From: an uncultured bacterium | GTDB lineage: Bacteria; Patescibacteriota; Saccharimonadia; UBA4664; SCTI01 | Reading direction: 5' to 3' | Assembly (NCBI GenBank): GCA_963721685.1 | Contig: CAVRJJ010000005.1 | Coordinates: forward strand, 167,943-231,942 | Length of the DNA stretch: 64,000 nt | Shown here: positions 1-64,000 of the stretch, piece by piece | How the letters are laid out: each line of letters starts with the position of its first letter | Numbering within the stretch: the first letter of the stretch is position 1 | Made by a program: the position numbers and the translations under genes | The notes under the pieces: generated by a model | Told to the model about the DNA's origin: nothing | Seen by the model: the letters and a program-made list of their open reading frames with translations, nothing else | Database searches by the model: none

Positions 1-874
1 TTCCTACAAATCATTTGACGCCGGGGTTGAAGCCACCACCCGAACCCTTGCCCAGGCTGACAAAGCCCCCATGGCAAAAGCCCTGCTAGACCCCAACACC
101 ACGGCGATACAGGTGGGTCACGCCGAGTCTTACCTGGGAACCAGCCGCTATCCCGGCACCACCATTTGGGCTGAAGCTGCCCACGACAACCCAGCAGCCT
201 ACGAATCAAAATGGAAAACCCTTATCCGGCAGGTCCGCACAAACTATAAAGATACGGCCGCTTTGGTAATTGGCACCACCGAGAAGGAGCTCATTACCGG
301 TAAGCGGGAGCCGGGGAAGCTTCAATTTGACGGAAGCGGCACGGTAGACGCCGATGACGACACCGCCAACGGTAAGTGCACCACGGAAACCGACCCCTCC
401 GCAGATGCCGCCGGTGTAGCCCAGATGGCCATTAAGCTTTCGTGGCCGGACGCCTCCCATGGCAGCACGCCCAACCAGGCATACCGAAATGCCTTCAACG
501 ACTTTAACCCGTCTGGCCCCGGTTACGATGATTGCGGCGCGTTTGTAGCCACGGTCATGAGGGCAAGCGGAGCCGACAAAAGCTACCCCCCGGGCGGCAC
601 CTCCAACCAAGAGGCATATGTGCGGGCGCATCCCGAAAAATACGATGTAAAGAACAGCGTTGAAAGCACCGCCGACCTTGAGCCGGGGGACATATTAATT
701 GTTAACCAGGGCAGCGGGCAGGGCGCCTCCGGCCACACACTTATTTACGTGGGGAAGCAAAAACCCAAAGGCTTTGATGCCGCCAGCGCCTCACTCAACT
801 CTCGCGCCGGAAACCTGGGACCCGTAACTTTATCCGATCACCGTGGAACCTATTTGCGGGCGAGGTTAAAATAA
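1..874 (+). CDS. Secreted CHAP/NlpC-P60-like cysteine peptidase domain protein, 5'-truncated by the window edge (putative peptidoglycan hydrolase)
   Basis: The reading frame is open from position 2 to the stop at 874; the track's ATG at 71 is internal. The C-terminal region (DDCGAFVATVMRASG ... GDILIVNQGSGQGASGHTLIYVG) resembles the Cys/His core of CHAP or NlpC/P60 amidases. Family assignment is by motif recall only. Confidence 0.4.
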   Translation, partial: SYKSFDAGVEATTRTLAQADKAPMAKALLDPNTTAIQVGHAESYLGTSRYPGTTIWAEAAHDNPAAYESKWKTLIRQVRTNYKDTAALVIGTTEKELITGKREPGKLQFDGSGTVDADDDTANGKCTTETDPSADAAGVAQMAIKLSWPDASHGSTPNQAYRNAFNDFNPSGPGYDDCGAFVATVMRASGADKSYPPGGTSNQEAYVRAHPEKYDVKNSVESTADLEPGDILIVNQGSGQGASGHTLIYVGKQKPKGFDAASASLNSRAGNLGPVTLSDHRGTYLRARLK

Positions 875-878
875 CCAC

Positions 879-1517
879 ATGAACTTGCTTTACCAGCTGC
901 GCGTTCCCATGGCTTTTGCGTTAATTGCGGCGTTATTCTTCTTCCTGACTATTCAGGCTGGCCCGTCGTCACCCAAGGGCACCATAACAGCCGAGGTTGC
1001 CCCCGAAGGAGCCACCATAAGCATCGACGGCCGCGAAATGAGCAGTGAAGTCACGGTGGAAACCGGCGATCATACCGTTGAAGCTAAAATGGATGGATTC
1101 GCCACCCAGTCACAACAAGTTGATCTCAAAGAGGGCCAAACCCTAAAGGTTGGTTTCGTGCTAGAGTCCAACAGCCCCGAAACCGCCGACTGGTATACCG
1201 AGCACCCCGAAGACCAGCAATTAGCCGAGGTCATCCTTGGGCAACTGTCAGACTTTAACACCGAATCCGCGATCCAGACCAATCCTTTGCTACAGCAACT
1301 TCCTTACTCTTACTCTGACGGGAATAGCGGTTTTGTAAACATTGATCATGGCGTGCCGGTCAAAGGATCCAGCCAACCCGCCATCTACGTTTCAGCTCGA
1401 ACCCCTTTGGCCCGCCAGGAGGCGGTTGCCTGGATAAGAAGCCAGGGCTACGACCCCACCACAATGGACATCATATTTAAGGGCGAAGTAAACCCGTTTA
1501 GGGGCCAGACAAAATGA
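879..1517 (+). CDS. PEGA-domain secreted or membrane-anchored protein
   Basis: N-terminal hydrophobic signal/anchor, then TITAEVAPEGATISIDGREMSSEVTVETGDHTVEAKMDGFATQSQQVDL, which fits the PEGA domain pattern. Tightly spaced after the upstream gene. Confidence 0.55.
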   Translation: MNLLYQLRVPMAFALIAALFFFLTIQAGPSSPKGTITAEVAPEGATISIDGREMSSEVTVETGDHTVEAKMDGFATQSQQVDLKEGQTLKVGFVLESNSPETADWYTEHPEDQQLAEVILGQLSDFNTESAIQTNPLLQQLPYSYSDGNSGFVNIDHGVPVKGSSQPAIYVSARTPLARQEAVAWIRSQGYDPTTMDIIFKGEVNPFRGQTK

Positions 1518-1807
1518 TGGGGCTGAAGCGACTGCATTTATTTATTTTTGCCCTGGCTGCTGTGGCGGGCGCCGGTTTGGGCGCGTGGTACAACCATGCG
1601 CGCTCCTTTGGTGAGGTTTCCTTCAAAATTCCGGCGGGGGAACATGTTTTGGTTTACAAAGATGCTGGAGACGACAGCCCCTTTAGCGTTAGTTCGGCGG
1701 GAACACCAATTGCCACGGCCGGACCAAACGAAACAACCAAGCTATCGTGGGGGACTTACGCCGCCGTAGTGAGAGGACCCCGACGACACCTATGCCAGCC
1801 CGGTTAA
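1514..1807 (+). CDS. Hypothetical membrane-anchored protein (possibly the N-terminal half of a gene split from 1815..2159)
   Basis: Start codon overlaps the upstream stop (ATGA). N-terminal transmembrane helix LHLFIFALAAVAGAGLGAW. No recognizable domain. Confidence 0.35.
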   Translation: MMGLKRLHLFIFALAAVAGAGLGAWYNHARSFGEVSFKIPAGEHVLVYKDAGDDSPFSVSSAGTPIATAGPNETTKLSWGTYAAVVRGPRRHLCQPG

Positions 1808-1814
1808 AAAGTTT

Positions 1815-2159
1815 GTGGTTGACCGGTCCGTCGTAGTGGTGGAGCCAACCCTTACCCTTTCGGAAAAATCCCGTGCCCAGGCACTGTTACGGGAGCGCGG
1901 GGCCGCCAAGGCTATGCTCCAGGGCCGATACTCGCTATCCCAGCGCGGGTACGTTATTTCGGCCGACGGGCTTTTTGGGGCCGCCGAATGGTACGGGTGT
2001 GTTCTTAAACCGCAAAACGCTGCCCAAGACACCCTGCGGGTCATCCTTCAGAAAAAAAACGGTGGGTGGGTTGTGGCGGCCAAACCAGCCATCACCATTG
2101 GCGCCCCATCGCACCCAGACATTCCCTTTGATGTAGTGAGGCAGGTAAATGAGCTGTAG
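1815..2159 (+). CDS. Hypothetical protein (GTG start; possibly the C-terminal half of a split gene)
   Basis: Open frame with GTG start. The same frame is open upstream back to position 1773, directly behind the end of the 1514 ORF, which suggests a frameshift fusion. Confidence 0.35.
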   Translation: MVDRSVVVVEPTLTLSEKSRAQALLRERGAAKAMLQGRYSLSQRGYVISADGLFGAAEWYGCVLKPQNAAQDTLRVILQKKNGGWVVAAKPAITIGAPSHPDIPFDVVRQVNEL

Positions 2160-2169
2160 GTTTTTGCTT

Positions 2170-2427
2170 TTAACCTATGCGCACAACCAGCCGCGACACC
2201 CCCATTTTTGCCAGGCCGTCCAAGAGCTCTACCTGGCCCAGCCGCAGTTCGCTAGCTAAGCTGGCGCTGGCAGTGGTTATCTTAAGAACACCTTCATTAA
2301 GACTGGTGGCGCGACACTGCCCGGCGTAGCGCCCATCAAGATAGCGCTGGATTTCACTTAGTTGGCTGGCCCGCTCAAGCCCAAGTTCATGTGCCCGCTT
2401 CTTTAAATAATCCCGCATGCTATCCAC
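2170..2427 (-). CDS. DUF721 (RemB/DciA-like) protein encoded immediately downstream of recF
   Basis: 85 aa. Position directly after recF in the dnaA-dnaN-recF array is the classic location of DUF721/DciA-type proteins. The start overlaps the recF stop. Confidence 0.55.
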   Translation of the reverse strand: MDSMRDYLKKRAHELGLERASQLSEIQRYLDGRYAGQCRATSLNEGVLKITTASASLASELRLGQVELLDGLAKMGVSRLVVRIG

Positions 2428-3490
2428 GGCTTACCTCGTTAGTAAAAAGCGTGGCGTGGCTCGTAGTCAGCTCCTTAGAAACATCGGCATTGGTCGTGGT
2501 TATAACGGCCTGATAGTCGCCCAGGGTCTTAAGAAGGTGGCGGCGGCGGAAATCATCCAGTTCGCTAAACACATCATCTAGGAGTAAAAGCGGCTTGGCT
2601 CCGGTTTGATCCTTAATATAGGCCAGCTCGGCTAGTTTAAGCGACATTACCACGGTGCGCATTTCTCCACGGGAGGCCACGGCAGTAATGGGCGCGCCTT
2701 TAAAACTAATTGCCACGTCGTCGCGATGGGGGCCGATTGTCGTAAAACCGGCAGCCACATCACGAGCCTGGTTGGCTTCGAGCATCCGAATAAAGGCCGA
2801 GGGGTAGTCATCCTCCTCGCAGACTCCGCGATAGAGGAGGCCCAGATTCTCCCGCTCGCCCGAAATAGCCCCATAGGTGTCGGCGGCCAGGCGATTAACG
2901 TGACCCACTACCGCCCGACGCATTATGTTGATTTCGGCCGCGGCCTGGGCAAGCTGGACGTTCCAGGCAAACAACTCCGAGGTGTTGCCTTGCCATGCGC
3001 TTAGTAAAAAATTTCGCTGCTGCAGTATCCGCCGATACTGGTTGAGGATTTTCGCGTAGCGTTTGTCGGTTTGGGTTAGCACAAAGTCCAGATACCGGCG
3101 GCGGCGGTCGGGGCCGCCGGTAATCAACAGGAGGTCGCCAGGCTCAAATAGCACCACCCGAACCGTGCCCAGGTGTTCGATAAGGCTTTTGGCCACCCCT
3201 CCGTGACGCGCCCGTTTTTCGGTGCCCTTCTCGCTGGCCTGATAGCCCATTGTTAGTTCAGTCGTGTCGTCTAGGCTTGCCGCCACCCGATAAAAGGACT
3301 CCCCGTGGCGAATCAACTCGCCGTCTTTGGCTCGGAAAGATTTGGTAGTTGCAAGCACAAAGAGACCCTCAAGCAAATTGGTCTTCCCGGTAGCGTTTGG
3401 TCCAACAATTAAGGTAGCGTTTGGATCTAGGCGCACGGTGTGGTCGGCGTAAGAGCGGAAGTTGGTAAGGGTTAGTTGGGTGAGGCTCAT
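2420..3490 (-). CDS. recF: DNA replication and repair protein RecF
   Basis: N-terminal LTLTNFRSY, Walker A GPNATGKTNLLEG, signature and Walker B LLLLDDVFSELD. 356 aa. Confidence 0.95.
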   Translation of the reverse strand: MSLTQLTLTNFRSYADHTVRLDPNATLIVGPNATGKTNLLEGLFVLATTKSFRAKDGELIRHGESFYRVAASLDDTTELTMGYQASEKGTEKRARHGGVAKSLIEHLGTVRVVLFEPGDLLLITGGPDRRRRYLDFVLTQTDKRYAKILNQYRRILQQRNFLLSAWQGNTSELFAWNVQLAQAAAEINIMRRAVVGHVNRLAADTYGAISGERENLGLLYRGVCEEDDYPSAFIRMLEANQARDVAAGFTTIGPHRDDVAISFKGAPITAVASRGEMRTVVMSLKLAELAYIKDQTGAKPLLLLDDVFSELDDFRRRHLLKTLGDYQAVITTTNADVSKELTTSHATLFTNEVSRG

Positions 3491-3611
3491 TATTTACAGT
3501 ATAGCCCTCGCGGCCTTGGGCGCGCCGTGGTAGAGCTTTTATGGCATGTCGGCAGCCGGCACGAGCCATGATGACCATGCTCAGAAAAGTTGCTACCCGG
3601 TAAGCCCGGCC

Positions 3612-4721
3612 TTATGTTCGCAACGGCATAATAATGTGTACGTAATCATCGGTGTCGTCTTCGTGGAGCGGGCGCAAGGCACAAGGGTTAAGCTTGCCAC
3701 TCATGGCAAAGGAAATTTGCTTGGTCTTAATGGCCGCCAGGGCGTCGCTTAAATAGCGGGCATTAAGTGAGATCTCGCCATCATCGCCCGCAACCTCGCA
3801 TTCGGCGCTAGAAGTATTTTCTCCCACCTGGGAGGCTGAAGACATTATACGGATTTCGCCTTCAGCTTGAACTTCAACCCGAATGCTTCCGGCGTTTTCC
3901 CGCGCAAACAAGCTGGCCATTTTGGTGAGCCGCGCCAGCTCGGCGGTATCAAGGGTGGCAACTGTTTTTTCCTCTTGGGGAATAATTTGGCGGTAGTTGG
4001 GAAATTGCCCCTCAATGAGCCGGGATACAATCTCAATATTATCCAGCTGGAACATAACTTGGTTGTCGGCCAGGAAAACCCGCACTTCGCCGTCATTATC
4101 TGCTAAAATGCGCGCCAACTCCTGCATAGTACGCGCCGGAACGATAGCCTCGAGCTCAGCTGCTTTGGAGGATGCCAGGGGAATGTGGCGTTCTGCCAAC
4201 CGGTAGCTGTCGGTAGCGACTAAAATTAGGTTGCCTTCCTCGATGTACATGTACACACCGGCTAAAACCGGCCGGTTTTCATCAGGAGATGCCGCCACAA
4301 CAACTTCAGCGATGGCCTCTCTAAATTCGGCTGCCGGCAATACCACGGACGGGTCGGCCTTAACCTCTGGAATTAAAGGGAATTCATCAGCAGAAATACC
4401 GTTTATGTGAGATTCGTAGTGCGGGGTTGTGATGGTAAGGTTGGTTTCACTGGCACTTATTTCCAGCTTGCCGCTTGGTAGGTTGGAAACAAACTCGCTT
4501 AATAGGCGGGCCGGAGAGGTAACCGCACCTTCCTGGGTAACCTTACAACCAATCCAACAGGTAACTCCTATTTCTAGGTTGGTCGCTGAAAGACGCAGCC
4601 GATTGGTGTCGGTGCTTAATAGTATATTACTTAAAACCGGAAGACTGCTACGACTACTCACCACTCGTCCAACAGTTCCCAAGGCTTTATGAAAGTTTTC
4701 CTGGGTAACGCTGAGTTTCAT
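3612..4721 (-). CDS. dnaN: DNA polymerase III beta subunit (sliding clamp) DnaN
   Basis: MKLSVTQENFHKALGTVGRVV... has the three-domain clamp length (about 369 aa). The ATG at 4721 is preferred; the maximal ORF starts with GTG at 4730. Confidence 0.93.
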   Translation of the reverse strand: MKLSVTQENFHKALGTVGRVVSSRSSLPVLSNILLSTDTNRLRLSATNLEIGVTCWIGCKVTQEGAVTSPARLLSEFVSNLPSGKLEISASETNLTITTPHYESHINGISADEFPLIPEVKADPSVVLPAAEFREAIAEVVVAASPDENRPVLAGVYMYIEEGNLILVATDSYRLAERHIPLASSKAAELEAIVPARTMQELARILADNDGEVRVFLADNQVMFQLDNIEIVSRLIEGQFPNYRQIIPQEEKTVATLDTAELARLTKMASLFARENAGSIRVEVQAEGEIRIMSSASQVGENTSSAECEVAGDDGEISLNARYLSDALAAIKTKQISFAMSGKLNPCALRPLHEDDTDDYVHIIMPLRT

Positions 4722-4985
4722 TCTTTCCACATCCTTTTGTTGTTCCTAAGTATAACTTAAAAATCATTAAATTAAACAAGGGCTAGTCTTAGGGGGAGTG
4801 GACAGTGGGCATAACTTTGGAATTTTACCTGCCCGGACGCTTAATACTAATGCTTTCCATGTGGGTAAATACGCTTATGGTTGTTATAAAAAAGGGGATG
4901 AAAGGGGACTTAAAATATTTGGCCTGAGCATAACCATTAAGAGTTTGTGTATAAGCGGCGGAAAGCTTTAGTTGTTTCCACACAA
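4722..4985. promoter_or_regulatory. dnaA-dnaN intergenic region with DnaA-box-like 9-mers (putative oriC half)
   Basis: AT-rich 264 bp. TGTGGGTAA (4859-4867) and TGTGTATAA (4946-4954) are each one mismatch from TGTGGATAA. TTTCCACAT/TTTCCACAC variants lie near 4724 and 4975. Confidence 0.45.
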
Positions 4986-6407
4986 TTATCGGCCGATTTG
5001 TTCCTTAATTTGGTTGATTTCGCTACGCAGCTTAGAGTCTACTTCAATTAATTTTTCAATTTTAGTGACGGAATGCATTGCGGTAGTGTGGTCGCGGCCG
5101 CCAACTGTCGAAGCGATTTTGGGGAAACTCAACTCTAGCTCTTCACGCATAAGGTACATGCTGATTTGCCGCGGGACTACGATGTCGCGGTCGCGCTTGG
5201 TGCCGGTAATATCGGTGGGCAGCAGATCAAAAAAAGCAGCGGTCTTTTCAATAATTAAGCGCGGAGTGACGTGTCTTTGGCGGCGCGACCCAGAGCTAGG
5301 CCCATTAAGTTCTTGGGCAACATTTACGCTTGGCGCGATGCCGCGCACCTCGCAGTAAGCCATGAGTTGAGTCAACGCTCCCTCTAGCTCGCGAATATTG
5401 TGCTGGAACTTGTGGGCTAGAAATTCAACGATTTCAAACGACAAGCTTGTTCCTTGTGCCAGGGCTTTGCGCTGGATGATGGCGGCGCGGGTTTCTAGGT
5501 CGGGGCGCTGAACATCGGCGGCCATTCCCATTTCGAAACGGCTACGAAGACGGTCCTCAAGGTGGGGAATTGCCTTCGGCGGCTTATCGCTGGACATTAT
5601 TATCTGCTTATTTGACTGATGAAGGGTGTTAAAGGTGTGGAAGAATTCTTCCTGAGTTTTTTCTTTGTTTCCTAAAAACTGGATATCATCAACTATGAGG
5701 ACGTCGAGGTTTCGGTAGAGGTCGGCGAAACTCCGGGTTTTTTTGGTTTGAATGCTGTGTAGAAACTCGTTGGTAAACTGTTCGCTCGTGACATAGCGGA
5801 CACGCTTAGATGGGTCGCCGCGCAAAATCTCATTGCCCACCGCCTGCATGAGGTGGGTTTTGCCCAGGCCGACGCCGCCGTAAATAAAAAGCGGGCTATA
5901 TTTTTCGCCGGGATACTTGGCGACAGCTTGGCAGGCGGCATAGGCTAGTTCGTTGCTGGAGCCAACAACGTAATTGTCAAAAGTATAGCGCGGGTTTAAA
6001 AGTGGGGTTGAGGCGGCCCGGCGATCGGGCTCAGCGCTCCGAAACTCCGCGCCGGTTTTAGCGGTGGCGTGTGTGCCAAGGGCTACAACAGGACGAGCGA
6101 AGCTCCCGCTGGCACCGGTGCCAGGACTAATAAACGAGTCCCTGGTGGGCTCGGCCGCAGCCCGAGTAACCACCCGGTACTCAATTGACGTTACGGTGGG
6201 GTCCATACGGGCCACCGTTTTAAAAATTTCATCAAAGCATTTTTCTTCCAGCCAGCGTTTTGTATAAATATTAGGAACGCTCACTATAACGTGGCCATCC
6301 TCGCGCCCAATAATTGAGGTATTGCGCAGCCAGGTGTTGAAGTTGCCGGTGCTCATGGTTAGTTCCAGCTCACCCAATAATCCCTGCCATAGCTTGCGCG
6401 AATCCAT
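4986..6407 (-). CDS. dnaA: Chromosomal replication initiator protein DnaA
   Basis: AAA+ Walker A GGVGLGKTHL, sensor motifs and the C-terminal DNA-binding domain. The N-terminus MDSRKLWQ... aligns with the canonical DnaA start. The maximal ORF extends to a GTG at 6464 that overlaps a DnaA box. Confidence 0.93.
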   Translation of the reverse strand: MDSRKLWQGLLGELELTMSTGNFNTWLRNTSIIGREDGHVIVSVPNIYTKRWLEEKCFDEIFKTVARMDPTVTSIEYRVVTRAAAEPTRDSFISPGTGASGSFARPVVALGTHATAKTGAEFRSAEPDRRAASTPLLNPRYTFDNYVVGSSNELAYAACQAVAKYPGEKYSPLFIYGGVGLGKTHLMQAVGNEILRGDPSKRVRYVTSEQFTNEFLHSIQTKKTRSFADLYRNLDVLIVDDIQFLGNKEKTQEEFFHTFNTLHQSNKQIIMSSDKPPKAIPHLEDRLRSRFEMGMAADVQRPDLETRAAIIQRKALAQGTSLSFEIVEFLAHKFQHNIRELEGALTQLMAYCEVRGIAPSVNVAQELNGPSSGSRRQRHVTPRLIIEKTAAFFDLLPTDITGTKRDRDIVVPRQISMYLMREELELSFPKIASTVGGRDHTTAMHSVTKIEKLIEVDSKLRSEINQIKEQIGR

Positions 6408-6654
6408 AGACCTCAACTTTGTTTTAATAGCCATATAATCATAACCAGAATTAAGATTGTCCACAACCGCTTTTGCACGCCAAACTTATCCACAGGCGGA
6501 AACGTCTAAGATCTAGGTTGGTGTAAAACTTCCTACTTTTTGGGGAAAAGAAAATGAAGAAAAAATTTTGTTCAAGCCCACCGCCAAATTCATGGCAGCT
6601 AGTGAGCTATGCGGGAAATTGACGCTGGCGCAGGATTGACGTATGATATAGCCC
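6408..6654. promoter_or_regulatory. dnaA upstream region: DnaA boxes, AT-rich stretch and the divergent rpmH promoter (putative oriC / dnaA autoregulation)
   Basis: Perfect TTATCCACA at 6486-6494 and TTGTCCACA at 6457-6465. AT-rich run at 6541-6575. TTGACG(6619-6624)-N17-TATGAT(6642-6647) promoter for rpmH. Confidence 0.55.
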
Positions 6655-6792
6655 ATGCCGAAACGAACGTACCAGCCAAAGAAAAAGCGACGAATGCGCG
6701 TACACGGGTTCCTCCAAAGGATGAGCACGCGCGCTGGTCGGCTGGTGCTAAAGCGCCGCCGCCTTAAAGGGCGAAAGCAGCTAAGCGTTTAA
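6655..6792 (+). CDS. rpmH: 50S ribosomal protein L34
   Basis: [45 protein letters not shown] (45 aa) is unmistakably L34. It is missed by the ORF track (below the length cutoff) and lies behind the near-consensus promoter. Confidence 0.9.
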
Positions 6793-6801
6793 CGCGAATT
6801 C

Positions 6802-7149
6802 ATGCTAGCCAGCCGCAACCGTCTTAAGCAACCGCGGGCAATTGCCCGGGTGTTTAGACAGGGGCGGCAGGGCTCAAGCGGAAACATAAGGCTGAAGGCC
6901 TCCATCAACGGCACCCAAGAAAGCCGGGTGGTGGTAGTGGTTAGCAAAAAAGTTTCTAAGCGGGCAGTGGTGCGCAATCGTATCCGCCGCCGGGTTGGCG
7001 CTCTTGTGGCCGAACGCTGGGCGACAGTACCATCTGGATACGATATAGTTATAGTAGTTCACGGCGACATCGCCGAAGCTCCGGCCGCTGAACTAGCTAA
7101 GCAACTTGCCGAAGCAGTCGAACGAACCAAAATGATAACGGTGTCTTAA
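6802..7149 (+). CDS. rnpA: Ribonuclease P protein component
   Basis: 115 aa basic protein directly after rpmH, with the RnpA-type N-terminus LKQPRAIARVFRQG. Confidence 0.85.
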   Translation: MLASRNRLKQPRAIARVFRQGRQGSSGNIRLKASINGTQESRVVVVVSKKVSKRAVVRNRIRRRVGALVAERWATVPSGYDIVIVVHGDIAEAPAAELAKQLAEAVERTKMITVS

Positions 7150-7152
7150 TCT

Positions 7153-8032
7153 ATGTTTACCACGATCTTTGTCGAACCATTATTCAATGTCTTGTTTGTG
7201 TTATACGCGCTGGTACCGGGACATGACTTTGGTGTGGCGGTTATCCTGCTGACTATTTTGGTGCGTATGGCGTTATGGCCGCTGGTAACAAAGCAACTAC
7301 ATTCCCAGCGCGTGTTGCAAAAACTTCAGCCCGAAGTGGCGAAGGTGCGCGCGGCGGCCGGGGGCGATCGTCAAAAAGAAAGTAAAATGTTGATGGAGCT
7401 CTATAAAGAAAAAGGCACCAACCCCTTCGCCTCCATCTTGCCGTTGCTGGTACAGCTCCCAATCTTTTTCGCCCTCTATATTGTTTTGCGGGACGCCGTT
7501 AGACCAGATGAAATTGCTAAGCTGAGCTATGGGTTCGTCCAGCACCTGGGCCCAGTGGCGGACATTATTAGCGAAAAGGTTAGTTTTCATCCTTCACTTT
7601 TTGGGCTTAATCGACCTAACTAAGCCGCACTTGGGCGTAGCCATATTGGCAGGGCTTGCCCAGTTTTACCAGGCCCGGCAGTTGCTGCCGCAAACAATGG
7701 CGGCAGGCGGCGACCAGGCCAAGCTAATGAGGAACATGACCTATATCTTCCCGTTTTTAACTGCCGGCATTGGCATGACCCTTCCGTCCGCACTAGCTCT
7801 ATATTGGTTGTTTACCAGCCTGGTAGCTGCCTTCCAGCAGTATTGGGTTTTGCTGCGCGATGCTGAAGAGCTTGAGGCCATCGAGGATAAAATTCATCCG
7901 CCGGCCGCTTCTAAAAAAACTTCTCCAAGCAAACCAACCCTAAGTAAAGCGCAACGTAAGGCCGTCGCCCGCAAGGCCAACCCGAAAAGTAAGGGGAAGG
8001 TTTCTAAGGCGCCCGGGAGTAAGGCGGAATGA
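7153..8032 (+). CDS. yidC: Membrane protein insertase YidC (short Gram-positive type, Lys-rich tail) with an apparent +1 frameshift near 7584-7587
   Basis: The N-terminal half (7153..7623, frame 1) and C-terminal half (7529..8032, frame 2) both match YidC/Oxa1. Removing one T from the TTTT run at 7584-7587 gives a continuous ...ISEKVSFILHFLGLIDLTKP. Confidence 0.8.
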
Positions 8033-8487
8033 ACGAGGAGTTGGTTGAGTCCGCTAAGCGGCAGCTGAGCGATTTATTAAGTTTTTTTGAGCTCAACACT
8101 GCCGTGGATGCCAGTTCAACCGAGGACACTATAATGCTTTCGGTTGATACCGATGACGGCGGCCGGCTCATCGGGCACCGCGGCGAAACCCTAGCAGCTC
8201 TCCAGCATATTATGAACATGCTCGTGCGCCGCCAAACCACCGAGCGGGTTTATGTCCATGTTGATATTGGCGGCTACCGCCAAGCCCGGCTGGAGAAGCT
8301 GGAAGAGCAGGCTCGCGAAGCGGCCGATAAAGTAAGGGCAGGGGGAGAGGGGGTTGCGCTAACGATGATGAGCCCCTCGGAGCGCCGCCACATCCACGCC
8401 ATGCTTACCGAAGTTGAGGGGGTAAGGTCAGAAAGCCGGGGCGAGGGAAACCAACGGCGTCTCATTGTTTTAAGGGACGAGAGCTAG
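8029..8487 (+). CDS. khpB: Jag/KhpB RNA-binding protein (Jag_N, KH, R3H)
   Basis: Overlaps the yidC stop by 4 nt. Has the C-terminal R3H-like ERRHIHAMLTEVEGV. This is the canonical yidC-jag pair. Confidence 0.8.
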   Translation: MNEELVESAKRQLSDLLSFFELNTAVDASSTEDTIMLSVDTDDGGRLIGHRGETLAALQHIMNMLVRRQTTERVYVHVDIGGYRQARLEKLEEQAREAADKVRAGGEGVALTMMSPSERRHIHAMLTEVEGVRSESRGEGNQRRLIVLRDES

Positions 8488-8512
8488 TCTTCGTCGGTAG
8501 CGCCCACCGCCA

Positions 8513-9610
8513 TTATTTGCTAAGCGCTTTCATATAAACCTCCCGGGTTTGTTGTGCCATGCGCTCCCATGAAAAAAGTTTTACATGAACAAGGCCGGCT
8601 TGGCGAAGTTCAGCTAGCCTTCGCGGGCTATCGAGTACGTCGGAAATAACCCGGGCAATATTGTCGGTGTCGTTGGGATCAAAGTAGACGGCGGCCTCTC
8701 CCAATACTTCGGGCAGGCAGCTGGCTTTGGCGGCCGCCACCGGCAGCCCATAGCTCATGGCTTCAAGCGGCGGCAGGCCGAAGCCTTCGGACAAGGAAGG
8801 AAAGACATACAGGGTGGCGTTGCGGTAGTGGTTTGCCAGTTCGTTATCGCTGACAAATCCGGTCAAGGACAGGCTGTCGGCCACGCCCAGTTTGGCGGCA
8901 AGCTTTTTTAGGCTGGCCCCAAACACATCTTCTTTACCCACAATTATTAACTTAAGGCCGGGCCGGGCGACGGTAAGCGCCGGCAAGGCCATTACTAGCC
9001 GCTCGAGGTTTTTATAGGGATAAAGGTTGCCCACATACAAAAGGGTTTGGTCTTTCCGCTCGTGCTTTTTCGCCCCCCGGGGCAACTCCGGGGCGCCATG
9101 GTGGATGGCGGTTATTTTTGAGCTTGGGGCGTAACCGCGCTTAACTAGCTCCCGTTTAGTGTATTCGGCGGGCGTTATGATGGCCTTTGAGGTGTGGATT
9201 ATACGCTTAAGGATATAGCGCATGGCCCAGTATTTTAGCCCATAAAGCAAGGTCCTTATTCCGCCCCGGCGATTCTTGTAGTCGACGAGGGTGAGGTCGT
9301 GAATGGTTGTTACGTGGGCACCCCGGTAGAGGACGGGCGCGTTAAAGCTCAGAAAATGCACCAAATCCGGTTTCAACCGGTGAAGCAGCGCTGCCAGCCG
9401 GATCTGTTCCCCCAGAGAGTAGGGCTTAATAGCGGTTTTTATCCGCAAAAAGTTTGAGCGCTTCGGTTCCCACTTCGACCAATCGCTAGGAGCCACCAAT
9501 ACCATGTACTGGTTTTCACGGTCAATGACTTGCAGGTGGTCCAGCAGGCCTCTGGCATACCGCCCAATGCCAGTCCACGAAAGCGCGCGAGCATCAATGA
9601 CTATAATCAT
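8513..9610 (-). CDS. Glycosyltransferase family 1 (GT4-type)
   Basis: C-terminal EGFGLPPLEAMSYGLPV (the EX7E motif region of GT4). Confidence 0.85.
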   Translation of the reverse strand: MIIVIDARALSWTGIGRYARGLLDHLQVIDRENQYMVLVAPSDWSKWEPKRSNFLRIKTAIKPYSLGEQIRLAALLHRLKPDLVHFLSFNAPVLYRGAHVTTIHDLTLVDYKNRRGGIRTLLYGLKYWAMRYILKRIIHTSKAIITPAEYTKRELVKRGYAPSSKITAIHHGAPELPRGAKKHERKDQTLLYVGNLYPYKNLERLVMALPALTVARPGLKLIIVGKEDVFGASLKKLAAKLGVADSLSLTGFVSDNELANHYRNATLYVFPSLSEGFGLPPLEAMSYGLPVAAAKASCLPEVLGEAAVYFDPNDTDNIARVISDVLDSPRRLAELRQAGLVHVKLFSWERMAQQTREVYMKALSK

Positions 9611-9624
9611 ATAGGCATTATAGG

Positions 9625-11148
9625 CTATCGCCGCTTGTATAAGGTGAGAATGGTTTTGTCGGGAAGGGTGGAGCGCATGACGACTGCGCCGGAGCCGGCA
9701 CCTCCCGACGTTCGCTCAAGCACATAATTTGCCTCGGCGGGGGTAGCGATGGGGACACCGAACCGCCGATGGAAGTAAGCCATTCCCCAACCGTTGAGCC
9801 ACATAGTGTCGGATCCCGAGTAGGCCAAGCTGCGGGCAGCGGGCGGTTGCCGCTCGAGGTAAGCAAATATTTCCTGGAGACCCCAGTCTTCATTGGTTGG
9901 CGGTCCAATGATGTAGCCTCGCTGTGCAAAGACAGTAACCGGTTTTCCAGCTAAGGAGGCCTCTATATTGGCGGGAAGAACCTTCCAGCCAAAGCTAATA
10001 ACCCAAAACATGGCCGCGCCGTACAAAGCGATGCCGGTGTAGACGAGGCGCCGCGGCGTGGTTTTCAGCATGCCTATCCAAATAACAGAAAAAAGGGAAA
10101 CCGCGGGCAACATAGGAAGCGTATAGCGCGCATCTTTGTTGGCTAGTAGCGCAAAGGCCGTGTAGGTTCCTAGTATCAAGAGGGCGGGATACATTAGCTC
10201 AGGACGAAGCCTTCTCTGCCAAGCCAGCGCGCCAATACCCACCAAGAACAATAAGGCTCCTGGCAGGAAAACCTGTTGGTTAACCAGGTTTGGCACATAC
10301 CAAACGGCGGCCGCCAGGCTACCCGGCAGGGGATCACCTTCCCGCAGCGCCTGCTCGGCGCCGTTAACCTTGGTGTCAATTTGCAATTGCTGGATATTGG
10401 CCGCGTACCAGGGGCTGGCCACCGTGTAGGCCAGCAATACGGCCGCCCCGGCTACCACCAAGCGGCGCGGGCGCCTTTCCCTAAAATCGGCTTTGGCCGC
10501 CAGAACAACCGCCCAAATTACGGGAAGAAGCATGCACGCCACGAACGTCCATTTTGTAAGCATCCCCAGGCCACAAACAACACCGAAGGCTATGGAATAG
10601 GCGGGTTTTCGAAACGCCTCGGAGTACAACAGCAAGCAAAGGGCTAGGGCCACCATCGCGGTAAGTGGGGCATCGAGCTGGAGCTCCTTAAACTGGGTAA
10701 TAAGCATGGGGTAACTGAGGCAGAGGATCGCGGCAATTAGCCCGGCCGCCCGGCTTGCAATGCGGACGCCCAGAAAGTAAACGGAAAAGAGGAGGATGAG
10801 AATAAAAATTGTATTCGACATTACCGCCGCCTCAACATTCACGCCAAACAAAATGTAAAAAGGAATGACCGCCCAATACAACAAGGGGGGATAGTAGGCG
10901 TAATGCTGCAACAACGGCAGCAGCTGATGATTTTGAAAAAGCTCCCAGTAGTGCAAGCTTGTCCAAAGGTGGCGCCCCATGTCCCAGTGTGGCGGCCGCG
11001 TTTCGGTGGTGATCCATAGGTAATTGGCACTTATTATGAGAGCGGCCAAAAAAACCAGAATAAGGGGGCAGGTATAGCGGCTCAACCACAAGGCCCTTAC
11101 CCGGTTTCTCGGCGGCACCGCCTTACCCGCGATGGGAATTCTTGTCAT
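9625..11148 (-). CDS. GT-C fold glycosyltransferase, PMT/ArnT (GT39/GT83-like) family, polytopic membrane protein
   Basis: More than 10 predicted transmembrane helices and a C-terminal soluble domain. The N-terminal loop has the acidic motif typical of the dolichyl/undecaprenyl-phosphate-sugar transferase architecture. Start placed at the internal ATG (MTRIPIAG) to limit overlap; the maximal ORF reaches 11199. Confidence 0.65.
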   Translation of the reverse strand: MTRIPIAGKAVPPRNRVRALWLSRYTCPLILVFLAALIISANYLWITTETRPPHWDMGRHLWTSLHYWELFQNHQLLPLLQHYAYYPPLLYWAVIPFYILFGVNVEAAVMSNTIFILILLFSVYFLGVRIASRAAGLIAAILCLSYPMLITQFKELQLDAPLTAMVALALCLLLYSEAFRKPAYSIAFGVVCGLGMLTKWTFVACMLLPVIWAVVLAAKADFRERRPRRLVVAGAAVLLAYTVASPWYAANIQQLQIDTKVNGAEQALREGDPLPGSLAAAVWYVPNLVNQQVFLPGALLFLVGIGALAWQRRLRPELMYPALLILGTYTAFALLANKDARYTLPMLPAVSLFSVIWIGMLKTTPRRLVYTGIALYGAAMFWVISFGWKVLPANIEASLAGKPVTVFAQRGYIIGPPTNEDWGLQEIFAYLERQPPAARSLAYSGSDTMWLNGWGMAYFHRRFGVPIATPAEANYVLERTSGGAGSGAVVMRSTLPDKTILTLYKRR

Positions 11149-12460
11149 GCGTCGCCCCTTTTCTAGCCTGAGTCCCGGTAAGGCCAAGCACCAATCCAAT
11201 TGTCACCCAAATATGAGGGATGTAGAGCGTGGAAAAGGCGTAATACTGCACAACGTATGCCAAACAGGTTGCAAAGAGCGCCGCCAGCCAAACGCGATGG
11301 TAGTTCATAAGCTGCATACGCCACGTGCCCACGAGGCGCGCAAAAAGCGCCACTACAAAGCCTGCCAGCGCCAAAGCTCCCGCTAAACCGGTTTCAGCCA
11401 ATATTTCATAGTACTCATTGTTGACGGTGGGGTGGTTTCCCTTAGCCGGATAATTAAGCGGCGCTGCGGATTTGGCATATGCTCCGAAGCTGCCAATACC
11501 ATAGCCGAGCAGGGGGCGGTCTTGAAAAGCCTCAATCGCTAAGCGGCGATTAAGCACCCGGTCGCTATCAGCACTTCCTTTATTGGATGTTACGGTGGTG
11601 GACTGCTTCACATAACGCTTAATCGCCTTATCACCGGCATTGGGGTCAGCGTTAAAGGCGTTAGTCGCGGAGTATATTAAGCCGGCCGCGCACAAGGCCG
11701 CCAGACCAATAGTCGTGACAACGCCCGTCATTACCCTCAACGATGAGAGCCTGACAAGCAGTCCCATAAGTGCCATTAACCCAACCGCGCCCCCAATCAT
11801 CCCTCCCCGGGATAGGGTGAGCGCAAGGGCCAATATAAACAGGAAAAGCAGAATATAAGTAATGGTGGATTTTTGCTGGTTGCGCCCGAGTAAAAGGCCG
11901 GTCGCCAGCATAACCGGAAGGAGCAAATAATTGGCAAAGAATAGCGGCTCAAGACCGGTAGACTGAATCCGCGGAAAGCCAAAGATCTCTTTGATATAAT
12001 TGGGCCGCAAGCCGGTAGCCGACGGGGGCAATCCGATAATGTCGCCAATAAATTGGTACAGCCCGAAAGCAACCGCGACCGCGGTAGCAGCGAACAGCAC
12101 TTTTTGTATTCTCGGTAACGCTTCCAAGCGAACAACGCGGGCAACGATCACCGCCGCTCCTATGGCCAGAGCGGTTGCTACAATCACGATAAGCGAGCGG
12201 GGTTTGTCTATTGACCCAAGCAAGGAAGCAGCCAGCACGGCCATGTACGCCGCCAACCAGAAGTAGGGGCTGAAGGGATTAAGGCGGACCCGCCGGGCAA
12301 TCATAGGGCCGAAGACGATGATCCCGACGGCAATTATAATAAGACTTAGACGAAGGGTGACGGTATGTGATCCAAGCGAAACATCAAGAGAAGGAATGCG
12401 CTCAAACGGCAGGACCGCTACAAGCGCCACCAACCACCATCGTTTCAAGAAATTCATCAT
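11123..12460 (-). CDS. O-antigen ligase/polymerase (Wzy_C) family membrane protein
   Basis: Polytopic membrane protein with LTLSRGGMIGGAVGL (Wzy_C signature region) and a large periplasmic loop. Confidence 0.65.
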   Translation of the reverse strand: MMNFLKRWWLVALVAVLPFERIPSLDVSLGSHTVTLRLSLIIIAVGIIVFGPMIARRVRLNPFSPYFWLAAYMAVLAASLLGSIDKPRSLIVIVATALAIGAAVIVARVVRLEALPRIQKVLFAATAVAVAFGLYQFIGDIIGLPPSATGLRPNYIKEIFGFPRIQSTGLEPLFFANYLLLPVMLATGLLLGRNQQKSTITYILLFLFILALALTLSRGGMIGGAVGLMALMGLLVRLSSLRVMTGVVTTIGLAALCAAGLIYSATNAFNADPNAGDKAIKRYVKQSTTVTSNKGSADSDRVLNRRLAIEAFQDRPLLGYGIGSFGAYAKSAAPLNYPAKGNHPTVNNEYYEILAETGLAGALALAGFVVALFARLVGTWRMQLMNYHRVWLAALFATCLAYVVQYYAFSTLYIPHIWVTIGLVLGLTGTQARKGATHDKNSHRG

Positions 12461-12509
12461 ATAATGGTATCATAGAAGCCATTACTGTAATCGTCTAGGA
12501 GAGAAATGT

Positions 12510-13502
12510 ATGTCCCAAAAAAAGCGCGCCCTTGTAACCGGCATTACCGGCCAAGACGGCATGTATTTGGCAGAACTGTTATTAGCAAAAGACTATGAGG
12601 TTTTCGGCTTAATCCGGGGGCAAAACAATCCTAAACGTACCATGATCGAACAGACCTTCCCCGGGGTGCAGCTAATAGAAGGGGATCTGACCGACTTAGC
12701 CTCTTTGGTGGCCGCTTTGGAGGTCAGCCAACCCAGCGAAGTATACAACCTGGGCGCGATCAGTTTTGTGGCCTTTTCCTTTAAGCAGCCCGAGCTTACC
12801 GGTAACGTCAGTGGGCTTGGCGCGCTGCGCGTACTTGAGGCAATTCGCATTGTGGACGGCGACAAACGTTCCATCCGCTTTTATCAAGCATCAACCAGCG
12901 AGCTTTATGGCAAGGTGCGCGAGACCCCCCAAACCGAGTTGACCCCCTTCCATCCCCGCAGCCCCTACGGGGTGGCCAAGGCCTATGCCCATCATATGAC
13001 GGTGAACTACCGCGAAAGCTATAATATGCACGCGTCCTGCGGCATTTTGTTTAACCACGAATCACCGCGCCGCGGCTATGAGTTTGTAACCCGCAAAGTG
13101 ACCAGCTCGGTGGCCCGGATTAAGCTTGGTCTCCAGGCGGACATGTCGCTTGGCAACCTGGACGCTAAACGCGACTGGGGTTTTGCCGGCGACTATGTTG
13201 AAGGGATGTGGCGGATGTTGCAGCAGGACGAGCCGGATGACTACGTGCTTGCTACTGGCGAAACTCATTCGATAGCCGAACTGCTGGATGCGGCGTTTGG
13301 CGAAGTCGGCATTGACGATTGGAAGCCCTACGTTAAACAGGATCCACGTTTTATGCGCCCTGCCGAAGTGGATCTCTTGCTGGGCGACCCGACAAAAGCC
13401 AAAGAAAAACTTGGTTGGGAGCCAAAGGTTGGTTTCAAAGAATTGGTAGCAATGATGGTAAAGAATGACCTGGAAATTGAGGGAGCGACAAAGCGGGGCT
13501 AA
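12510..13502 (+). CDS. gmd: GDP-mannose 4,6-dehydratase
   Basis: [31 protein letters not shown]-terminus is characteristic of Gmd. GGAGAG RBS upstream. Confidence 0.9.
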
Positions 13503-14422
13503 ACTTGGCTTCGCCAATAGTTTAAGGTGTCCTCGAGGGTCTTGCGCAGGGCAATTTGAGGCTCCCATCCAGTATCGCGCCTAAGTTTGGAGGCGTCCCC
13601 ATAAAGATCGGGGATATCAGAAGGCCGCATCCGGGCGGGATCCGGCTCCGTAATAATTTCCTTGGCCGAAAAGGAGAGCAGGGTGTCTAAAATTTCCTGG
13701 CCCGATGTTGATTTGCCGCTACAAACATTATAGATTTCAGCATTTCCCCCTTTTTCAGCAAGCAAGGCATATGCCCTTACGATATCACGTACATCGGTAA
13801 AATCGCGCTTGGAGCTGAGGTTGCCCACTCTCAAGGTAGTATCCGCTCCGGCTTTTTCCAGTTCAGCAATTTGTTTGGACAGGTCGGAGACTAAATACCC
13901 GGGCTGTTGGCCGGGTCCGATGTGGTTGAAAGGCCTGGCAATTACCGACTCTATACCGCGCTTAGCATACATTGAGGCTAGATGTTCTTGTCCGACTTTT
14001 GCCACGGCATAGGGACTGGCAAAATCTAATTGCATTGTTTCCGCTACAGGCAGAGAACTGGAGTCCGCCCGCCCGTATATTTGACCACTGCTGACAATCA
14101 GCATGCGCGGGGTGAGCTTAAGTTCCAAGCAGGCCTCATATAAATTAATTTGCATGGCCATGGTGTCGTTAATCGCGGCCACCGGTTGCGAGAATGATAA
14201 GGCTGGGGAAGCGAAGGCGGCCAAGTGGTAGATAATATCAGGCTTAACCTGGGTGATGGCAGTCTTAACCTCTTCATAGCTGCAAAGATTAGCCCTAACA
14301 TAGGGGGATTCATTTTCATGCATACTGATGCCGAAAACGCTCTCATGAGGATGGGCTTCGCGCAATAGGTCCATCAGGTGCTTACCCACAAAGCCGCTGG
14401 CACCGGTAACGAGAATATTCAT
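13499..14422 (-). CDS. rmd: GDP-4-keto-6-deoxy-D-mannose reductase (GDP-D-rhamnose synthase, Rmd-like)
   Basis: [14 protein letters not shown]..., [18 protein letters not shown] and DPARMRP closely parallel Pseudomonas Rmd. Convergent with gmd and overlapping at the stop. Confidence 0.75.
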
Positions 14423-15571
14423 TTAAGTCCGTCCTATAGCTTTAAAGATATCTACCAGTTTAGCAGCCTCCTCCTGCCATACGAATTTTTTGGCTTGCTC
14501 AAAGCCAGCGGCAGACATTTGTTGAGCCAGCTTATCGTCACTTAGAACTTTTGTTAGCGCGGCGGCAATCGCTTCGGTATCGCGGGCATCCACCTTAATA
14601 CCCGCGTTTCCGACCACCTCAGGTAGAGACGAATTGTCCCCCACAATAACGGGCGTGCCGCAGGCCATGGCCTCAAGCGGGGGCATGCCAAAGCCCTCAT
14701 AAAAGCTGGGATAAGCAAAAACGGATGCCCCTGAATAGAGTGCCGGGAGATCAGCTTCTGCGGCATATCCCGTCCGAATGATGGTATATTCTTGGCTGAG
14801 CGAATCATAAAGGTCATTAATTTCAGTGTCCAGCCAGCCTTTGCCACCCGTAAGGACAAGGGCATACTTTTTCTTAACTTGTACACTTAGTTGCGCGTAA
14901 GCTTTTAGGAGGCCAACCAAATTTTTGCGGGGTTCAATGGTCCCAACGCTTAAAATGTAGGGCTGGTTAATCCCATATTTCGCCTGGACCGTTGCAATTG
15001 CTTTGGCATTTCTGGGCATAAAGAATTCATGGTTAACGGCGGGGTATACAACTGAAACTTTGTTAGGATTTGTCCCGTATTCAGCCAAAATTTCGCGGCG
15101 GGAATTTTCAGAAATAGTCACCACTTGGGTCGCTCGCCTAATTGATTTTGGCACTGTCCGGGTTAAATAGCCTCGGTGGCCCCTCACGGAATGCTCGCCG
15201 GCGTGAAGATAGGAGAGGTCGTACACGACAATCACGGAAGCCTTGGTCCAAATCAGGGGCCACCGAACAAAATTGGGAAAAAAGAAAACGTCTGGACGAA
15301 GCATGGAAGCGAGGTCGTACGGTATGCCGACGAACCATCGGACTAAGAGATGGTAAAAACGCCCTGGAAACCAGCTAATTTTCCGTGGGATCACATTTTT
15401 GCCGTAGATACCAAGATCCGAGGGCTTTTTATGAATGAAACTAATATAAGTAAGATAAAAAAGGTCGTTTGGCATTTGCTTAACGACTTCTTCAAGCAAG
15501 TTGCGCGTGTAGTAGTCGACACCGGTTTTAGCTTCACGGTGCAGAACCGAAGCCTCAATACCAATTTTCAT
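14423..15571 (-). CDS. Glycosyltransferase family 1
   Basis: FYEGFGMPPLEAMACGTPV. Confidence 0.85.
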   Translation of the reverse strand: MKIGIEASVLHREAKTGVDYYTRNLLEEVVKQMPNDLFYLTYISFIHKKPSDLGIYGKNVIPRKISWFPGRFYHLLVRWFVGIPYDLASMLRPDVFFFPNFVRWPLIWTKASVIVVYDLSYLHAGEHSVRGHRGYLTRTVPKSIRRATQVVTISENSRREILAEYGTNPNKVSVVYPAVNHEFFMPRNAKAIATVQAKYGINQPYILSVGTIEPRKNLVGLLKAYAQLSVQVKKKYALVLTGGKGWLDTEINDLYDSLSQEYTIIRTGYAAEADLPALYSGASVFAYPSFYEGFGMPPLEAMACGTPVIVGDNSSLPEVVGNAGIKVDARDTEAIAAALTKVLSDDKLAQQMSAAGFEQAKKFVWQEEAAKLVDIFKAIGRT

Positions 15572-16428
15572 GAGGCTGAATTCCTCCGATTTAGGCCTTT
15601 TTTCAGTAATGCTGAGTAAATTCGCAATAAGGGCTTGATGTGTCCTTTGCTCCAGTGCCGCTTATAGAATTTATAACGTATCATCACATTATACGGGGAC
15701 TTAATTGAAAACAGTAATTCTTTAATGAATCCAGCCTTTCTTGAGGTTTGACGTTTAAGCCAAGAGGAAGAAACGTCCGCATAAAGTATGCTATCGGGCA
15801 CAACCAAAAGCTCATAACCTTTCTCCCGAGCTCTTAGCGAAAAGTCCGCGTCACCAAAGTATTGGGGAAAATTTTTGGTATCGTATAGACCCACTGCTTT
15901 AAAGGCAGCCACGGGTATGAGAATCCCCATGCCCGTTAGCCAGTCGGTGAATATGGGTTGGTGGCCGGATGGCAGTTCAGTCTGGTGTTCCATTTCGCCG
16001 CTGGAATAGTTAAAATAAGCGCCGGCAAACCAAATTCGCTCAGGCTGTCCGGCATACCGCACAATCGACCCGACCACCGCTTTGGGGCGTGCCCGCGCGA
16101 CTTTTATGAGAGCCTCGAGGGATCCCGGAGCGATTACCACGTCATTATTGATGGTAAGGACATAGTCATATTTGTGCTTTATAGCCCATTCCACGCCCAG
16201 ATTGGTGGCTCCAGACCACCACAGGCTTCCATTCCCTTTAAGAACTATAGTTTTCGGGTGGGCCGCGGCAATCGCTTCTGCTGAACCATCAGTGGAGCCG
16301 TCGTCTACCACAACAGTTACCAAGTTCGGGTAGCCAGCCTCCTCCATTGATTTCAAGAAAGGCAGGGTGTGTTCAATCCCATTGTGAATTGGAATGACCG
16401 CGGCAATCGACGGTTTTGCGCTAGTCAT
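15568..16428 (-). CDS. Glycosyltransferase family 2
   Basis: IAAVIPIHNG ... VVVDDGSTDGS. Start reassigned to the ATG at 16428 (ATGACTAG overlap with the upstream stop) instead of the track's 16515. Confidence 0.8.
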   Translation of the reverse strand: MTSAKPSIAAVIPIHNGIEHTLPFLKSMEEAGYPNLVTVVVDDGSTDGSAEAIAAAHPKTIVLKGNGSLWWSGATNLGVEWAIKHKYDYVLTINNDVVIAPGSLEALIKVARARPKAVVGSIVRYAGQPERIWFAGAYFNYSSGEMEHQTELPSGHQPIFTDWLTGMGILIPVAAFKAVGLYDTKNFPQYFGDADFSLRAREKGYELLVVPDSILYADVSSSWLKRQTSRKAGFIKELLFSIKSPYNVMIRYKFYKRHWSKGHIKPLLRIYSALLKKGLNRRNSAS

Positions 16429-17551
16429 TGAATGCACTTCTATAAACTTCAAGTGTTTGCTGCGCCATAGTGTTCCATGAAAATTGCTGGAGACGCTTAC
16501 TCCCGCGGCTAACAAGAAGCTCTTGTTCTTTTTCTGACTTTATTAAAAGCAGCATTTTAGCGGAAATATCTTCAATATCCTGGGGATTGATAAAAAGCGC
16601 GGCATCACCGGCAATTTCCGGCAAGCAGGTGGTGTTAGAGCAAATAATGGGCCGCCGCATTGCCATTGCCTCCAACAAGGGAATGCCAAAACCTTCAAAT
16701 AAGGATGGGTAAACCAGGGCAAAGCATTTTCCATATACGGCCGGCAAACTAGCGTAAGGGAGATACCCTAAGATATGAACATGGTTGGCAATGCCAAGTT
16801 CTGCCGCGGCTTTGCTTATAGTGCCGACAGCTCCGGTATTTATCCCCGACAAGACCAACGAAAATTCAGGATGATTTTCAACAACCTTTGCAAAGGCTTT
16901 TAACAGGCGCTGGTGATTTTTATGAGGCCAGGTTGCCGCGGGATAATAAAAGTAGCGACTGGGCAGTGTGTCCGTGGGCGGGTATTGTCTATTGGGCTGG
17001 AACAGTTCTTCATCGTAGCTCAAATGTACCGTTGTAATCTTTTGGGCATTTATACCGTATCGCCCAACGATGCTGGCTTTTGTAAAGTCGGAGATGGCAA
17101 TAATTGCGTCAGCGGCCTCCGCGGAAGGGGCGTAGGTAGCTTTTCTCCCTCTTAGCTCGCTTGGGGTAAAAAATTCCGGATGAAATTCGTGCTGCATGTC
17201 CATAAAGCTCAGAACGGTTTTCGTTCGAACTCCTTCAGGGAAGATAGTTTGGAAGGGAAAGTGCACTACATCAAGATGCGCGGCGTTGATGCGCTGGGAT
17301 TGTCTGGATTGTAAAAAAGGTAATTGAAGTTTGCGCAGAACTTTGTCAGCGAACGATTCTTCTTCAAGCAGGACAACCTTAAAATGGGGGTTATCAAGCA
17401 CTAACTCGTGGGCACACTCGCGCCGTAGGAATATGATGTAGTGATTCTTCTTGTCGATGTGCTGCAATGATCTAATCAGGTTTCGGAAATATGTTTCAGT
17501 ACCGCCGGTTTTGCCCGGCATAAGACCCCAGCCTACAATTCCTATCTTCAT
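16421..17551 (-). CDS. Glycosyltransferase family 1
   Basis: LFEGFGIPLLEAMAMRRPII. Confidence 0.85.
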   Translation of the reverse strand: MKIGIVGWGLMPGKTGGTETYFRNLIRSLQHIDKKNHYIIFLRRECAHELVLDNPHFKVVLLEEESFADKVLRKLQLPFLQSRQSQRINAAHLDVVHFPFQTIFPEGVRTKTVLSFMDMQHEFHPEFFTPSELRGRKATYAPSAEAADAIIAISDFTKASIVGRYGINAQKITTVHLSYDEELFQPNRQYPPTDTLPSRYFYYPAATWPHKNHQRLLKAFAKVVENHPEFSLVLSGINTGAVGTISKAAAELGIANHVHILGYLPYASLPAVYGKCFALVYPSLFEGFGIPLLEAMAMRRPIICSNTTCLPEIAGDAALFINPQDIEDISAKMLLLIKSEKEQELLVSRGSKRLQQFSWNTMAQQTLEVYRSAFND

Positions 17552-18645
17552 ACCAGCTTATTATACAGGGCAACAATCTTGTCTTTCACCATACGTTCCA
17601 GGTCAAATTGCTGCCGGGCTTTTGCTTGGGCTTGGCGGCCCAGTGTGACACGCTGGGATTCGTTGGAAAGCAAGTTTACCAGCGCACCGGCCAAGGCTTC
17701 TGGTTGCTTAGGAGCGACTAAAAGGCCGGTTTCGCCGTCTTGAATCAATTCTGGAATTCCGCCTACATTGGTCGCAACAATTGCCGTACCTTTGTGCATG
17801 GCTTCGCATATGGAAAGCGAAAAAGCCTCGCTGTGGGAAGGGAAGGCAAATACCCAGCATTCGGAAAGACTTTTGCTAATCTGCTCGGGCGGCATGAAAC
17901 CCAAGAACTCAAAACTACCCTTAAGCTTTTGCCGCGCCTGGACGAGTAAGCTTTCGTCGTCAACCCCGGCGGCCACTATTAGCCTGACGCCTTTAATCTG
18001 CTTTTTCACTAAGACCATCGCTTCAATCAGATCTACAAACCCTTTTTCGTACTGAATACGGGCGGTGCTAAATACCATCGGATGTGCCGAGGGGGAACGG
18101 GTCCCGCTAAATAGCCGCCCTTTCACGCCATTGTAAATTACGGAAGATCTGGAGGCTAAATGGGGGAAATTTTTGATAGCTACATCGCGCTCCGCCTTAG
18201 AAACAAAAATGGCATGGTCGACATGGCGCGTCATTACCTTCAGTAGTTTTGTCTGCCACCGAAGCGTAAACTCCAACACATGCTTCAGGTCGCCATGGTC
18301 AGTCCAAACAGCCTTACGTCCTAATAGTTTAGCCGCTATAGTTCCGTATACCTGGGCGTCTCGGCCGGACAAATTTACAATGCTTACACGGTACCTGGCA
18401 ATTAAGTACATGTACCGCAATACGGTGCGGGGCCCAATCCAAAGGTATTTGCGCCCCGCGCTGTTTTCCGCCCATGGCACTTGCTCAACGGTAAACTCCA
18501 AATCCTGCATTATTTTAGCCAATTCTGGCTGCTGCGTAACCATGACCGAATGAATCTTGTGCTTTTTTAGTTCCGGCAAGAGAGACGCGTAATATAGCTC
18601 GGCACCACCCAGCTTATAGGCGTTTCTAGCGTGCAAGACTACCAT
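17548..18645 (-). CDS. Glycosyltransferase family 1
   Basis: HSEAFSLSICEAMHKGTAIVATNVGGIPE. Confidence 0.85.
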   Translation of the reverse strand: MVVLHARNAYKLGGAELYYASLLPELKKHKIHSVMVTQQPELAKIMQDLEFTVEQVPWAENSAGRKYLWIGPRTVLRYMYLIARYRVSIVNLSGRDAQVYGTIAAKLLGRKAVWTDHGDLKHVLEFTLRWQTKLLKVMTRHVDHAIFVSKAERDVAIKNFPHLASRSSVIYNGVKGRLFSGTRSPSAHPMVFSTARIQYEKGFVDLIEAMVLVKKQIKGVRLIVAAGVDDESLLVQARQKLKGSFEFLGFMPPEQISKSLSECWVFAFPSHSEAFSLSICEAMHKGTAIVATNVGGIPELIQDGETGLLVAPKQPEALAGALVNLLSNESQRVTLGRQAQAKARQQFDLERMVKDKIVALYNKLV

Positions 18646-19435
18646 AAATCCATCTTCCTACCCGCTTAATACGCTTCTGAGTTAAACCCATATACTCTGA
18701 AATTGAACGCTTTAGCATAGCGCGGTTTTGCCGGGAATTAATCTTCCCGCCGTATTTACGGCTAATACGAAAAACTTCGGGGTAGAATTTAGTAAGCTGA
18801 GTAATGGTTTTGCTCTCCGGCTGCAGGCGAAAACTGGCATTGATGCCGTCAATTTTTTTAATTGAGTATTTTTTGCCAATTCTCAACCAAAACTCATAAT
18901 CCATCGCGTAATGGTAGGCCTCATCCAGATAGCCAATATCAGAAAAAAGATGGGCCCGAAAAAAAACGGTAGGTTGGGGTATGAGGTTGATGTCATTAAG
19001 CTGGCGCTGGTAATCGAACGTACCAACCTTCTCGGTAAACATGTATCCGCCCTTATCGTTGATATAGTTAAAATCAGTGTATATAAAGTCAACGCCGGGG
19101 TTTTTTTGGAGATACTCAACCGACCGCTTAATCGCTCCGGACTCATAGATATCGTCTGAGTTGAGCCACCCGATTATCTCCCCTTTGGCTCGCTTAAAAC
19201 CTTTGTTAATGGCGTCGGATTGACCGTTGTCTTGCTCCGATACCCAGCTCAAGTGAAAGTGTTTTTCCAGAATTTTGAGTGTACCGTCGGTAGACCCGCC
19301 ATCAATTACAATATGCTCTAAGGGGGAATAATGTTGCTCTTTAACCGAGAGGATGGTTGCTTCAATATACTCAGCTTGGTTGTAAGAGGGGGTGATAATG
19401 GAAACGAGGGGTTTAGCCTTTTGCGACATCTTCAA
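18626..19435 (-). CDS. Glycosyltransferase family 2
   Basis: VSIITPSYNQAEYI ... IVIDGGSTDGT. Confidence 0.85.
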   Translation of the reverse strand: MKMSQKAKPLVSIITPSYNQAEYIEATILSVKEQHYSPLEHIVIDGGSTDGTLKILEKHFHLSWVSEQDNGQSDAINKGFKRAKGEIIGWLNSDDIYESGAIKRSVEYLQKNPGVDFIYTDFNYINDKGGYMFTEKVGTFDYQRQLNDINLIPQPTVFFRAHLFSDIGYLDEAYHYAMDYEFWLRIGKKYSIKKIDGINASFRLQPESKTITQLTKFYPEVFRISRKYGGKINSRQNRAMLKRSISEYMGLTQKRIKRVGRWIYGSLAR

Positions 19436-20648
19436 ATACCTTCAGCATATTTTGGGCATAAATCGGCCAGCTAATATTTTTTTCAACAAACTCACGTCCG
19501 TTTTTCGATAGCTTTTGGCGCAGGCGGGGATCTTTAATTAGCTGTTCAATCCGCTCGGCAATCTCCTCGGGCTGGCAGGGTTCAACCAATAGGGCGTTCA
19601 CCCCGTCTTCCAAAACTTCATGGGCGCCCGCTGTTTTTGAAACAATTACGGGAGTACCGGAAGCCATCGCCTCAAAAACAGCTAAACCCCAAGTTTGGTT
19701 GTGGTTGGGAAAAGCAAAAACATCGGCGTTCCGGTACTGGTGCTGTAGCTCTTCCTCCGTGACACGACCAAGAAAGCTAACGTTGTCGGTTACGCGGTGT
19801 TTTTTAACCCGGGAGCGCAACTCACTCCCATAGGATGCGTCGAACTCGTCGCTGCCGACAATGTTTAAGTGGACGCTATGGCCTTGGCCTAGCAGAATTT
19901 TAACGCTATCAATTAAGTCCTCAAACCGCCGCAGGCGGAAAAGTATGCCGGTGCCCAGAATCGTAAAAGTCTTATTTGATTTGGTGTAATTGGGGCTGAA
20001 GCGTTCCAAGTCCAGTCCGCTGCGAATGATGCGCGCATCCTTGTCCATGTAGTGCTTGAATTGGTCCTGGTTACGCTTATCCAGGACCACCACCTCGTTA
20101 ATCGGACGAACGAACCGCAGTTCACGCTGGACTTCAAGCCAAAACAAAAAGTTTTGAAGCTTGATGGAAATCCAGCCCTTCCAAGAACCGGCTTGACGCG
20201 GATGTTGCTGGTTGTGGGCTTGAATCTGAAAAATGCCGGGAACATCATTTGACATCCATACTGTTTTGGCGCCAGGGCTTCGTTTTAAATAGTAATAGGC
20301 CACCCGCTCGGTGAAGAGGTCGTGGAGGTTAAGGACGTCGAAGCCTTCCTCTATGATTCCCGCCAGCTCCTTGATTTGGCTGTCGAATAGGTGAAATTGC
20401 TGGTACGAGTCAAAGCGCAACTGGGCTAGTTTGCCGGTATCTCCAGGCCGTTCCACTTTTGCGACATCTTTTACTAAATACTTGATGTTTAAATTTTTTA
20501 CCAGCTCGGGGTAGCACCGTTCTGCGTTAAAGCCGTAAGTATATACCACCACCTCGTGTTTATCCGCAAGGTGATTGGCGAGCTCAATAGCTTGGCGCTG
20601 GGTTCCGCCGCTGACGCTTAAATCCCACACTATAACCGCGATTTTCAT
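19413..20648 (-). CDS. Glycosyltransferase family 1
   Basis: VFEAMASGTPVIVSKTAGAHE. Start set at the ATG forming an ATGA overlap with the wzx stop; the maximal ORF reaches 20666. Confidence 0.8.
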   Translation of the reverse strand: MKIAVIVWDLSVSGGTQRQAIELANHLADKHEVVVYTYGFNAERCYPELVKNLNIKYLVKDVAKVERPGDTGKLAQLRFDSYQQFHLFDSQIKELAGIIEEGFDVLNLHDLFTERVAYYYLKRSPGAKTVWMSNDVPGIFQIQAHNQQHPRQAGSWKGWISIKLQNFLFWLEVQRELRFVRPINEVVVLDKRNQDQFKHYMDKDARIIRSGLDLERFSPNYTKSNKTFTILGTGILFRLRRFEDLIDSVKILLGQGHSVHLNIVGSDEFDASYGSELRSRVKKHRVTDNVSFLGRVTEEELQHQYRNADVFAFPNHNQTWGLAVFEAMASGTPVIVSKTAGAHEVLEDGVNALLVEPCQPEEIAERIEQLIKDPRLRQKLSKNGREFVEKNISWPIYAQNMLKVFEDVAKG

Positions 20649-22156
20649 CGTTTTAGCTTTCTCCATAAACTGCGTAATAGGTTTGTTTCTTCCTTGTCCG
20701 CTAGGCCTAAGACTAAAAAGGCGGCTCCGCTGACTAGCACCACGACGCCGTAAGCAACTACAAAGCTCAGCAGGCTTGTTATGTACTGCTGCAGCAGGAA
20801 CGAAAGTCCCAACGATACGGCTACGAGCACGGAAAGTCGTGACAAAAGTCTAATGTAAAATTGCCGAGAAGAGAACTGTAAGATGCTTTTTTCAACATAG
20901 CGGACAAACCAAATACAGGGTAAAACCGAAAGTAAGTAAGCAAGCGCTGCCCCGTTAATCCCCATTGACGGAATTAATAGAAAGAGAAGGGCAATGTTTA
21001 GCACTCCGGAAATGACGGAAAATAGGGCGGCAACTTTGGGCTTGCCGGCACCGAATAGGACAAAGAAGGGGATAGCCGTCAGCGCGAGCAACGAATAGGT
21101 AGCAAGTAGCAGCTGGAGGACCACCGTGCTTTTATCGGCGAAGTCTTGCCCGAGCCATTGCAAAAGAAAGGAGTAGGCTAAGACATACATAGGTGTGATC
21201 CCCAGGGCAAGGAGGGTGAAAACGATTCTGGTGGCTCGGATATACAGTTTTTGCAGGCGTTCGACATTACCTTCGGCGAGCAAGCTCGAGCTCAAGGGGA
21301 AGATGACGGTTGTTAAAGCAACGATGCTGCCATGGATTTTTATTGTTAACGTTCCCGGAATTACGTAGTAGGCGACAGCCGCGGCGCTAAGCGTGGAAGC
21401 CAAAATAAATTTATCCAATTGAAACAAAACAGTGCTTGCCACGGAGCTAACAGTGGCATACCCGCCAAAAATTAACATTAATTTTAACGCGCGGCGGTCA
21501 ATACGCGGCCTAAAGCGCAGCGAGGGTATGAGGTGTCGGTTGATCGCCGCGTAGACAAATATAGCAAAAAAGCTAATAGAAAGACCCAGAACCACGATAC
21601 TTATTAAGCCGCCACCAAGTTTTAGTAATATAACGGTTAAAAGAACCGAGAAAGTCGATACAATAAGATTTAATTTGCCGGTAATGTCAAATCGTTGAAG
21701 CGCCCCCGGAAGGGCAGAAAAAGCCGACAATACCATATTGAGCAAAAATCCCAGCGCCGCCATATAGAGGACAATTTGCAGCAGTTCAACATTACTTGGG
21801 CTTACTTTAAATAGATTGGGGGCGAAATACCGTCCAAAGATTATTATTGCAAGGGCGGCAACGCTGCCCGCCAGAAAATAGAAAAATACAGCGGTATTAA
21901 AAAGGCGTCCAATAAAATCAAAGTTTTTCCGCGCGTGGTATTCCGCGGTGTATTTTACCAAAGAAGGCGAAACGCCAAAATCCAAAAAACCGAAAAAACC
22001 AATGAAAGCGATGACCAGGGCATAAATACCGTATTTCTCCGGGCCTAGCGTATGGACGATAAACGGAGTTACAAAAAAGGAAAGAATGACCGGCCAGGTA
22101 AATGCGGCTCCGTTATAAACGGAGTTTTTAGCCGTTTTTTTGGTTAATGTATCCAT
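20645..22156 (-). CDS. wzx: Polysaccharide flippase (Wzx, MOP/PST family)
   Basis: 503 aa with about 14 predicted transmembrane helices and the typical PST-family N-terminus. Confidence 0.8.
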   Translation of the reverse strand: MDTLTKKTAKNSVYNGAAFTWPVILSFFVTPFIVHTLGPEKYGIYALVIAFIGFFGFLDFGVSPSLVKYTAEYHARKNFDFIGRLFNTAVFFYFLAGSVAALAIIIFGRYFAPNLFKVSPSNVELLQIVLYMAALGFLLNMVLSAFSALPGALQRFDITGKLNLIVSTFSVLLTVILLKLGGGLISIVVLGLSISFFAIFVYAAINRHLIPSLRFRPRIDRRALKLMLIFGGYATVSSVASTVLFQLDKFILASTLSAAAVAYYVIPGTLTIKIHGSIVALTTVIFPLSSSLLAEGNVERLQKLYIRATRIVFTLLALGITPMYVLAYSFLLQWLGQDFADKSTVVLQLLLATYSLLALTAIPFFVLFGAGKPKVAALFSVISGVLNIALLFLLIPSMGINGAALAYLLSVLPCIWFVRYVEKSILQFSSRQFYIRLLSRLSVLVAVSLGLSFLLQQYITSLLSFVVAYGVVVLVSGAAFLVLGLADKEETNLLRSLWRKLKR

Positions 22157-23101
22157 TTAACTTTGCTCAGCGTGTTTCCGGTACCATTCTATTGTTTTAC
22201 GCAGGCCGTCTTCAAAAGTAGTTGTAGAGCTAAAACCAAATTCATGCTTTGCCCGCGTAGTATCAAGCTTGCGGCGCGGCTGGCCATTGGGCTTGGTTGT
22301 GTCCCAAGTCAGCTTGCCGGTAAATCCGGTCTCTCTGGCAATGATCTCAACCAGATCTTTAATTGAGACTTCGTATGATGAACCGAGGTTGACCGGTTCG
22401 CTGCTATTGTAGGCTTCGGCAGCCATCATAATGCCCGTGGCGGCGTCTTCTACATACAGAAATTCCCGGGTAGGTGAACCATCTCCCCAAACGATAATTT
22501 CGTTAGCATTGCTGTTAACCGCGTCTACACATTTTTTTATTAATGCCGGAATCACGTGGGAGCTTTCGGGGTTGAAGTTGTCGCCGGGACCGTAAAGGTT
22601 AACCGGTAAAAGAAAAATGGAATTGAAACCGTATTCTTGACGGTAGCCCTGGCTTTGGACCAACATCATTTTCTTCGCTAGACCGTAGGGGGCGTTAGTT
22701 TCCTCGGGATAGCCATTCCAGATATCTGTCTCTTTAAATGGAACGGGGGTATGCTTGGGGTAAGCGCAGACAGTACCGAGGGCCACGAACTTTGGGATTT
22801 GACGGAGATAGGCCTCATGCATTAGCTGGGTGCCCATCATCAGGTTGTCGTAGAAGAACGATCCCGGGTGTTCGCGGTTGGCGCCAATGCCGCCGACCCT
22901 GGCGGCAAGGTGGATAACCATTTCCGTTTCGGGCAGATCGTCATACATGCGCCGGACGTCTTCGAGCTTGACCAAGTCGTATTGCGAGTGCGGCGGCGTT
23001 GATACGCTTGCGCCACCAGCTCTGAGGCGCTTTGCAAGGTGGGTGCCCAAGAATCCGTTGCCGCCTGTAAGAATAATCTTTTTATTTTCCCAGAAGCTCA
23101 T
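22157..23101 (-). CDS. fcl: GDP-L-fucose synthase (GDP-4-keto-6-deoxymannose 3,5-epimerase/4-reductase)
   Basis: [31 protein letters not shown] and [20 protein letters not shown] parallel Fcl/WcaG. Confidence 0.75.
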
Positions 23102-24303
23102 TATTTGCTCCGAAAAAAGCTGTTAAACGTGTTAATAATATAATCGAGGTCGTCGGTGGTAAACCCTTGGTGGCACCCAATGTAGAAGCCGCCGGCGTTG
23201 ATTTGCTTGGCCACTGGGTAATCGTCCTCAATGTCGCCGAAGCGTTCAATGTAGAAAGGTTGGTTGATAAGCGGCATCATGGGCCGCGTTTCTATAGCGT
23301 GCTCCTCCAAGTGTAATGTAAGCTCCTTGCTGCCTTCAGGATCTTTGTCGATAACCGGAAAAAGCATATAGGCGTGTTCAGCGTAGTCTGGTACTGAAGG
23401 CAGTTGGATATGGCCGGCATCTTCAAGTGGCTTGAGACCTTTAATAAGATACGCGGCGTTTGCCTGGCGTGTTTTAAGGATAGAGTCTTTGATCTCGAGT
23501 TGCGCCACCCCCAGGGCAGCCTCAAGCTCAGTAACCCGGTAGCTGTAGCCGAGCCGAATGAAATTAAACCGGCGCTCAATGATTGTTGAAAGCTCTTTAC
23601 CATGCTTATCTTTATCGTCATCAATGCTGAGGTATATGCCGTCACGACCGTGATTACAGAGGCTGCGCATCGTAACTGCCAGCTCATCATCGCTGGTAAT
23701 CGATAGGCCCCCGACCCCAGTTACCAGGAAATGGGCAACATACGTAGAGAAGCAGCCAATGTCACCGTGCGAGCCAACCGGCTTGCCATAGGCCTTCACA
23801 AACATAGTTTCGCAGGAGTCTTCAACAACGCGAAGATTGTGCTTGCGTGCAATTTCCATAATGGGCTCCATGTCAGCCGGCAGGCCAAACAAATGAACCG
23901 GCACAATAGCTTTGGTGCGGGAGGTAATTTTTTCTTCAATCAACTTAGGGTCAATATTGTAAGTCTGAGGGTCGACATCGACAAAGACGGGTTTTAGGTT
24001 TAACATGATGGCCACGTTTGAAGTGGCGATAAAGGTAACCGCCGGGATAATAATTTCGTCGCCGTCCTGCCAGCCATATTTTTCATGCAAAGCGGCTAAC
24101 GCAACTTGTAAAGCGCTGGTGCCGGAGTTTGACATCACGGCATGACGGGTATCGTGAATGGAGGCAAATTCTTGTTCAAACCGTTTGGTGAAGGGGCCAT
24201 ATGACAGTCGATTGTTATCGAGCGCTTGATTGACGTAACGCTTCTCGTTATCAGATATAGTTAGACAACCAACGCCGAGTTGCTCTGTGGGCTTGTACAA
24301 CAA
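23101..24303 (-). CDS. DegT/DnrJ/EryC1/StrS-family PLP-dependent sugar aminotransferase (possible GDP-perosamine synthase-like)
   Basis: Fold-type I sugar aminotransferase motifs ([14 protein letters not shown], lysine region). The context with gmd suggests a GDP-4-keto-6-deoxymannose substrate; this is an inference. Confidence 0.8.
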
Positions 24304-24357
24304 TTCCTCCGGTATTTAACTGATTCAGTATAACAATTTTGGGAGGTTTTCGGAAGC

Positions 24358-26280
24358 CTACTGCACCGTACTGTGAAAGTTCATCCCGACGTCATTCATC
24401 CATATAATACTTTCAGCTACCGGGTTAAAGTATTCTGAATACGTGCCCAATGTCAGAGGGGCCTTATAGTCAAACTCGAACGTTCCAACTTGGCCCGGGG
24501 CAACGCTAATTTCCTTTAGGCCGGTGGGACGTTTATTCCATAGCCATCCCGGTGCCGCGAAACCGCTCACCCGCTCAAAAGGATGGGAAGTGCCCACGCG
24601 CACGGGATACGGTCCGCCTTGATACCAGGTTGCGTTGCCGGTATTCCGGGCCGTAAAGCCAATGAAGACCGTTTGTCCGGGTGCTAGGTTGGAAAGGTTA
24701 ACGGACGTGGTTTTTGTGCTGTTTGAATAGGCGTATTGGCTGACAAGCGACCAGCTGTAACCGCTCTTTACCTGGGTATAGAAGCTCAGGCCAATATCTT
24801 TCATCCAAGTAATTCCTTCAGCTAACAGGTTGTAACGGGGAATAAAGGTGCCTTCACCTGGCGGAACGGTAATGGGAAATTCGAAAGTTCCGGTAGCTCC
24901 CGGCGCTACACTGGCCTCAAGCATATTGGCCGGACGGCTAACGCCCAGCCAAGCTGGTGTGTGGTAGCGGTCAACGCGTTCTTTAGGCCCCTCGGTCCCC
25001 AGACGAATTGGATGTGCTCCGCTGTTAGTCCAGGTAACATTACCCGTGTTGGTGGCTCGTATGACTAACCAAGCCGATTGGCCTGGAGACAAGCCGCCCA
25101 GATTGGTGGGTGTGGTTTTTGCGCTTGTGGTGTAGGCCGATTGCCCAGCAAGCGACCAGGAATATATGTCTGGCACGACTGTCGCGTTGAAATAAAGCCC
25201 GGGGTCATTCATCCACATATTGCCTTCAACCAGAAGATTAAAATATTCCTTAAAGGTGCCCCCCGCCGGGGGCATTTTGGCGGTGAAGGTGAACGTACCG
25301 GTTTGTCCGGCCGCGACGCTGGCTTCGTTTAACGTGGCGGGCCGCGACGGGCTTAGCCAGCCGGTATTGGAAAACGCGCTGGATCGATCGTTGGGGCGGC
25401 TGGCTCCGAGACGAACGGGATTAGGGCCGCTATTCGTCCAGGTATTAAAGCCGGAGTTAAGCGCGCTTACCGTAAAGGTAGCGACCTCGCCACCCCTAAT
25501 ACCATTAAGGGACTTGTTTGTAGTCTGCCCCGCGTACGTCCAGGCGTAAGTAACTCCCCGCACGCTACCGAACCAGCTTTCAAAAATGCCGGGGAACGAT
25601 TGGTTTAAGTGAGGAGTGTAGGTAAAAAGAGAAGCAGTAGTGCCGTTGGCAATAAAGAGCCGCTGACCGTCGATGGTAGCGTATCCGTCATAGCTAACCT
25701 CTGCACAACTGCCGCAACGCTTTCGTACCCCAGCCGTCATATACCCCACATACGTGATGTCGTCGTCACCGTCCCAGGCGGTATTGCCGTAAGCGCGCTC
25801 CTTATTAAATTTTAGTTGCCAAGAACCCCACAGCACTTGCCGGGTGAATCCAGCGTATTTTGGATTACAGCCTCCCGAGTCAGGACAGCCATATCCCATT
25901 GCCGAGTTGTATCTCCATCCGTCACAGGAAGTACCTGAAATTAAGCTTTGCTCCTTTTGGAGGGTAGTTATAATTACTTGCGGGTTTAGGCCCCACTGCT
26001 GGGCAGCCTTATAGATGATACGCGAAGCCGGGACGCTACCGGTATAAGACCATGATGATCCATTCCAGGACGGCTCCACATCGTGAAGGTTTACCAGACA
26101 GGGACCCTTTGAAGCCAGGAACGCCTGGATCTGCGCCTCAGACATACTATTGACCTTATCGAAAACGGAATCATCCATCATGTTGGAGTTACTATAATCG
26201 GCGGCGTGGGCGGTACTTCCAAACCCCATACTTATAAATGCCAGGACAAAGCTAAAGATGCTGAGACGTAGTAATTTCAT
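24358..26280 (-). CDS. Secreted surface protein: Cys-rich N-terminal domain plus three copies of a ~125-aa four-Trp repeat domain
   Basis: Signal peptide MKLLRLSIFSFVLAFISMGFGSTAHA. Three repeats of the pattern YAWTYAGQ ... NSGFNTWTNSGPNPVRLGASRP ... WL ... EASVAPGQTGTFTF ... EGNMWMNDPGLYF. Paralogous to the repeats in 48863..50572. Confidence 0.7.
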   Translation of the reverse strand: MKLLRLSIFSFVLAFISMGFGSTAHAADYSNSNMMDDSVFDKVNSMSEAQIQAFLASKGPCLVNLHDVEPSWNGSSWSYTGSVPASRIIYKAAQQWGLNPQVIITTLQKEQSLISGTSCDGWRYNSAMGYGCPDSGGCNPKYAGFTRQVLWGSWQLKFNKERAYGNTAWDGDDDITYVGYMTAGVRKRCGSCAEVSYDGYATIDGQRLFIANGTTASLFTYTPHLNQSFPGIFESWFGSVRGVTYAWTYAGQTTNKSLNGIRGGEVATFTVSALNSGFNTWTNSGPNPVRLGASRPNDRSSAFSNTGWLSPSRPATLNEASVAAGQTGTFTFTAKMPPAGGTFKEYFNLLVEGNMWMNDPGLYFNATVVPDIYSWSLAGQSAYTTSAKTTPTNLGGLSPGQSAWLVIRATNTGNVTWTNSGAHPIRLGTEGPKERVDRYHTPAWLGVSRPANMLEASVAPGATGTFEFPITVPPGEGTFIPRYNLLAEGITWMKDIGLSFYTQVKSGYSWSLVSQYAYSNSTKTTSVNLSNLAPGQTVFIGFTARNTGNATWYQGGPYPVRVGTSHPFERVSGFAAPGWLWNKRPTGLKEISVAPGQVGTFEFDYKAPLTLGTYSEYFNPVAESIIWMNDVGMNFHSTVQ

Positions 26281-26795
26281 TAAGGGCTCACTGTTAATAG
26301 TTGGGGATTTGATTTAGCGCTTTGGCCATCTTTTGAAGCTACCGCCCGGATGGACCATTGGCCCAGTGAAAGCTGTTTTGCGTTCCAGTTAAAGATTACA
26401 CCATCGCTGGCCGTGGTGCTTCCAATTACTTTGGTGTCACTTACCTTGATAGTCTGGGTATCTCTAGTCGCTTCAATATAGCAAGAAGCCCCGGCAAGCG
26501 AACGGCAGACCGACTCCATGCCGGTAGGCCCGGAGAGGCTGACAGAACTTGTATTATTGATAGGACCAATAGGCTGTGCCAGCGTTGAGCTCGTTGGGCG
26601 GCTAGGGTTGGGCTGCGGTGTTGTCGTGGGCGCGGGAGAGGTATCTGTATTAGGCCCGGCGTGAATCTCGGTATCGGCGGAGCTTGATGGAGTATAGCCT
26701 GGTTGGGTTGCTTTAATGTAAGCGGCAACACCCACCACAATGAGGGCTAACGTGGCTAATATAAGAATAGTTTTGTTTTTGGCGGATCGTTTCAT
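26280..26795 (-). CDS. Membrane-anchored Pro/Thr/Ser-rich protein with C-terminal beta-rich domain
   Basis: N-terminal transmembrane anchor, low-complexity PT linker. The stop overlaps the start of the downstream repeat protein (operon). Confidence 0.5.
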   Translation of the reverse strand: MKRSAKNKTILILATLALIVVGVAAYIKATQPGYTPSSSADTEIHAGPNTDTSPAPTTTPQPNPSRPTSSTLAQPIGPINNTSSVSLSGPTGMESVCRSLAGASCYIEATRDTQTIKVSDTKVIGSTTASDGVIFNWNAKQLSLGQWSIRAVASKDGQSAKSNPQLLTVSP

Positions 26796-26861
26796 GTTTC
26801 GCCCCTATCCATAACCATTATAAAAGATAGACCTATCTTAAGCAAACCCGGTCAGCCCCGA

Positions 26862-27833
26862 CTATTTGAGCCGTTCGAAAAAGTCCTTGTGCCACTGAAC
26901 CGCGTCCGACACGATGTGCTCAAGATGAAGTTGCGGGTGCCAATCCAAGATTCGGCTGGCCAGGGTGTTGGAGGCGATCAGGCTGCCACTATCGCCCGGA
27001 CGCCGCTCGGTTAGCTGGTAAGGGACTTGGGAGTGAATAGCCTTTTCAACTGCCTTTATAATTTCCAACACCGAAGACCCGTGATTAGTCCCCAGGTTAA
27101 TAGAGGTGTTAATAGTTTGACCTGACACCATAGCTTCGGCGGCAAGCACATGGGCGCGCGCGACATCAACCACGTGGATATAATCGCGCAAACAGGTGCC
27201 ATCGGGAGTTTCGTAATCAGAACCAAACACATCGAGTTTCCGGCCCTGCTTCAGCGATTGAAAGATGCAGGGGATTAAGTGTTGGGTTTCCGGATAGTCG
27301 CCAACCTGTTTGTAGGCACCGGCGGCGTTGAAGTAGCGAAACGCCACCCAGTTCATTTCGTGGGTAGTTTGGTAGCTCTTTAATATCTGCTCGGCCAGAT
27401 ATTTACTGGCTCCATAAGGGTTAACCGGGTGAATGGCAGCCTCTTCATCAATGGGAATGGATTCCGGTTCACCATAAACCGCGGCGGTGGATGAAAATAT
27501 AATCCGCTTTACTTCAGCTTGAGCGGCGGTTTCTACTACATTGAGAGTTCCTAGCGTATTGGTATTGAAATAACTATGTGGATTGGCTACCGATTCGGCA
27601 ATGCGCAGTTTAGCCGCGAAATCTAAGACAATATCAAATTGATGGCCCTTAAAAGCTTTTTCCAGATCATTACGATTGGTAATATCACCGGTAATAAGTT
27701 CAAAATCGGCTACGTTGTGGCGGTATCCGGTGGAGAGGTTGTCGAAGATTGTGACACTATGACCTTTTTCCCGCATAAGATGGGCCGTAGTTGCACCAAT
27801 GTAGCCGGCGCCGCCAGCGATAAAAACCTTCAT
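26862..27833 (-). CDS. galE: UDP-glucose 4-epimerase
   Basis: MKVFIAGGAGYIG... and the YxxxK region. The ATG at 27833 is preferred over the track's TTG at 27857. Confidence 0.85.
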   Translation of the reverse strand: MKVFIAGGAGYIGATTAHLMREKGHSVTIFDNLSTGYRHNVADFELITGDITNRNDLEKAFKGHQFDIVLDFAAKLRIAESVANPHSYFNTNTLGTLNVVETAAQAEVKRIIFSSTAAVYGEPESIPIDEEAAIHPVNPYGASKYLAEQILKSYQTTHEMNWVAFRYFNAAGAYKQVGDYPETQHLIPCIFQSLKQGRKLDVFGSDYETPDGTCLRDYIHVVDVARAHVLAAEAMVSGQTINTSINLGTNHGSSVLEIIKAVEKAIHSQVPYQLTERRPGDSGSLIASNTLASRILDWHPQLHLEHIVSDAVQWHKDFFERLK

Positions 27834-27901
27834 AGGGTAAATTTTACTGGTTGCCAAGCTAATATGCCAGCTATCTGGGCCGCCCCATGTATAATTGGTG
27901 C

Positions 27902-28951
27902 ATGATAATTGTGATTATTGCTGGCGGGTCAGGTACGCGGTTGTGGCCGCTAAGCCAAGAGAATTACCCCAAACACCTGTTAGCGCTGACCGGGAAAACT
28001 TCATTATTGCAAAATACGGTAGCCCGCGCCCGCGCCATTACACCCACCGTTTACGTGATAACCGAACGCTCCCAGGTGGGCGAGGTCCACAAGCAGCTTC
28101 CCGACATCCCCAGTAACTATATTATTGCCGAGCCCGGCCGTCGCGGGACCGCGTCGTGTATTGTTTTGGCGCTTGCAACCCTGGCAGAACATCATCCGGC
28201 GTCTGAGCCAGTTGTCTTTTTCCACGCTGATTCGCATATTGCCGACCGGGAAGAGTTTGCAAAGGCGGTTGAAACGGCCGCCTCAGCCTCCGTCCATCAT
28301 TCCCAAATAGCCCTGATCGGTGTACGCCCAACTTACGCCGCCACTGGTTTTGGCTATATCCATCGAGGAGCCCAAGTAAAAAGCCGTCAAGAACTGTACG
28401 AGGTTCAATCATTTATGGAAAAGCCCAACGCCGCCACGGCCCACAAATACATGAAAGCCGGAACCTATTTATGGAATATCGGGCTTTTTGCCGCGCCAAT
28501 TGAGGTGTGGGAGCGAGCCTTAAAGACTTACGCGCCCGAATTAGCGCAAGGGTATAGGCAACTGGCCAAAGCACTAGATGATCCCTCTAAACTCAGCGAG
28601 GTCTACTTGTCCCAAAAGAGCCAAGCGATTGATATAGCCTTAATTGAGAAAGCATCGGGCTTACTGGTGGTGCCAGGTGCTTTTGATTGGGCTGATATTG
28701 GATCTTTCCAAGACCTTCATAAGATTTTACAGGACAAGAACCATAACGTTTTAAAAGGCGACATTGCCATAAAAGATTCGCAGGATGTCATGGTTTACAG
28801 TACCACCGGAAAGCCGGTGATCGCGATTGGCCTTTCCGACCTGGTAGTAGTTGACACGCCAAACGGGTTACTCGTTTGCGATAAAAAACGTTCCCAGTTG
28901 GTAGGGGACGCCGCTAAAAGGCTGCAAGCGCGTAAAACTGGCGCTAAGTAA
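27902..28951 (+). CDS. manC: Mannose-1-phosphate guanylyltransferase (GDP-mannose pyrophosphorylase)
   Basis: IIVIIAGGSGTRLWPLS nucleotidyltransferase motif. Start chosen at the ATG at 27902, which lies 6 nt after a TATAAT (27890-27895); this may be a leaderless mRNA. The track ORF starts at 27887. Confidence 0.8.
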   Translation: MIIVIIAGGSGTRLWPLSQENYPKHLLALTGKTSLLQNTVARARAITPTVYVITERSQVGEVHKQLPDIPSNYIIAEPGRRGTASCIVLALATLAEHHPASEPVVFFHADSHIADREEFAKAVETAASASVHHSQIALIGVRPTYAATGFGYIHRGAQVKSRQELYEVQSFMEKPNAATAHKYMKAGTYLWNIGLFAAPIEVWERALKTYAPELAQGYRQLAKALDDPSKLSEVYLSQKSQAIDIALIEKASGLLVVPGAFDWADIGSFQDLHKILQDKNHNVLKGDIAIKDSQDVMVYSTTGKPVIAIGLSDLVVVDTPNGLLVCDKKRSQLVGDAAKRLQARKTGAK

Positions 28952-28993
28952 AATGCAAGCGGTTTCGATAGATTTAGCTATACTATAGGTGTT

Positions 28994-30736
28994 ATGAATA
29001 GGACGACTTTTTTACGTTATCGTTGGCTGTTCCTCACCCTAGCCGCAGTTGGCGCGGGTTTGTTTGGGTTGGTCGGTTTTTCGCTTGCCCACGTTGGTAA
29101 AATTTATCCGGGTGTAACGGTTAATGGGACTGACGTTGGTGGGTTAACGCGGGGAGAGGCCGAAGTAAAGCTTAAAGCGCGGGCCGAGGCGTACGCTTCA
29201 CAGCAGCTACCGGTTCGGTATTACGATACTACTCTGCGGATACCAATTAAGGCCGTGGGGGTTAGTTATGATACCAAGGCTATTGACCGGGCTCTACGGT
29301 TTGGGCGTGAAGGGGGGATTGCCGGCCAGCTAAGCAATCGCTTGCGGGCACTTGCTGGACGTTCTACCAGTTTTACCAGCCCTCACTTTGATGACTCCCT
29401 GCTCACGCCGTTTCTGGCACATATTGATGACGAGGTTGGACGTCCCGTTGCTAATGCCAGCCTCACCTTTACTGGTGGGGCAGTTGGTGTGGAACCTTCG
29501 CACCCAGGCTACCGGCTGGACCGGGGACGGCTGACGATGGCTGTAATCGAGCGGCTTTCTACCATGAGCTCCAAACAGCTGATCGCGCCGGTTTATACTG
29601 TTAGCCCTACCATTGATGGAGAAACGCTGAAAGCTGCCCGCAAAGAAGCTGACACCTACGCGGCATCAGCTTTGGTTTTAAAAACCGGCAATTTAACCCC
29701 CGTGGTTGATCAAGCCAAGATTCTTAGTTGGATTGACGTATCCACACCCGCCGGGCGTACCGACCTGCCAATTGACCCGCTTAATCAATTTTATGACACT
29801 CTTGTCGCGCCCGAAGTACGGCTGGGGTTGAATGAGGCCAAGGTGGCCGTCTATGTGTCGGAATTGGCTGCTAGTATTGATAAAACACCCAGGAATGCCG
29901 TGCTGGCTATGCAGAATGGACAGCTGACAATAACCCAGCCCAGCCAAGACGGGGTATCGCTCGACCAGGTCCAGTCGGTGCAGCGCATTATAGCGGCGCT
30001 AGGAAAATCCGGTACCGACCGCACGGCAACTCTTCCGGGCAAGGTGACCCCGGCCGAAGTAAACGAAAACAATCTAGCAAGCCTAGGAATTAAAGAACAA
30101 ATCAGCCAAGGGCAAACATTCTTTCCCGGTTCGCCCTCCACCCGGCTAACCAATGTGCGCGTTGGCCAAGCACTCTACAATGGGGTCTTGTTAAAGCCTG
30201 ACGAGGTTTTCTCCTTCGGTAAAATATTAGGCGATGTCGGTCCGGCCCAAGGATATGTGCCGGAGCTGGTTATATTGGCCGACCGGACGGAAAAACAGTA
30301 TGGCGGGGGATTGTGCCAGGTTAGTTCTACGGCTTACCGGGCCGCTCTCAACGCCGGCCTGCCGATTTTGCAGCGAGTGAACCATTCGTACGCGGTTAGC
30401 TACTACACCGCACCTTATGGTGTGCCTGGAGTTGATGCCACCATTTATTACCCTCAAGTGGATTTTAAGTTTAAGAACGATACCGGACACTACATATTAA
30501 TTCAAACCCGTATGGAAGGTACTACCCTAACCTTTGACTTCTTTGGCACTAAAACCAAATCCGGTGAAATTCGCGGACCCTCATTTATAAGCGGCAACGG
30601 GGATCCCAAGCAGGCTTCCAGAACGGTATTCTACCGCGATATTAAAGACTTGAGCGGCAATGTCATTAAGACCGATACGGTCTTTACCAACTACAAGCCA
30701 AGCACTGACTTCCCGATTGATAAGCAGTTTAACTAA
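28994..30736 (+). CDS. VanW/YoaR-like protein (N-terminal transmembrane helix, PG-binding-like region, VanW domain)
   Basis: 580 aa. Single N-terminal transmembrane helix and a C-terminal region with VanW-family features (GGGLCQVSSTAYRAALNAGLPI). Confidence 0.7.
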   Translation: MNRTTFLRYRWLFLTLAAVGAGLFGLVGFSLAHVGKIYPGVTVNGTDVGGLTRGEAEVKLKARAEAYASQQLPVRYYDTTLRIPIKAVGVSYDTKAIDRALRFGREGGIAGQLSNRLRALAGRSTSFTSPHFDDSLLTPFLAHIDDEVGRPVANASLTFTGGAVGVEPSHPGYRLDRGRLTMAVIERLSTMSSKQLIAPVYTVSPTIDGETLKAARKEADTYAASALVLKTGNLTPVVDQAKILSWIDVSTPAGRTDLPIDPLNQFYDTLVAPEVRLGLNEAKVAVYVSELAASIDKTPRNAVLAMQNGQLTITQPSQDGVSLDQVQSVQRIIAALGKSGTDRTATLPGKVTPAEVNENNLASLGIKEQISQGQTFFPGSPSTRLTNVRVGQALYNGVLLKPDEVFSFGKILGDVGPAQGYVPELVILADRTEKQYGGGLCQVSSTAYRAALNAGLPILQRVNHSYAVSYYTAPYGVPGVDATIYYPQVDFKFKNDTGHYILIQTRMEGTTLTFDFFGTKTKSGEIRGPSFISGNGDPKQASRTVFYRDIKDLSGNVIKTDTVFTNYKPSTDFPIDKQFN

Positions 30737-30750
30737 GGTATGCTAGCAAC

Positions 30751-32085
30751 ATGAAACTTGGACCTAACGTATTTAGAGCCTACGATATCCGAGGGATTGT
30801 ACCCCAGGAGCTAGACGCGGACGCCGCCGAGCAGATTGGCCGGGCTTTTGCTGCGCACTTGAATCCGCAAACGGTGGTGGTTGGCCGAGATGTACGCTTA
30901 ACGGGTGAAGAACTGCAAAAAAGGGTGATGCATGGGCTGGTCCGTTCGGGGGTAGACGTGCTGGATATAGGCCAAGTTTCCACCGACGCTTTTTACTACG
31001 CTTGCGCCACTAAGAGTATGCCCGGCATCATGGTTACCGCCTCACACAACCCGGCTGAATATAACGGCTTTAAAATGGTGCGGGATATGCCGTTTTTAGT
31101 AATGGCAAAGGAATTTAAAACCCATGTTTTGGATGAAACGTATACAGATGCTTCTACCGAAGGGGCAATCCACCCCACTTCAATAATCGAGGCTTTCCTT
31201 GACCATTTGTTAACAATTGTACCGGCCAAGAACTTGCGTCCATTGAAGGTGGTCATCGATACATCCAGCGGCGCGCAAGGACCCATATGGGATCAACTGG
31301 CTGCAAGGTTGCCGATTTCGATTACCCCGTTGTTCTTTGAGCCTGACGGTACCTTCCCCGGTCATGGCAACGATGTTATTCAGCCCGCCAACCAGGAACC
31401 ATTGCGGAAAAAAGTAGTAGAAACCGGCGCCGATCTCGGACTGATTTTCGATCCGGACGGCGATCGTTGCTTGCTCGTTGATGACCGAGGTGAAACCGTC
31501 CCGGGCGATTTCGTAACTGCCCTGCTTTCAGCTGAAATCTTAAAACACCATCCGGGAGGAACCGTTCTTTATGACATTCGGGCCAGCGACGCCGTACCGG
31601 CCATTATTGAACAGGCCGGCGGCAAAGCTTTTGTGTGGAAGCCAGGGCATGTGTATATAAAACAAAAAATGAAAGAGCTTGACGCGGTTTTTGGAGGGGA
31701 GGTGTCCGGCCATTATTATTTTCGGGATTTTTGGGGGGCTGACTGCGGGCTACTGGCGGGCCTGACCATTTTAGAATATGTTAGCCAGCTAGAGGGGCGC
31801 CTCAGTGCCAAGGTGGAAGAATTGGAATCAATCTATCATTTAAGCGGTGAAATTAATTCCAGTGTTGAAGATATACCGGCGGTTCTTAAACGCCTTCGCG
31901 AGCGCTACCATGACGCCACCATGAACGAACTAAGTGGTCTGGAAATCCGCTACCCCGATTGGCGTTGCGTAGTCCGCCCATCAGATAATGAGCCGTTGAT
32001 TCGGTTAACGCTCGAGGCCGACTCTCAGGAAAAAATGATGCAAAAACGAAATGAAGTACTGTCCCTAATCCGGCAGGGGTCCTAA
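30751..32085 (+). CDS. manB: Phosphomannomutase/phosphoglucomutase
   Basis: Active-site loop TASHNPAEYNGFK. The metal-binding DPDGDR is present. Confidence 0.85.
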   Translation: MKLGPNVFRAYDIRGIVPQELDADAAEQIGRAFAAHLNPQTVVVGRDVRLTGEELQKRVMHGLVRSGVDVLDIGQVSTDAFYYACATKSMPGIMVTASHNPAEYNGFKMVRDMPFLVMAKEFKTHVLDETYTDASTEGAIHPTSIIEAFLDHLLTIVPAKNLRPLKVVIDTSSGAQGPIWDQLAARLPISITPLFFEPDGTFPGHGNDVIQPANQEPLRKKVVETGADLGLIFDPDGDRCLLVDDRGETVPGDFVTALLSAEILKHHPGGTVLYDIRASDAVPAIIEQAGGKAFVWKPGHVYIKQKMKELDAVFGGEVSGHYYFRDFWGADCGLLAGLTILEYVSQLEGRLSAKVEELESIYHLSGEINSSVEDIPAVLKRLRERYHDATMNELSGLEIRYPDWRCVVRPSDNEPLIRLTLEADSQEKMMQKRNEVLSLIRQGS

Positions 32086-32088
32086 GGC

Positions 32089-33915
32089 ATGTGCGGGATT
32101 ATTGGCTATGTCGGGCCCCAAAAAGCAGCCCCCATACTGCTGTCCGGTTTGCGCCGCATGGAGTACCGCGGCTACGACTCGGCTGGAATGGCATTGTTGG
32201 ATAACCACTCCATTGAGCTGATTAAGCGTAAGGGTAAAATAGCGGAATTGGCGGCGGCGGTGCCCGACGGCGTGGCGGGAACAACCGGCATCGGCCATAC
32301 CCGGTGGGCGACCCACGGTAATCCCAGCGAACGTAACGCCCACCCGCACGTGGCTAGCAAAATCGCGTTGGTCCATAACGGTATTATTGAAAATTACGTC
32401 CAGCTCAAGGAAAAACTGGCAAAGGTGGGTGTTAAAACTTATAACAGCGATACCGATTCGGAGGTACTTGCCCATTTAATCAATCATGAGCTGAGTGAAG
32501 GCCGTAAGCTGCCGGAGGCGGTACGGCGCAGCCTGCAGCAGGTGGAGGGTACATTCGGCCTGGCGGTCATCAGTTCCGATGATCCCAACGTAATGGTGGC
32601 AGCCCGCCGTGGTAGCCCCTTGCTGTTGGGAATTGGCGAAGATGCCATGTTCATTGCCAGCGATGCCAGCGCCATTATTGGTTATACCGACCGTGTCGTG
32701 TACTTGGAAGACGATCAAGTCGCGGTTTGCCATGCCCGCCAGTACCGCTTATTTGACTTAAGTCGGCGCATTCACGAACCTTCAGTCACAACCTTAAAGC
32801 TTGAATTGGCCGCCATTGAGAAGGCCGGCTATGATCATTTCCTGCTAAAAGAAATTATGGAGCAGCCGGTATCGGTAGCCAACGCCTTGCGCGGCCGTCT
32901 TGATCTTAAGGGCGGAACCAGCCATTTGGGCGGGCTTAATGTACATGATAGCTTTTTGCGCCAACAGGAACGCTTCTTAATTATTGGCTGCGGCACAGCC
33001 TATTACGCGGGATTGGTAGGAAAGTACTTATTAGAGCGCATGACCGGAATTCCGGTGGATGTTGAAGTTGGCTCGGAGTTTCGTTACCGCGACCCAGCCT
33101 TAACGCCAGGAACGCTGGCTTTGCTGATTACCCAATCAGGGGAAACCGCCGACACGATGGCGTCATTAAAGGAGCTAAAGCGCCGCGGTGTCCCAACGTT
33201 GGGACTGGTTAATGTGGTGGGCTCTTCCATTGCCCGCGGGGTGGATGGGGGAGTGTATTTGCATGCCGGACCGGAGATATCGGTAGCTTCCACCAAGGCT
33301 TTCACCGCCCAAGTGGTTGGCCAGTTGATGGTTGGGTTGCAGGTGGGCAAGGCCCGCAATTTAAGCTTGCGGACAGGGCGTGAAATTGTACGGGCGTTGG
33401 AATCATTGCCGGAGGCCATTACCGAAGCGCTTAAACTGGCTCCGGAAGTAGAAAGGCTGGCTAAGAAGTACGCTAAATTTGAGCACGCCATGTACTTAGG
33501 CCGCGATAGCTTGTTCCCGGTAGCACTGGAGGGTTCGCACAAGCTCAAAGAATGTTCCTACATCCACGCCGAAGCCTATCCGGCCGGCGAGATGAAGCAC
33601 GGCGCCAACGCCTTAATAGACAAAGACTTACTTATGATATTTCTGGCACTCAAAAATGAGCTTTACGCTAAAACCATGAGTAACCTTCAGGAAGTGCGAG
33701 CGCGGGCCGGCACGGTAATCGCCGTGGCTACCGAAGGCGACACCGCTATTAAAAAGCAAGCCCAAGACGTTTTGTATGTACCTGATGTGTCTCCCTGGAT
33801 ACAACCTTTAGTCGCCAATATTCCCCTTCAACTTTTAGCTTATTATATTGCTGTCGAACGGGGGACGGACGTTGACCAGCCCCGCAATTTAGCGAAAAGC
33901 GTGACGGTGGAGTAG
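32089..33915 (+). CDS. glmS: Glutamine--fructose-6-phosphate aminotransferase
   Basis: N-terminal MCGIIGYVG (Ntn amidotransferase Cys2), two SIS domains and the C-terminal ...VE. Confidence 0.95.
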   Translation: MCGIIGYVGPQKAAPILLSGLRRMEYRGYDSAGMALLDNHSIELIKRKGKIAELAAAVPDGVAGTTGIGHTRWATHGNPSERNAHPHVASKIALVHNGIIENYVQLKEKLAKVGVKTYNSDTDSEVLAHLINHELSEGRKLPEAVRRSLQQVEGTFGLAVISSDDPNVMVAARRGSPLLLGIGEDAMFIASDASAIIGYTDRVVYLEDDQVAVCHARQYRLFDLSRRIHEPSVTTLKLELAAIEKAGYDHFLLKEIMEQPVSVANALRGRLDLKGGTSHLGGLNVHDSFLRQQERFLIIGCGTAYYAGLVGKYLLERMTGIPVDVEVGSEFRYRDPALTPGTLALLITQSGETADTMASLKELKRRGVPTLGLVNVVGSSIARGVDGGVYLHAGPEISVASTKAFTAQVVGQLMVGLQVGKARNLSLRTGREIVRALESLPEAITEALKLAPEVERLAKKYAKFEHAMYLGRDSLFPVALEGSHKLKECSYIHAEAYPAGEMKHGANALIDKDLLMIFLALKNELYAKTMSNLQEVRARAGTVIAVATEGDTAIKKQAQDVLYVPDVSPWIQPLVANIPLQLLAYYIAVERGTDVDQPRNLAKSVTVE

Positions 33916-33996
33916 CCTCAAATTTAATTGACATTTCGCTTTTTGTTCGCCATACTAAAACCAAACACTATTATTCATAATTATGAGGGAGGTTGC

Positions 33997-34617
33997 ATGG
34001 CGGAACCGCTGACAAAACGGCAAAAGGAGGTACTGGACTACGTAACCCAGTACATCGAAGTTAATGGGTACGCGCCAAGTTACCGCGAGATTGCCGAGGC
34101 GTTTCACCTTGGTTCAGTTGCCACCGTGGCCGACCATGTTGAAACTCTGGTTGCTAAAGGCTTACTGAAAAAAGGTGATAACTCTGCCCGTTCCCTGCAA
34201 TTGGTAAAAGAAGAAGATTTCAACAGCGACCATTTCGTTGGGCTGCCTATCCTTGGTATGATTGCCGCCGGCCAGCCCATCCAAACCATGACCGGCCACG
34301 CCGAAACCTTGGAGGTGCCCCAATTTATGGTAGGCACGAAGAATTCTTACGTGCTGCAAGTGAAGGGCGACTCGATGATTGAAGAAGGCATTTTTGAGGG
34401 GGATTACGTGGTCATCCAAGAGAAGGAAGTCCCTTCCAACGGGGATATGGTTGTGGCGCTTGTTAATAACGAAGAAGCGACCTTAAAGCGCTACTATAAG
34501 GAAAAGGGCCATACCCGGTTGCAGCCGTCAAACGACGCTTATGACCCTATCATTGTGCCAGCTTCCACCCCCTTAAAAATCCAAGGAGTATGCATTGGGG
34601 TCATCCGCAAATACTAA
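33997..34617 (+). CDS. lexA: LexA repressor
   Basis: N-terminal wHTH (LTKRQKEVLDYV), S24 peptidase Ser (KGDSM) and Lys (ATLKR). Strong RBS GAGGGAGG at 33985-33992. The track start at 33928 is an upstream in-frame ATG without an RBS. Confidence 0.9.
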   Translation: MAEPLTKRQKEVLDYVTQYIEVNGYAPSYREIAEAFHLGSVATVADHVETLVAKGLLKKGDNSARSLQLVKEEDFNSDHFVGLPILGMIAAGQPIQTMTGHAETLEVPQFMVGTKNSYVLQVKGDSMIEEGIFEGDYVVIQEKEVPSNGDMVVALVNNEEATLKRYYKEKGHTRLQPSNDAYDPIIVPASTPLKIQGVCIGVIRKY

Positions 34618-34722
34618 TAATAAACGCTACCTCCGCCGTCTTTTCCGCAAATACCTTTTTTCTTACACCTTCGAGCCGCTAACGCCGCCTAAAAAGGACT
34701 CAGCGAAGTCAAAAAACCAGAG

Positions 34723-34752
34723 TTGACCAGATAGAGCCGGGAATCGTATACT
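34723..34752 (+). promoter_or_regulatory. Putative sigma70-type promoter of tRNA-Asn
   Basis: TTGACC (34723-34728) - 18 nt - TATACT (34747-34752), 18 nt upstream of the tRNA 5' end. Confidence 0.4.
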
Positions 34753-34770
34753 GTCGAAGTACTTACGCGA

Positions 34771-34845
34771 TCCGGCGTAGCTCAGTGGTAGAGCAGTTGA
34801 CTGTTAATCAATTGGTCGCAGGTTCGAATCCTGCCGCCGGAGCCA
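34771..34845 (+). tRNA. tRNA-Asn (anticodon GUU), CCA encoded
   Basis: Manual fold: acceptor TCCGGCG/CGCCGGA, D arm GCTC-AGTGGTA-GAGC, anticodon arm GTTGA-CTGTTAA-TCAAT (GTT), T arm GCAGG-TTCGAAT-CCTGC, discriminator G, CCA. Confidence 0.9.
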
Positions 34846-34932
34846 AAGGCGAGAAGATAACTTCTGTTATCGCCTCGCCTTTTGTTTTGGCAGGCAGGCT
34901 CCAAACCTAGGTTCGGTGGATGAGGAAATAGA
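34839..34932 (+). repeat. Direct repeat copy 1 (tRNA 3' end GGAGCCA + terminator hairpin + ~50 bp), bracketing the GAF cassette
   Basis: About 80% identical to 35569..35663. Both begin with GGAGCCAAAGGCGAGAAGATAAC and share ...AAACCTRGGTTCGGTGGATGAGGAAAT. Confidence 0.7.
34848..34888 (+). terminator. Rho-independent terminator after tRNA-Asn
   Basis: GGCGAG-AA-GATAAC TTCT GTTATC-GC-CTCGCC followed by TTTTGTTTT. Confidence 0.6.
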
Positions 34933-35050
34933 ATACAACGACTAAGCCAGACGTACACGTGGTATACTTCGATTAATATATACTTCAAGTATCACGTCCT
35001 ATTATTAACAAGGGGAGCATGCCATTAAAACAAGCATTCTAGATGATGAG

Positions 35051-35476
35051 TTGAAGCAAATCCGAGAGTTAGACAAAATCACCAGCGATGCGTCAGAATT
35101 CTTTAATGTCCCTTACGCGATGATAAATCTCGTAACATCGGATAGAGTTATATTCAAGTCTTGTACTGGTCTGGTTGTGGGCGATTCATTGGATCGTAAT
35201 GGTTCATTTTGCTCAGCGGCTTCGCAAAAAGATAGTCCGCTGGTCATAAAAGATGCGACTCAGGACTCTTACTTTAAAACTAATCCGCTGGTCGTTGGAA
35301 GCTTAAAAATACGATCATATGCTGGAAAATCATTACATGCACCTGACGGCACACGGATGGGCACTCTCTGCCTCCTCGATACAGTACCAAGAGATTACAC
35401 GAAGGAGCAGCTTCGTTCTTTGACGGACCGGGCAAAGCTGGCGAGCATAACGCTACATGCGATTTTAACTACCTAG
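35051..35476 (+). CDS. Stand-alone GAF-domain protein
   Basis: 141 aa with a GAF-like pattern of conserved Gly/Cys/Asp. TTG start with a weak RBS; the start is uncertain. Confidence 0.5.
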   Translation: MKQIRELDKITSDASEFFNVPYAMINLVTSDRVIFKSCTGLVVGDSLDRNGSFCSAASQKDSPLVIKDATQDSYFKTNPLVVGSLKIRSYAGKSLHAPDGTRMGTLCLLDTVPRDYTKEQLRSLTDRAKLASITLHAILTT

Positions 35477-35568
35477 CCAATTGCGCCTGGTGCCGCGGTG
35501 CGCAACATCCCCAACAATTTCTTTTGTGGTCATGGCAGGTTAAGCAGTTTGAAAATCGTCCCAGATGG

Positions 35569-35663
35569 GGAGCCAAAGGCGAGAAGATAACATCGGTTAT
35601 CGCCTCGCCCTTTGTTTTAGATGGAGGGATGCGAAACCTGGGTTCGGTGGATGAGGAAATGGA
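35569..35663 (+). repeat. Direct repeat copy 2, including a second terminator hairpin with covarying loop (ATCG instead of TTCT)
   Basis: GGAGCCAAAGGCGAGAAGATAACATCGGTTATCGCCTCGCCCTTTGTTTT... The stem is preserved and the loop changed. Confidence 0.7.
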
Positions 35664-35717
35664 TGAGAATGCACGCCAGTATATTCTTTCCAATGACGAA
35701 GGAGGTGGCGAAGCCAC

Positions 35718-35747
35718 AATCCTGCCGCCAGAGCCATTGCACTTATG
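35718..35747 (+). repeat. att-like junction 1: 19-nt copy of the tRNA-Asn 3' half (AATCCTGCCGCCaGAGCCA, 1 mismatch) fused to TTGCACTTATG
   Basis: Compared by eye to 34827-34845 of the tRNA. Confidence 0.65.
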
Positions 35748-35825
35748 CCTGTTCCATCATTCTGTTATTGTTAACGAATGCGGAGACATCCATAAATAGC
35801 ATCGCTTATTCTCGCAGTAATATTA

Positions 35826-36239
35826 GTGCCCTCTCTTTTTTTCGGCTTTCAAGCAGTCAAAGAGGAAAGTACTAAGAGTAATATAAAATCGGAGCTAGCT
35901 TCATTTAAAACCCCCAATGGTTGCACAGAAGTCGACAGAGCTTACCAAGCAGGAGGAATTGATGTTAAGTCCTTATGGTACGTTTACTATGAGTGCAGTG
36001 CCACGGTAGGGGTCATTCATTCTGACTTAATGAGTGCTTTGAAGAAAAATGGCTATATTGTCAGTGATGACCCTTTTGACAAAGAAGAGCATTTTGACCG
36101 GCACCTCAGCATTCCATTTTATAAATCACAAGAGTATTTGGCTTCCTGCGCCTTTGATTTTTCAGAATGGGAAGAAAGTGGTAAAACTTTTGAAAATCGT
36201 AATGTCAAAAAGATCACTCTTTCTCTAAGAAAAATATAA
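35826..36239 (+). CDS. Hypothetical protein (cassette gene)
   Basis: 137-aa ORF downstream of junction 1. No recognizable domain; start uncertain. Confidence 0.4.
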   Translation: MPSLFFGFQAVKEESTKSNIKSELASFKTPNGCTEVDRAYQAGGIDVKSLWYVYYECSATVGVIHSDLMSALKKNGYIVSDDPFDKEEHFDRHLSIPFYKSQEYLASCAFDFSEWEESGKTFENRNVKKITLSLRKI

Positions 36240-36357
36240 GCATTTAGAGTAGATTTCTTCCAGACCCTGTTTTACGCACCGAAGGTAGCGGTTAGTCGCT
36301 TAGCTTCCTCTAAATCACAATCAAACTCTGTTTCTTTGTTCTGGAACAAGACCGCTA

Positions 36358-36378
36358 GGGGGAGCCATTGCACTTATG
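36358..36378 (+). repeat. att-like junction 2 (GGGGGAGCCATTGCACTTATG)
   Basis: Motif copy preceded by CGCTAGGG, as at junction 6. Confidence 0.55.
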
Positions 36379-36383
36379 TTTGC

Positions 36384-38156
36384 TCAATTCAAGTTAAAAG
36401 AAAAATTGTCAGGATTTATATCATAGTCTGGAGCAAGTTTTTTAAATTCGGCTAAGAAAATACGATGAGCTTGGACTTTTAGTTGCGGAGGTACTTTTTG
36501 GCCTTCTGCTAAGCCAAGTCTCTGTAAGGTTCTACTTCCTGCCTCTTCAAGGGCTTTAGTGCGATGGCTGGTTAGCGATTCGGGTGCGTCCGTGGTCGGT
36601 TCACTTCCTAAGGCAATCCCTTCAGCTATTTGCGTAGGGATTTTAGGTGACGGCCTACCGACAAAAGCTTCTTGTAAATCTTCGGGCAAAGCCTTTACTA
36701 GTTCAAGAATTTTATCGGCCTCCGCGTCGCTCGCGTATAAAACGATGCCGTCAGCCCGCAATGATATCTTCTCGCCGCGTGCTGCTCGTTGTGTATCCTG
36801 GCATAGTTCCATAGCCCGATCCAGCATTTTGCCGTGGACTGTCAGACCTGATTCATTAGCTGCCTTCATAAGCGCTGAAAAAACCTTTACAGAATCCTCG
36901 GGTCTCGGGTTCAGGTAAATCCGCTTGGTCATTTCAGTATTTTGATTTCGCCCTTCCGCTTTAGCCTTAGCGTAGGAGTCACTTGACCAGTGAATAAATT
37001 GTCCTGAAACTTCTTCCTGAAAGCGTATATTAGGCCTTACCCCACGAACTTTGCCATCTGTGCTTAATATATTAATTGGTCTTGGTTCGCCGGGTATAGG
37101 AATAGGTAAGCCCTCAAACTGTATATCCTGTCCGCGAGCATGTGCACCAGCGGCAACTTTACTAAAGAATTCCCTTCCATCTGGATCGCCATCTCTTAGT
37201 TCTTGTTGATATCTAGTCCTGGCATCAACCAATAATTTCCTTTCGCCGCGACCGAGTTCGCCTGAAACCGCAATTTTTAAATTATCGGCGATCATTGCTC
37301 TGATTTGGCTATGAATATCAGCGAGCGTACCAGGCTTTTGGGCCGCTTCATAGTCATCCTGGGTCGCAGGCACTTTATCTAAAAATACCTTTAAGACGGT
37401 TGCTTCGCCTTCTGGATTTGTAAGCACTTCATTCAATAGATTCATAACGAAATCCTCGGAAAAGCCGCGCGATATTTTTTCAGCCTCTTCAAATGATGAG
37501 GCTCTAAATGGCAACTTTTCTTTTGATTTCGCTTCTTTTTCTTCTAAATCGACTAAGTCTTTGTATTCACCTAGCCTATAGTCATCATATCCCGGTGCTT
37601 TCAAGCGAATCATTTGCATCATAACTTTTTTTGCTATATTCACCTTTGCTAACTCTTCTTTGCGCCATTCTTTATCCTCACGGTTGGGACTGATACGGAC
37701 TGCATGTTCGCCATTGCTCCAAGCGTATCCAACATCAACGGCGTTCGCGCTTCCGCTTGCAATGATTTTTTGAGCGATGGCATCAATATCTGCGACATCA
37801 AGCTGGGTGGGGTAGATAGTACTTTCGGTATCTACGGGCTCTTCGGGTCTTTGATCTTCCGGGACACGCCTTCTAGTTTCCCTGACAACATTTAATAAGT
37901 TCTGGCTAGATCTATCGAATTCATCCGAATTAGTAATACTTTGAGCGACAGAATCTATAAGATTACCTCTGATGGTTTGAAGCTGTTCATCTGAGAATCG
38001 TTCGTAAGGATTTGGCGCTGTTTCGCTTTCTACTTTCGGCTGGCCAGCTTCGGGTTTTCCCTGTATAGCCTCAAGCTCTTCGGCCAAAGCTTCCCCTGAA
38101 AAGGTTTTAGTCTCAGATTGTGCTTCTGGTGTTGTAGTGCCCTCAGGATTACTCAT
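36384..38156 (-). CDS. Large acidic hypothetical protein (590 aa), no recognizable domain
   Basis: Long uninterrupted ORF with an E/D-rich N-terminus, possibly phage- or plasmid-derived. No catalytic motif identified by eye. Confidence 0.55.
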   Translation of the reverse strand: MSNPEGTTTPEAQSETKTFSGEALAEELEAIQGKPEAGQPKVESETAPNPYERFSDEQLQTIRGNLIDSVAQSITNSDEFDRSSQNLLNVVRETRRRVPEDQRPEEPVDTESTIYPTQLDVADIDAIAQKIIASGSANAVDVGYAWSNGEHAVRISPNREDKEWRKEELAKVNIAKKVMMQMIRLKAPGYDDYRLGEYKDLVDLEEKEAKSKEKLPFRASSFEEAEKISRGFSEDFVMNLLNEVLTNPEGEATVLKVFLDKVPATQDDYEAAQKPGTLADIHSQIRAMIADNLKIAVSGELGRGERKLLVDARTRYQQELRDGDPDGREFFSKVAAGAHARGQDIQFEGLPIPIPGEPRPINILSTDGKVRGVRPNIRFQEEVSGQFIHWSSDSYAKAKAEGRNQNTEMTKRIYLNPRPEDSVKVFSALMKAANESGLTVHGKMLDRAMELCQDTQRAARGEKISLRADGIVLYASDAEADKILELVKALPEDLQEAFVGRPSPKIPTQIAEGIALGSEPTTDAPESLTSHRTKALEEAGSRTLQRLGLAEGQKVPPQLKVQAHRIFLAEFKKLAPDYDINPDNFSFNLN

Positions 38157-38295
38157 ATACTCATTAAACGCTACCTATGCTTCAAAGTCTAACCTGGGAA
38201 ATAGCCGCGCGATTGACAAGTTTTCGCCAGGTTGAAGTAACTTCCCGATTTCTATCACCTCGTGCAGATATCCAGTTCGTAACGTCCGGGGCAAA

Positions 38296-38314
38296 GGGAG
38301 CCGTTGCACTTATG
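38296..38314 (+). repeat. att-like junction 3 (GGGAGCCGTTGCACTTATG)
   Basis: Motif copy in the divergent region between the 590-aa gene and the 171-aa gene. Confidence 0.55.
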
Positions 38315-38338
38315 TTTATAACCTGACACTATGAAGCT

Positions 38339-38854
38339 ATGATGAATCTCTATCATTTTGTTCCAGAAAACATGCAAGGGTCTGTTCTCTATTCACTTAA
38401 TGACATGAAGACAAAAATTCCCAAGCTTTTTAACCAACAGGCAGCTAAATATAAAGAGAGGGAGGAGGTGAAAGAAACGGCTATTCCGGGCTTAGGTGGC
38501 TGGAATGATGTTATCCATTTGTCTCCAATAGATCCGAACAAGGTTATGGCGGCGCTAAAAAATGCTAGTGTCCCGACCGACTTTGCATGGAAAGCGTTTC
38601 AGATCAACGCAGACACACTTGATTGGGCTAAGCTTATTATCATGGTGACTGTTAAAGACGAAGATGGTTACCACAAAGAGTTTCTGCCTTTTACCAAAGA
38701 GAACTACGAAAAGCACAATGACGTCCCCGAACTTACAAAGCAGTACTATTCAGAATGCGTTGCAAAAGGGGAACAGCCTTTAACCTATGGCGGTGCTCCT
38801 CATGTACTATATAAGGGCGTCATTGACACAAAAAGTTTGAAAATTATCTCTTAG
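38339..38854 (+). CDS. Hypothetical protein (171 aa)
   Basis: ORF directly after junction 3. No recognizable domain. Confidence 0.5.
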   Translation: MMNLYHFVPENMQGSVLYSLNDMKTKIPKLFNQQAAKYKEREEVKETAIPGLGGWNDVIHLSPIDPNKVMAALKNASVPTDFAWKAFQINADTLDWAKLIIMVTVKDEDGYHKEFLPFTKENYEKHNDVPELTKQYYSECVAKGEQPLTYGGAPHVLYKGVIDTKSLKIIS

Positions 38855-38877
38855 GGGGAGCCAATTTTGCATTTATA
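38854..38877 (+). repeat. att-like junction 3b, degenerate (GGGGGAGCCAATTTTGCATTTATAG)
   Basis: Starts at the stop codon of the 171-aa gene. Shares the GGAGCCA...TTGCA..TTAT skeleton. Confidence 0.4.
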
Positions 38878-39010
38878 GACGCCAAAGCTGCCTCTTCTAA
38901 GGGTAGCTCTCTGTTATGGGTTGGAGTCATTTAGATATGCAGCACGCCATCTTTTATTTTTTCTTCTAGCATAAGGAAAAAGGAAAAAATATATTTCAAA
39001 AAGCTAATGA

Positions 39011-39080
39011 TGACGACATATGATACGACATAGTATTAATAGAGTTGACATAGGACACGACATAGTGTAGTATTAAGACA
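39011..39080 (+). repeat. Two tandem ~32-bp iteron-like units with GACATA cores (39015, 39027, 39047, 39059) upstream of the DUF4325 gene
   Basis: GACATATGATACGACATAGTATTAATAGAGTT / GACATAGGACACGACATAGTGTAGTATTAAGA. Core spacing 12/20/12. Confidence 0.55.
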
Positions 39081-39082
39081 TT

Positions 39083-40111
39083 ATGACTATTCAGGAACAG
39101 ATTCAAGCTGTCGCCAAAAACAAGAAAGTTTTCAAAACTTCAGACGTAGCCAAGGAAGCACCAGAGTTTTCAAGGCAATACATTAGTTCGATAATTAGCG
39201 ATCAAGTAAGAAAAGGTACCCTCGTAAGGGAGGGATCAGGTCGCTGGTCTACTTACGCGCTTCCACAATATAAAGATTATTTAGGCCATAGATTACGAAG
39301 GCGCCTAAAGCTTAATGGCCTCAAAGAGCATGAAGTACTTGACGATATCATGCGGGTTAGTACCTTGCTAACAAGGATACCTGAAAATATTCAAAGCATA
39401 TTCAACTATGCTTTTTCTGAAATGCTAAATAACGCCATAGATCACTCTCGCTCTAAAAATGCTGTAACTGAAGTCATAGAAGAAGATGAAGGGCTCAAAT
39501 TCATAGTTGATGACTTCGGGGTTGGGGTTTTCCGTAATGTTATGCAAGAAAGGAACCTTAACTCTGAGCTAGAGGCAATCCAGGACTTACTTAAAGGCAA
39601 AACAACTACAGCCCCTCAGGCCCATTCAGGCGAAGGTATTTTCTTTACTTCTAAAGCAGCCGATGTGTTTATGCTAGAAAGCTTTGGTTTAAGATTAAGA
39701 ATAGACAATAAGATTAAAGATATTTTCGTGGAAGAGGTTGGCACGGAGAAAAAGGGTACCAGAGTAACTTTTGAAGTTTCCACAAAATCAAAGAAGCACT
39801 TAGCAGATTTATTCGCTAAATATCAGACTCACTCTGAAGAACCAGCGTTTGATAAGACCGAAATCCAAGTAAGGCTTTACACCATGGGTACTATCTATGT
39901 CTCCAGGTCACAGGCTAGAAGGGTGTTAACTGGTCTGAACAAATTTCGCACAGTAATCCTTGATTTCGAAAATGTTCCAACTATTGGGCAAGCATTTGCA
40001 GACGAGATTTTTAGAGTATTCAAAAATGCGAATCCAAATATCACAATTAAGATCGCAAACGCGAATGAGGCAGTTCAGTTTATGATTATACGATCCCAGT
40101 CATCCAGTTGA
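39083..40111 (+). CDS. wHTH - GHKL (RsbW/SpoIIAB-like) ATPase - STAS-like (DUF4325) single-chain protein
   Basis: N box FSEMLNNAIDHS, G1 IVDDFGVGV, G2 HSGEGIFFTS. The C-terminus TVILDFENVPTIGQAFADEIF resembles an anti-sigma-antagonist/DUF4325 fold. N-terminal ~90 aa is helical and basic. Confidence 0.65.
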   Translation: MTIQEQIQAVAKNKKVFKTSDVAKEAPEFSRQYISSIISDQVRKGTLVREGSGRWSTYALPQYKDYLGHRLRRRLKLNGLKEHEVLDDIMRVSTLLTRIPENIQSIFNYAFSEMLNNAIDHSRSKNAVTEVIEEDEGLKFIVDDFGVGVFRNVMQERNLNSELEAIQDLLKGKTTTAPQAHSGEGIFFTSKAADVFMLESFGLRLRIDNKIKDIFVEEVGTEKKGTRVTFEVSTKSKKHLADLFAKYQTHSEEPAFDKTEIQVRLYTMGTIYVSRSQARRVLTGLNKFRTVILDFENVPTIGQAFADEIFRVFKNANPNITIKIANANEAVQFMIIRSQSSS

Positions 40112-40150
40112 CATAAGATTTAGACATAGAATTTTAGTTGCCGACATAAC
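40106..40150 (+). repeat. Iteron-like GACATA units downstream of the DUF4325 gene (cores at 40110, 40123, 40143)
   Basis: TTGACATAAGATTTAGACATAGAATTTTAGTTGCCGACATAAC. Same 13/20 spacing and orientation as the upstream array. Confidence 0.5.
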
Positions 40151-40181
40151 ATCCAATTTATTGATATGGCATGTTCACTGC

Positions 40182-40201
40182 GGAGAGCCATTGCACTTAT
40201 G
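40182..40201 (+). repeat. att-like junction 4 (GGAGAGCCATTGCACTTATG)
   Basis: Motif copy adjacent to the 3' end of the minus-strand DUF1905 gene. Confidence 0.55.
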
Positions 40202-40202
40202 T

Positions 40203-40514
40203 TTAGAACTCTCGCAACTTGAAAGATATGCGTACTTTATCACCTAGCTCAAGCTTTTCGCTTTTTCGCACCTTAGTATTTATAGCAATGAAGTGTGTGC
40301 CATCGCCCATAGGCAGCAGGGAGGTTGGCCAGGTACTACTTCCTAGGGTTGCCTCAACAGCAATCAACCCCCGGTCTGCAAGTTCATGCAGCGGTTGACT
40401 AACGCTCAACGGTGCGGCGACATAATACCAACCCCCTTCCTGGGGGAAAAGTTGCAGTACCCCACTAAAGCTAAATGGCTTCATGAGCCAATTATATATG
40501 ATGATCAATAGCAA
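40203..40514 (-). CDS. DUF1905-like small protein (N-terminal half of a YdeI-type protein)
   Basis: 103 aa with a pattern that fits DUF1905 (GGWYYVAAP ... HFIAIN ... GDKVRISF). Confidence 0.5.
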   Translation of the reverse strand: MLLIIIYNWLMKPFSFSGVLQLFPQEGGWYYVAAPLSVSQPLHELADRGLIAVEATLGSSTWPTSLLPMGDGTHFIAINTKVRKSEKLELGDKVRISFKLREF

Positions 40515-40548
40515 TCTTTATCTTGATAGCTTTTAGAACGGCTAAAAC

Positions 40549-41457
40549 ATGCTTGCTATAATGAGCGGGATGCCAGAACCAACTCAGCCAAATTATTCCA
40601 AGCAAATAAGTTCAGATTTTCCTAACTTGGTTGTTGAAAAAGTAGAAAAACTTGGTACGGGTTGGGATCATGTTGCGCTGGAAGTAAATGATTCTTTGAT
40701 CTTCCGTTTTCCGCGGGATATTTCTGATGTAGATGAGATTTCCCAGACTGTCGTTTACGAGACGAAGGTATTGCGGCATCTGCAGGACAAACTGCCCGTT
40801 GCTATACCGGACCCACAGCATATTGCTCCCGATCATGCTTATTTTGGCTATCCAAAACTCCAAGGCGAAAAGCTCATTGATATTTTGCCAAGCTTTAGCG
40901 AAGCTGACAAAGCCGCCTTGTGGGACGATTGGGTGGATATAGCGACTGCCATTCATCAGAATGTATCTGTTGATATGGCTCGCAAACTTGGTGTGCCGAA
41001 CTTGGATATTCATATAGAGACAGCAAAGGAGGTTTTCAGCTTAGAAAATATTGACTCTCAGGTTGTAAGCTTTGCCCAGAATACTATAGAAGCGGCGGAA
41101 GCAATTGACATGAATAAGCTGCCACTTTTGTTTATCCATAACGACCTACAATTTCATAATTTGCTCGTCGACCCTGAAACAAAACGGGTTATCGCGGTCA
41201 TTGACTGGACAGATGTTTGTATAGGTACGACGGAGAGGGAGTTAGCAATGTGGGAGTGGTGCCATGATGATCAGCTAGATGAAGTGGCTAAAAGATATAC
41301 AGCTAAGACAGGTAGGGCGGTTGACAGAGACCAGGCAAAAGTTTTTAGGAAGATTGAAGAAGTAGGCGATTACGTCGAGCAGATAAAAAGTGGTGATCTT
41401 GAAGGGGTCGAAGAATCCTTAGCACATATTCGAAAATGGATTGCCGAAGTCGCATGA
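40549..41457 (+). CDS. Aminoglycoside/choline-kinase-like phosphotransferase (APH family)
   Basis: Catalytic loop HNDLQFHNLLVD and the Mg-binding IDWTDVCIG (Brenner motif and DFG-like D). Confidence 0.7.
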   Translation: MLAIMSGMPEPTQPNYSKQISSDFPNLVVEKVEKLGTGWDHVALEVNDSLIFRFPRDISDVDEISQTVVYETKVLRHLQDKLPVAIPDPQHIAPDHAYFGYPKLQGEKLIDILPSFSEADKAALWDDWVDIATAIHQNVSVDMARKLGVPNLDIHIETAKEVFSLENIDSQVVSFAQNTIEAAEAIDMNKLPLLFIHNDLQFHNLLVDPETKRVIAVIDWTDVCIGTTERELAMWEWCHDDQLDEVAKRYTAKTGRAVDRDQAKVFRKIEEVGDYVEQIKSGDLEGVEESLAHIRKWIAEVA

Positions 41458-41505
41458 GGTATACGCGTCCATTTTGCGTAATATTATGAATGATATGATA
41501 ATGCA

Positions 41506-41853
41506 ATGAGCCACTTGGAAACCTTTTTTATCCTAAGTCTCGCAACGCAATTAGTCCATTCAATTGAAGAGTTAACAACGGGTTTTCACAAACAATACTA
41601 TCTCTTTAAGATGTCCTTTAAGGCATTTCTAGCCTTTGAAATATTATTTACCCTGTTCTGGGTGGGAGTGCTTCTGCTGCCAGACTCTCCGTCCAAGGGC
41701 TACCTGCAAGCTTTCTTCCTCATCCTGATGTTTGCCAATGGTGTGCAACATCTAGTGTGGTGGGGAACTGTAAAAAAGTATGTTCCGGGTTTAATAACGG
41801 CTTTCGTCCATGCCGCACTATTTTTGGCCTTTTACTATAAGAGCATTTTTTAA
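41506..41853 (+). CDS. HXXEE-domain small membrane protein
   Basis: HSIEEL motif near the N-terminus and 3-4 transmembrane helices. Confidence 0.45.
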   Translation: MSHLETFFILSLATQLVHSIEELTTGFHKQYYLFKMSFKAFLAFEILFTLFWVGVLLLPDSPSKGYLQAFFLILMFANGVQHLVWWGTVKKYVPGLITAFVHAALFLAFYYKSIF

Positions 41854-42527
41854 TGGCATACTACAAACGTTTTCAACTTGTTACCCACTTTTTTCTCTGG
41901 CCTCGGCTGCTTGCGTGGTTTTACCGCAAAGGCATGGATGACGTTAAGAGTCTTGGGCTTAAACCTGACTTTAACAAGGAAGATTTTTCCTGTCTGCTCT
42001 GCGGGGTGAGCGGAGAAATAACAGCCGAGGTCTTCATTAACTTTGTTATCAGTAAAAATAAGCAAGCCAACATTATCATTATTGATCTTGGCGAAGAACA
42101 GGTAGCCGCTGTTCAGTCGCTCGTAAACCGGAAATACAAAGATCATAACATTAGCGTTAAACAAATGAACGTCCTCGATATATCAAAGCATTTTAAGCCA
42201 AACTCCTTTGATTGGATTGAAACGGACGGTCTGGTTGAATACTTAGACAAGCCAGGAATTCAAAGTCTATTAACGCAATGGAAAGCGTTGCTAAGACCGG
42301 GCGGCTTCATTACTACCCGTGACTTTGCCAGCTCATCTATACCAGGCCGATTACTCGATAAGTTTCGTATGTGGTTTATGAAAAATTACCTAACCCTCAA
42401 TGGCTACGTTCATACCAAGCAGGAACTAGATGAGGCATTTAGAAAAATCGGCTTTATCTTTAATTCCGGGCCGACGCCAATCCCGACCTTCAAGCGTTAT
42501 GCGCTCATAGAAAAGGACACTCGCTAA
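41853..42527 (+). CDS. Class I SAM-dependent methyltransferase-like protein
   Basis: Rossmann-like IIIDLGEEQ / NVLDISKHF segments, about 224 aa. Start overlaps the upstream stop. Confidence 0.5.
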   Translation: MAYYKRFQLVTHFFLWPRLLAWFYRKGMDDVKSLGLKPDFNKEDFSCLLCGVSGEITAEVFINFVISKNKQANIIIIDLGEEQVAAVQSLVNRKYKDHNISVKQMNVLDISKHFKPNSFDWIETDGLVEYLDKPGIQSLLTQWKALLRPGGFITTRDFASSSIPGRLLDKFRMWFMKNYLTLNGYVHTKQELDEAFRKIGFIFNSGPTPIPTFKRYALIEKDTR

Positions 42528-42716
42528 GAGGTGGGGAGGAATCAATAATTGAAATACCAACACACACCGAAGCCGATCTAATTAAGTTTAATGAGGTATT
42601 TTCTTTCCTATCATAAGTGGCACTTTCGGGATCAGCCAGAAGGTAAGAGTAGTCGCTTAGTATGGTATAGGTCCAAATCAAACGCTGTTCCTTTGTTCGG
42701 AAGCAAGTCAACCAGT

Positions 42717-42734
42717 GGAGCCATTGCACTTATG
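42717..42734 (+). repeat. att-like junction 5 (GGAGCCATTGCACTTATG)
   Basis: Motif copy 47 bp upstream of the pilin-like gene. Confidence 0.55.
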
Positions 42735-42780
42735 CTTATATTATTGCTACACTGAGCTTAATTAACTCAAGAGAGCACTC

Positions 42781-43320
42781 ATGATAAAGCTGAACCAAAA
42801 GGGATTTACCGGCTTTGAAGTTGTATTAATCGTTATTGCCCTGGTAGCTATTGGAGCAGCGGGCTACTTCGCGTATGAAGCGCGGCAAGATAAAACCGTT
42901 CTTGTAGCCGCACCAAAGAAAACAGAGAAGACGATTCAAGCTCAACCACAGCCTGTAAGTAGTAAGCCAGAAACAACTAGTGTTTATAATATTAAAGATC
43001 TTGGAGTTGAATTTGCGCTGCCCTCAAGTATCTCCGATCTATCGTATAAAGTCGTCAACTTAGGTGGTGAGCAAGCGGTTAGCTCTGTGACTTTTTCAAC
43101 TAAGCGGTTGGAAGCGGCAGGCTGTTCACTTGATTCAGCGCCTCTTGGACATTTAACATATACGGAAGGAAAGGGAGGTATTCTAGTTGCCTCCGCGAGA
43201 GGATCCAACCTTTATTATATAGAGCCCAAAGGAAGCTGTAGCGCAGACCCAAGCCTTAGAAACTGGCAGAAGCTGAAGGAAGCTCTCAAAACTACTGTGA
43301 GTGACTACAAGGGAGGGTAA
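42781..43320 (+). CDS. Prepilin-type (type IV pilin / ComGC-like) N-terminal cleavage/methylation protein
   Basis: MIKLNQKG|FTGFEVVLIVIALVAIGAAGYFAY: Gly at -1, Phe at +1, Glu at +5, then a hydrophobic helix. Confidence 0.6.
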   Translation: MIKLNQKGFTGFEVVLIVIALVAIGAAGYFAYEARQDKTVLVAAPKKTEKTIQAQPQPVSSKPETTSVYNIKDLGVEFALPSSISDLSYKVVNLGGEQAVSSVTFSTKRLEAAGCSLDSAPLGHLTYTEGKGGILVASARGSNLYYIEPKGSCSADPSLRNWQKLKEALKTTVSDYKGG

Positions 43321-43423
43321 GTAAAGCTGGCTCGTTGGGTGGGCCAGTCGGGAGCCATAAATAGTAGACTCAGCTCATTGACTGGGCATCGGCCGGCAAA
43401 TTAGATGCCTCTTTCTAGCTATT

Positions 43424-43675
43424 TCAACGATGATCGCAGCCGGCCCAGCAACAGGGACGGCGCATTCCCTCTATAAGCTCCGTGCGCGTTCTTTCAATAC
43501 GCCGTGCCCTCGTCTCAGTCTTCTTAGCTTCTTCAACCCAGCATATCCATTCATTGCGCGCCAGCGGTGTAATATCTTCCCATGCCGCTAAAGCCGTCGA
43601 GGTAGAAAGCAGGGCTTTTTTTAAGTCCGCTGGCATTTCGTGTGCCACACCCCCAGCGATTTCTTTTGTAGCCAT
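43424..43675 (-). CDS. YdeI/OmdA C-terminal-domain protein
   Basis: ITPLARNEWICWVEEAKKTETRARRIERT matches the OmdA/YdeI C-terminal pattern. Confidence 0.5.
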   Translation of the reverse strand: MATKEIAGGVAHEMPADLKKALLSTSTALAAWEDITPLARNEWICWVEEAKKTETRARRIERTRTELIEGMRRPCCWAGCDHR

Positions 43676-43710
43676 AAACTTATACTACTCCAGGCTACAA
43701 GTAACACGCT

Positions 43711-43727
43711 AGGGCATTGCACTTATG
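43711..43727 (+). repeat. att-like junction 6, degenerate (AGGGCATTGCACTTATG) followed by TGTTATAAT
   Basis: Preceded by CGCTAGGG as at junction 2. An extended -10-like TGTTATAAT lies downstream. Confidence 0.5.
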
Positions 43728-44700
43728 TTATAATTTGCTGGTGAAACCATTAGATTCTCCTCAAGCGGAGGCAGCTCAGATACAAAAGCAGACGAAGCAT
43801 TCCAAGCGCAAGCTTGCTGTAGTTGTTTTCATCCTACTGCTTGCTCTAGCTATAATTGGGATAGGCGGTACCTACCTCTATCGGGTGCAGCAAACTCAGA
43901 ACACAATAAAAGCCGGAATACACGACCTTAGCCAGTCGGCTAATCGAATTACGCCTTTTACGGCCGGAACGGTAGCTGAGGGTGACCGCGCGGATTTCAC
44001 TCGTGAGCTCAACAATCTCGAGAATACAATCAATGATACCCAGTTCAAAATAGACCAGCATTCCTCCCTATTGAATTCAAAAAAGGCTATGGATGAATAT
44101 AAATCCTTTCTTTCTCAAATGGAGGGGTATGTTAAGCTGGCATCCGGCATGAGCAAAGATGTGTCGGTTATAACGGAAGCTGATCTTAAGAAGCTCAATC
44201 AGTCGGGGGACGCGGCTAAGCGTTCACAGGAAAAGCTAAGAGAGAATTTTACTTTTATTCCGGAGTCTTTATCGAATGAAGTGTTTAATATATCGCTTAT
44301 TTTACAAAAGTCGAAAAAAAGCATAGATGATACGAAGTTGGCCGAAGACGCAAAAGCAAAGTCGGAAGAGAAGTTGCAAATAGACCAGAGAACCGCCGAG
44401 ACCAATGCCGCGGCTTTCCTCGACGCTTTTATTGCAGGTAATGCCGACAGGATGAAACGCTATATGACCGCCGCATTTATCAAAGAGTACGACTTCGCCA
44501 ACATTAAGCCCGAGTATCGCGAGGTATCTACCCCCGTATCCTACCGGGTGGTTCAAAGCCAGCGGGTGAATAGTACCATCGAGGTTACCTCAACAGTCAC
44601 ATACGCTTATGGCCAGGGCCAGAGTACAGCCAACTACAAATATATTTTGGTTGAAGACCCTAAAGCCGCGACATGGATGATCAACGCCCAAGCGCAGTAA
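43717..44700 (+). CDS. Hypothetical membrane-anchored protein (327 aa)
   Basis: N-terminal transmembrane helix, then a coiled-coil-like region and a C-terminal domain. TTG start inside junction 6. Confidence 0.45.
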   Translation: MHLCYNLLVKPLDSPQAEAAQIQKQTKHSKRKLAVVVFILLLALAIIGIGGTYLYRVQQTQNTIKAGIHDLSQSANRITPFTAGTVAEGDRADFTRELNNLENTINDTQFKIDQHSSLLNSKKAMDEYKSFLSQMEGYVKLASGMSKDVSVITEADLKKLNQSGDAAKRSQEKLRENFTFIPESLSNEVFNISLILQKSKKSIDDTKLAEDAKAKSEEKLQIDQRTAETNAAAFLDAFIAGNADRMKRYMTAAFIKEYDFANIKPEYREVSTPVSYRVVQSQRVNSTIEVTSTVTYAYGQGQSTANYKYILVEDPKAATWMINAQAQ

Positions 44701-45848
44701 AAATTCTTGAGGCAAACAAAAAAACCACTAGCAAATTGAAGTTATTCGTAATTCTGCTTATACCGTTAATGCTGGTTGGCGTTCTTTTTTTTGCAGTCTG
44801 GGAATACTCAAAAGCCAAGAGCTTGTACCGGCAGGCCGTGGTATATAACGAGGAGGGAAAGTTTAAGAAGGCGATAAGCAATCTCCAAATCGCGGATAAC
44901 ACCTTTTTCGCCCTTGACTACCAAGAGAAAATTGTCGCACTTCGAAAAGAAGTAGTTCTTTGGACAAAAACCCAGGCGTCGATTGAACAGGCCAGCGGTT
45001 TACTTGCAAAAGGGCAGGCAGACGAGGCACTGAAATTACTTGAAGGTATTGATCCCCGTTTTCCCCGTTTTAAGGTTGCAATCCAGCTTAGATACAGGGC
45101 CCATGAAATAAAAGAAACAGAGCGGCTTCGATCACTTCCAGCCGCAACTGTTCCTATTACGCAAATTTCGCTTCAAAGCACCACAATGGCAGACGACCAG
45201 CCCGATGATATCAGCGGACATCAAGTCCACATGGTTTATGCTGTGCCTACGGGTACCCCGTCGAGAGGCTACAACGATAATGGGGCAATGTCGACTTCAG
45301 TTGCCGCTATCCAGAACTGGCTAAGCCAGCAAACCGGCGGAAAGAGCTTGCGCATGGACACACACAATGGAAAGCTCGATGTCACTTACCTTCAACTGAA
45401 AAAAAGCGAATCCGAATTAGGCACAGGGCCCGAGCTATGGGGAAGACTATCGCTTGAACTCAGGCAAAGCGGCCTTTATAGCCACGATAAGTTATACCTT
45501 GTTTACTACGAGGGAAAGTCCCATCTTTGCGGTCAAGCAAACTGGCCAGGACTTTACGCGTATGTCTATCTGGGTACTTGTGGCGCCCATGGGTTGACGC
45601 AAAATGCAGGGAGGGTACAGACCGCTGAGTTAACCGCTCTTCATGAGCTCATGCATGCCTTTGGAGCCGTGCCGGGATGCGCTCCACATTTTGACGGAAG
45701 TGCCCATATTAACGATATTCCTGCCGACCTTATGTACTATGGGGTTCATATGGGAGAAGCAGCTCAATTGGATCCGGGTCGTGATGATTATTATGGCCAC
45801 GGACGCGAGGACTGTCTCGATATTGCGACGAGCCCCTACTTACAGTGA
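44673..45848 (+). CDS. Membrane-anchored HExxH putative zinc metallopeptidase
   Basis: N-terminal transmembrane helix. TALHELMHAFGAV (HExxH) in the C-terminal domain. Confidence 0.5.
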   Translation: MDDQRPSAVKILEANKKTTSKLKLFVILLIPLMLVGVLFFAVWEYSKAKSLYRQAVVYNEEGKFKKAISNLQIADNTFFALDYQEKIVALRKEVVLWTKTQASIEQASGLLAKGQADEALKLLEGIDPRFPRFKVAIQLRYRAHEIKETERLRSLPAATVPITQISLQSTTMADDQPDDISGHQVHMVYAVPTGTPSRGYNDNGAMSTSVAAIQNWLSQQTGGKSLRMDTHNGKLDVTYLQLKKSESELGTGPELWGRLSLELRQSGLYSHDKLYLVYYEGKSHLCGQANWPGLYAYVYLGTCGAHGLTQNAGRVQTAELTALHELMHAFGAVPGCAPHFDGSAHINDIPADLMYYGVHMGEAAQLDPGRDDYYGHGREDCLDIATSPYLQ

Positions 45849-45932
45849 GAGCTATTTGGCTCTTTTCCAAAAATCGGTTTGCTCTTATGCCTTCTCTATG
45901 TAATTATCAATTTAATAACTTGGTGAGCATTC

Positions 45933-46421
45933 ATGGTAAAACACAATCAAAAAGGGATGGCAGCGCTTTGGGTGGTCCTGATTGTAGTAGTGGTGGCGGC
46001 TGTGGGAACCGCTGGCTATTTTGCGTACAAGGCCGCCACCCCTAAAGCCGCTCACAATCCTACGGCAGGCTCCCAAGAATTAACGGTAAGCGAGTGGGGG
46101 GTGAAGCTAAGCGTACGAGACGCCGCTAAAATAACCTATTCAGTTGCCGGCTCTACTGGGAGAGAGGGCGGGCCAGCTTATGAAGCCTCAGCCATACCCG
46201 TAATCAAACAAACGTTCTTGAAAGATAAAAACTGCAGCTTAGGGATCGCGCTCTATCGAACCAAAACAGAGCAATCAACGTTAATTGGCCAAACCAAAAA
46301 ACTAGGAGACTACTTCTATTTTGTCGGCGGATCCCCGGACAGTTGCGCTAGTAAATCTGATGATCAGCTAAAAGGACGGATACTGGCTGATTTCAGAATT
46401 GAAAACCTCTCTGCCAAATAA
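45933..46421 (+). CDS. Pilin-like paralog (degenerate prepilin motif)
   Basis: The N-terminus MVKHNQKGMAALWVVLIVVVVAAVGTAGYFAYKAA parallels the 42781 gene but lacks Glu at +5. Confidence 0.45.
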   Translation: MVKHNQKGMAALWVVLIVVVVAAVGTAGYFAYKAATPKAAHNPTAGSQELTVSEWGVKLSVRDAAKITYSVAGSTGREGGPAYEASAIPVIKQTFLKDKNCSLGIALYRTKTEQSTLIGQTKKLGDYFYFVGGSPDSCASKSDDQLKGRILADFRIENLSAK

Positions 46422-46438
46422 TTTATGCCGTAAAAGGT

Positions 46439-47905
46439 TTAGTCTGGTCCTGGTCGCACGGACGACCGGCGATTGCCGCCTGTAGCGGCACGGCTGGCAT
46501 CGTACCCGGCACCAACATCATAGTAGCCCTGCCACCACGACTCTAGGAAGTTTGTTTCGGTAACGGCTGTCCCGGCATACGTTAACACTCGTATAAGCGG
46601 CCCGTTTGGCGGGGACTCAAGCGCCGTAAGTACCTCGGCTTTGGCGGTACTGGTTCTCACATTCCCGGCGCTCACCCGGACGCCAGAGCGGAATCCTGAA
46701 TAGTAGGCGTAAAAGCTAGACAAGGCAGTTCCATCTGTCCTATAAACCATGACATGGGGACCGGCGCCGGGACCCGCCCCCGTGATAATTTCGGCGTTAG
46801 CCGTACCTTCCACATCAGCCGCGGCAACATCAATCCCTCCTTTGAAACTCTGGTCGTAGGCGTAAAAACTAGCAACCACGGTAGTTCCATCGGCCTTATA
46901 CGCGATAACATGAGGGCTAGCACTTGGTCCCGCCCCAGCAATTATTTCGGCTTTTCCGTCCCCATCTAAATCTCCGGCACTGACCGATATTCCGCCCTTA
47001 AAGCTCGGGTGGAAAGCATAAAAACTAGCAATTGGCGTGCCATCAATCTTAAACGCTTTCACGTGGGGTCCCGCCCCCGGCCCGGTGCCGGTTATGATCT
47101 CATCAACTCCATCGCCATCAAGGTCTCCGGCCGCCACATCAATACCTCCCCTGAAGCGGGGATCGTAGGCGTAAAAACTAGCTAGAGCAGTGCCATCGGC
47201 CCGGGTCGCGATTACGTGGGGGGCGCCACCGCTACCCGCCCCAACGACGGTTTCGGAAGTAGTGCTAGGGCCCTCGAAGTTGCCCATAGCCACCTTAAGA
47301 GGCCCTTGGAATCCCTGAAAAGGCAGCTGCTCATTCGGGAGCGCCGGGTACGCCACCGGAGCCGAAAGACGCAGGGCCTGATTGAGTGAAGCGTAGGGGT
47401 TAATTAACGAACCGTCGGGTGCAAAAATTTCAAAATGCAGGTGCGGCGGGGTGGTTTCGGCATTGCCGGAATCGCCAACATACCCGATAAACTGACCCCT
47501 TACCACACGGTTGCCTGTTTTCATGTCCGGAGCGTAAGCGTTCATTGGCCCGCCCTGCCCATCATCGGTGCCGGGATGGTCATTGTTAAGATGGATAAAG
47601 CGAAACGCGTATCCTTCGGCATCTTCAACCGTAACGCTGTAGCCCCATGAGGCCTCAGGCACAATCACTGAGGTTACGGTTCCGTCGATTGGTGAAACCA
47701 ACGCCCTGCCCTTAGGGGCAAAAATATCGGTTGCCCCGTGGGTTCCGTTGGAGCGCGGGGCGTTAAAGTCGTTTGAATAGCTGGCCGAGCCGGTAACCGG
47801 AAAGACTATTGGCGGAACCGCTTTGGCTTCGGAGGGAATAAACAATATGGCCGCGGCGGCAGGAACCAAGAACACAAAGATACTTCGAAATGGTAATGCT
47901 TTCAT
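46439..47905 (-). CDS. Secreted M23 (LytM) peptidase fused to FG-GAP/VCBS-type beta-propeller repeats
   Basis: M23 motifs GTHGATDIF ... HLHFEI. At least five repeats of the ...GAGPGAGPHV..DGT..ASFYAY...F.GG..V.AGD.DGDG..EII.G type. Confidence 0.8.
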   Translation of the reverse strand: MKALPFRSIFVFLVPAAAAILFIPSEAKAVPPIVFPVTGSASYSNDFNAPRSNGTHGATDIFAPKGRALVSPIDGTVTSVIVPEASWGYSVTVEDAEGYAFRFIHLNNDHPGTDDGQGGPMNAYAPDMKTGNRVVRGQFIGYVGDSGNAETTPPHLHFEIFAPDGSLINPYASLNQALRLSAPVAYPALPNEQLPFQGFQGPLKVAMGNFEGPSTTSETVVGAGSGGAPHVIATRADGTALASFYAYDPRFRGGIDVAAGDLDGDGVDEIITGTGPGAGPHVKAFKIDGTPIASFYAFHPSFKGGISVSAGDLDGDGKAEIIAGAGPSASPHVIAYKADGTTVVASFYAYDQSFKGGIDVAAADVEGTANAEIITGAGPGAGPHVMVYRTDGTALSSFYAYYSGFRSGVRVSAGNVRTSTAKAEVLTALESPPNGPLIRVLTYAGTAVTETNFLESWWQGYYDVGAGYDASRAATGGNRRSSVRPGPD

Positions 47906-47949
47906 ACCCTTATCTTACCATCTTTAAGCCTAGGGCTTTGCCTTTTAGG

Positions 47950-48360
47950 TTATTTATATAGAGCGCGGCAGTCGATATAAGTGCCCGAAGTTCTCAGGCC
48001 CTTTGGGATATTGGCTTGGTCTTTTAAGCATTCGCGCAGTGCATTTGCCTTTCGCTGCTTATTTTCCTCTGCCCGTTGCTGTTGGGGCATGATAATAAAA
48101 ATATAGCTTACTGCTATAACAACTGTGCCCGTCACGATAGCCGATAACATTTTTAACGTGAGCATAGCGCGCAGATTTACCGTCTTCATAAACCCACTAT
48201 ACCTTAACGGAAGCACAACACATTTCAGATATATCTGTGGCTGAATAAAATCAGTGTGGTTTGCTATGATTGGTGAATGAAGGCGACTGACACATTGCAC
48301 CCTCCAATTATTCCGGTAGAGCTGGAAAGAATAACGCTTAGTACTATGAGCGACGGGCAA
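47950..48360 (-). CDS. Hypothetical small membrane protein
   Basis: 136-aa ORF with a C-terminal transmembrane helix. Weak evidence. Confidence 0.3.
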   Translation of the reverse strand: MPVAHSTKRYSFQLYRNNWRVQCVSRLHSPIIANHTDFIQPQIYLKCVVLPLRYSGFMKTVNLRAMLTLKMLSAIVTGTVVIAVSYIFIIMPQQQRAEENKQRKANALRECLKDQANIPKGLRTSGTYIDCRALYK

Positions 48361-48502
48361 ACCATTGAAGCGGTGGCGGGGATAGCCGTGTTGGCAATAG
48401 GTAGCGGCGTGATGCTGGCGATTGCCACTAGAGCGTTCAGTTATGGCAGCCTGGAGTATAGCCGGAAACTGAGCTTGCGGGAACTATGGCGGCATTAGGT
48501 TC

Positions 48503-48790
48503 ATGCGATATCACCACATTGTGCTTTTTAGATTAAAGGAAGGGGTAAGTGATGCGGACCGTCGCCAAGCGTTAACCCTGCTTAAAGCGTTGGGCTCAGA
48601 CGCGGAAGGATTGGAGTCGTGGCAAATCAACAAATCTCTTGATACGCGCAAAGGTAATATCATTATTGAAGAAGCAGTTTTTTCTACTGAAGAAGACTTT
48701 ACCGCATTCCGCGAATCGGCCAAGCACAATGAGGTTGGCAGATTCATGCGGAGAATCGCAGATTGGTGGGTTGGGGACTATACAGCCTAA
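48503..48790 (+). CDS. Dabb (stress-responsive dimeric alpha/beta barrel) family protein
   Basis: MRYHHIVLFRLKEGVSDADRRQAL..., about 95 aa, typical of Dabb. Confidence 0.55.
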   Translation: MRYHHIVLFRLKEGVSDADRRQALTLLKALGSDAEGLESWQINKSLDTRKGNIIIEEAVFSTEEDFTAFRESAKHNEVGRFMRRIADWWVGDYTA

Positions 48791-48862
48791 GCATGATTGC
48801 GCTTAAGCTTATATAAGATATAATTGAGGTTGCACCACCCTAAGCAGGGAAAATAAATACTC

Positions 48863-50572
48863 ATGCACCTCATCTCAAAACGTTTCCCTCTCTCTATGGC
48901 TGCCATAATGGCATTCGGCCTGATGCTCGCCCTGCTGTCAATTCAGCCGGTACGGGCGGCGGATCCGGTAAAGCTTTCACTCGGCCCTCCATCGCAAAAT
49001 GTCAGCACTGGCTCTACCTTTCAAATGGCAATCAATTTAACCACTTTCGGCCAAGCGGTTGATACGGTTTCGGCATCGTTAACCTATCCCAGTGATCGCC
49101 TTACGTGCCAAAGCGTCACCACCACCTCGGATTTTACCTTTATTCCCCAACCGGATGTATGCAGCGGAGGAACCATCCTGGTTCAAAGGGGGCGAAGCAG
49201 TAATTACACGGCAAACGGGGTAATCGCCCTTGTTACCTTCAAGGCATTAATTCCAGGTTCAGCACCTGTACACCTTAATGACTCTTCAGTAGCGCTTACT
49301 GGGGGCGAGGATGTGCCTTACACCACCGAAGACGCTAATTATTTGGTGGTAAGCGGCCCTAAAATCTACGCCTGGACCTATGCTGGCCAGACGAGCAGTA
49401 AGCCTTTGAATAACATTCTTCCCGGCCAAACGGCAACCTTCACCGTGAGCGCCCTTAACTCAGGGTTTTATACCTGGACCAATAGCGGTGCCAATCCTGT
49501 TCGGCTCGGCGCTAGCCGACCCAACGACCGTACCAGCCCGTTTGCTACCCCCTCATGGCTGAGTCCGGCCAGAGCGGCAACATTAAATGAAGCCAGTGTC
49601 GCTCCCGGCCAAACAGGAACATTTACCTTTTCCGTTCAAACCCCGTCCCAGCCGGGGAATTATAAAGAGTACTACAATCTTTTGGCCGAAGGCATCACTT
49701 GGATGAATGACCCCGGTCTTTATTTTGGCGTTACTGTTTCCCCTCCTACCTACACCTGGTCCTTGGTTGGCCAAGGCGCTTACACCGATGCCTCAAAAGC
49801 TACACCGTTAAACCTGTCCCAACTAACCCCCAACCAGACAGGTTGGCTTGAACTTAAAGTCAGAAATACCGGCAACATGACGTGGACGAACTCCGGCCCT
49901 AACCCCGTACGCATCGGGAGCTCGCGTCCGCTTGAACGGGTGAGCCGTTACGCGACCCCCGCTTGGCTAACACCAAGCCGCCCCGGCAATTTGGTAGAGG
50001 CATCAGTTGCTCCGGGAGCCGTAGGTACCTTTGAGTTCCCCATAACCGCTCCATCAACCACGGGCACTTACATTGAATACTTTACCCCCTTGGCCGAAGG
50101 CATCACTTGGATGAACGACATTGGGCTAAGCTTTTATACGGTGGTTAGCCGAACCTACACCTGGTCCTTGGTTGGCCAAGGCGCTTACACCGATGCCTCA
50201 AAAGCTACACCGTTAAACCTGTCCCAACTAACCCCCAACCAGACAGGTTGGCTTGAACTTAAAGTCAGAAATACCGGCAACATGACGTGGACGAACTCCG
50301 GCCCTAACCCCGTACGCATCGGGAGCTCGCGTCCGCTTGAACGGGTGAGCCGTTACGCGACCCCCGCTTGGCTAACACCAAGCCGCCCCGGCAATTTGGT
50401 AGAGGCATCAGTTGCTCCGGGAGCCGTAGGTACCTTTGAGTTCCCCATAACCGCTCCATCAACCACGGGCACTTACATTGAATACTTTACCCCCTTGGCC
50501 GAAGGCATCACTTGGATGAACGACATTGGGCTAAGCTTTTATACGGTGGTTAATCCCGGGGGCGGGAAGTAG
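48863..50572 (+). CDS. Secreted surface protein: cohesin-like N-terminal domain plus three four-Trp repeat domains (the last two identical)
   Basis: Signal peptide, a cohesin-like beta-sandwich segment (KLSLGPPSQNVSTGSTFQMAINLTT...), then repeats homologous to those of 24358..26280. TTGCGC-N16-TATAAT promoter at 48797-48831. Confidence 0.7.
   Translation: MHLISKRFPLSMAAIMAFGLMLALLSIQPVRAADPVKLSLGPPSQNVSTGSTFQMAINLTTFGQAVDTVSASLTYPSDRLTCQSVTTTSDFTFIPQPDVCSGGTILVQRGRSSNYTANGVIALVTFKALIPGSAPVHLNDSSVALTGGEDVPYTTEDANYLVVSGPKIYAWTYAGQTSSKPLNNILPGQTATFTVSALNSGFYTWTNSGANPVRLGASRPNDRTSPFATPSWLSPARAATLNEASVAPGQTGTFTFSVQTPSQPGNYKEYYNLLAEGITWMNDPGLYFGVTVSPPTYTWSLVGQGAYTDASKATPLNLSQLTPNQTGWLELKVRNTGNMTWTNSGPNPVRIGSSRPLERVSRYATPAWLTPSRPGNLVEASVAPGAVGTFEFPITAPSTTGTYIEYFTPLAEGITWMNDIGLSFYTVVSRTYTWSLVGQGAYTDASKATPLNLSQLTPNQTGWLELKVRNTGNMTWTNSGPNPVRIGSSRPLERVSRYATPAWLTPSRPGNLVEASVAPGAVGTFEFPITAPSTTGTYIEYFTPLAEGITWMNDIGLSFYTVVNPGGGK
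49748..50557 (+). repeat. Perfect (by eye, 100% identical) 405-bp x 2 intragenic tandem duplication
   Basis: 49748..50152 equals 50153..50557 (ACCTACACCTGGTCCTTGGTTGGCCAAGGCGCTTACACC...). It encodes two identical 135-aa repeat units. Confidence 0.8.
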
Positions 50573-50578
50573 TAAACG

Positions 50579-51589
50579 TTACAACCTAAGTTGGAACTGA
50601 TTTTCCGGGTCAGCCATATATTCGTTAAGGTACGGCGAATAAGTTTCTACTTGTATTAGACGTTTGGTGGGCTGGAACGTTAAGATGCGCAAAAAGCCGT
50701 TACCGCCGTTACCCAGTTGCTGGTAATTAGCCAACATCTGATGGACAGGGTGGCCATCGATGATATCAGTGCGGCGGGCGGCTCCATGAGTGGAAGTAAT
50801 ATCGTGGCCAGATAAAAACAGAGAGAGATTGAGATGATTTTGGTCAACCACTAGTTTTTGCCAGATTTCTTCGCCGGCGTTATCTCCTCCCCCACCATAA
50901 GACCTGCAAATTGCGCTATTTGAGCGCTCACCCCGAAAATCAGTAAAAGAGTGGGTTGTAATAATCGCCCTCCGGTTAGGGTGAAGAGTAAGCGTATCGC
51001 CGACCCAATCAATAACTGGATCCGGCGGGCAAAACTCTAAGTTAAAAGCTATATATTGTGCCCCCCCGCCGTTAAACAGCTGGAAGCTGTTCTTGCTACC
51101 AGCGTGTTCGTCGTGAGGCTGGGGGTTATCATTTAAATAACTACCGCCCCAAGTTTGGGAACGCTTGAGACGTGATAGGGGAAAATATTTTTGGTATAAG
51201 GGGGCATTTCCGCCCGGGGCAATATCATGATTTCCCGGGGCTAGGCCGTAGGGGACAACCCCGTCCAGCTTTTGCATGGCCGCGTCGGCAATCTGCCATT
51301 GCGCTTCAATGTCGGGGGTTTGAACAATATCGCCTTCCTGCGAAACAAATACAATATTCCTATTCTTTTTATGCTCGGCAATCCACGCGGTTTGGGCCAT
51401 AAAGATTTCCGGAAACGACATCGAATAAAACTGGGTATCGGGCAACACAATGATCGAGAAAGCGCGCGCTGTTTCATCCCCGTCCGGCAATGGGCGGGTT
51501 AGGGGTTGATGAGGTTCCGGTAATGTTGCTACATAGGAAGCTATGATTAAGGAAACCGCTAAAACGATACGGCTAAATAGGTGATTCAT
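50579..51589 (-). CDS. Secreted calcineurin-like metallophosphoesterase
   Basis: GNHD, GDxxD-like and GH motifs. N-terminal signal peptide. Confidence 0.7.
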   Translation of the reverse strand: MNHLFSRIVLAVSLIIASYVATLPEPHQPLTRPLPDGDETARAFSIIVLPDTQFYSMSFPEIFMAQTAWIAEHKKNRNIVFVSQEGDIVQTPDIEAQWQIADAAMQKLDGVVPYGLAPGNHDIAPGGNAPLYQKYFPLSRLKRSQTWGGSYLNDNPQPHDEHAGSKNSFQLFNGGGAQYIAFNLEFCPPDPVIDWVGDTLTLHPNRRAIITTHSFTDFRGERSNSAICRSYGGGGDNAGEEIWQKLVVDQNHLNLSLFLSGHDITSTHGAARRTDIIDGHPVHQMLANYQQLGNGGNGFLRILTFQPTKRLIQVETYSPYLNEYMADPENQFQLRL

Positions 51590-51703
51590 GGTAGTAAGGA
51601 TACCTTATGCTACTACAACAGGTCAGTCCAGCCAAGCGGTTTCTATTCGCCACCCGTGTTTATACGTTATAATCTGGCGGTTATGCATTATAATCAAGGC
51701 TAG

Positions 51704-52675
51704 ATGTTAATTCCAAAAACATTACAGCAATTCCTTTTGGAGGGGTTGAAAGACCATCCCGAACGTTTAGACCTCGTGATGGTTATGTCGAATATTGCTA
51801 CGATCGGCAAGCTGATTTCTGCCCAGACTAACCGGGTTGGACTGGCGGATATTCGCGGCTTGTCAAAGAGCGCCAACGTTCACGACGAAACCCAGGCCAA
51901 GCTGGATTTGTACGCCAATGATTTATGCAAAAGCTATCTGGAAAGTACCGGTTCATTCGCGGCGCTAGCGAGCGAAGAAGAGGAGCAGGTGGTTGATCTC
52001 AACAGCCCGGACGCCAAGTATGTGATTGCCTTTGATCCGCTTGATGGCAGCAGTAATATTGATGTGAACGTGGCGGTGGGAACTATTTTTTCAGTCCATA
52101 GCAAACGAGAAGATGTCCCGGCAGGCGACCCGCGGCAGTTTTTCCAAAAAGGCGCGGACCAAGTGCTAGCGGGGTATGTAATGTATGGATCCAGTACCGT
52201 ACTGGTGTTTAGCTGGGGCAGCGGCGTTCATGAATTTACCCTTGATGTAGACTTAGGTGAATTTTTCTTAAGCGACGAGCACATGAAGGTACCGGAAACC
52301 TGCGCCTACTATAGTGTTAATGAGTCCTATGTTCCGTATATGGCCGAGAAAGACCAGAAGTATGTCGCGGTTTTACGGGAACGCACCACTAAGCAGCGCT
52401 GGGTCGGCGCGTTTGTAGGGGATTTCCACCGCAACTTAATTAAGGGCGGCGTTTTCTTTTCCCCGCCCGTTGACACCAGCGGACAGCAACAGTTTAAGCC
52501 CAAATTACGGCTTAACTATGAGCTGAAACCGCTGGCGTTTTTAATTGAGCAGGCCGGCGGATCAGCTACTGCCGGAGGGGAGCGGATATTGGATATCATG
52601 CCAAGTGAACTCCACCAACGAGCTTCTGCCATCCTGGGAAATACAGAGATAGTTAAACTTTACGAGGAGTCCTAA
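51704..52675 (+). CDS. fbp: Fructose-1,6-bisphosphatase class 1
   Basis: FDPLDGSSNIDVNVAVGTIFSV metal-binding motif of type I FBPase. Confidence 0.9.
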   Translation: MLIPKTLQQFLLEGLKDHPERLDLVMVMSNIATIGKLISAQTNRVGLADIRGLSKSANVHDETQAKLDLYANDLCKSYLESTGSFAALASEEEEQVVDLNSPDAKYVIAFDPLDGSSNIDVNVAVGTIFSVHSKREDVPAGDPRQFFQKGADQVLAGYVMYGSSTVLVFSWGSGVHEFTLDVDLGEFFLSDEHMKVPETCAYYSVNESYVPYMAEKDQKYVAVLRERTTKQRWVGAFVGDFHRNLIKGGVFFSPPVDTSGQQQFKPKLRLNYELKPLAFLIEQAGGSATAGGERILDIMPSELHQRASAILGNTEIVKLYEES

Positions 52676-53701
52676 ATGAACCACGCAGAACAACTTAAAA
52701 AAACCGCCCAGGCAATGATGGCTGAAGGCAAAGGGCTGCTCGCGGCCGATGAGAGTACGGCAACGATCGCGAAGCGCTTTGAAGGCGTCGGCATGGAAAA
52801 CACCGAAGACCATCGTCGCCAATACCGCCAGCTCTTGTTTGAAACACCCGGCGCAGAAGCTTTTATTAGCGGTGTCATTTTATATGACGAAACTGCCCGA
52901 GGGAACGATGATCAGGGCAAGCCCTTCGTGCAAGTTTTAAGCGAACGGGGAGTGGTACCAGGCATAAAGGTAGATATTGGGCCACGTGAGTTGGCGCTTC
53001 ACCCAGGTGAAAAAGTAACTGAAGGGCTCGACGGACTGGGCGAGCGTTTTGCCGAATATGCTGGCATGGGCATCGGGTTCGCTAAATGGCGGGCAGTAAT
53101 TATTATTGACGGCAATAGTTTGCCGACCGCGGCTTGTTTAGAGGCTAATGCCCACGCGCTAGCCCGCTACGCCGCTTTAGCCCAAGAAGCGGGAATTGTT
53201 CCTATCGTTGAACCTGAAGTGCTGATGGATGGTACTCATTCTATGGAGCGCTGCATGGAAGTAACCGCCCAGGCGCTCGATGCCTTATTTGTGCAGTTGG
53301 AGAAACAGGGTGTAATGCTTGAAGGCGTCATTTTAAAGCCAAGTATGGTAATTGGCGGAAGTGCTTCCGGTGCTGCTTCCGAACCTGAGGCGGTTGCCGA
53401 ACAGACCCTGAAATGCCTAACCGAGCATGCCCCGCATAACTTAGCTGGTGTAATGTTCCTGTCTGGGGGGCAAAGCGACGAAGACGCGACGGCTCACTTA
53501 AACGCGATGAATAAAATTGGAGGCACGCCGTGGGGGCTGTCGTTTTCCTATGGCCGTGCTTTGCAAAATCCCGTGTTAAGCCTCTGGGCTAAGGGAGAAA
53601 AAGACAAAGCCCAGGCCGCCTACCTTCATCGCGCCGAAGCCAATAGCTTAGCCGCCCGAGGCCAATGGACACACGAGTTTGAAGAAATCCGTCCCTACTA
53701 A
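52676..53701 (+). CDS. fba: Fructose-bisphosphate aldolase, class I (eukaryotic-type Schiff-base aldolase)
   Basis: GKGLLAADESTATIAKRF and a downstream Lys region diagnostic of class I FBA. Confidence 0.88.
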   Translation: MNHAEQLKKTAQAMMAEGKGLLAADESTATIAKRFEGVGMENTEDHRRQYRQLLFETPGAEAFISGVILYDETARGNDDQGKPFVQVLSERGVVPGIKVDIGPRELALHPGEKVTEGLDGLGERFAEYAGMGIGFAKWRAVIIIDGNSLPTAACLEANAHALARYAALAQEAGIVPIVEPEVLMDGTHSMERCMEVTAQALDALFVQLEKQGVMLEGVILKPSMVIGGSASGAASEPEAVAEQTLKCLTEHAPHNLAGVMFLSGGQSDEDATAHLNAMNKIGGTPWGLSFSYGRALQNPVLSLWAKGEKDKAQAAYLHRAEANSLAARGQWTHEFEEIRPY

Positions 53702-54680
53702 AAATACGGGGAAACTAGGCCTGGTTGTTGGAAAATTTTACCCGCCTCATAAAGGCCATCATTTTTTAATTGAAACCGCCAAGCGCCATAGCGATGAGCT
53801 GGTGGTAATGGTAGTAGCGGGTAAAGGCCAGCAGCCGGATGGCAACACCCGCGCGGCATGGCTGAGCAAAGTACATCCCGATGTCGATATGCGTGTAATT
53901 GAAGATATCTATGATGATGACAACTCCCAGGCCTGGGCCGATTATAGCGTTAAGCTCTTGGGACGCGCGCCCGATATTGTATTTACCTCCGAATCCTATG
54001 GCGATCCCTGGGCCCAGTTGATGGGAAGTGAACATATGCTCGTTGATTTAGAGCGGCGCGTAGTTCCGGTGTCGGCTACCCGGGTACGGGCTAATCCATT
54101 GGAAGAGTGGCAGTTTTTGGATCCTCCTGCACGCGCCTACTACACCAAGCGGGTTGTGGTAGTGGGCGCCGAATCCACCGGCAAAACCACTCTGGTTGAA
54201 GCACTGGCAAGCCATTATAAAACCAGTTGGGCACCGGAATACGGGCGGATGTATACCTACGGCAAGCCCGCCTCTGGACCAGGGAGCGAATGGGATAGCG
54301 AGGAGTTCCGTTTTATTGCGGAAGAACAAAACCAGCTGGAGGATATGCTGGCAGGCTACAGTAATAAGTTATTGCTATGCGACACCGATGCCCTGGCCAC
54401 AGCACTCTGGCATGAAGTGTACCTAGGAAGCTGGTCTAAGGAAGTTGAAAAGCTATTTTTAAAGATGAGTTATGCCCTATACCTGGTAACGGATTATGAT
54501 ACCCCGCATGTCCAGGATGAGATTCGGGTAGGGGAGGGGAGCCGCGAAGCCATGCACCACCGGTTCATCCAATTACTGGAAAAGTACCAGCGTCCTTATA
54601 AAGTTATCAGCGGGTCGCCCGAAGAGCGGCTCGAGCAAGCGGTTCAAGCTTGCGATAATGTCTTAGCTAGCACCCATTAG
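53679..54680 (+). CDS. nadR: NadR-type bifunctional NMN adenylyltransferase / ribosylnicotinamide kinase (no N-terminal HTH)
   Basis: GLVVGKFYPPHKGHHFLI (HxGH nucleotidyltransferase) plus the C-terminal P-loop VVVVGAESTGKTTL. Confidence 0.8.
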   Translation: MKKSVPTKNTGKLGLVVGKFYPPHKGHHFLIETAKRHSDELVVMVVAGKGQQPDGNTRAAWLSKVHPDVDMRVIEDIYDDDNSQAWADYSVKLLGRAPDIVFTSESYGDPWAQLMGSEHMLVDLERRVVPVSATRVRANPLEEWQFLDPPARAYYTKRVVVVGAESTGKTTLVEALASHYKTSWAPEYGRMYTYGKPASGPGSEWDSEEFRFIAEEQNQLEDMLAGYSNKLLLCDTDALATALWHEVYLGSWSKEVEKLFLKMSYALYLVTDYDTPHVQDEIRVGEGSREAMHHRFIQLLEKYQRPYKVISGSPEERLEQAVQACDNVLASTH

Positions 54681-55085
54681 GCCGATTATAAGTCCCATCA
54701 CCATAATGGTTACGAACTCGTTGCCGATATTAAGCAGCGTTAATTTGGCGGGCCGGCCTTCGAAGGCGTCGTGAGTGATAAAGCGGGCAGCCGTAAAGCC
54801 CAGCCATACCCAGAAGGCGGTGCTTAGAGAGTCCTGCAAAAAGCTGTGGCCAAAAAACTGATTTGAAAGAAAAGCCACATGGGCAAGCACGTAAGCTGTA
54901 ATAAGGCTGACCAGCGCGGTGATAGCAATTGGCTTAAAGACGGGGCCAGTATTTTTTGACATGTCGATTTTAGCGAGCTTAATCCAGATATTACCAAATA
55001 CGGGCCTCGCGTACCAAATGCTGCCGACTACCATTGAACTTAGCATTGCCAAAAGCACCGCCAAGTAATTAATTTGCACGTCCAT
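54663..55085 (-). CDS. DUF1761-family membrane protein
   Basis: Four transmembrane helices. Start set at the ATG (55085) preceded by AAGGAG at 7-nt spacing; the track's longer ORF (to 55154) is less likely. Confidence 0.6.
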   Translation of the reverse strand: MDVQINYLAVLLAMLSSMVVGSIWYARPVFGNIWIKLAKIDMSKNTGPVFKPIAITALVSLITAYVLAHVAFLSNQFFGHSFLQDSLSTAFWVWLGFTAARFITHDAFEGRPAKLTLLNIGNEFVTIMVMGLIIGLMGAS

Positions 55086-55214
55086 CGGATTACTCCTTAT
55101 TATAAATTGGATTGTAGCAAATGCTTGGAATTTTTGCATTATATGGTTTATCAAAGACTTTTTTCAAAGCCTCTAGTGCGGGCGATAAACTATTTTGATA
55201 AACTGGAAAGCTAT

Positions 55215-55988
55215 ATGAGCGCGACGAAACCAAAACCAACCCATGCTATAGCCATCCAGGGTTTACAGAAACGCTATAAGAGCGGGGTGGAAGCGTTAAA
55301 GGGCATTGACTTAACAATTCCTGATGGCGGTTTTATTGGACTGCTTGGACCAAACGGGGCGGGGAAGTCCACGCTTATCCATTGCATTATGGGATTGGCT
55401 ATCCCTACCAGCGGCAAGGCTAGTGTGTTTGGCCACGACGTAGTGACTGACTATCAAGCAGCGCGCCGGCTATGCGGCCTGGCACCCCAGGAAATTAATA
55501 TGGACTGGTTCTTAACCGTTGAGGACACCTTGGATTTTCATGGCGGTTACTATGGGATGACAAAGGCCGAACGTAGGCCGAGGATCGATGAGCTCCTCGA
55601 AACCTTTTCTCTTACCGACAAGCGAAAAGCCAAAATGTTAGCCCTTTCCGGCGGCATGAAGCGCCGCGTAATGCTCGCCCGGGCGGTAATGCACAACCCC
55701 AAAGTCTTAATTTTAGATGAACCCACCGCTGGGGTTGATGTTGAGCTTCGGCTGGAGCTTTGGCAGTACATGAAAAAAATTAACAAGGCCGGGACTACCA
55801 TCCTATTAACTACCCATTACATTGAAGAGGCGGAAGGTTTATGCGACCAGATTGCCCTCATTAATAAAGGCGAAATTATCAAGGAAGGCACATCGGACGA
55901 GCTGAAGAAACAGTTTGGTAAGAAAACATTGGAAGATGTTTATTTAACCGTGATTGGGCGTGAAGAGCTAACCCGGATGACTAAATGA
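55215..55988 (+). CDS. ABC transporter ATP-binding protein (ABC-2 exporter type)
   Basis: Walker A GPNGAGKST, signature LSGGMKRR, Walker B ILILDEPT. Start at MSATKPKP (the track starts upstream at 55074). Confidence 0.85.
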   Translation: MSATKPKPTHAIAIQGLQKRYKSGVEALKGIDLTIPDGGFIGLLGPNGAGKSTLIHCIMGLAIPTSGKASVFGHDVVTDYQAARRLCGLAPQEINMDWFLTVEDTLDFHGGYYGMTKAERRPRIDELLETFSLTDKRKAKMLALSGGMKRRVMLARAVMHNPKVLILDEPTAGVDVELRLELWQYMKKINKAGTTILLTTHYIEEAEGLCDQIALINKGEIIKEGTSDELKKQFGKKTLEDVYLTVIGREELTRMTK

Positions 55989-56761
55989 ACAGCTATTTGC
56001 GAAGATACCTGCCGTTTGCCACGGTTTTACGGCGCGAGTGCCAACGGTTTTGGTCGATTCGCCGCCAAACCATTTTAGGGCCACTGTTGGAAACATACCT
56101 TTACATTAGTGTGTTTGGAGCCGCACTTGGCAGTCGGATTAACGAGCTCGAAGGCCATTCGTATATCGCCTTCATTATCCCTGGACTTTTGCTGATGGCG
56201 GTGGCGATTAACGCTTTTTCTAATAACTCGTCCTCACTGTTGCAACAAAAACTGCAGCGGGCGATTGACGACCAGCTGGCCTCACCGGTTTCGAACCGGG
56301 CGCTATTAAGCGCCTTTACGTTAGGCGGTTTTATCCGGGGGATACTGATCGCGACCATTACCTTTATAACAGCCTCGTTTTTGGTGGATTTGCCGGTGGC
56401 GCACCCTTTGTTGTTAATAAGTAGCTTAGTGATCTGCGGCCTTTTTTTTGCTTCACTCGGTGTGCTGGTTGGCTTGCGCGGAGAAACCTTTGATAACATC
56501 AGCTTCTATCAGACCTTTGTTTTGCAGCCGCTCATTTTCCTGGGGGGTATTTTTTACTCAGTAAAGTTACTTCCGGAGCCGTTTAAAACCCTTACCCATT
56601 TCGACCCGATGCTGTATATGATTAACACCGTGCGTTATGGCATGCTGGGTAGCGCTGATGTTAACCCTTACCTCTCCCTGCTTGTCATTTCGATTGCCAC
56701 AGCCGCCCTGATTGGCCTGAATATGCACCTGTTTAAGAAGGGTTACCGACTGCGTAGCTAA
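55985..56761 (+). CDS. ABC-2 family transporter permease
   Basis: Six-transmembrane permease translationally coupled (ATGA overlap) to the ATPase. Confidence 0.8.
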   Translation: MNSYLRRYLPFATVLRRECQRFWSIRRQTILGPLLETYLYISVFGAALGSRINELEGHSYIAFIIPGLLLMAVAINAFSNNSSSLLQQKLQRAIDDQLASPVSNRALLSAFTLGGFIRGILIATITFITASFLVDLPVAHPLLLISSLVICGLFFASLGVLVGLRGETFDNISFYQTFVLQPLIFLGGIFYSVKLLPEPFKTLTHFDPMLYMINTVRYGMLGSADVNPYLSLLVISIATAALIGLNMHLFKKGYRLRS

Positions 56762-56881
56762 AAAAGCATTACCATAAACTGGTTGACAGAGTAAAGCAAT
56801 TATTTGATTATTAAGCAGCAGATGTAGGTGCCTTACTGTCTAACAAGGAGGTTTACCGCATTTGAGCTAGGTTCCCAACAT

Positions 56882-57075
56882 AAAGGAGGTTGCACATCGC
56901 AATCTCACTCGTAGAGCGCGACGTTGATCGCGGCTACGTCCACACGTCACGCGAAGCGCTTCGCACCAACGCTGGAGTCATTGTCGGCTTCACCAGCGTT
57001 GTCGCTAAGCGCGACGATACGTGCTGCGACGTCCGCATCACCGTTCCCCGCTCTGTCGAGCGCAAGCTCGACTAA
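56882..57075 (+). other. Perfect SD (AAAGGAGGT) followed by a GC-rich 61-codon ORF with TTG (spacing 0) or ATC (spacing 6) start; candidate small protein or structured RNA
   Basis: See findings. Composition deviates from neighbours. Internal direct repeat, a GNRA hairpin at the ORF end and a 14-nt palindrome. Confidence 0.25.
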
Positions 57076-57200
57076 GACAACAATGGTCGAGGGCCTTAAC
57101 GGGGGTTCACCCTCAGACCATCCGCGGGTCCAGTCAAATAGAGAAATATCATGGTCCGCGAGGATCATCGGTTACTCTCTGGGTTCCATGTCTCGCTGAA

Positions 57201-57226
57201 GCGTCCCGCTTCGGCGGGGCGTTTTA
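57201..57226 (+). terminator. Rho-independent terminator with UUCG tetraloop
   Basis: GCGTCCCGC TTCG GCGGGGCG TTTT. It sits between the convergent ABC operon/small-ORF region and the NUDIX gene. Confidence 0.7.
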
Positions 57227-57230
57227 GTAT

Positions 57231-57842
57231 CTAATTGCTGGAGGCCGAATATTCCGGCAGCGCCAGCAACTCATCGATGGTCCCAACGCTAGATAATATC
57301 TCCTTAGGCAGATAGCGCGTAGTAGGTTTGCCAAGCATATTCTTAACTTCGTCTAGAGACTTTAAATGAACGGTAATTTTTTCTCCCCCGTCAGGTTTTG
57401 GCTCGGTTTGAGAATCAAATTCATGCGCCAGAAAAAGGTAGGCCAGGTGGTCCGTCTTGCTCTGCGGCTGGATTGCCCGCAGTAAGTGCCAGTTTTTGAA
57501 AGACAAGCCGGTTTCTTCTCGCAGTTCGCGTTGGATGGCCTGGAGCTCGGTTTCTTCTTCATGGTCATGCCGCCCGCCGGGTATATCAAAAAACTTACCG
57601 TGAAAAGGCTGTTCCTCCTCTAAGATAACTATCTTATCGTCTTTTACGGCAATAACTTTCACCGTGTCAGGACGCTTAATCATCTCAAAGGTCGCGTGGG
57701 AGCCATCAAACAATTTCTGCTGCCATTGGTATACATCGTAAATCTCTCCCTTAAACACTCGTTCGGCTTGCGGGGGGAGCAGTTTTGCTTCGGGCGGAAT
57801 TACTTCGCGCATTGCTACTGCGATCGAGCTTTCCGCACCCAA
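57231..57842 (-). CDS. NUDIX hydrolase
   Basis: Nudix box GGRHDHEEETELQAIQRELREETGL. Confidence 0.85.
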   Translation of the reverse strand: MGAESSIAVAMREVIPPEAKLLPPQAERVFKGEIYDVYQWQQKLFDGSHATFEMIKRPDTVKVIAVKDDKIVILEEEQPFHGKFFDIPGGRHDHEEETELQAIQRELREETGLSFKNWHLLRAIQPQSKTDHLAYLFLAHEFDSQTEPKPDGGEKITVHLKSLDEVKNMLGKPTTRYLPKEILSSVGTIDELLALPEYSASSN

Positions 57843-58030
57843 ATGTAAAGGATAAGAATTGAAATTGCCAAGACCACTCCCATGCTAATAAAAATTTCTT
57901 TGGATGGAATTGGGGGCTGGGACGCGGTCGGCTTACCGGAAAGGGTACCGGTGGTTTGCTGGCCAGGGTTGGTTGCGGGGGGAATCTCTTGAGTTGTTTT
58001 GATTTCTTGGGTGTCAGTCGTGGGTGTCAT
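57815..58030 (-). CDS. Small Thr/Pro-rich protein with C-terminal transmembrane helix
   Basis: 71 aa. The stop overlaps the NUDIX start. Low-complexity N-terminus, single transmembrane helix; weak evidence. Confidence 0.3.
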   Translation of the reverse strand: MTPTTDTQEIKTTQEIPPATNPGQQTTGTLSGKPTASQPPIPSKEIFISMGVVLAISILILYIWVRKARSQ

Positions 58031-58037
58031 TGCTTAA

Positions 58038-58580
58038 TTATACACCGTTATTCTTCACTAGACGGATCATCTGAATCGAGGGAATTCGCTTGCCGTTGGG
58101 GAGGATTGAATCCTTGTCGGGGTTGGGACCCACAATGGTAAAACCCCAGCTTTCATAAAAATGTATAGCTTTTTGGTTATAGGCAGCCACATCTAAGGTA
58201 ATATCGAGCTCACTTCCCAGCCATTCCATCGCGGTCGCCATCAACTGGGCACCCACTCCTTTTCTTTGGTAGCTAGGCAGAACATACAAAGCCCCAAGAT
58301 ATGGCAAACCGTCCTTTTTTAGTCCAACCGCCCAGCCGACAACTTTATCCCCGCCTACGGCAATCCACTCCCGCGCACTATCGGAAGCAGATTCTAACCG
58401 CGATCGTTTGCGCTGAATCCCTTCAGCACTATTGATGGGAAACTTTTCTTCTATGTCGGCCTTTGTAATGCCATATTCGGGATTAGGGTAGGTGGCCAGC
58501 CAGGTTTGACGCTGAAGGGTATAGATTCCTGGCGCATCATCTGGTGTGGCGATTGCAACACGCATGTCAGCAGCCGGCAT
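58038..58580 (-). CDS. GNAT family N-acetyltransferase
   Basis: Acetyl-CoA motif QRKGVGAQLMATAMEW. Confidence 0.8.
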   Translation of the reverse strand: MPAADMRVAIATPDDAPGIYTLQRQTWLATYPNPEYGITKADIEEKFPINSAEGIQRKRSRLESASDSAREWIAVGGDKVVGWAVGLKKDGLPYLGALYVLPSYQRKGVGAQLMATAMEWLGSELDITLDVAAYNQKAIHFYESWGFTIVGPNPDKDSILPNGKRIPSIQMIRLVKNNGV

Positions 58581-58585
58581 GATTT

Positions 58586-59386
58586 TTAGGCCAATACTAA
58601 TAAAATGACGACCGCTAAACCAATCCGGTACCAGCCAAAGGGAGTAAAGGTATTCGTCTGCACTAATTTAAGCAGCCATTTAATGGCAATAACCGCGGCG
58701 AAAAACGAGGTAATAAAGCCCACCGCGAAGAGTGGAAGGTCGCTGAGCCGGAGAATGTCTAGGTTCTTTATGAGGTCGTAGCCGGTAGCGGCCAACATTA
58801 CCGGCACGGCCGCTAAAAAGGAGTATTCCACTGCCGTCTTACGGTCGAGACCGCTGATCATGCCACCGATAATGGTAGCGCCGGCCCGGGACACACCGGG
58901 CCATAGCGCCAGTACTTGAAACAAGCCGATCGCGGCGGCTTGGCGAAAGTTAATGTGGTCGAGCCCTTTTTCCTTACCCGGTTTGTAAAAGCGTTCAAAC
59001 AAGATAATGGCGATACCACCGATGCCGAGCGCCAACGCCACGGTGAAAGGGGTGAATAATGAACTTTTAATGAAGTCATGAAGTAAAAAACCGAAAACGA
59101 GGGCCGGAAGGGTAGTTATCGCCAGCATCATAATGCCGCGACGACCCCGAAGACCAGATGCCGAAGAACTGAAGCTGAGCAGGGCGAGAAAGCGTTTGCG
59201 GTAAATCCAGGCAACCGCCAAAATCGCCCCCAACTGGATAAACACTTCAAAGGTAGCGGCTTTTTGGCCGGTAAAGCCCAGCAAATGGCCAACCACTATT
59301 AGATGGCCGGTAGAGGAGACTGGCAAAAATTCGGTAAGCCCTTCTACGATTCCTAGGATAATGGCGTCAACAAGCAACGAAAACAT
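58586..59386 (-). CDS. uppP: Undecaprenyl-diphosphate phosphatase
   Basis: N-terminal GIVEGLTEFLPVSSTGHL BacA/UppP motif, 8 transmembrane helices. Confidence 0.9.
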   Translation of the reverse strand: MFSLLVDAIILGIVEGLTEFLPVSSTGHLIVVGHLLGFTGQKAATFEVFIQLGAILAVAWIYRKRFLALLSFSSSASGLRGRRGIMMLAITTLPALVFGFLLHDFIKSSLFTPFTVALALGIGGIAIILFERFYKPGKEKGLDHINFRQAAAIGLFQVLALWPGVSRAGATIIGGMISGLDRKTAVEYSFLAAVPVMLAATGYDLIKNLDILRLSDLPLFAVGFITSFFAAVIAIKWLLKLVQTNTFTPFGWYRIGLAVVILLVLA

Positions 59387-59420
59387 ATTCCTAGCTTATA
59401 CCATTTGCTATTATGGCGAC

Positions 59421-60935
59421 ATGAGCAAGCAACAGCGTCTCGTCCTTATTGTGAGCATTATGGCCTCATTCGTCGCGTTTTTGGATATCGCGGTGGTGAA
59501 TGTGGCCTTGCCGGCGATCCAACGTGAGCTGGGGGGCGGCCTGGCGATCCAGCAATGGGTGGTAGATGCCTATCTGATAACCCTTGGTTCATTAATATTG
59601 GTAGCCGGGTCGCTTTCCGACCTTTTTGGGAGAAAGAAAATCTTGGCCGCCGGCCTGATTGGCTTCGCGGTGACTTCAATTATGTGCGCGGCAGCTCCTA
59701 CCGGCGAATTCTTAATTATTTCCCGTGCTCTCCAAGGTATCGCTGGCGCGCTTATTGTCCCCAGTTCGCTGGCACTCATTATTTCCAGTTTTTCCGGCCC
59801 GGCCCAAGGCAAAGCAATAGGGAGTTGGACGGCCTGGACCGGCATATCCTTTGTTATTGGGCCGTTAGTCGGCGGAATATTGGTTGATAGCGTTTCTTGG
59901 CGGTTGGTTTTTGCGATTAACGTTATTCCCATCGCGGTAACACTGCTCATTATGAGGGGCATAAAGCTGGCGGAAGTGGTGCGGGAGAACGTTAAAGTTG
60001 ATATTATCGGCGCTTTGCTTTGCGCGGTAGGGTTGGGCGCTACGGTTTACGCGCTAATTGAGCAGCCGCATTATAGCTGGAGCCATCCATTAATATATCT
60101 CACTCTAAGCGCTGGCTTGGCGGCGCTGGCGGTTTTCTTTTGGTACGAAAGCCGCACACGCCATCCCATGTTGCCACTATCGCTGTTTAAAGTCCGCAAC
60201 TTTAGTGCCGGGAACGTGGCGACTTTCGCTATTTACGCTGGCTTGTCGGTAGCAACCTTTCTAATTACCGTTTTTGTCCAGCAAGTTGGTGGCTATTCGG
60301 CATTAGCGGCGGGGATGACCTTGCTGCCGATAACCATCCTCTTGTTTGTGCTCTCGTCCCGTTTTGGAGCGCTGGCAGGGAGGTACGGCCCACGGCTGTT
60401 TATGACGCTTGGGCCAATTATCTCTGGGTTGGGTTTTTTGTTATTGCTTGGCGTTAACCCGGAGCTTAATTATTGGACCCAACTGTTTCCGGCAATTATG
60501 ATCTTTAGCTTGGGCCTTGCTATGACCGTCGCGCCGTTAACTACGGCAGTCCTCGCCGATATCGATAGCAGGCAAGCCGGTGTGGGATCAGCTATTAATA
60601 ACGCGGTAGCCCGGATCGCGGGGTTGCTGGCGATAGCGGCGGTCGGGGCGATAGTGGCGACCCAATTTAACGCGGGTATAAATCAGGAAATAGCTCGTTC
60701 ACAGGTAAGCGCCCAGACGCAAAGTGCCTTATTGGAAGCCCCGGTTTTTGAAGTTAAGGCGGCGGAAGGCCTTGGCGGCAGCGCTAAAGAGGCTCAAGAA
60801 ATCCTGTACAGCGCCTCGTTTTCAGCGTTTAAAAGCGGTGTCTGGTTGATGTCACTGCTGCTAATTGCCGGCGGACTGATTTCGGCGGTTGGGATTCGTA
60901 ACCCTAAACCGCGACAGGATATACTCAAGACATGA
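59421..60935 (+). CDS. MFS transporter, DHA2 (EmrB/QacA, 14-TMS) family
   Basis: Motif A region ...GSLSDLFGRKKIL, 14 predicted transmembrane helices. Start at MSKQQ (the track ATG at 59361 overlaps the uppP start). Confidence 0.85.
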   Translation: MSKQQRLVLIVSIMASFVAFLDIAVVNVALPAIQRELGGGLAIQQWVVDAYLITLGSLILVAGSLSDLFGRKKILAAGLIGFAVTSIMCAAAPTGEFLIISRALQGIAGALIVPSSLALIISSFSGPAQGKAIGSWTAWTGISFVIGPLVGGILVDSVSWRLVFAINVIPIAVTLLIMRGIKLAEVVRENVKVDIIGALLCAVGLGATVYALIEQPHYSWSHPLIYLTLSAGLAALAVFFWYESRTRHPMLPLSLFKVRNFSAGNVATFAIYAGLSVATFLITVFVQQVGGYSALAAGMTLLPITILLFVLSSRFGALAGRYGPRLFMTLGPIISGLGFLLLLGVNPELNYWTQLFPAIMIFSLGLAMTVAPLTTAVLADIDSRQAGVGSAINNAVARIAGLLAIAAVGAIVATQFNAGINQEIARSQVSAQTQSALLEAPVFEVKAAEGLGGSAKEAQEILYSASFSAFKSGVWLMSLLLIAGGLISAVGIRNPKPRQDILKT

Positions 60936-61507
60936 AAATAGTTATTTTTCATGCTATCCAAAGCTATCCCGGCGACCACTGGCAGCGGTGGCTGCATGAC
61001 GAGCTTAAAGAAGAAGGTCTGGAGGTGGTAATGCCCGCCTTGAGCAACCCCGACCATCCGGACCGGTCGCAGTGGCTGGCTGATGCAACAGAAGCGATTG
61101 GGGCGGTAAACGCCGCCGAACTTATTTTAGTAGGCCACTCACTTGGTGTTACGACAGCGCTTGATTACCTCGAGCAAACCGACCAATCCGTTCGCGGACT
61201 GGTATCGGTAGCGGGTTTTTACCAAGATTACGGCTCAGAATTAAACAACTACTTTTTAGCGGAAAAGCCAGTAGACATGCAATCGGTCCGGCATCATGTA
61301 ACCAACGCCTTTGTCTTTTACGGCGACAACGACCCATACGTCCCCCAAGAAGTATTGCGCTCTATGGCAGACGGGTTGTTGGTTGACCCGGTTGTCATAC
61401 CCGATGGGGGCCACCTTAATACCGAGTCCGGCTACACTAGCTTCCCGCAATTGTTTGAAACCATTATGAGCCTTATTGATACTCCCAGCTTGGATTTGCC
61501 AATTTAG
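60932..61507 (+). CDS. Alpha/beta hydrolase (RBBP9/YdeN-like serine hydrolase)
   Basis: Nucleophile elbow LVGHSLGV, about 190 aa. Confidence 0.65.
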   Translation: MKIVIFHAIQSYPGDHWQRWLHDELKEEGLEVVMPALSNPDHPDRSQWLADATEAIGAVNAAELILVGHSLGVTTALDYLEQTDQSVRGLVSVAGFYQDYGSELNNYFLAEKPVDMQSVRHHVTNAFVFYGDNDPYVPQEVLRSMADGLLVDPVVIPDGGHLNTESGYTSFPQLFETIMSLIDTPSLDLPI

Positions 61508-62028
61508 TGGAAACCATTATATTGGGGGGTGGTTGCCACTGGTGTTTTGAAGCGGCCTATCAAACCTTAAAAGGTATAACCAAAACCGAAGTCGGTTATG
61601 CTGGCGGCTCGGTGCCTAATCCGAGCTACGAGGCGGTCTACAGCGGTAAGACCGGACACGCCGAAGTAGCGCAAATTACTTTTGACCCTCACATTATTAG
61701 CCTTGATGATATCTTGAGCGTCTTTTGGACGGTTCATGATCCGACGACTTTCAACCGTCAAGATTATGATGTTGGCACAGCGTACCGCTCAATTATTCTC
61801 TACAACTCCGACGAACAACGAAAAGTGGCAGAGCGATCAAAGCAAAAGGCTGCTGGGCTGTGGAAGGACAAAATCGTGACCGAAATAGTACCGTTTACTA
61901 CGTTTTACCGTGCAGATGAGCACCACCAGAACTTCTACCGGAAGAACCCTGAAGCCCGTTACTGCCAGCTCATTATTAACCCCAAGCTGGACAAGCTGCG
62001 CCAAAAATTCGCTGACAAGCTTAGGTGA
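61507..62028 (+). CDS. msrA: Peptide-methionine (S)-S-oxide reductase
   Basis: N-terminal GGGCHWCFEA (a variant of the GCFWG/C active-site motif) and overall MsrA length. Confidence 0.8.
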   Translation: METIILGGGCHWCFEAAYQTLKGITKTEVGYAGGSVPNPSYEAVYSGKTGHAEVAQITFDPHIISLDDILSVFWTVHDPTTFNRQDYDVGTAYRSIILYNSDEQRKVAERSKQKAAGLWKDKIVTEIVPFTTFYRADEHHQNFYRKNPEARYCQLIINPKLDKLRQKFADKLR

Positions 62029-62044
62029 AGGGTATAATGCGGAC

Positions 62045-62725
62045 ATGAGTACACCTGTTAAGCTGATAGCCTTTGACTGCTGGGGCACTCTTTTTACCAA
62101 TGCCCAGAAACCGCACCCGTTCGCGTTGTTTGCCCAGCGGATTGGAAAGAGTTTGGCCGACCGCCGCTACGTGGCATTATTTGAGCAAAGCTTAATGACA
62201 GAAGTGTACCCGGACTTACAACTGCCAATTAAACAGCTGCTTGATAGTCTTGTCATTACCTCCACGCCCAAGCTTGTGTCGGACCTGGAGACGATCTTAC
62301 TTGAATCGACCAGGTTTCATGTGGCTTTCCCCGAAACGCTTACGGCTTTAGAGCAGCTCTCTGAAAAGTATCGGTTAGCGATGATCACCAACACCTTTCA
62401 GCAAGGTTTTAAAAAGCTTACCGACGTATTTCCTATCCATAATTACTTTGAAATTGTGATTACGTCGTATGAAGAACATTTTGTGAAACCCGATACGCAT
62501 TTGTTTTACACACTGTTCCAGCGCGCCGGGCTTAAGCCTGAAGAAATTTTGTATGTTGGTGACAGCGTTCGCAGCGACATGGATCCCGCCAAACGGCTAG
62601 GCATGCAAACGATGCTTATAGACCGGCGCAAACGTTATCCTCGGTATCCCCGCCGTATAGCCAGCCTTACGGAGCTGGCAAAAACGGCGTTACAGCCAGC
62701 CGCGGCGGTTAAACAACCAGATTAA
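62045..62725 (+). CDS. HAD-superfamily hydrolase
   Basis: Motif I IAFDCWGTLF, motif III-like VGDSVRSD. Start at MSTPVK (the track's 61910 start overlaps msrA). Confidence 0.7.
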   Translation: MSTPVKLIAFDCWGTLFTNAQKPHPFALFAQRIGKSLADRRYVALFEQSLMTEVYPDLQLPIKQLLDSLVITSTPKLVSDLETILLESTRFHVAFPETLTALEQLSEKYRLAMITNTFQQGFKKLTDVFPIHNYFEIVITSYEEHFVKPDTHLFYTLFQRAGLKPEEILYVGDSVRSDMDPAKRLGMQTMLIDRRKRYPRYPRRIASLTELAKTALQPAAAVKQPD

Positions 62726-63619
62726 GTAGCTGCACAGGCCAAGCGTTGCAAGGACAATCGCCGGGAACGCCCAAGGATAATCTTGCAAAGGTATGGGAAC
62801 GTTCATGCCAAAGAATCCGGCTATGACATTGGGAACCATTAAAATAATGGTCAGTGAAGTGAGCAACTTAATCTGGCGGTTTAGGTTGTTGGTCATAATA
62901 TTTGAATAGGCTTCACGGATGTTCACAATGGTTTTCAAATTACTTTTGCTGGATTCTATTGATTGGCGAGTTCCTAGCACGAGATCTTCAATAATATCGC
63001 GGTCTTCTTCGTAAAATGACAAGCTATGCTTTCCCGCCAGCAGGTTGGTTAGCATATTATTAGTTGGCATTAGTTCAGATAAATAATCGTTGAGCACGTC
63101 TTCAATTACCACAAATTGTACGAAATTACGATTACTAATGGAGGTGACGTTTAGCCCTGCCCGTGCGCCGCGGATCTGGCGGTTTATGGTATTTAAACCA
63201 ATGTTATAAGTATTGGTAATGTGCCGCATGACTTGCAAGAACAGCTTTGCCCGCTGGGTGGTGAAGACCTCAAGTTTACCTTTGGTAAATAATTCCAGGT
63301 TAGGGAACGGTTGTGGAGCAATTGTTATGAAAGCTTTTGGCCCAACAATTAATGCAACTGGAGCGGTAAATAGGCGCCCGTCATTGTTGTAGGTATAACG
63401 CATGAAGACATAGGTAGTATCGCCCTCGGTTTCTAGCCGGGGCATCTCATCCGGGTCAAGGGCATCGCGCACATGGCCGGCGTCCAGGTTAAACTTGGCA
63501 ATGACTTGCGCTAGCTCTTCCTCGGTGGGGCTTTGCATATGGATCCACGAGCCGGTGCGGAACTTATCTACTTTGATCAGCTTAGGGTCTTTAATGTTGC
63601 GGTAATAGGTGGTAATCAT
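62690..63619 (-). CDS. corA: Magnesium/cobalt transporter CorA
   Basis: C-terminal two transmembrane helices with the GMN motif (FFGMNVPIP). Confidence 0.85.
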   Translation of the reverse strand: MITTYYRNIKDPKLIKVDKFRTGSWIHMQSPTEEELAQVIAKFNLDAGHVRDALDPDEMPRLETEGDTTYVFMRYTYNNDGRLFTAPVALIVGPKAFITIAPQPFPNLELFTKGKLEVFTTQRAKLFLQVMRHITNTYNIGLNTINRQIRGARAGLNVTSISNRNFVQFVVIEDVLNDYLSELMPTNNMLTNLLAGKHSLSFYEEDRDIIEDLVLGTRQSIESSKSNLKTIVNIREAYSNIMTNNLNRQIKLLTSLTIILMVPNVIAGFFGMNVPIPLQDYPWAFPAIVLATLGLCSYLIWLFNRRGWL

Positions 63620-63681
63620 TTCTTAATGGTATCAGAAGTGCACCCCTCAGGGGTAGCTAGGGCTTCTGGTATGCTGAAGCA

Positions 63682-64000
63682 ATGGTATTCTTCATAATTT
63701 TTGTGCTCATAGCAGCAGGCGTACTTTTGGTTGTAGCGGTTGAAGTTTGGCTTGCGGCGCGGAACCTCCCTCCCGCTTATGTAAACCCGGCTCCAGAGCT
63801 GCAGCGGTTTGGAACAAACGGCACAAAGCTGAAGTACTTGGTACTAGGCGACAGCACGGCGGCCGGAGCAGGGGCGGCCTACAGAGATGGCATCGCGGTA
63901 GGGTCCGCGCAACGTTTAGCAAAAAACTACCGGGTTGAATTGGTTAACGCCGCGGTTTCCGGTGCCAAGGCGGTTGATATTGAAACAACCCAGCTTGGGC
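63682..64000 (+). CDS. SGNH/GDSL hydrolase-family protein, 3'-truncated by the window edge
   Basis: Not in the ORF track (no stop within the window). ATG at 63682, N-terminal transmembrane helix, then KYLVLGDSTAAGAGA (GDS block). Confidence 0.55.
   Translation, partial: MVFFIIFVLIAAGVLLVVAVEVWLAARNLPPAYVNPAPELQRFGTNGTKLKYLVLGDSTAAGAGAAYRDGIAVGSAQRLAKNYRVELVNAAVSGAKAVDIETTQLG

Follow-up and report, generated by a model that had tools for sequence, protein, structure and literature searches.

CapK/CapS, described in 2026, was the first case in which a kinase/STAS pair that controls a repressor proved to govern immunity to phages (Chambers, Rani, Min, Villa, Corbett; EMBO J 2026; PMC13373217). 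CapK has the domain order HTH-STAS-GHKL and CapS the order STAS-wHTH; capK is always followed by capS, and an immune operon usually comes next (348/443). CapS binds its own promoter at TTAA palindromes, and the ssDNA-activated GHKL kinase phosphorylates the STAS domain of CapS, which then leaves the DNA; the serine on STAS helix 2 of CapS is absolutely conserved (PMC13373217). CapK resembles the anti-sigma kinases without binding sigma, and in VapKSC, a three-gene operon with a PIN toxin, the kinase-STAS pair gates the toxin and protects against phage (PMC13373217). The PIN.4 group of VapC proteins is reportedly coupled to DUF4325 genes (PMC5499597), and we infer that this coupling is the same association as VapKSC.

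Compared by published description, CapK/CapS is the closest characterised system to the gene examined here, which is a single-chain, re-ordered and stand-alone variant of it. The gene lies in a 64-kb window, by which the whole stretch of DNA that was analysed is meant, and encodes the following:

39083..40111, + strand, ORF with an ATG start, 342 aa, a wHTH-GHKL-DUF4325 single-chain protein
39083..39262, + strand, N-terminal winged helix-turn-helix (wHTH), residues 1-60
39284..39787, + strand, SpoIIAB/RsbW-type GHKL kinase/ATPase domain, residues ~68-235
39845..40108, + strand, DUF4325 / STAS-like domain, residues ~255-342

Our preferred reading, held with evenly balanced confidence, is that the gene is a self-contained, self-repressing kinase/STAS regulatory switch in one polypeptide, built on a CapK/CapS-like design. 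The two systems share the same three domain types (HTH or wHTH, anti-sigma-type GHKL kinase and STAS), with the GHKL part nearest to SpoIIAB/RsbW, and both occupy mobile or immune genomic regions; CapK/CapS is made by two adjacent genes, whereas here one chain carries wHTH, GHKL and STAS-like domains in this order. With VapKSC the gene shares the kinase-STAS pair, which would serve here too as a stress-responsive gate, but VapKSC has no DNA-binding domain and consists of three genes with a PIN toxin; the window gene has no PIN neighbour, and none of the 91 loci examined has a PIN gene beside the family member. Among the PDB sequences listed at E<=10 for the family profile, in a copy that may lack 9Z71-9Z7O (CapK/CapS, 9Z71-73; VapS, 9Z7O), there was no CapS or VapS chain.

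The sequence-only reading had placed an ORF at 39083-40111 with the motifs NNAIDH, DDFGVG and GEGIFF; the coordinates proved exact and all the motifs were found (LNNAIDHS at residues 115-122, DDFGVG at 143-148 and GEGIFF at 183-188). The architecture that it had proposed, wHTH plus RsbW/SpoIIAB-type GHKL plus STAS/DUF4325, was borne out by Pfam, the AlphaFold2 model, structure matches and residue conservation. In Pfam, DUF4325 ('STAS-like') scored 55.3 bits against a cutoff of 23, over residues 277-332 and profile positions 1-64 of 64, and the match to STAS itself was weak (E=0.039). HATPase_c (21.7 bits) and HATPase_c_2 (21.0 bits) matched within residues 102-233, both below their cutoffs of 26-27. 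The expected similarity was thus over threshold for DUF4325, and sub-threshold for GHKL but supported by structure and invariant residues. At the N-terminus, the AbiEi_4 wHTH profile gave 13.5 bits against a cutoff of 25 (residues 6-53), and AbiEi-type matches elsewhere were equally at the level of the wHTH and weak (PADLOC, E=0.0088; NCBIfam, 14 bits against 150). Membership in the AbiEi antitoxins of type IV toxin-antitoxin systems was considered and rejected, in view of these wHTH-level scores and of a neighbourhood with no AbiEii-like nucleotidyltransferase.

The ATP site of the GHKL domain is conserved: N116, N117, H121, D144, G146, G148 and G183 are invariant in 369/369 relatives, E113 is kept in 368/369, and G185 is invariant or nearly so in the same 369 sequences. 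E113, N116, N117 and H121 form the N box, D144, G146 and G148 the G1 box, and K173...G183/G185, followed by T226, the lid plus G2. The best PDB match of the AlphaFold2 model in Foldseek was SpoIIAB (1til_E, E=3.5e-5, TM 0.73 on target); the SpoIIAB entries 1til, 1l0o, 1tid and 1th8 were matched at a TM of 0.62-0.75 on target, with RsbW (6m36, 6m37) and UsfX (8jzt, 8ih8) among the other top matches. The sub-threshold Pfam call was accepted because of this structure match, the invariant Bergerat-fold residues and the precomputed HATPase_c and HATPase_c_2 matches that are present in most homologs. By its motifs as well as by its closest fold, the domain belongs to the GHKL (Bergerat-fold) proteins of the SpoIIAB/RsbW subtype.

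As the best structural matches (SpoIIAB, RsbW, UsfX) are sigma-binding kinases, classical anti-sigma switching in trans has to be weighed. The GHKL domain would then bind and inhibit a sigma factor whose gene lies at another locus, with the STAS-like part of the fusion as the built-in antagonist. Rv1364c of M. tuberculosis, a PAS-PP2C-RsbW-like kinase-STAS multidomain protein that acts on SigF, likewise unites kinase and STAS antagonist domains in one polypeptide, but it has a PAS sensor and a phosphatase, lacks a DNA-binding domain and is not a mobile cassette. A conserved partner, for instance a sigma factor, would also be in keeping with the very high conservation of the family. The genomic evidence argues against this explanation: phmmer with two sigma-70-family queries detected no sigma-70-family ORF in the window, in line with the sequence-only reading, and at only 2-3/91 loci (L003, L078 and, weakly, L008) did the same probe pick up flanking sigma-like ORFs, none of them adjacent, so that homologs are not consistently encoded beside sigma factors. 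CapK, moreover, resembles anti-sigma kinases and binds no sigma (PMC13373217). Compared with the SpoIIAB-SpoIIAA and RsbW-RsbV pairs, the gene shares the GHKL fold and motifs, the STAS-like partner domain and the best structural matches; it differs in that kinase and STAS are fused, a wHTH with a putative operator of its own is added, no sigma partner gene is present and the canonical phospho-serine is not conserved. Two of these differences, the unconserved phospho-serine and the wHTH whose putative operator co-varies with it, count further against anti-sigma switching, which we consider distinctly improbable even though the putative operator resembles sigma-70 promoter hexamers. To our knowledge, none of the partner-switching modules pairs a wHTH with an operator that co-varies with it.

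The C-terminal domain has the secondary-structure order strand-strand-helix-strand-helix-strand-helix, and its model is of moderate quality (pLDDT 68). When it was modelled by itself, the Foldseek matches were weak (E 0.03-0.7, TM 0.40-0.52), and STAS domains recur among them (BicA, prestin, SLC26A2, stressosome, RsbS). Thr300 was equated with SpoIIAA Ser58 and CapS Ser54 through the Pfam STAS alignment and the model. Of the 369 sequences, 179 have Thr and 31 have Ser at this canonical acceptor position (57%), and the others Met, Val, Leu or Glu; the family therefore lacks the mark of STAS antagonists, a conserved Ser/Thr for phosphorylation where helix 2 starts, and a CapS-type phosphorylation switch cannot be general in it. 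This low conservation of the canonical phospho-site had escaped the first reading of the sequence. Ser274-Arg275-Ser276 and G302-Q303 are invariant in the 369 sequences, and the Ser-Arg-Ser motif sits one helix before the canonical position, unlike the absolutely conserved helix-2 serine of CapS. Ser274 and Ser276 might be the phospho-acceptors, which is a guess; if STAS-like regulation does run through the invariant Ser-Arg-Ser, it would extend the known modes of partner switching. The motifs VSRSQ and DxD/E also suggested a serine-recombinase or Toprim catalytic domain, a candidate that was dropped, as neither fold was matched and STAS recurred; in the resolvase motif, the Arg of position -2 is replaced by Tyr, His, Leu or Phe.

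The wHTH was modelled by AlphaFold2 at a pLDDT of ~93 with a helix-helix-helix-strand-strand topology and is the most variable part of the family. The gene is flanked by arrays of short repeats, and the upstream array contains a promoter-like sequence:

39015..39082, + strand, upstream direct-repeat array and putative operator, with GACATA at 39015, 39027, 39047 and 39059 and GACATT at 39078
39045..39073, + strand, promoter-like TTGACA-17 nt-TAGTAT inside the upstream array
40106..40148, + strand, downstream array, with GACATA at 40110, 40123 and 40143 at a spacing of 13/20, the first copy overlapping the TGA stop

The upstream spacing of 12/20/12/19 nt corresponds to two 32-nt units, and the array ends a few nt before the ATG. 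These two patches of ~50 nt flanking the gene hold 7 of the 24 GACATA sites of the window, all on the + strand. The downstream array is kept in the closest lineages (L018, L001) and absent from most others. The upstream array recurs throughout the family: at least four same-strand copies of a 7-mer lie within 100 nt upstream at 70/87 loci (80%), against 30/319 control regions (9%), at stereotyped positions of about -54/-43/-21/-10, with sites ~11-12 nt apart within a pair and pairs ~32 nt apart. A promoter agreeing with at least 10/12 consensus positions was found in the array at 80/84 loci, and in 60/80 the distance from the end of its -10 hexamer to the ATG is 5-13 nt. In the window gene this distance is 9 nt and no Shine-Dalgarno motif is present, for which reason its mRNA is probably leaderless or nearly so; SD-like motifs occur at 9% of targets and 19% of controls. 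The more distant relatives borne by phages have ordinary promoters with an SD motif and are without clear arrays.

The sites vary together with the wing of the wHTH. Thr-Ala at residues 53-54 is found with ACAAC (9/9), Thr-Arg with ACAAT (41/48) and Gly-Arg with ACAT (5/6), and the Thr-Ala class is scattered over at least four places in a tree built from residue 71 to the end. The promoter inside the array, the end of the array near the ATG and the co-variation with the wing together imply self-repression, and the gene probably shuts off its own promoter, as CapS does through sites that overlap its promoter; the counterpart here is a predicted operator. The conservation of the repeats could partly reflect promoter function, since they contain or resemble the -35/-10 consensus (TTGACA, TACAAT). 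The sites are direct repeats in pairs, not palindromes such as those of CapS. The repeat arrays and the self-regulation had gone unnoticed in the first reading.

On the preferred reading of a self-repressing switch, dimers formed through the GHKL domains would place two wHTHs on each repeat pair, and two or three such dimers would repress the gene by covering the -35/-10 region and the transcription start. The GHKL domain would respond to a trigger, which by analogy with CapK and VapK may be ssDNA or another stress or infection cue, with a change in its nucleotide state or its kinase activity. Its next target would be a STAS-like domain, in its own chain or in one beside it, reached through ATP-dependent docking or through phosphorylation of Ser274/Ser276 rather than at the canonical helix-2 position, and the DNA-bound oligomer would break, giving a burst of expression. 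Since no output gene is encoded adjacently, the output must come either from the protein itself, perhaps as a kinase that modifies a host or phage target or by sequestering one, or from operator sites far from the gene. The predicted operator, the promoter and the candidate regulatory residues make direct in vitro testing possible. Several observations speak against the switch: it is not evident what the output would be of a loop acting only on itself; palindromes are used by CapS and by a symmetric SpoIIAB-like dimer, and the sites here are direct repeats; the C-terminal fold assignment is based on a model of moderate quality (pLDDT 68) and weak matches (E>=0.03); and the domain order differs from that of CapK. 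The low conservation of the canonical acceptor, the resemblance of the repeats to promoter hexamers and the phage-borne relatives without clear arrays stand on the same side.

Clustering divides the family into at least 7997 groups at 90% identity and 2219 at 50%, nearly all of ~340 aa, so that the wHTH-GHKL-DUF4325 architecture lies far beyond chance. It is abundant and uniform, concentrated in CPR/Patescibacteria, with relatives also on viral (phage) contigs, and would be a far larger, uncharacterised single-chain relative of the CapK/CapS design. It has no established function, as had been stated from the sequence, and DUF4325 is mentioned in the literature only in passing. The window protein matches phrog_3364, a PHROGs family with no annotated function, at E=1e-7 through the GHKL region, as do the viral-contig relatives; the match spans only part of the window protein. 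Relatives also lie on predicted prophages of the contigs L110/L112, L114/L115, L118 and L123, whose hosts may be culturable, since the contig names seem to include IDs of isolate genomes. Known phages and plasmids gave no tblastn match (50,697 phage and 72,556 plasmid records), and the viral-contig relatives had no match in GenBank phages or E. coli genomes. Split two-gene versions were also sought, and the ~250-aa proteins upstream of stand-alone DUF4325 genes (L102, L104) are not homologous to the wHTH-GHKL part.

CapK/CapS is usually followed by an immune operon, whereas here no neighbour is conserved in 91 loci: no neighbour family occurs in more than 7/91 loci or adjacently in more than 3. 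Upstream of the gene the gap is never shorter than 63 nt. Same-strand downstream genes within 45 nt occur at only ~15 loci and are mutually unrelated, and a conserved downstream cargo gene was therefore discarded as a candidate (MazG-like, ligase, RadC, NUDIX, nuclease-like and membrane proteins all appear). Many loci lie among housekeeping genes. This, the abundance and uniformity of the family in Patescibacteria and the ATP/ADP sensitivity of SpoIIAB-type switches would suit a housekeeping one-component regulator of CPR bacteria whose GHKL domain senses ATP/ADP and controls distant genes, its mobile-looking context being incidental. SpoIIAB-type switches do respond to the ATP/ADP ratio. Such a regulator is nevertheless very unlikely: even at 82% identity no synteny is kept, in 44/50 loci the gene has a lower GC than its flanks and so is richer in AT than its host, target duplications flank it, relatives occur on viral contigs, and paired sites lie mostly at the family's own promoters (136, against 31 in 1220 kb of sequence examined elsewhere).

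In the window, the gene belongs to a series of segments whose boundary repeats derive from a tRNA:

34771..34845, + strand, tRNA-Asn(GTT), whose 3' end seeds the boundary repeats
38298..38314, + strand, left boundary repeat of the cassette, GAGCCGTTGCACTTATG, which differs from the 17-mer at 1 position
38339..38854, + strand, 171-aa ORF in the same cassette, without a family match and with no homolog beside the gene in other loci
40185..40201, + strand, right boundary repeat of the cassette, GAGCCATTGCACTTATG

The last 19 nt of the tRNA-Asn are duplicated at 35718-35736, and a 17-mer from its 3' end is found at 35731, 36362, 38298, 40185, 42718 and 43711, preceded by decayed tRNA-like sequence. 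The gene's cassette is one of about five bounded by this 17-mer, in segments of 0.6-2.5 kb; the neighbouring cassettes carry unrelated genes and no arrays. A module with the neighbours at 35826, 36384-38156 and 38339, which the sequence-only reading had considered, finds no backing: no homolog of any of them stands beside the gene in the other 90 loci, and the 17-mer places 35826 and 36384-38156 in separate cassettes. The bounding of segments by a tRNA-Asn 3'-end repeat, the lower GC and the variable content resemble tRNA-linked integrative islands, but the segments are very small and no integrase was found in the array or among the window genes scanned. Recombinases were sought in the window by phmmer with an integrase-like probe and by Pfam on ~30 ORFs, and none was detected; the only known RNA element in 34.5-44 kb is the tRNA. 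An integron gene cassette was rejected, as the boundary repeats are not attC-type imperfect palindromes and no tyrosine recombinase was detected in the window, and a XerC/D dif-like reading of the 17-mer likewise, as no convincing inverted arms were seen by eye.

Other genomes point in the same direction. At L081 a 1.3-kb single-gene insert lies between tRNA-Met and an exact 26-nt copy of the tRNA-Met 3' end, and L096, L084 and L030 are also inserts with nothing but this gene. Bracketing repeats were found at 12/72 targets and 4/317 controls (p=7e-7), and duplicated target sequence of 15-74 nt often encloses the gene; elsewhere the gene is bracketed by duplicated terminators or gene ends rather than tRNA ends. 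Same-orientation tRNAs occur at 0.14 per kb upstream of the gene, against ~0.03 per kb elsewhere. Judging from these sequence patterns, the gene probably behaves as a horizontally moving single-gene insert that passes between genomes, and the stand-alone cassette gene in a mobile-island context that had been proposed is upheld by the att-like 17-mers, the tRNA adjacency, the target duplications, the low GC and the viral-contig relatives. A recurrent one-gene insert with duplicated target brackets and no recombinase in sight bears on gene gain in ultra-small genomes.

The protein could itself be the mobility factor of a minimal element, its wHTH reading the end arrays, its GHKL ATPase driving synapsis and its insertion leaving long target duplications. 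The gene-only inserts, the arrays on both sides of the gene in the window's lineage, the synteny break that coincides exactly with the left edge of the array, at -79, where homology between L018 and L020 ends, and the failure to find a recombinase in the cassettes or window genes scanned are in line with this. We nevertheless give it a slight probability: the protein has neither the fold nor a motif of a nuclease or recombinase, its C-terminal domain matching STAS and not resolvase or Toprim; both arrays have the same orientation, and most lineages have no downstream array; and unrelated array-less cassettes share the 17-mer, so that a trans-acting recombinase of the host or an element is simpler. 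The partly diverged repeat copies also look like attL/attR of conventional site-specific integration. That gene and arrays form a novel, minimal autonomous mobile element, whose one protein would read the arrays through the wHTH and, with the GHKL ATPase and the STAS-like domain and its Ser-Arg-Ser, capture its own DNA and insert it at tRNA 3' ends, terminators and gene ends with target duplications of 15-115 nt, seems to us very improbable.

Another reading is a fused toxin-antitoxin or abortive-infection effector, in which the GHKL kinase, or a sequestering surface on it, would harm the cell or a phage and would be restrained in cis by the STAS-like domain as well as by tight self-repression. 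Infection or DNA damage would free the effector, and the cassette gene would persist by protecting or addicting its host. A role in defence or addiction is a reasonable idea, given that of the characterised systems nearest to the gene CapK/CapS regulates immunity and VapKSC is a toxin-antitoxin system (PMC13373217). The gene holds a cargo position in tRNA-linked cassettes; on viral contigs it lies near an integrase or just upstream of terS; and at P0052 it sits in a defence-island-like setting with SocA_Panacea, AAA_15/21, a methyltransferase and RhuM. Tight autoregulation, here predicted, is typical of such modules, and the toxin gate of VapKSC with its protection against phage (PMC13373217), the PIN.4 VapC group reportedly coupled to DUF4325 genes (PMC5499597) and the weak AbiEi-like wHTH matches can be added. 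We judge the effector unlikely all the same, as no recognisable toxin domain is present, PADLOC gave nothing beyond the weak AbiEi wHTH match, many loci stand among housekeeping genes and the conservation is unusually strong for arms-race proteins.

In the strain-variant look-up for the window's cassette array, LexA was not on record, and one other contig shows the same arrangement.

The target gene encodes a single-chain protein with a wHTH, a GHKL and a DUF4325 domain, which confirms the observation of the sequence-only reading. The gene, its motifs and its Pfam matches are as follows:

39083-40111, + strand: target gene, ATG start, 342 aa
residues 6-53: AbiEi_4 wHTH, 13.5 bits (cutoff 25)
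residues 102-196: HATPase_c_2, 21.0 bits (cutoff 27.4)
residues 109-233: HATPase_c, 21.7 bits (cutoff 26.4)
residues 115-122: LNNAIDHS motif
residues 143-148: DDFGVG motif
residues 183-188: GEGIFF motif
residues 277-332: DUF4325 ('STAS-like'), 55.3 bits (cutoff 23)
residues 279-335: STAS, E=0.039, below cutoff

All the GHKL motifs quoted in the sequence-only reading are present in this ORF, and in the profile search that it had proposed DUF4325 scored above its cutoff and HATPase_c, HATPase_c_2 and STAS below theirs. The assignment of the GHKL domain to the SpoIIAB/RsbW type was confirmed at the level of the predicted structure, because the closest PDB structures to the whole-protein AlphaFold2 model (mean pLDDT 76, with ~93 in the wHTH, 80-90 in the GHKL core and a disordered ATP lid) were SpoIIAB (E=3.5e-5, TM 0.73 on the target), RsbW and UsfX. 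The C-terminal domain modelled by itself reached a pLDDT of 68 and gave weak structural matches, repeatedly to STAS domains (BicA, prestin, SLC26A2, stressosome, RsbS).

With clustering at 90% identity, the target protein has at least 7997 matching clusters; the best 120 are 305-384 aa long, 56-100% identical to it, and belong to Saccharimonadia, CPR2, Roizmanbacteria, Gottesmanbacteria and other Patescibacteria. Searched exhaustively, the representatives at 50% identity gave 2219 clusters (656 at E<=1e-30), nearly all full length. Conservation was counted in 369 distinct relatives of 30-100% identity. The nucleotide-binding residues N116, N117, H121, D144, G146, G148 and G183 are invariant (369/369) and E113 is kept in 368. 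The most variable region of the family is the N-terminal wHTH. The phospho-serine of SpoIIAA and CapS has its mapped counterpart in Thr300, the N-terminal position of STAS helix 2, which is Ser or Thr in only 57% of the relatives. Ser274 and Arg275 (both 369/369) and Ser276 (368/369), at the start of the preceding helix, are invariant, as are G302 and Q303 (367/369 each).

The gene is flanked by a short repeat, and its promoter lies within the upstream array:

39015, 39027, 39047, 39059, + strand: GACATA copies before the target ATG
39078, + strand: GACATT copy before the target ATG
inside the upstream array: promoter TTGACA-17 nt-TAGTAT, -10 hexamer ending 9 nt before the ATG
40110, 40123, 40143, + strand: GACATA copies after the target stop codon

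The GACATA copies are arranged in 32-nt units, and these seven are among only 24 GACATA sites in the window (both strands, 64 kb). Homologous loci were sampled from genomes (17), metagenomes (80) and several strain variants. At least four same-strand copies of a 7-mer (one mismatch tolerated) were found in the 100 nt upstream in 70 of 87 target loci vs 30 of 319 controls. For the targets alone, a promoter matching the consensus at 10 or more of 12 positions was present in 80 of 84 loci, and the -10 hexamer ended 5-13 nt before the ATG in 60 of 80. The array sites occupy recurrent positions (~-54/-43/-21/-10, with a third pair in some loci), and an SD-like motif at -20 to -4 occurs in 9% of targets vs 19% of controls. 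Site positions, promoter placement and the scarcity of SD motifs together point to leaderless or nearly leaderless expression of the family gene.

The repeat sequence depends on the lineage (GACATAG; TTGACAAT/TTTACAAT; TACAACT; GACACCAC) and is tracked by wing residues 53-54: Thr-Ala pairs with ACAAC (9/9 loci), Thr-Arg with ACAAT (41/48) and Gly-Arg with ACAT (5/6). A tree of the remainder of the protein puts the Thr-Ala class at four or more distinct places. At its own promoter the gene has paired sites at ~600 times the density seen in 1.2 Mb of other sequence examined. We read the array as a predicted operator, and an unusually clear one, to which the protein's own wHTH would bind, and from which negative autoregulation of the gene would follow.

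In the literature searched, DUF4325 is named in three papers only; one of them reports a coupling of the PIN.4 VapC group with genes of this family (PMC5499597). The closest characterised system to the target is CapK/CapS, in which CapK (HTH-STAS-GHKL) is similar to anti-sigma kinases and CapS (STAS-wHTH), a homodimeric repressor, binds TTAA palindromes both at its own promoter and at the promoter of an immune operon downstream (PMC13373217). [quoted passage not shown] The target has the same three domain types, but departs from CapK/CapS in four defining features: it is one gene instead of two, its domain order is different, no operon follows it, and its family does not keep the canonical serine. 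Its sites, too, are direct repeats and not palindromes. The target therefore appears to be alike in design but is not a member, and may represent a newly found single-chain, stand-alone variant of a recently defined type of regulator. A fused toxin-antitoxin or abortive-infection effector is one of the main alternatives; PADLOC and NCBIfam returned nothing for the protein beyond weak AbiEi-type wHTH matches.

Self-repression released by a signal through the GHKL domain is, we infer, the most likely mechanism. The GHKL domain would dimerise as in SpoIIAB and set two wHTHs on one repeat pair, and two or three dimers over both promoter hexamers (-35 and -10) and the transcription start would repress the gene. 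A signal would alter the GHKL domain, in ATP state or in kinase activity, and the domain might then phosphorylate Ser274/276 or dock ATP-dependently on the STAS-like domain, disrupting the oligomer and releasing the DNA. A housekeeping ATP sensor is among the main alternatives to this mechanism.

A further main alternative is an anti-sigma factor working in trans. A phmmer probe with two sigma-70-family sequences found no gene of that family in the window and placed some in the flanks of just 2-3 of 91 loci, in agreement with the earlier statement that no cognate sigma factor is nearby. No neighbour family recurred in more than 7, or adjacent in more than 3, of 91 non-redundant loci. The upstream gap is always at least 63 nt (91 loci), and closely spaced downstream genes differ from locus to locus. 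The genes once suggested as partners (35826, 36384-38156, 38339) are conserved nowhere else; of the earlier interpretation, the stand-alone mobile cassette of unknown function stands and the link to neighbouring genes does not. DUF1905 is the commonest near neighbour, yet rare (within two genes in 4/91 loci, adjacent in 3); it occurs in the window (40203-40514, - strand), L014, L016 and L099, in varying orientation.

The cassettes of the window lie beside a tRNA gene and are bounded by a 17-mer:

34771-34845: tRNA-Asn
35731, 36362, 38298, 40185, 42718, 43711 (3 mismatches), all + strand: copies of the 17-mer GAGCCATTGCACTTATG

The 17-mer spans the junction of the tRNA-Asn 3' end and its flank (0.23 copies expected by shuffling). 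The final 19 nt of the tRNA are repeated at 35718-35736, and decayed tRNA-3'-like sequence precedes every copy of the 17-mer. The copies divide a low-GC stretch (0.40-0.45 vs 0.50-0.57 in the flanks) into small cassettes, ~5-6 of 0.6-2.5 kb each over 34771-43727; that at 38315-40184 holds the target and a 171-aa ORF of unknown function. The genes of the cassettes are unrelated, the other cassettes carrying GAF; a 137-aa ORF; a HopA1-like protein; DUF1905/APH/HXXEE/methyltransferase; and a pilin-like protein with OmdA. The HopA1-like protein (36384-38156, - strand, 590 aa) scores 33.6 bits, above threshold, against the type III effector family HopA1 (PF17914), and is the sole occupant of its cassette in an apparent Saccharibacteria genome. 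The GAF-domain gene (35051-35476) is bracketed by two copies of a ~95-nt stretch (34839-34932 and 35569-35663, 730 nt downstream, 84-93% identity), which begins in the tRNA-Asn 3' end and takes in its terminator hairpin. Small proteins at 42781-43320 and 45933-46421 have an N-terminus resembling a type IV pilin signal (e.g. MIKLNQKGFTGFEVVLIVIALVAIGAAGYF) and no Pfam match. A RecF/SMC_N-family ATPase gene, likely recF, lies beside dnaN (2423-4730), so we suspect that the window is near the chromosomal replication origin.

Across the family, exact direct repeats of at least 15 nt, with neither copy more than 260 nt from the gene ends, bracket 12 of 72 targets vs 4 of 317 control genes (OR 15.7, p=7e-7). 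These duplications copy local target sequence: a terminator hairpin (L007, L084, L096), the upstream ORF's last codons, ending GSDHCPV (L051, confirmed by translation, and L071), the downstream gene's first codons (L030, L093), or a tRNA end (L081). The L081 insert is 1.3 kb with the family gene alone, in the order tRNA-Met, terminator hairpin, six-site array, gene, 48 nt, 26-nt repeat (an exact copy of the tRNA-Met 3' end) and second terminator. Same-orientation tRNA genes are enriched 0-3 kb upstream (22 in 155 kb, 0.14 per kb, vs ~0.03 elsewhere). Between two strains with an identical protein and 99% identity over >10 kb downstream, homology stops 79 nt before the ATG, at the array's left edge, and the block common to the window and an 82%-identical relative is only -88 to +22. 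In 44/50 loci the gene has a lower GC content than its flanks (median 6.3 GC points). Together with the tRNA-derived 17-mers and the viral-contig relatives, these observations bear out the proposed mobile cassette. Neither the cassettes nor the ~30 window ORFs scanned yielded a recombinase, and no integrase turned up in the cassette array or the window genes scanned. Least likely among the alternatives is that the protein mobilises its own element; recombinase or Toprim likeness is absent among the structural matches of the isolated C-terminal domain. Classical integration sites include tmRNA 3' ends; at L004 (2821-3240), a tmRNA-abutting locus, the tmRNA gene's 3' end lies 4 nt past the homolog's stop codon on the opposite strand. 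In L002 (7266, 9828, 11041) and L024 (5858, 7063, 11174), three copies of a locus-specific 15-22-nt repeat bound adjacent cassettes and, as in the window, the gene is in only one of them.

Full-length relatives of 30-45% identity occur on 47 IMG/VR contigs, some between a transcriptional regulator and terS/terL/portal and others near an integrase, and the window protein has a match to the uncharacterised family phrog_3364; no relative was found in GenBank phages, PLSDB plasmids or E. coli genomes. Distant relatives (~37% identity) in phage genomes on the IMG/VR contigs L131, L126, L136, L141 and L145 lie between a phrog_36 transcriptional regulator and the small/large terminase and portal genes, with an ordinary promoter, an SD motif and no obvious repeat array. 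In the CPR2 bacterium P0052 (L153-L158), the homolog has a stable, defence island-like neighbourhood: a SocA/Panacea-domain protein, an AAA_15/AAA_21 ATPase, an N6_N4 methyltransferase with HTH_17, an Rce1-like protein and RhuM. Stand-alone DUF4325 proteins of 94-113 aa, 56-59% identical to the target's C-terminal domain, occur in L104 (3158-8285) and L102 (3118-4342), preceded by unrelated ~250-aa proteins (with a TrmB-type wHTH in L104). Up to three of these pairs follow one another in L104, with a DUF4325 match recorded for the first short protein only, and a TTTACAAG/TTGACGAG site pair stands right before the ATG of its first short gene.

Follow-up and report, generated by a model that had tools for sequence, protein, structure and literature searches.

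Two identical NBR1-type Ig domains close the gene of a putative surface protein in an uncultured Saccharimonadia bacterium

The window analysed here is a stretch of 64,000 nucleotides from a contig of an uncultured Saccharimonadia bacterium. The gene under study is an intact open reading frame on the forward strand (48863-50572 of the window), taken from the list of open reading frames, and it codes for a protein of 569 amino acids with a predicted secreted, cohesin-like head followed by three Ig domains of the NBR1/FW type (PF16158). The protein is identical to a database protein (P0001) whose single known occurrence is on a contig of 466 kb. At its N-terminus lies a putative Sec signal peptide, MHLISKRFPLSMAAIMAFGLMLALLSIQPVRA followed by AD (48863-48958, forward strand), an assignment read from the sequence by its basic n-region, hydrophobic core and VRA-A cleavage motif; the AF2 model places a helix at residues 12-26, within this segment. 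Neither a sortase motif nor a transmembrane segment was found at the C-terminus of the 569-residue protein, where GGGK makes up the four residues past the last repeat as defined by hmmsearch and NPGGGK the six residues past the end of exact identity. The first-pass annotation had described a surface-protein gene, and the product does appear to be secreted or surface-exposed; we infer that it is located on the cell surface.

The head is a domain of about 135 amino acids (48959-49363, forward strand) that was designated cohesin-like from its match to PF00963 and from the scores of its homologues. Against the Cohesin profile the head itself gave 18.6 and 21.6 bits, with a gathering cutoff of 24.1, and a homologue whose head is 40% identical (P0126) gave 34.5 bits, which is over the cutoff. 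In addition, an orthologue (P0121) has been named "cohesin domain-containing protein" by NCBI. The head was not modelled informatively by AF2, its pLDDT staying below 50. Behind the head, repeat 1 and its linker (49364-49747, forward strand) form an R1-type NBR1-Ig domain, with the hmmsearch domain at residues 168-294 and a place in the R1 clade of the repeat tree described below. The N_BRCA1_IG profile (PF16158) matched the 569-residue protein in three stretches with 67.7 bits (cutoff 28, E = 1.6e-18), and all three repeats were modelled by AF2 as Ig-like all-beta sandwiches with a pLDDT above 95. Near-invariant tryptophans occupy four positions per repeat, namely W171/W299/W434, W205/W341/W476, W232/W368/W503 and W280/W416, the fourth of which is listed for the first two repeats only. 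A PDB sequence search with the repeat unit gave no match, a search of NCBIfam gave no meaningful match, and Foldseek with the repeats returned only generic tandem-Ig arrays (PrgB, antigen I/II C123 and S-layer proteins).

All relatives of the protein come from metagenome-assembled genomes of Saccharimonadia, Saccharibacteria or Patescibacteria, and the contigs of species-representative genomes that were scanned held relatives of at most 59% identity only. Among the best 120 homologues the repeat region is the only part common to all, with units of about 135 amino acids running to the C-terminus and numbering three in 62 proteins, four in 47 and five in 11. The heads are unrelated to one another, some of them carrying the Pfam domains amidase_2, S8 peptidase or fn3. 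A paralogue of 640 amino acids is encoded within the window itself on the reverse strand (24358-26280), with a different head, for which a Pfam search found no match, and a diverged R1-R2-R3 array that served as a reference for the ancestral arrangement. Its PF16158 score is 45.7 bits, and the three diverged copies that had been noted in it were seen, with identities of 45-48% at the amino acid level and 52-55% at the DNA level.

A TRF run on positions 47000-53000 reported a single array at 49748-50552, with a period of 405, 2.0 copies, 100% matches and a score of 1610. The array is in frame, the unit beginning at codon phase 0 with residue 296 and the period amounting to 135 codons. It had been claimed that the locus holds a perfect 405-bp duplication, identical at every base compared. 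The tandem repeat itself is real, but its exactness stops at 400 bp: a base-by-base comparison of 49748-50152 with 50153-50557 found 401 of 405 positions identical, the exact run ending where 49748-50147 equals 50153-50552, and all four mismatches were located within the final 5 bp of the period, where GCCGA (50148-50152) is set against ATCCC (50553-50557). The layout of the locus, A-S(400)-GCCGA-S(400)-tail, does not amount to a pair of perfect 405-nt units. The first copy of S is an R2-type NBR1-Ig domain of the R2 clade (49748-50147, exact over 400 nt against 50153-50552), and the second copy (50153-50552) occupies the slot that holds an R3-type domain in relatives. The GCCGA pentamer between them, which differs from the tail in four of its five bases, is part of a two-codon Ser-Arg linker, and the C-terminal tail (ending in NPGGGK) with the stop codon (50553-50572) lies outside the repeat; all of these elements are on the forward strand. 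The probability that four mismatches would randomly fall in the last five positions is 4.5e-9 for the query gene and 2.8e-10 for a related locus (L017, see below). Ordinary substitutions after duplication were considered as a source of the four mismatches and were rejected by this clustering in 5 nt.

Since no further direct repeat in the 64-kb window exceeds 68 nt, the length of the next longest, the identity of the two S copies did not arise by chance. Every synonymous site is the same in both copies, which bears out the proposal of a very recent event. The first repeat of the protein, put earlier at about 60% identity to the other two, is indeed diverged, but the measured values are somewhat lower, at about 50% for DNA and 52-54% for protein. 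On this R1-S background of about 50% DNA identity, a 26-nt stretch, TTGGCCGAAGGCATCACTTGGATGAA, coding for LAEGITWMN, was found to be exact in R1 (49682-49707, forward strand) and in both S copies (50090-50115 and 50495-50520). In the paralogue at 24358-26280 the same amino acid motif is written in different codons. The 26-nt stretch may be a small conversion patch or a possible recombination anchor.

A neighbour-joining tree of the repeat units of eight related proteins resolved positional clades R1, R2 and R3, and shows them as old positional types of the family's C-terminal array. Among the 62 proteins with three repeats, the closest unit from another protein held the same position for 52 of the R1, 43 of the R2 and 45 of the R3 units; in 19 of the 62 the last repeat was nearest to its own neighbour and not to a foreign unit. 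Between the R1 of the 569-residue protein and its R1 counterparts in P0024 and P0002 the identity is 71-72%. The R2 clade takes in both S units; their closest match is R2 of P0024 (63%), as compared with 56% for R3 of the same protein, and in bootstrap resampling the mean distance of S to R2-type units was smaller than to R3-type units in 179 of 200 resamples, so that the assignment to R2 over R3 has a modest margin (90% of resamples). With both identical units being of the R2 type, the protein reads head-R1-R2-R2.

In each protein of the family the most similar pair of repeats was taken, and the identities of these pairs grade into one another (100, 99, 99, 99 for the query, 93, 89, 87, 82, 82, 80% and downward), with a median of 60%; the pair generally includes the last unit. 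A pair of at least 90% identity was present in 5 of the 120 best homologues, and in 16 loci of species-representative genomes exact runs did not go beyond 64 nt. The longest run belongs to P0002 (L017), where 805 nt are exact at a period of 810 in an array of R1-R2-R3-R2-R3, and here too the four mismatches are all confined to the final 5 nt; this period is outside the TRF maximum of 500 and was found with a custom period scan. In P0047, known from two different JGI samples (L018 and L019), an exact run of 422 nt at a period of 414 includes an 8-nt microhomology, and in P0110 (L020) a run of 417 nt at the same period is clean. The fourth case, P0097 (L021), is a mosaic with a period of 414 in which R2 and R3 agree exactly over 363 nt between diverged domain ends and R1, R2 and R3 all agree exactly over a tract of 91 nt, demonstrating that conversion-type exchange does occur in the family. 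Perfect repeat pairs are uncommon yet arise independently.

A full HMMER search for homologues of the head identified two close ones, P0122 (L022) and P0121 (L023), both syntenic with the window; word-index protein searches with the head and with P0121 added none. In L022 the next genes after the homologue are those of FBPase and class I aldolase, 75% and 73% identical to their counterparts at 51704-52675 and 52676-53701 of the window, and in L023 it is preceded by an M23/FG-GAP protein (75% identical) and a Dabb protein. The head is 48-55% identical to those of the P0121 and P0122 orthologues as opposed to 73-75% for the flanking genes, indicating that the gene evolves faster than its neighbours. 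In P0122 the head is joined to two perfect 462-nt R1-type units, the second ending in the stop codon, and in P0121 an R2-type unit directly follows the head, the contig ending inside this first repeat. Orthologues in other species carry different arrays, and the repeat part of the orthologue group has been undergoing reshuffling in every lineage seen.

The array of the query gene is probably the outcome of recent homologous recombination, in the form of replacement or homogenisation, between internal repeats of a fast-evolving secreted protein. We infer the recombination route from the sequence, with the ancestral array of the gene deduced from paralogous relatives. The most likely route would be a non-reciprocal exchange (gene conversion) over an older pair of repeats, by which the interior would be homogenised. 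Equivalently, an unequal exchange might have duplicated R2, after which the old terminal unit (R3) would be lost through exchange between unit ends. Either route would leave the two-codon Ser-Arg linker and the C-terminal tail unconverted, and on the simplest reading linker and tail would be older than the identity of S. What now fills the last slot of the gene is an R2 unit identical in DNA to its neighbour. The junction has the form of the usual two-codon inter-domain linker, V-SR-TYTW in the query and V-GH-TYTW in P0002.

Some observations point away from conversion or replacement. Neither of the syntenic orthologues has a canonical R1-R2-R3 array, and it may be that no R3 unit ever existed in this gene. 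Gene conversion normally calls for homology beyond the converted tract, and the identity of S reaches both edges of the domain. If short reads underlie the assembly, merging could have erased small differences between the copies and left them identical.

It was initially suggested that the locus is a simple 405-bp tandem duplication, and a related proposal would be a new one-step duplication of R2, by slippage or unequal exchange, in a head-R1-R2 ancestor, the junction having been remodelled or filled in frame with 5 nt. After a clean one-step duplication the exact run must be no shorter than the period, and the junction must be derivable from flank and tail. This was found in L018 (422/414, the case with the 8-nt microhomology), L020 (417/414) and L022 (462/462), and such clean duplications in relatives, together with orthologue arrays that depart from the canonical three slots (head-R1-R1 in P0122, an R2-type start in P0121), lend the proposal some credit, as does the length of S, which at 400 nt is 1 mod 3 and needs 5 extra nt to keep the frame. 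The query gene does not follow this pattern. Its run of 400 is shorter than the period of 405, for which gene conversion or duplication with subsequent loss is a better fit than clean duplication, and the GCCGA junction could not be derived from any of the six possible combinations of 5' flank suffix and tail prefix, nor was a templated source of the pentamer found in the window or in L017. A fresh duplication would further have to account for four substitutions in 5 nt and none in 400 nt, which is very improbable, and, with "period minus 5" also occurring in P0002, for the same unlikely accident having happened twice. We therefore abandoned the simple duplication, in which the short run, the underivable junction and the packing of the mismatches in 5 bp have no place, and regard a one-step duplication with an altered junction as unlikely.

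The array might also owe its form to assembly, either through the merging of near-identical copies by bubble-popping or polishing or through a minimal traversal of a loop in which the real copy number is at least three. The 400 bp of S exceed the length of a short read, and a review of Periscope Proteins notes that short reads are unable to resolve such repeats. Moreover, in each of the six related cases the identical copies number exactly two, as the shortest path through a loop in the assembly graph would also give, and the orthologue contig L023, which has a MEGAHIT-style name, stops inside the first repeat. Nonetheless, the S-GCCGA-S and S-tail junctions are different and unique sequences that require at least two copies, and the first of them implies that reads containing GGTGGTTAGCCGAACCTACACC must exist. 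A chimeric join is opposed by flanks that are syntenic with relatives on both sides, and the contig is 466 kb long. The graded pairs of 93, 89, 87 and 82% and the L021 mosaic cannot be artefacts, and the structure of P0047 is the same in two samples; together these older pairs, the mosaic and the recurrence of P0047 argue that the phenomenon is biological. The early suspicion of an artefact is thus correct only in that the true copy number may be higher, since the unique junction means that the array cannot arise from one copy, and if the reads were short, two copies are a minimum. An effect of assembly on the identity or the copy number seems to us improbable. Far more doubtful is a programmed phase- or length-variation device, by which the number of domains would be switched at high frequency and to adaptive ends. 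It could draw on the in-frame unit of 135 codons in a predicted secreted protein, on the recurrence of events in the family, which suggests that repeat turnover is tolerated or favoured, and on the analogy with Periscope Proteins. The gene has only two identical copies, though, with no simple-sequence tract, invertase or other switching element, and in most family members the repeats are diverged (median best pair 60%). It also does not resemble a contingency locus, the TRF run on 47000-53000 giving the 405-nt period only and the unit being in frame. Metagenomes scanned for an exact 31-mer of the unit end gave 0 matches, and a head-based protein scan of metagenomes returned no relative; no other sample with the organism, and hence no copy-number variant, came to light.

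Exchange between direct repeats is well known from E. coli tandem-repeat assays, from M protein and from the alpha C protein. Two direct repeats of 400 bp with only 5 bp between them lend themselves well to homologous or sister-strand exchange that deletes or adds sequence in frame, and by analogy the loss or gain of one 135-residue domain, giving variants of 434 or 704 amino acids, would be expected at low frequency.

Taken alone, the S pair is what recombination among internal repeats fairly commonly yields, an event of a known kind. Its value lies in the family pattern, that of widespread and uncharacterised arrays of three to five FW/NBR1-Ig units at the end of many secreted Saccharibacteria proteins, in which turnover of the terminal unit by recombination recurs across independent lineages. 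In these episymbiotic bacteria, proteins with FW arrays are candidates for a function in host contact or in the envelope. On the practical side, a repeat count taken from a metagenome-assembled genome is best read as a minimum. More speculatively, C-terminal FW-type Ig arrays could be a Saccharibacteria- or Patescibacteria-wide surface module, attached to many secreted heads, whose terminal units are repeatedly duplicated or overwritten, providing a Periscope-like variation of length or avidity in host-attached bacteria with reduced genomes. We put this forward as a tentative idea that may well prove wrong; if true, the candidate phyla radiation would gain its first described system of this kind, and the FW fold its first role outside the cell.

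Bacterial FW domains have been described in the literature mainly as a single C-terminal domain of XRE regulators. The 569-residue protein shares with PF16158 and the bacterial FW proteins its family membership, the four conserved tryptophans per unit and the C-terminal placement. It differs in that the known proteins have a single domain fused to an XRE regulator, while here three to five tandem copies stand in a predicted extracellular position behind heads that vary from amidase to S8 peptidase to cohesin-like. A literature search for Saccharibacteria with NBR1/FW domains or cohesin found no paper.

Multi-copy C-terminal modules for cell-surface retention include three SLH domains, three CWB2 domains, GW modules and choline-binding repeats. 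Like these, the NBR1-Ig array is a constant C-terminal element behind many secreted heads, peptidoglycan amidases and proteases among them, and by this analogy it resembles a cell-surface retention module, although it has no kinship with them in sequence or fold.

Periscope Proteins, such as Sgo_0707 with its SHIRT repeats, alpha C/Rib and SasG/Aap, consist of a head and tandem repeats whose number varies by recombination. As in those proteins, a putative N-terminal binding head is followed here by tandem globular Ig-like domains of more than 50 residues, and the very high DNA identity that marks Periscope repeats of this size, and through which recombination can alter their number in frame, is seen in the two 133-residue units, which are 100% identical over 400 nt. 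Only two units are identical, however, the rest being diverged, and the head is present but a C-terminal wall anchor is absent. Furthermore, the repeat number of Periscope Proteins varies among strains while the present gene is known from one allele, and the repeats have an NBR1/FW fold and occur in Saccharibacteria, of the candidate phyla radiation, instead of in cultured pathogens. The 569-residue protein is not filed as a member of the Periscope Proteins.

Concerted evolution by gene conversion is familiar from the size variation and homogenisation of M-protein repeats and from tufA/tufB; the M-protein repeats were reportedly treated by Hollingshead in 1987. The perfect identity of the interior with divergence at the edge of homology, and the mosaic tracts of L021, agree with what is seen in those systems, with the difference that here the process is deduced from the junction and the repeat phylogeny. 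The S pair is most aptly seen as one more case of tandem domains that evolve in concert in a bacterial surface protein.

In the syntenic orthologue of the surface-protein gene at locus L022 (protein P0122; GCA_025491075.1, contig JAOQFB010001194.1), the cohesin-like head is followed by two perfectly identical units of the R1 positional type, each of 462 nt, which form a repeat array at positions 2914-3837 of that locus with a period of 462 and an exact run of 462 nt. The second unit ends within the stop codon of the gene. The contig of the closest orthologue (locus L023; GCA_036379755.1, contig DASVGB010000033.1, positions 3001-3616) breaks off within the first repeat behind the head, and since short-read assemblers behave in this way at an unresolved repeat, the L023 genome may carry near-identical units as well.

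In the window, a gene for a calcineurin-like metallophosphoesterase (50579-51589, minus strand) separates the surface-protein gene from FBPase. It is encoded on the strand opposite to the surface-protein gene, whose stop codon is only 6 nt away, and the corresponding position of the syntenic locus L022 lacks it. A secreted M23 peptidase fused to FG-GAP repeats is encoded at 46439-47905 (minus strand). This gene contains three diverged DNA repeats within 46806-47182, spaced by about 153-156 nt, and the peptidase shares 75% identity with the protein at the syntenic position in L023.

The 640-aa paralogue and the ORF preceding it occupy 24358-26795 on the minus strand. The stop of this 171-aa ORF (26280-26795, minus strand), which is without a Pfam match, overlaps the start of the paralogue, and the pair adjoins sugar-nucleotide and glycosyltransferase genes, an arrangement conserved in four loci of relatives (L017, L018, L020 and L021). 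The head of the paralogue (…YGINP..LQKEQSL…GYGCPDSG…) had no match in Pfam. Elsewhere in the window, at 34771-35635, a 67-nt direct repeat (copies at 34839-34905 and 35569-35635, 84% identical) starts at the 3' end of a tRNA-Asn (34771-34845) and brackets a 141-aa ORF (35051-35476). This region could be what is left of a small element that inserted at the tRNA-Asn, or else a duplicated terminator.

In P0002 (L017 4115-5729; GCA_964547205.1, contig CAZJMC010000004.1) the array reads R1-R2-R3-R2-R3, a duplication of two domains with a period of 810 and 805 nt exact. Its 5-nt junction, AGGCC, is derivable from neither flank nor tail, the same odd pattern as that of the window surface-protein gene. 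The repeats of P0097 (L021 2679-4700; GCA_037143595.1) are mosaic. R2 and R3 have in common a 363-nt exact tract with diverged domain ends on either side, a 91-nt exact tract is common to all three repeats, and the 3' end is identical between R1 and R2. This mosaic is a signature of gene conversion.

Follow-up and report, generated by a model that had tools for sequence, protein, structure and literature searches.

Dual-function (coding) small RNAs are exemplified by RNAIII/hld of Staphylococcus and SR1/SR1P of Bacillus; to our knowledge, an open reading frame (ORF) that forms one hairpin of about 53 bp is not a feature of either. Two further known arrangements resemble parts of the locus described here. 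The 5′ stabiliser of Bacillus thuringiensis cryIIIA combines a terminal stem-loop with a Shine-Dalgarno-like sequence, the 'STAB-SD', and infC-like genes use near-cognate AUU or AUC start codons together with strong Shine-Dalgarno sequences (SDs). As for the Saccharibacteria and other CPR bacteria, which have tiny genomes, we know of essentially no small RNAs or small proteins that have been described, and a search of the literature on Saccharibacteria sRNAs and on type I toxin-antitoxin systems in Patescibacteria returned nothing relevant.

In the window (the whole stretch of DNA analysed, 64 kb), a gap of about 470 bp at 56762-57230 lies between an ABC-2 permease gene on the left and a convergent NUDIX gene on the right. 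Relatives of the permease assign the window to Saccharimonadia (Saccharibacteria/TM7, CPR). The gap is occupied by a self-contained, lineage-restricted unit which goes beyond chance, was previously unannotated and is unexplained by any curated family. We give a probability of roughly 55% to the reading that it is a true gene for a small protein, carried by a heavily structured mRNA of about 410 nt and equipped with a promoter and a terminator of its own. In the public annotation of the source genome the small ORF is left uncalled; called instead is a 73 amino acid antisense ORF (P0125), which is a singleton, is not conserved in the homologous contig L034 presented below, and is spurious. The features of the window copy are collected in Table 1.

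Table 1. Position of the features of the unit and of its two flanking genes, numbered from the first letter of the window.
Feature	Position	Strand	Basis or remark
ABC-2 transporter permease gene	55985..56761	+	stop TAA 56759-56761; Pfam ABC2_membrane, E 1.8e-30
Putative sigma-70-type promoter, TTGACA-17 nt-GATTAT	56783..56811	+	10/12 consensus positions matched
5′-terminal leader hairpin, 18 consensus pairs (predicted)	56819..56864	+	RNAalifold helix 1
SD1, SD-like AAGGAGGT	56845-56852	+	sequence
Two-codon mini-ORF, TTG AGC TAG	56862..56870	+	9 nt 3′ of SD1; within 15-nt invariant block ACCGCATTTGAGCTA
SD2, AAAGGAGGT, putative ribosome-binding site of the small ORF	56882..56890	+	12-nt block AAAGGAGGTTGC identical in window and L034
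SD2 hairpin, part of SD2 paired (GAGGUUGC with GCAAUCUC) (predicted)	56886..56906	+	MFE folds of both copies
Small ORF, 61 codons from TTG 56890 or 59 from ATC 56896	56890/56896..57075	+	stop TAA 57073-57075; product ...AISLVERDVDRGYVHTSREALRTNAGVIVGFTSVVAKRDDTCCDVRITVPRSVERKLD
30-nt direct repeat, 73% identity	56915-56944 and 57008-57037		inside ORF; sequence
14-nt palindrome GCGAAGCGCTTCGC	56951-56964		inside ORF; sequence
Long imperfect hairpin of the two ORF halves, about 53 pairs	56913..57054	+	predicted folds
GNRA hairpin, GTCGAGC-GCAA-GCTCGAC	57055..57072	+	directly 5′ of stop TAA
First 3′UTR hairpin (AUGGUCGAGGG / CCCUCAGACCAU)	57083..57121	+	consensus helix 13
Second 3′UTR hairpin	57140..57180	+	MFE; consensus helices 14 and 15
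Intrinsic terminator: GC-rich stem, UUCG loop, T run	57188..57228	+	consensus helix 16
NUDIX hydrolase gene, convergent, 193 aa	57231..57812	-	stop 57231-57233; Pfam NUDIX, E 9e-14

The -35 box of the promoter follows the permease stop after only 21 nt, and transcription would start at about 56817-56819. In the leader hairpin the first SD-like sequence (SD1) is predicted to be paired with GCCUU; the second (SD2) is partly paired in a hairpin of its own, whose loop holds the candidate start codon. Several of the landmarks had been picked out by eye in a preliminary description of the sequence. The full SD complement reported there at 56881-56889 is real and lies one base further to the right. 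The 61-codon frame had been read from a TTG at zero spacing or an ATC at 6 nt, and both codons are in the sequence: TTG 56890, whose spacing to GGAGG is zero, is the only canonical in-frame start, and ATC 56896 is found 6 nt past GGAGG. The frame would encode a product that includes DVDRGYVHTSR, TNAGVIVGFTSVVAK and a peptide ending in ITVPR. It is GC3-rich, as had been stated, with a value of 0.73 as compared with 0.49-0.59 across seven neighbouring genes, and its GC content is 0.60 against 0.50 for the window. The GNRA stem is where it was said to be, at the end of the ORF, and the terminator, which had been placed about 120 nt downstream, starts 113 nt past the ORF stop and ends 2 nt short of the NUDIX stop codon. 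The reported internal duplication and 14-nt palindrome are also present; however, neither of them, nor the UUCG loop of the terminator, is conserved in L034, and all three are probably incidental.

Using the 61 amino acid frame as query in an exhaustive phmmer search against 1.84 billion protein representatives, we obtained one real match, a protein of 60 amino acids (P0121) that is 55% identical (E 2.8e-9) and likewise ends in ERKLD*. Three other matches were rejected as repeat-protein artefacts. A profile search recovered P0121 and no further family member, while a search with five open frames joined as one query, which returned no match, not even P0121, was uninformative. P0121 is encoded on an 852-bp contig (JAOQFB010148207.1, assembly GCA_025491075.1; referred to as L034), in which the promoter, the leader, the SD block AAAGGAGGTTGC, the frame and its stop, the GNRA hairpin and the terminator are all homologous to those of the window. 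The promoter, TTGACA-17-AATAAT, occupies the homologous place and matches 11 of the 12 consensus positions. At the position of the window ATC, L034 carries a GTG, likewise 6 nt past GGAGG, and the sole indel between the two ORFs is one of 3 nt, inside the loop of the SD2 hairpin. In L034 the mini-ORF reads TTG AGC TAA and shares the frame of the main ORF; in the window it is out of frame. The GNRA hairpin, GGCGAGC-GTAA-GCTCGAC, has five invariant consensus pairs and a loop that is still GNRA. No other long plus-strand ORF crosses the region in L034. An opposite-strand NUDIX gene has its stop codon directly past the L034 terminator, and both known copies of the unit thus adjoin the stop codon of a convergent NUDIX gene. 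The left neighbour is not the permease, as the upstream frames are without its conserved ...GY(K/R)LR(S/A)* end.

The family has two known members, and all the conservation statistics given here come from one pairwise comparison, window against L034. The nucleotide identity is highest in the leader (81%), followed by the terminator (77%), the promoter (69%), the ORF (63%) and the 3′UTR (45%). The last value is about that of gapped unrelated DNA and indicates saturation, therefore the other segments are held by selection and not by recent common descent. As judged from the alignment of the two copies, the promoter, leader, SD, frame, stop, hairpins and terminator are all conserved.

The small-ORF frame is the only one of six that is free of stops in both copies; the other five carry one to four stops each. 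We re-dealt the 63 observed ORF substitutions at random as a null model, under which 24.7±2.6 identical residues were expected against the 32 of 60 observed (P = 0.004), and the BLOSUM62 score of 147 compared with 88±18 (P<0.001). In frames +1, +2, -0 and -2 the amino acid conservation was at the null, and frame -1, the mirror of the ORF across the hairpin, showed a marginal excess (P about 0.05). By this measure, protein-level constraint is clear only in the small-ORF frame. The classical position bias is weak, with 22, 16 and 25 substitutions at codon positions 1, 2 and 3, and pN/pS is 0.61 in the ORF frame as compared with 0.64-1.6 in the wrong frames, some of which lie at 0.64-0.75. The hairpin pairing joins codon positions 1-3, 2-2 and 3-1, which would flatten the spectrum, because a silent change at position 3 in one arm forces a change at position 1 in the other.

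The peptide has 19 charged residues in each of the two copies, and its maximal Kyte-Doolittle mean over 19 residues is 0.78 in the window and 0.68 in P0121; we propose a soluble, beta-rich product with no transmembrane segment. No relative of the small protein was found in Pfam, NCBIfam, PHROGs, PADLOC or PDB, and the AlphaFold2 model built from the alignment of the two sequences is a three-stranded sheet of low confidence, its pLDDT of 55 being insufficient for a search by fold. In the window copy no canonical start stands at a workable spacing, ATC being a weak near-cognate codon; according to the alignment translation could begin at this ATC, or the copy could instead be a start-codon-deficient allele. 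The earlier suggestion of a small protein with a non-AUG start gains support from the 60 amino acid homologue, which shares the SD, the stop and the ERKLD* ending and has GTG in the place of ATC, and from the frame-specific conservation.

At the RNA level, the plus strand of 56815-57230 folds with a predicted energy of -185.8 kcal/mol, at z = -7.8 relative to dinucleotide shuffles, against z = -3.0 for the minus strand; the L034 RNA has z = -4.4. When compared with 1,224 tiles of 416 nt from both strands of the window, the element was the most stable after correction for GC, with a residual of -42.6 kcal/mol as against -34.5 for the best tile. The consensus fold of the window and L034 comprises 98 pairs, none broken and 10 changed on both sides, whereas slid controls, with the partners shifted by 1-3 columns, gave 0-2 two-sided changes, the consensus structure having been derived from the same two sequences on which compensatory pairs were scored. 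The leader hairpin has 16 invariant pairs, two that vary on one side and none broken, and the SD2 hairpin (helix 4) has six invariant pairs. The first 3′UTR hairpin, in the 45%-identical stretch, has nine pairs, two of them changed on both sides, and the two helices of the second have one compensatory pair each; none of the 14 pairs of the terminator is broken. L034 keeps an ORF hairpin of 55 pairs with the same apex as in the window. After re-dealing of the substitutions, the hairpin of the window (-86.7) was matched in stability by none of 300 sequences (-58.4±4.4) and that of L034 (-78.9) by nine of 300 (-69.2±4.6). In these predictions the mRNA is highly structured, SD1 being buried in the leader hairpin and SD2 partly paired. 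In both copies the terminator and the 5′ arm of the ORF hairpin have complementary sequences, and a translation-sensing antiterminator was considered; it was rejected, as the terminator stayed intact in each copy when the 3′ arm was blocked in folding.

Both the ORF and the structure, compensatory pairs included, are therefore kept in L034. The structured RNA of the preliminary description stands, its fold being conserved with compensatory changes, but it is best seen as the mRNA itself and not as a separate non-coding RNA. The cis-regulatory leader also proposed there is not supported, as the unit has a conserved promoter of its own; moreover, its terminator lies directly against a convergent gene, which leaves no downstream plus-strand gene to regulate.

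The reading as a non-coding RNA nevertheless survives best among the alternatives, and we regard it as possible, on the unlikely side. The unit would then be a structured ncRNA of about 410 nt, a trans- or antisense-acting riboregulator whose frame is a by-product of GC-rich, self-complementary sequence, and the role of the two SD-like motifs would lie in RNA-RNA pairing or in binding the ribosome, not in the translation of a product. A very stable fold conserved with compensatory pairs, an untranslated 5′ leader that is better conserved than the ORF or any other part, a window copy lacking a canonical start codon, the flat codon-position spectrum with its pN/pS of 0.61 and the low confidence of the AlphaFold model all go in this direction, and from stop counts we estimate that a 60-codon frame stays open at 60% GC with a chance of about 0.14 per frame. 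However, an ncRNA leaves unaccounted for the clear excess of amino acid conservation in this frame only (the mirror being marginal), the fact that no other frame is open in both copies, the invariant 12-nt SD block 6 nt ahead of the GTG in L034, and the identical stop codon and last five residues; nor is there an Rfam family to which it would belong.

Under the preferred reading, that of a small-protein gene, the promoter would drive a transcript of about 410 nt ending at the terminator. Its 5′-terminal hairpin, with the buried decoy SD, probably stabilises the RNA, to judge by the analogy with 5′ stabilisers and the STAB-SD, and may gate the access of ribosomes. SD2, predicted to be half-paired in its small hairpin, would hold the start codon in the loop, and translation from ATC in the window, or from GTG in the homologue, would feed the 59-61-codon frame, the two halves of the coding region pairing in the model as a hairpin of about 53 bp. 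Since the ribosome-binding site is half-occluded, the ATC near-cognate and the structure heavy, weak and conditional translation would be expected. The RNA would be long-lived in such a model.

One could go further and see in the unit a CPR-specific class of dual-purpose RNA, in which the in-register hairpin of about 53 bp is at once coding sequence and functional dsRNA element, functionally tied to the abutting NUDIX gene. In that case an RNA-decapping-type NUDIX enzyme could have the RNA as its substrate, sensor or antisense partner, or the unit could be an addiction or defence module that maintains itself at the site. We find this doubtful, and any link of the unit to the NUDIX gene is one that we infer.

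The distribution of the unit is patchy. In L001, the nearest relative, where the permease is 90% and the NUDIX protein 66% identical to those of the window, the stop codons of the two genes overlap (AGCTAAGC) with zero intergenic DNA, and by this comparison the 56762-57230 block is an indel. In all 11 GTDB permease loci (L001-L011) the next gene comes 0-30 nt past the permease stop or overlaps it, and the genes beside the permease vary among the ten loci other than L001. The window NUDIX protein is P0001 (100% identity across 193 amino acids), after which the next NUDIX relative is 65% identical; the element is absent from the NUDIX loci reached via seven further relatives. The NUDIX fragment of L034 is 50% identical to the window protein, against 66% for that of L001. 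On these sequences, two lineages that are fairly distant share the element, which a closer one lacks; it is present in 2 of the 10 NUDIX lineages examined. An nhmmer search over a first set of these loci gave no further copy, and a model of the leader (R1) found none in L001 or the NUDIX loci, including three added later, and, inside the window, neither a second copy nor an obvious partner. By blastn, the phage and plasmid collections yielded only chance matches, 23-34 nt long; in viral contigs, scans with three DNA patterns and one back-translated protein pattern gave chance 18-mers or nothing; and in metagenomes the leader pattern AGGAGGTNNACCGCATTTGAG gave one chance match (L035) and no copy. 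As far as the compared sequences go, the cassette is an accessory one of patchy occurrence, missing both from the closest relative and from every other related locus that was looked at. Its position at a NUDIX stop codon, repeated in both copies, could reflect an old linkage followed by many losses, or a site preference.

Such a distribution, in 2 of 10 lineages and not in the closest relative, would be explained by an addiction or defence module, that is, by a type I toxin-antitoxin-like or other selfish module in which the unit is the toxin mRNA, stable, folded and normally blocked in translation. The predicted architecture is hok-like, in that the RNA measures about 400 nt and is extremely structured, its SD is occluded, a short ORF lies upstream and the start codon is weak, and the composition is unlike that of the host. 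We nonetheless hold a toxin mRNA to be improbable. The peptide, with the maximal means given above, is without a hydrophobic segment, and PADLOC and Pfam gave no toxin match. A consensus scan, which covers canonical promoters, found no minus-strand promoter at homologous positions of both copies, and the 21 nt upstream leave no room for a divergent sRNA gene. The consensus fold does contain a hok-like 5′-3′ closing helix (56866-56871 with 57223-57228), but it is unproven, as it competes with an extension of the terminator stem that uses the same 3′ bases in the MFE fold of the window.

It is very improbable that the block is inert, whether as a piece of foreign GC-rich DNA in decay or as a functionless MITE-like insertion. 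Its absence between the same two genes in L001 and a GC content above that of the host would fit an insertion, and CTAA, which we read in the sequence at both junctions, could be a 4-bp target duplication restoring both stop codons; this motif is ambiguous, because both flanking genes need their stop codons. However, no terminal inverted repeats are visible by eye, the 64-kb window holds a single copy and the phage, plasmid, viral and metagenome scans none, and the promoter, leader, SD, frame and terminator have been conserved even though the NUDIX proteins are only 50% identical and the 3′UTRs saturated.

No consensus block of tmRNA, RNase P RNA or SRP RNA had been recognised by eye in the gap, and Rfam agrees: at gathering thresholds it finds only a tRNA-Asn in the window, and there is no match inside the element in L034. 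When E values up to 10 were admitted, the matches were chance ones driven by the terminator or by hairpins and differed between the window and L034, the best in the gap being istR, terminator-driven, at 25 bits, where the gathering score is 45. A divergent tmRNA, RNase P RNA, SRP RNA or 6S RNA, or a known riboswitch or leader, is thus hardly credible, for although size and GC enrichment fit a structured housekeeping RNA and the presence of rnpA in the window means that the genome must somewhere contain an RNase P RNA, ARAGORN finds no tmRNA and the locus is empty in L001.

With two members, the element remains a lead and not a discovery. The locus is a clean example missed by standard annotation and a candidate natural case of AUC initiation behind a perfect SD. 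Its coding sequence doubles as a long hairpin, in which selection on a protein and on an RNA structure can be studied together. The patchy presence, together with the location of both copies at the end of a NUDIX gene, is a hint that the role may be accessory or regulatory, and such a role could bear on RNA turnover in these epibionts.

When set beside the known systems, the unit is similar to RNAIII/hld and SR1/SR1P in being an independent promoter-to-terminator unit of a few hundred nucleotides, with many conserved hairpins and a short frame inside a structured RNA, but it has no sequence or Rfam relationship to them. With hok-type mRNAs it has in common the length, the unusual stability, the occluded SD and the short upstream frame, along with a presumed repression and a patchy distribution; in contrast to them, its product is not a hydrophobic membrane peptide, and neither an antisense RNA gene nor a promoter for one was found. 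As in the cryIIIA stabiliser, a hairpin begins 1-2 nt from the inferred 5′ end, and a perfect SD-like AAGGAGGT lies near that end, well upstream of the ribosome-binding site and followed by a two-codon frame only, although in the present unit the decoy SD itself forms part of the paired stem of the hairpin. The likeness to infC-like genes is that a codon other than AUG, GUG or UUG stands at the ideal spacing of 6 nt from a 9-nt SD, where the homologue has GTG; the use of ATC in the element differs in being inferred by alignment only. The unit falls within a known kind, being either a small ORF carried by a structured mRNA or a dual-function RNA, and calls for no new category.

Both junctions of the block between the ABC-2 permease and NUDIX genes carry the motif CTAA (window 56759-56762 and 57230-57234). 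At the closest relative's locus (L001), where these two genes adjoin without the element, a single CTAA within 3787-3795 gives both stop codons, TAA on the plus strand and TAG on the minus strand. The pair of CTAA motifs is compatible with a 4-bp target duplication or with each gene simply needing a stop codon.

The 852-bp contig with the sole other known copy of the element (L034, JAOQFB010148207.1) begins with a perfect palindrome of 60+60 nt (1-120), which lies at the end of the contig and is almost certainly an assembly artefact. It masks what truly lies to the left of the homologous element, and the miRNA-like Rfam chance hits in this contig arise from it. Antisense to the element, the source genome is publicly annotated with a 73-aa hypothetical protein (P0125, window 56947-57168, minus strand). 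P0125 forms a singleton cluster and, as L034 does not conserve this reading frame, the gene call is probably spurious.

Since rnpA is present in the replication-origin gene cluster, the genome must also encode an RNase P RNA; Rfam detected none within the 64-kb window. In the region 33928-36384, the stretch of about 1.5 kb beyond the tRNA-Asn gene holds only short ORFs and could be a former integration site. After GC correction, the window's second most stable 416-nt tile (10193-10608, minus strand; MFE -185.4 kcal/mol, residual -34.5) falls within a 524-aa ORF (9625-11199, minus strand), and such folding is unusual for a coding region.

Other features of the window
Feature	Position	Strand	Remark
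Replication-origin gene cluster	4986-7623		
dnaA		-	in origin cluster
rpmH	6655-6792		in origin cluster
rnpA	6802-7149		in origin cluster
yidC			follows rnpA
LexA-like repressor gene	33928-34617		
tRNA-Asn	34771-34845		after LexA-like repressor gene

In a locus from another Saccharimonadia lineage (L044), the NUDIX gene is followed by a 220-nt gap in which, in place of the element, there is a sequence that by eye resembles a tRNA gene (1290-1370, minus strand). On a contig binned as Solirubrobacteraceae (Actinobacteria; L010, DATLOP010000121.1), the ABC-2 ATPase and permease genes are Saccharimonadia-like and share 63-65% identity with those of the window, which could reflect either misbinning or transfer of the genes between the epibiont and a host lineage.
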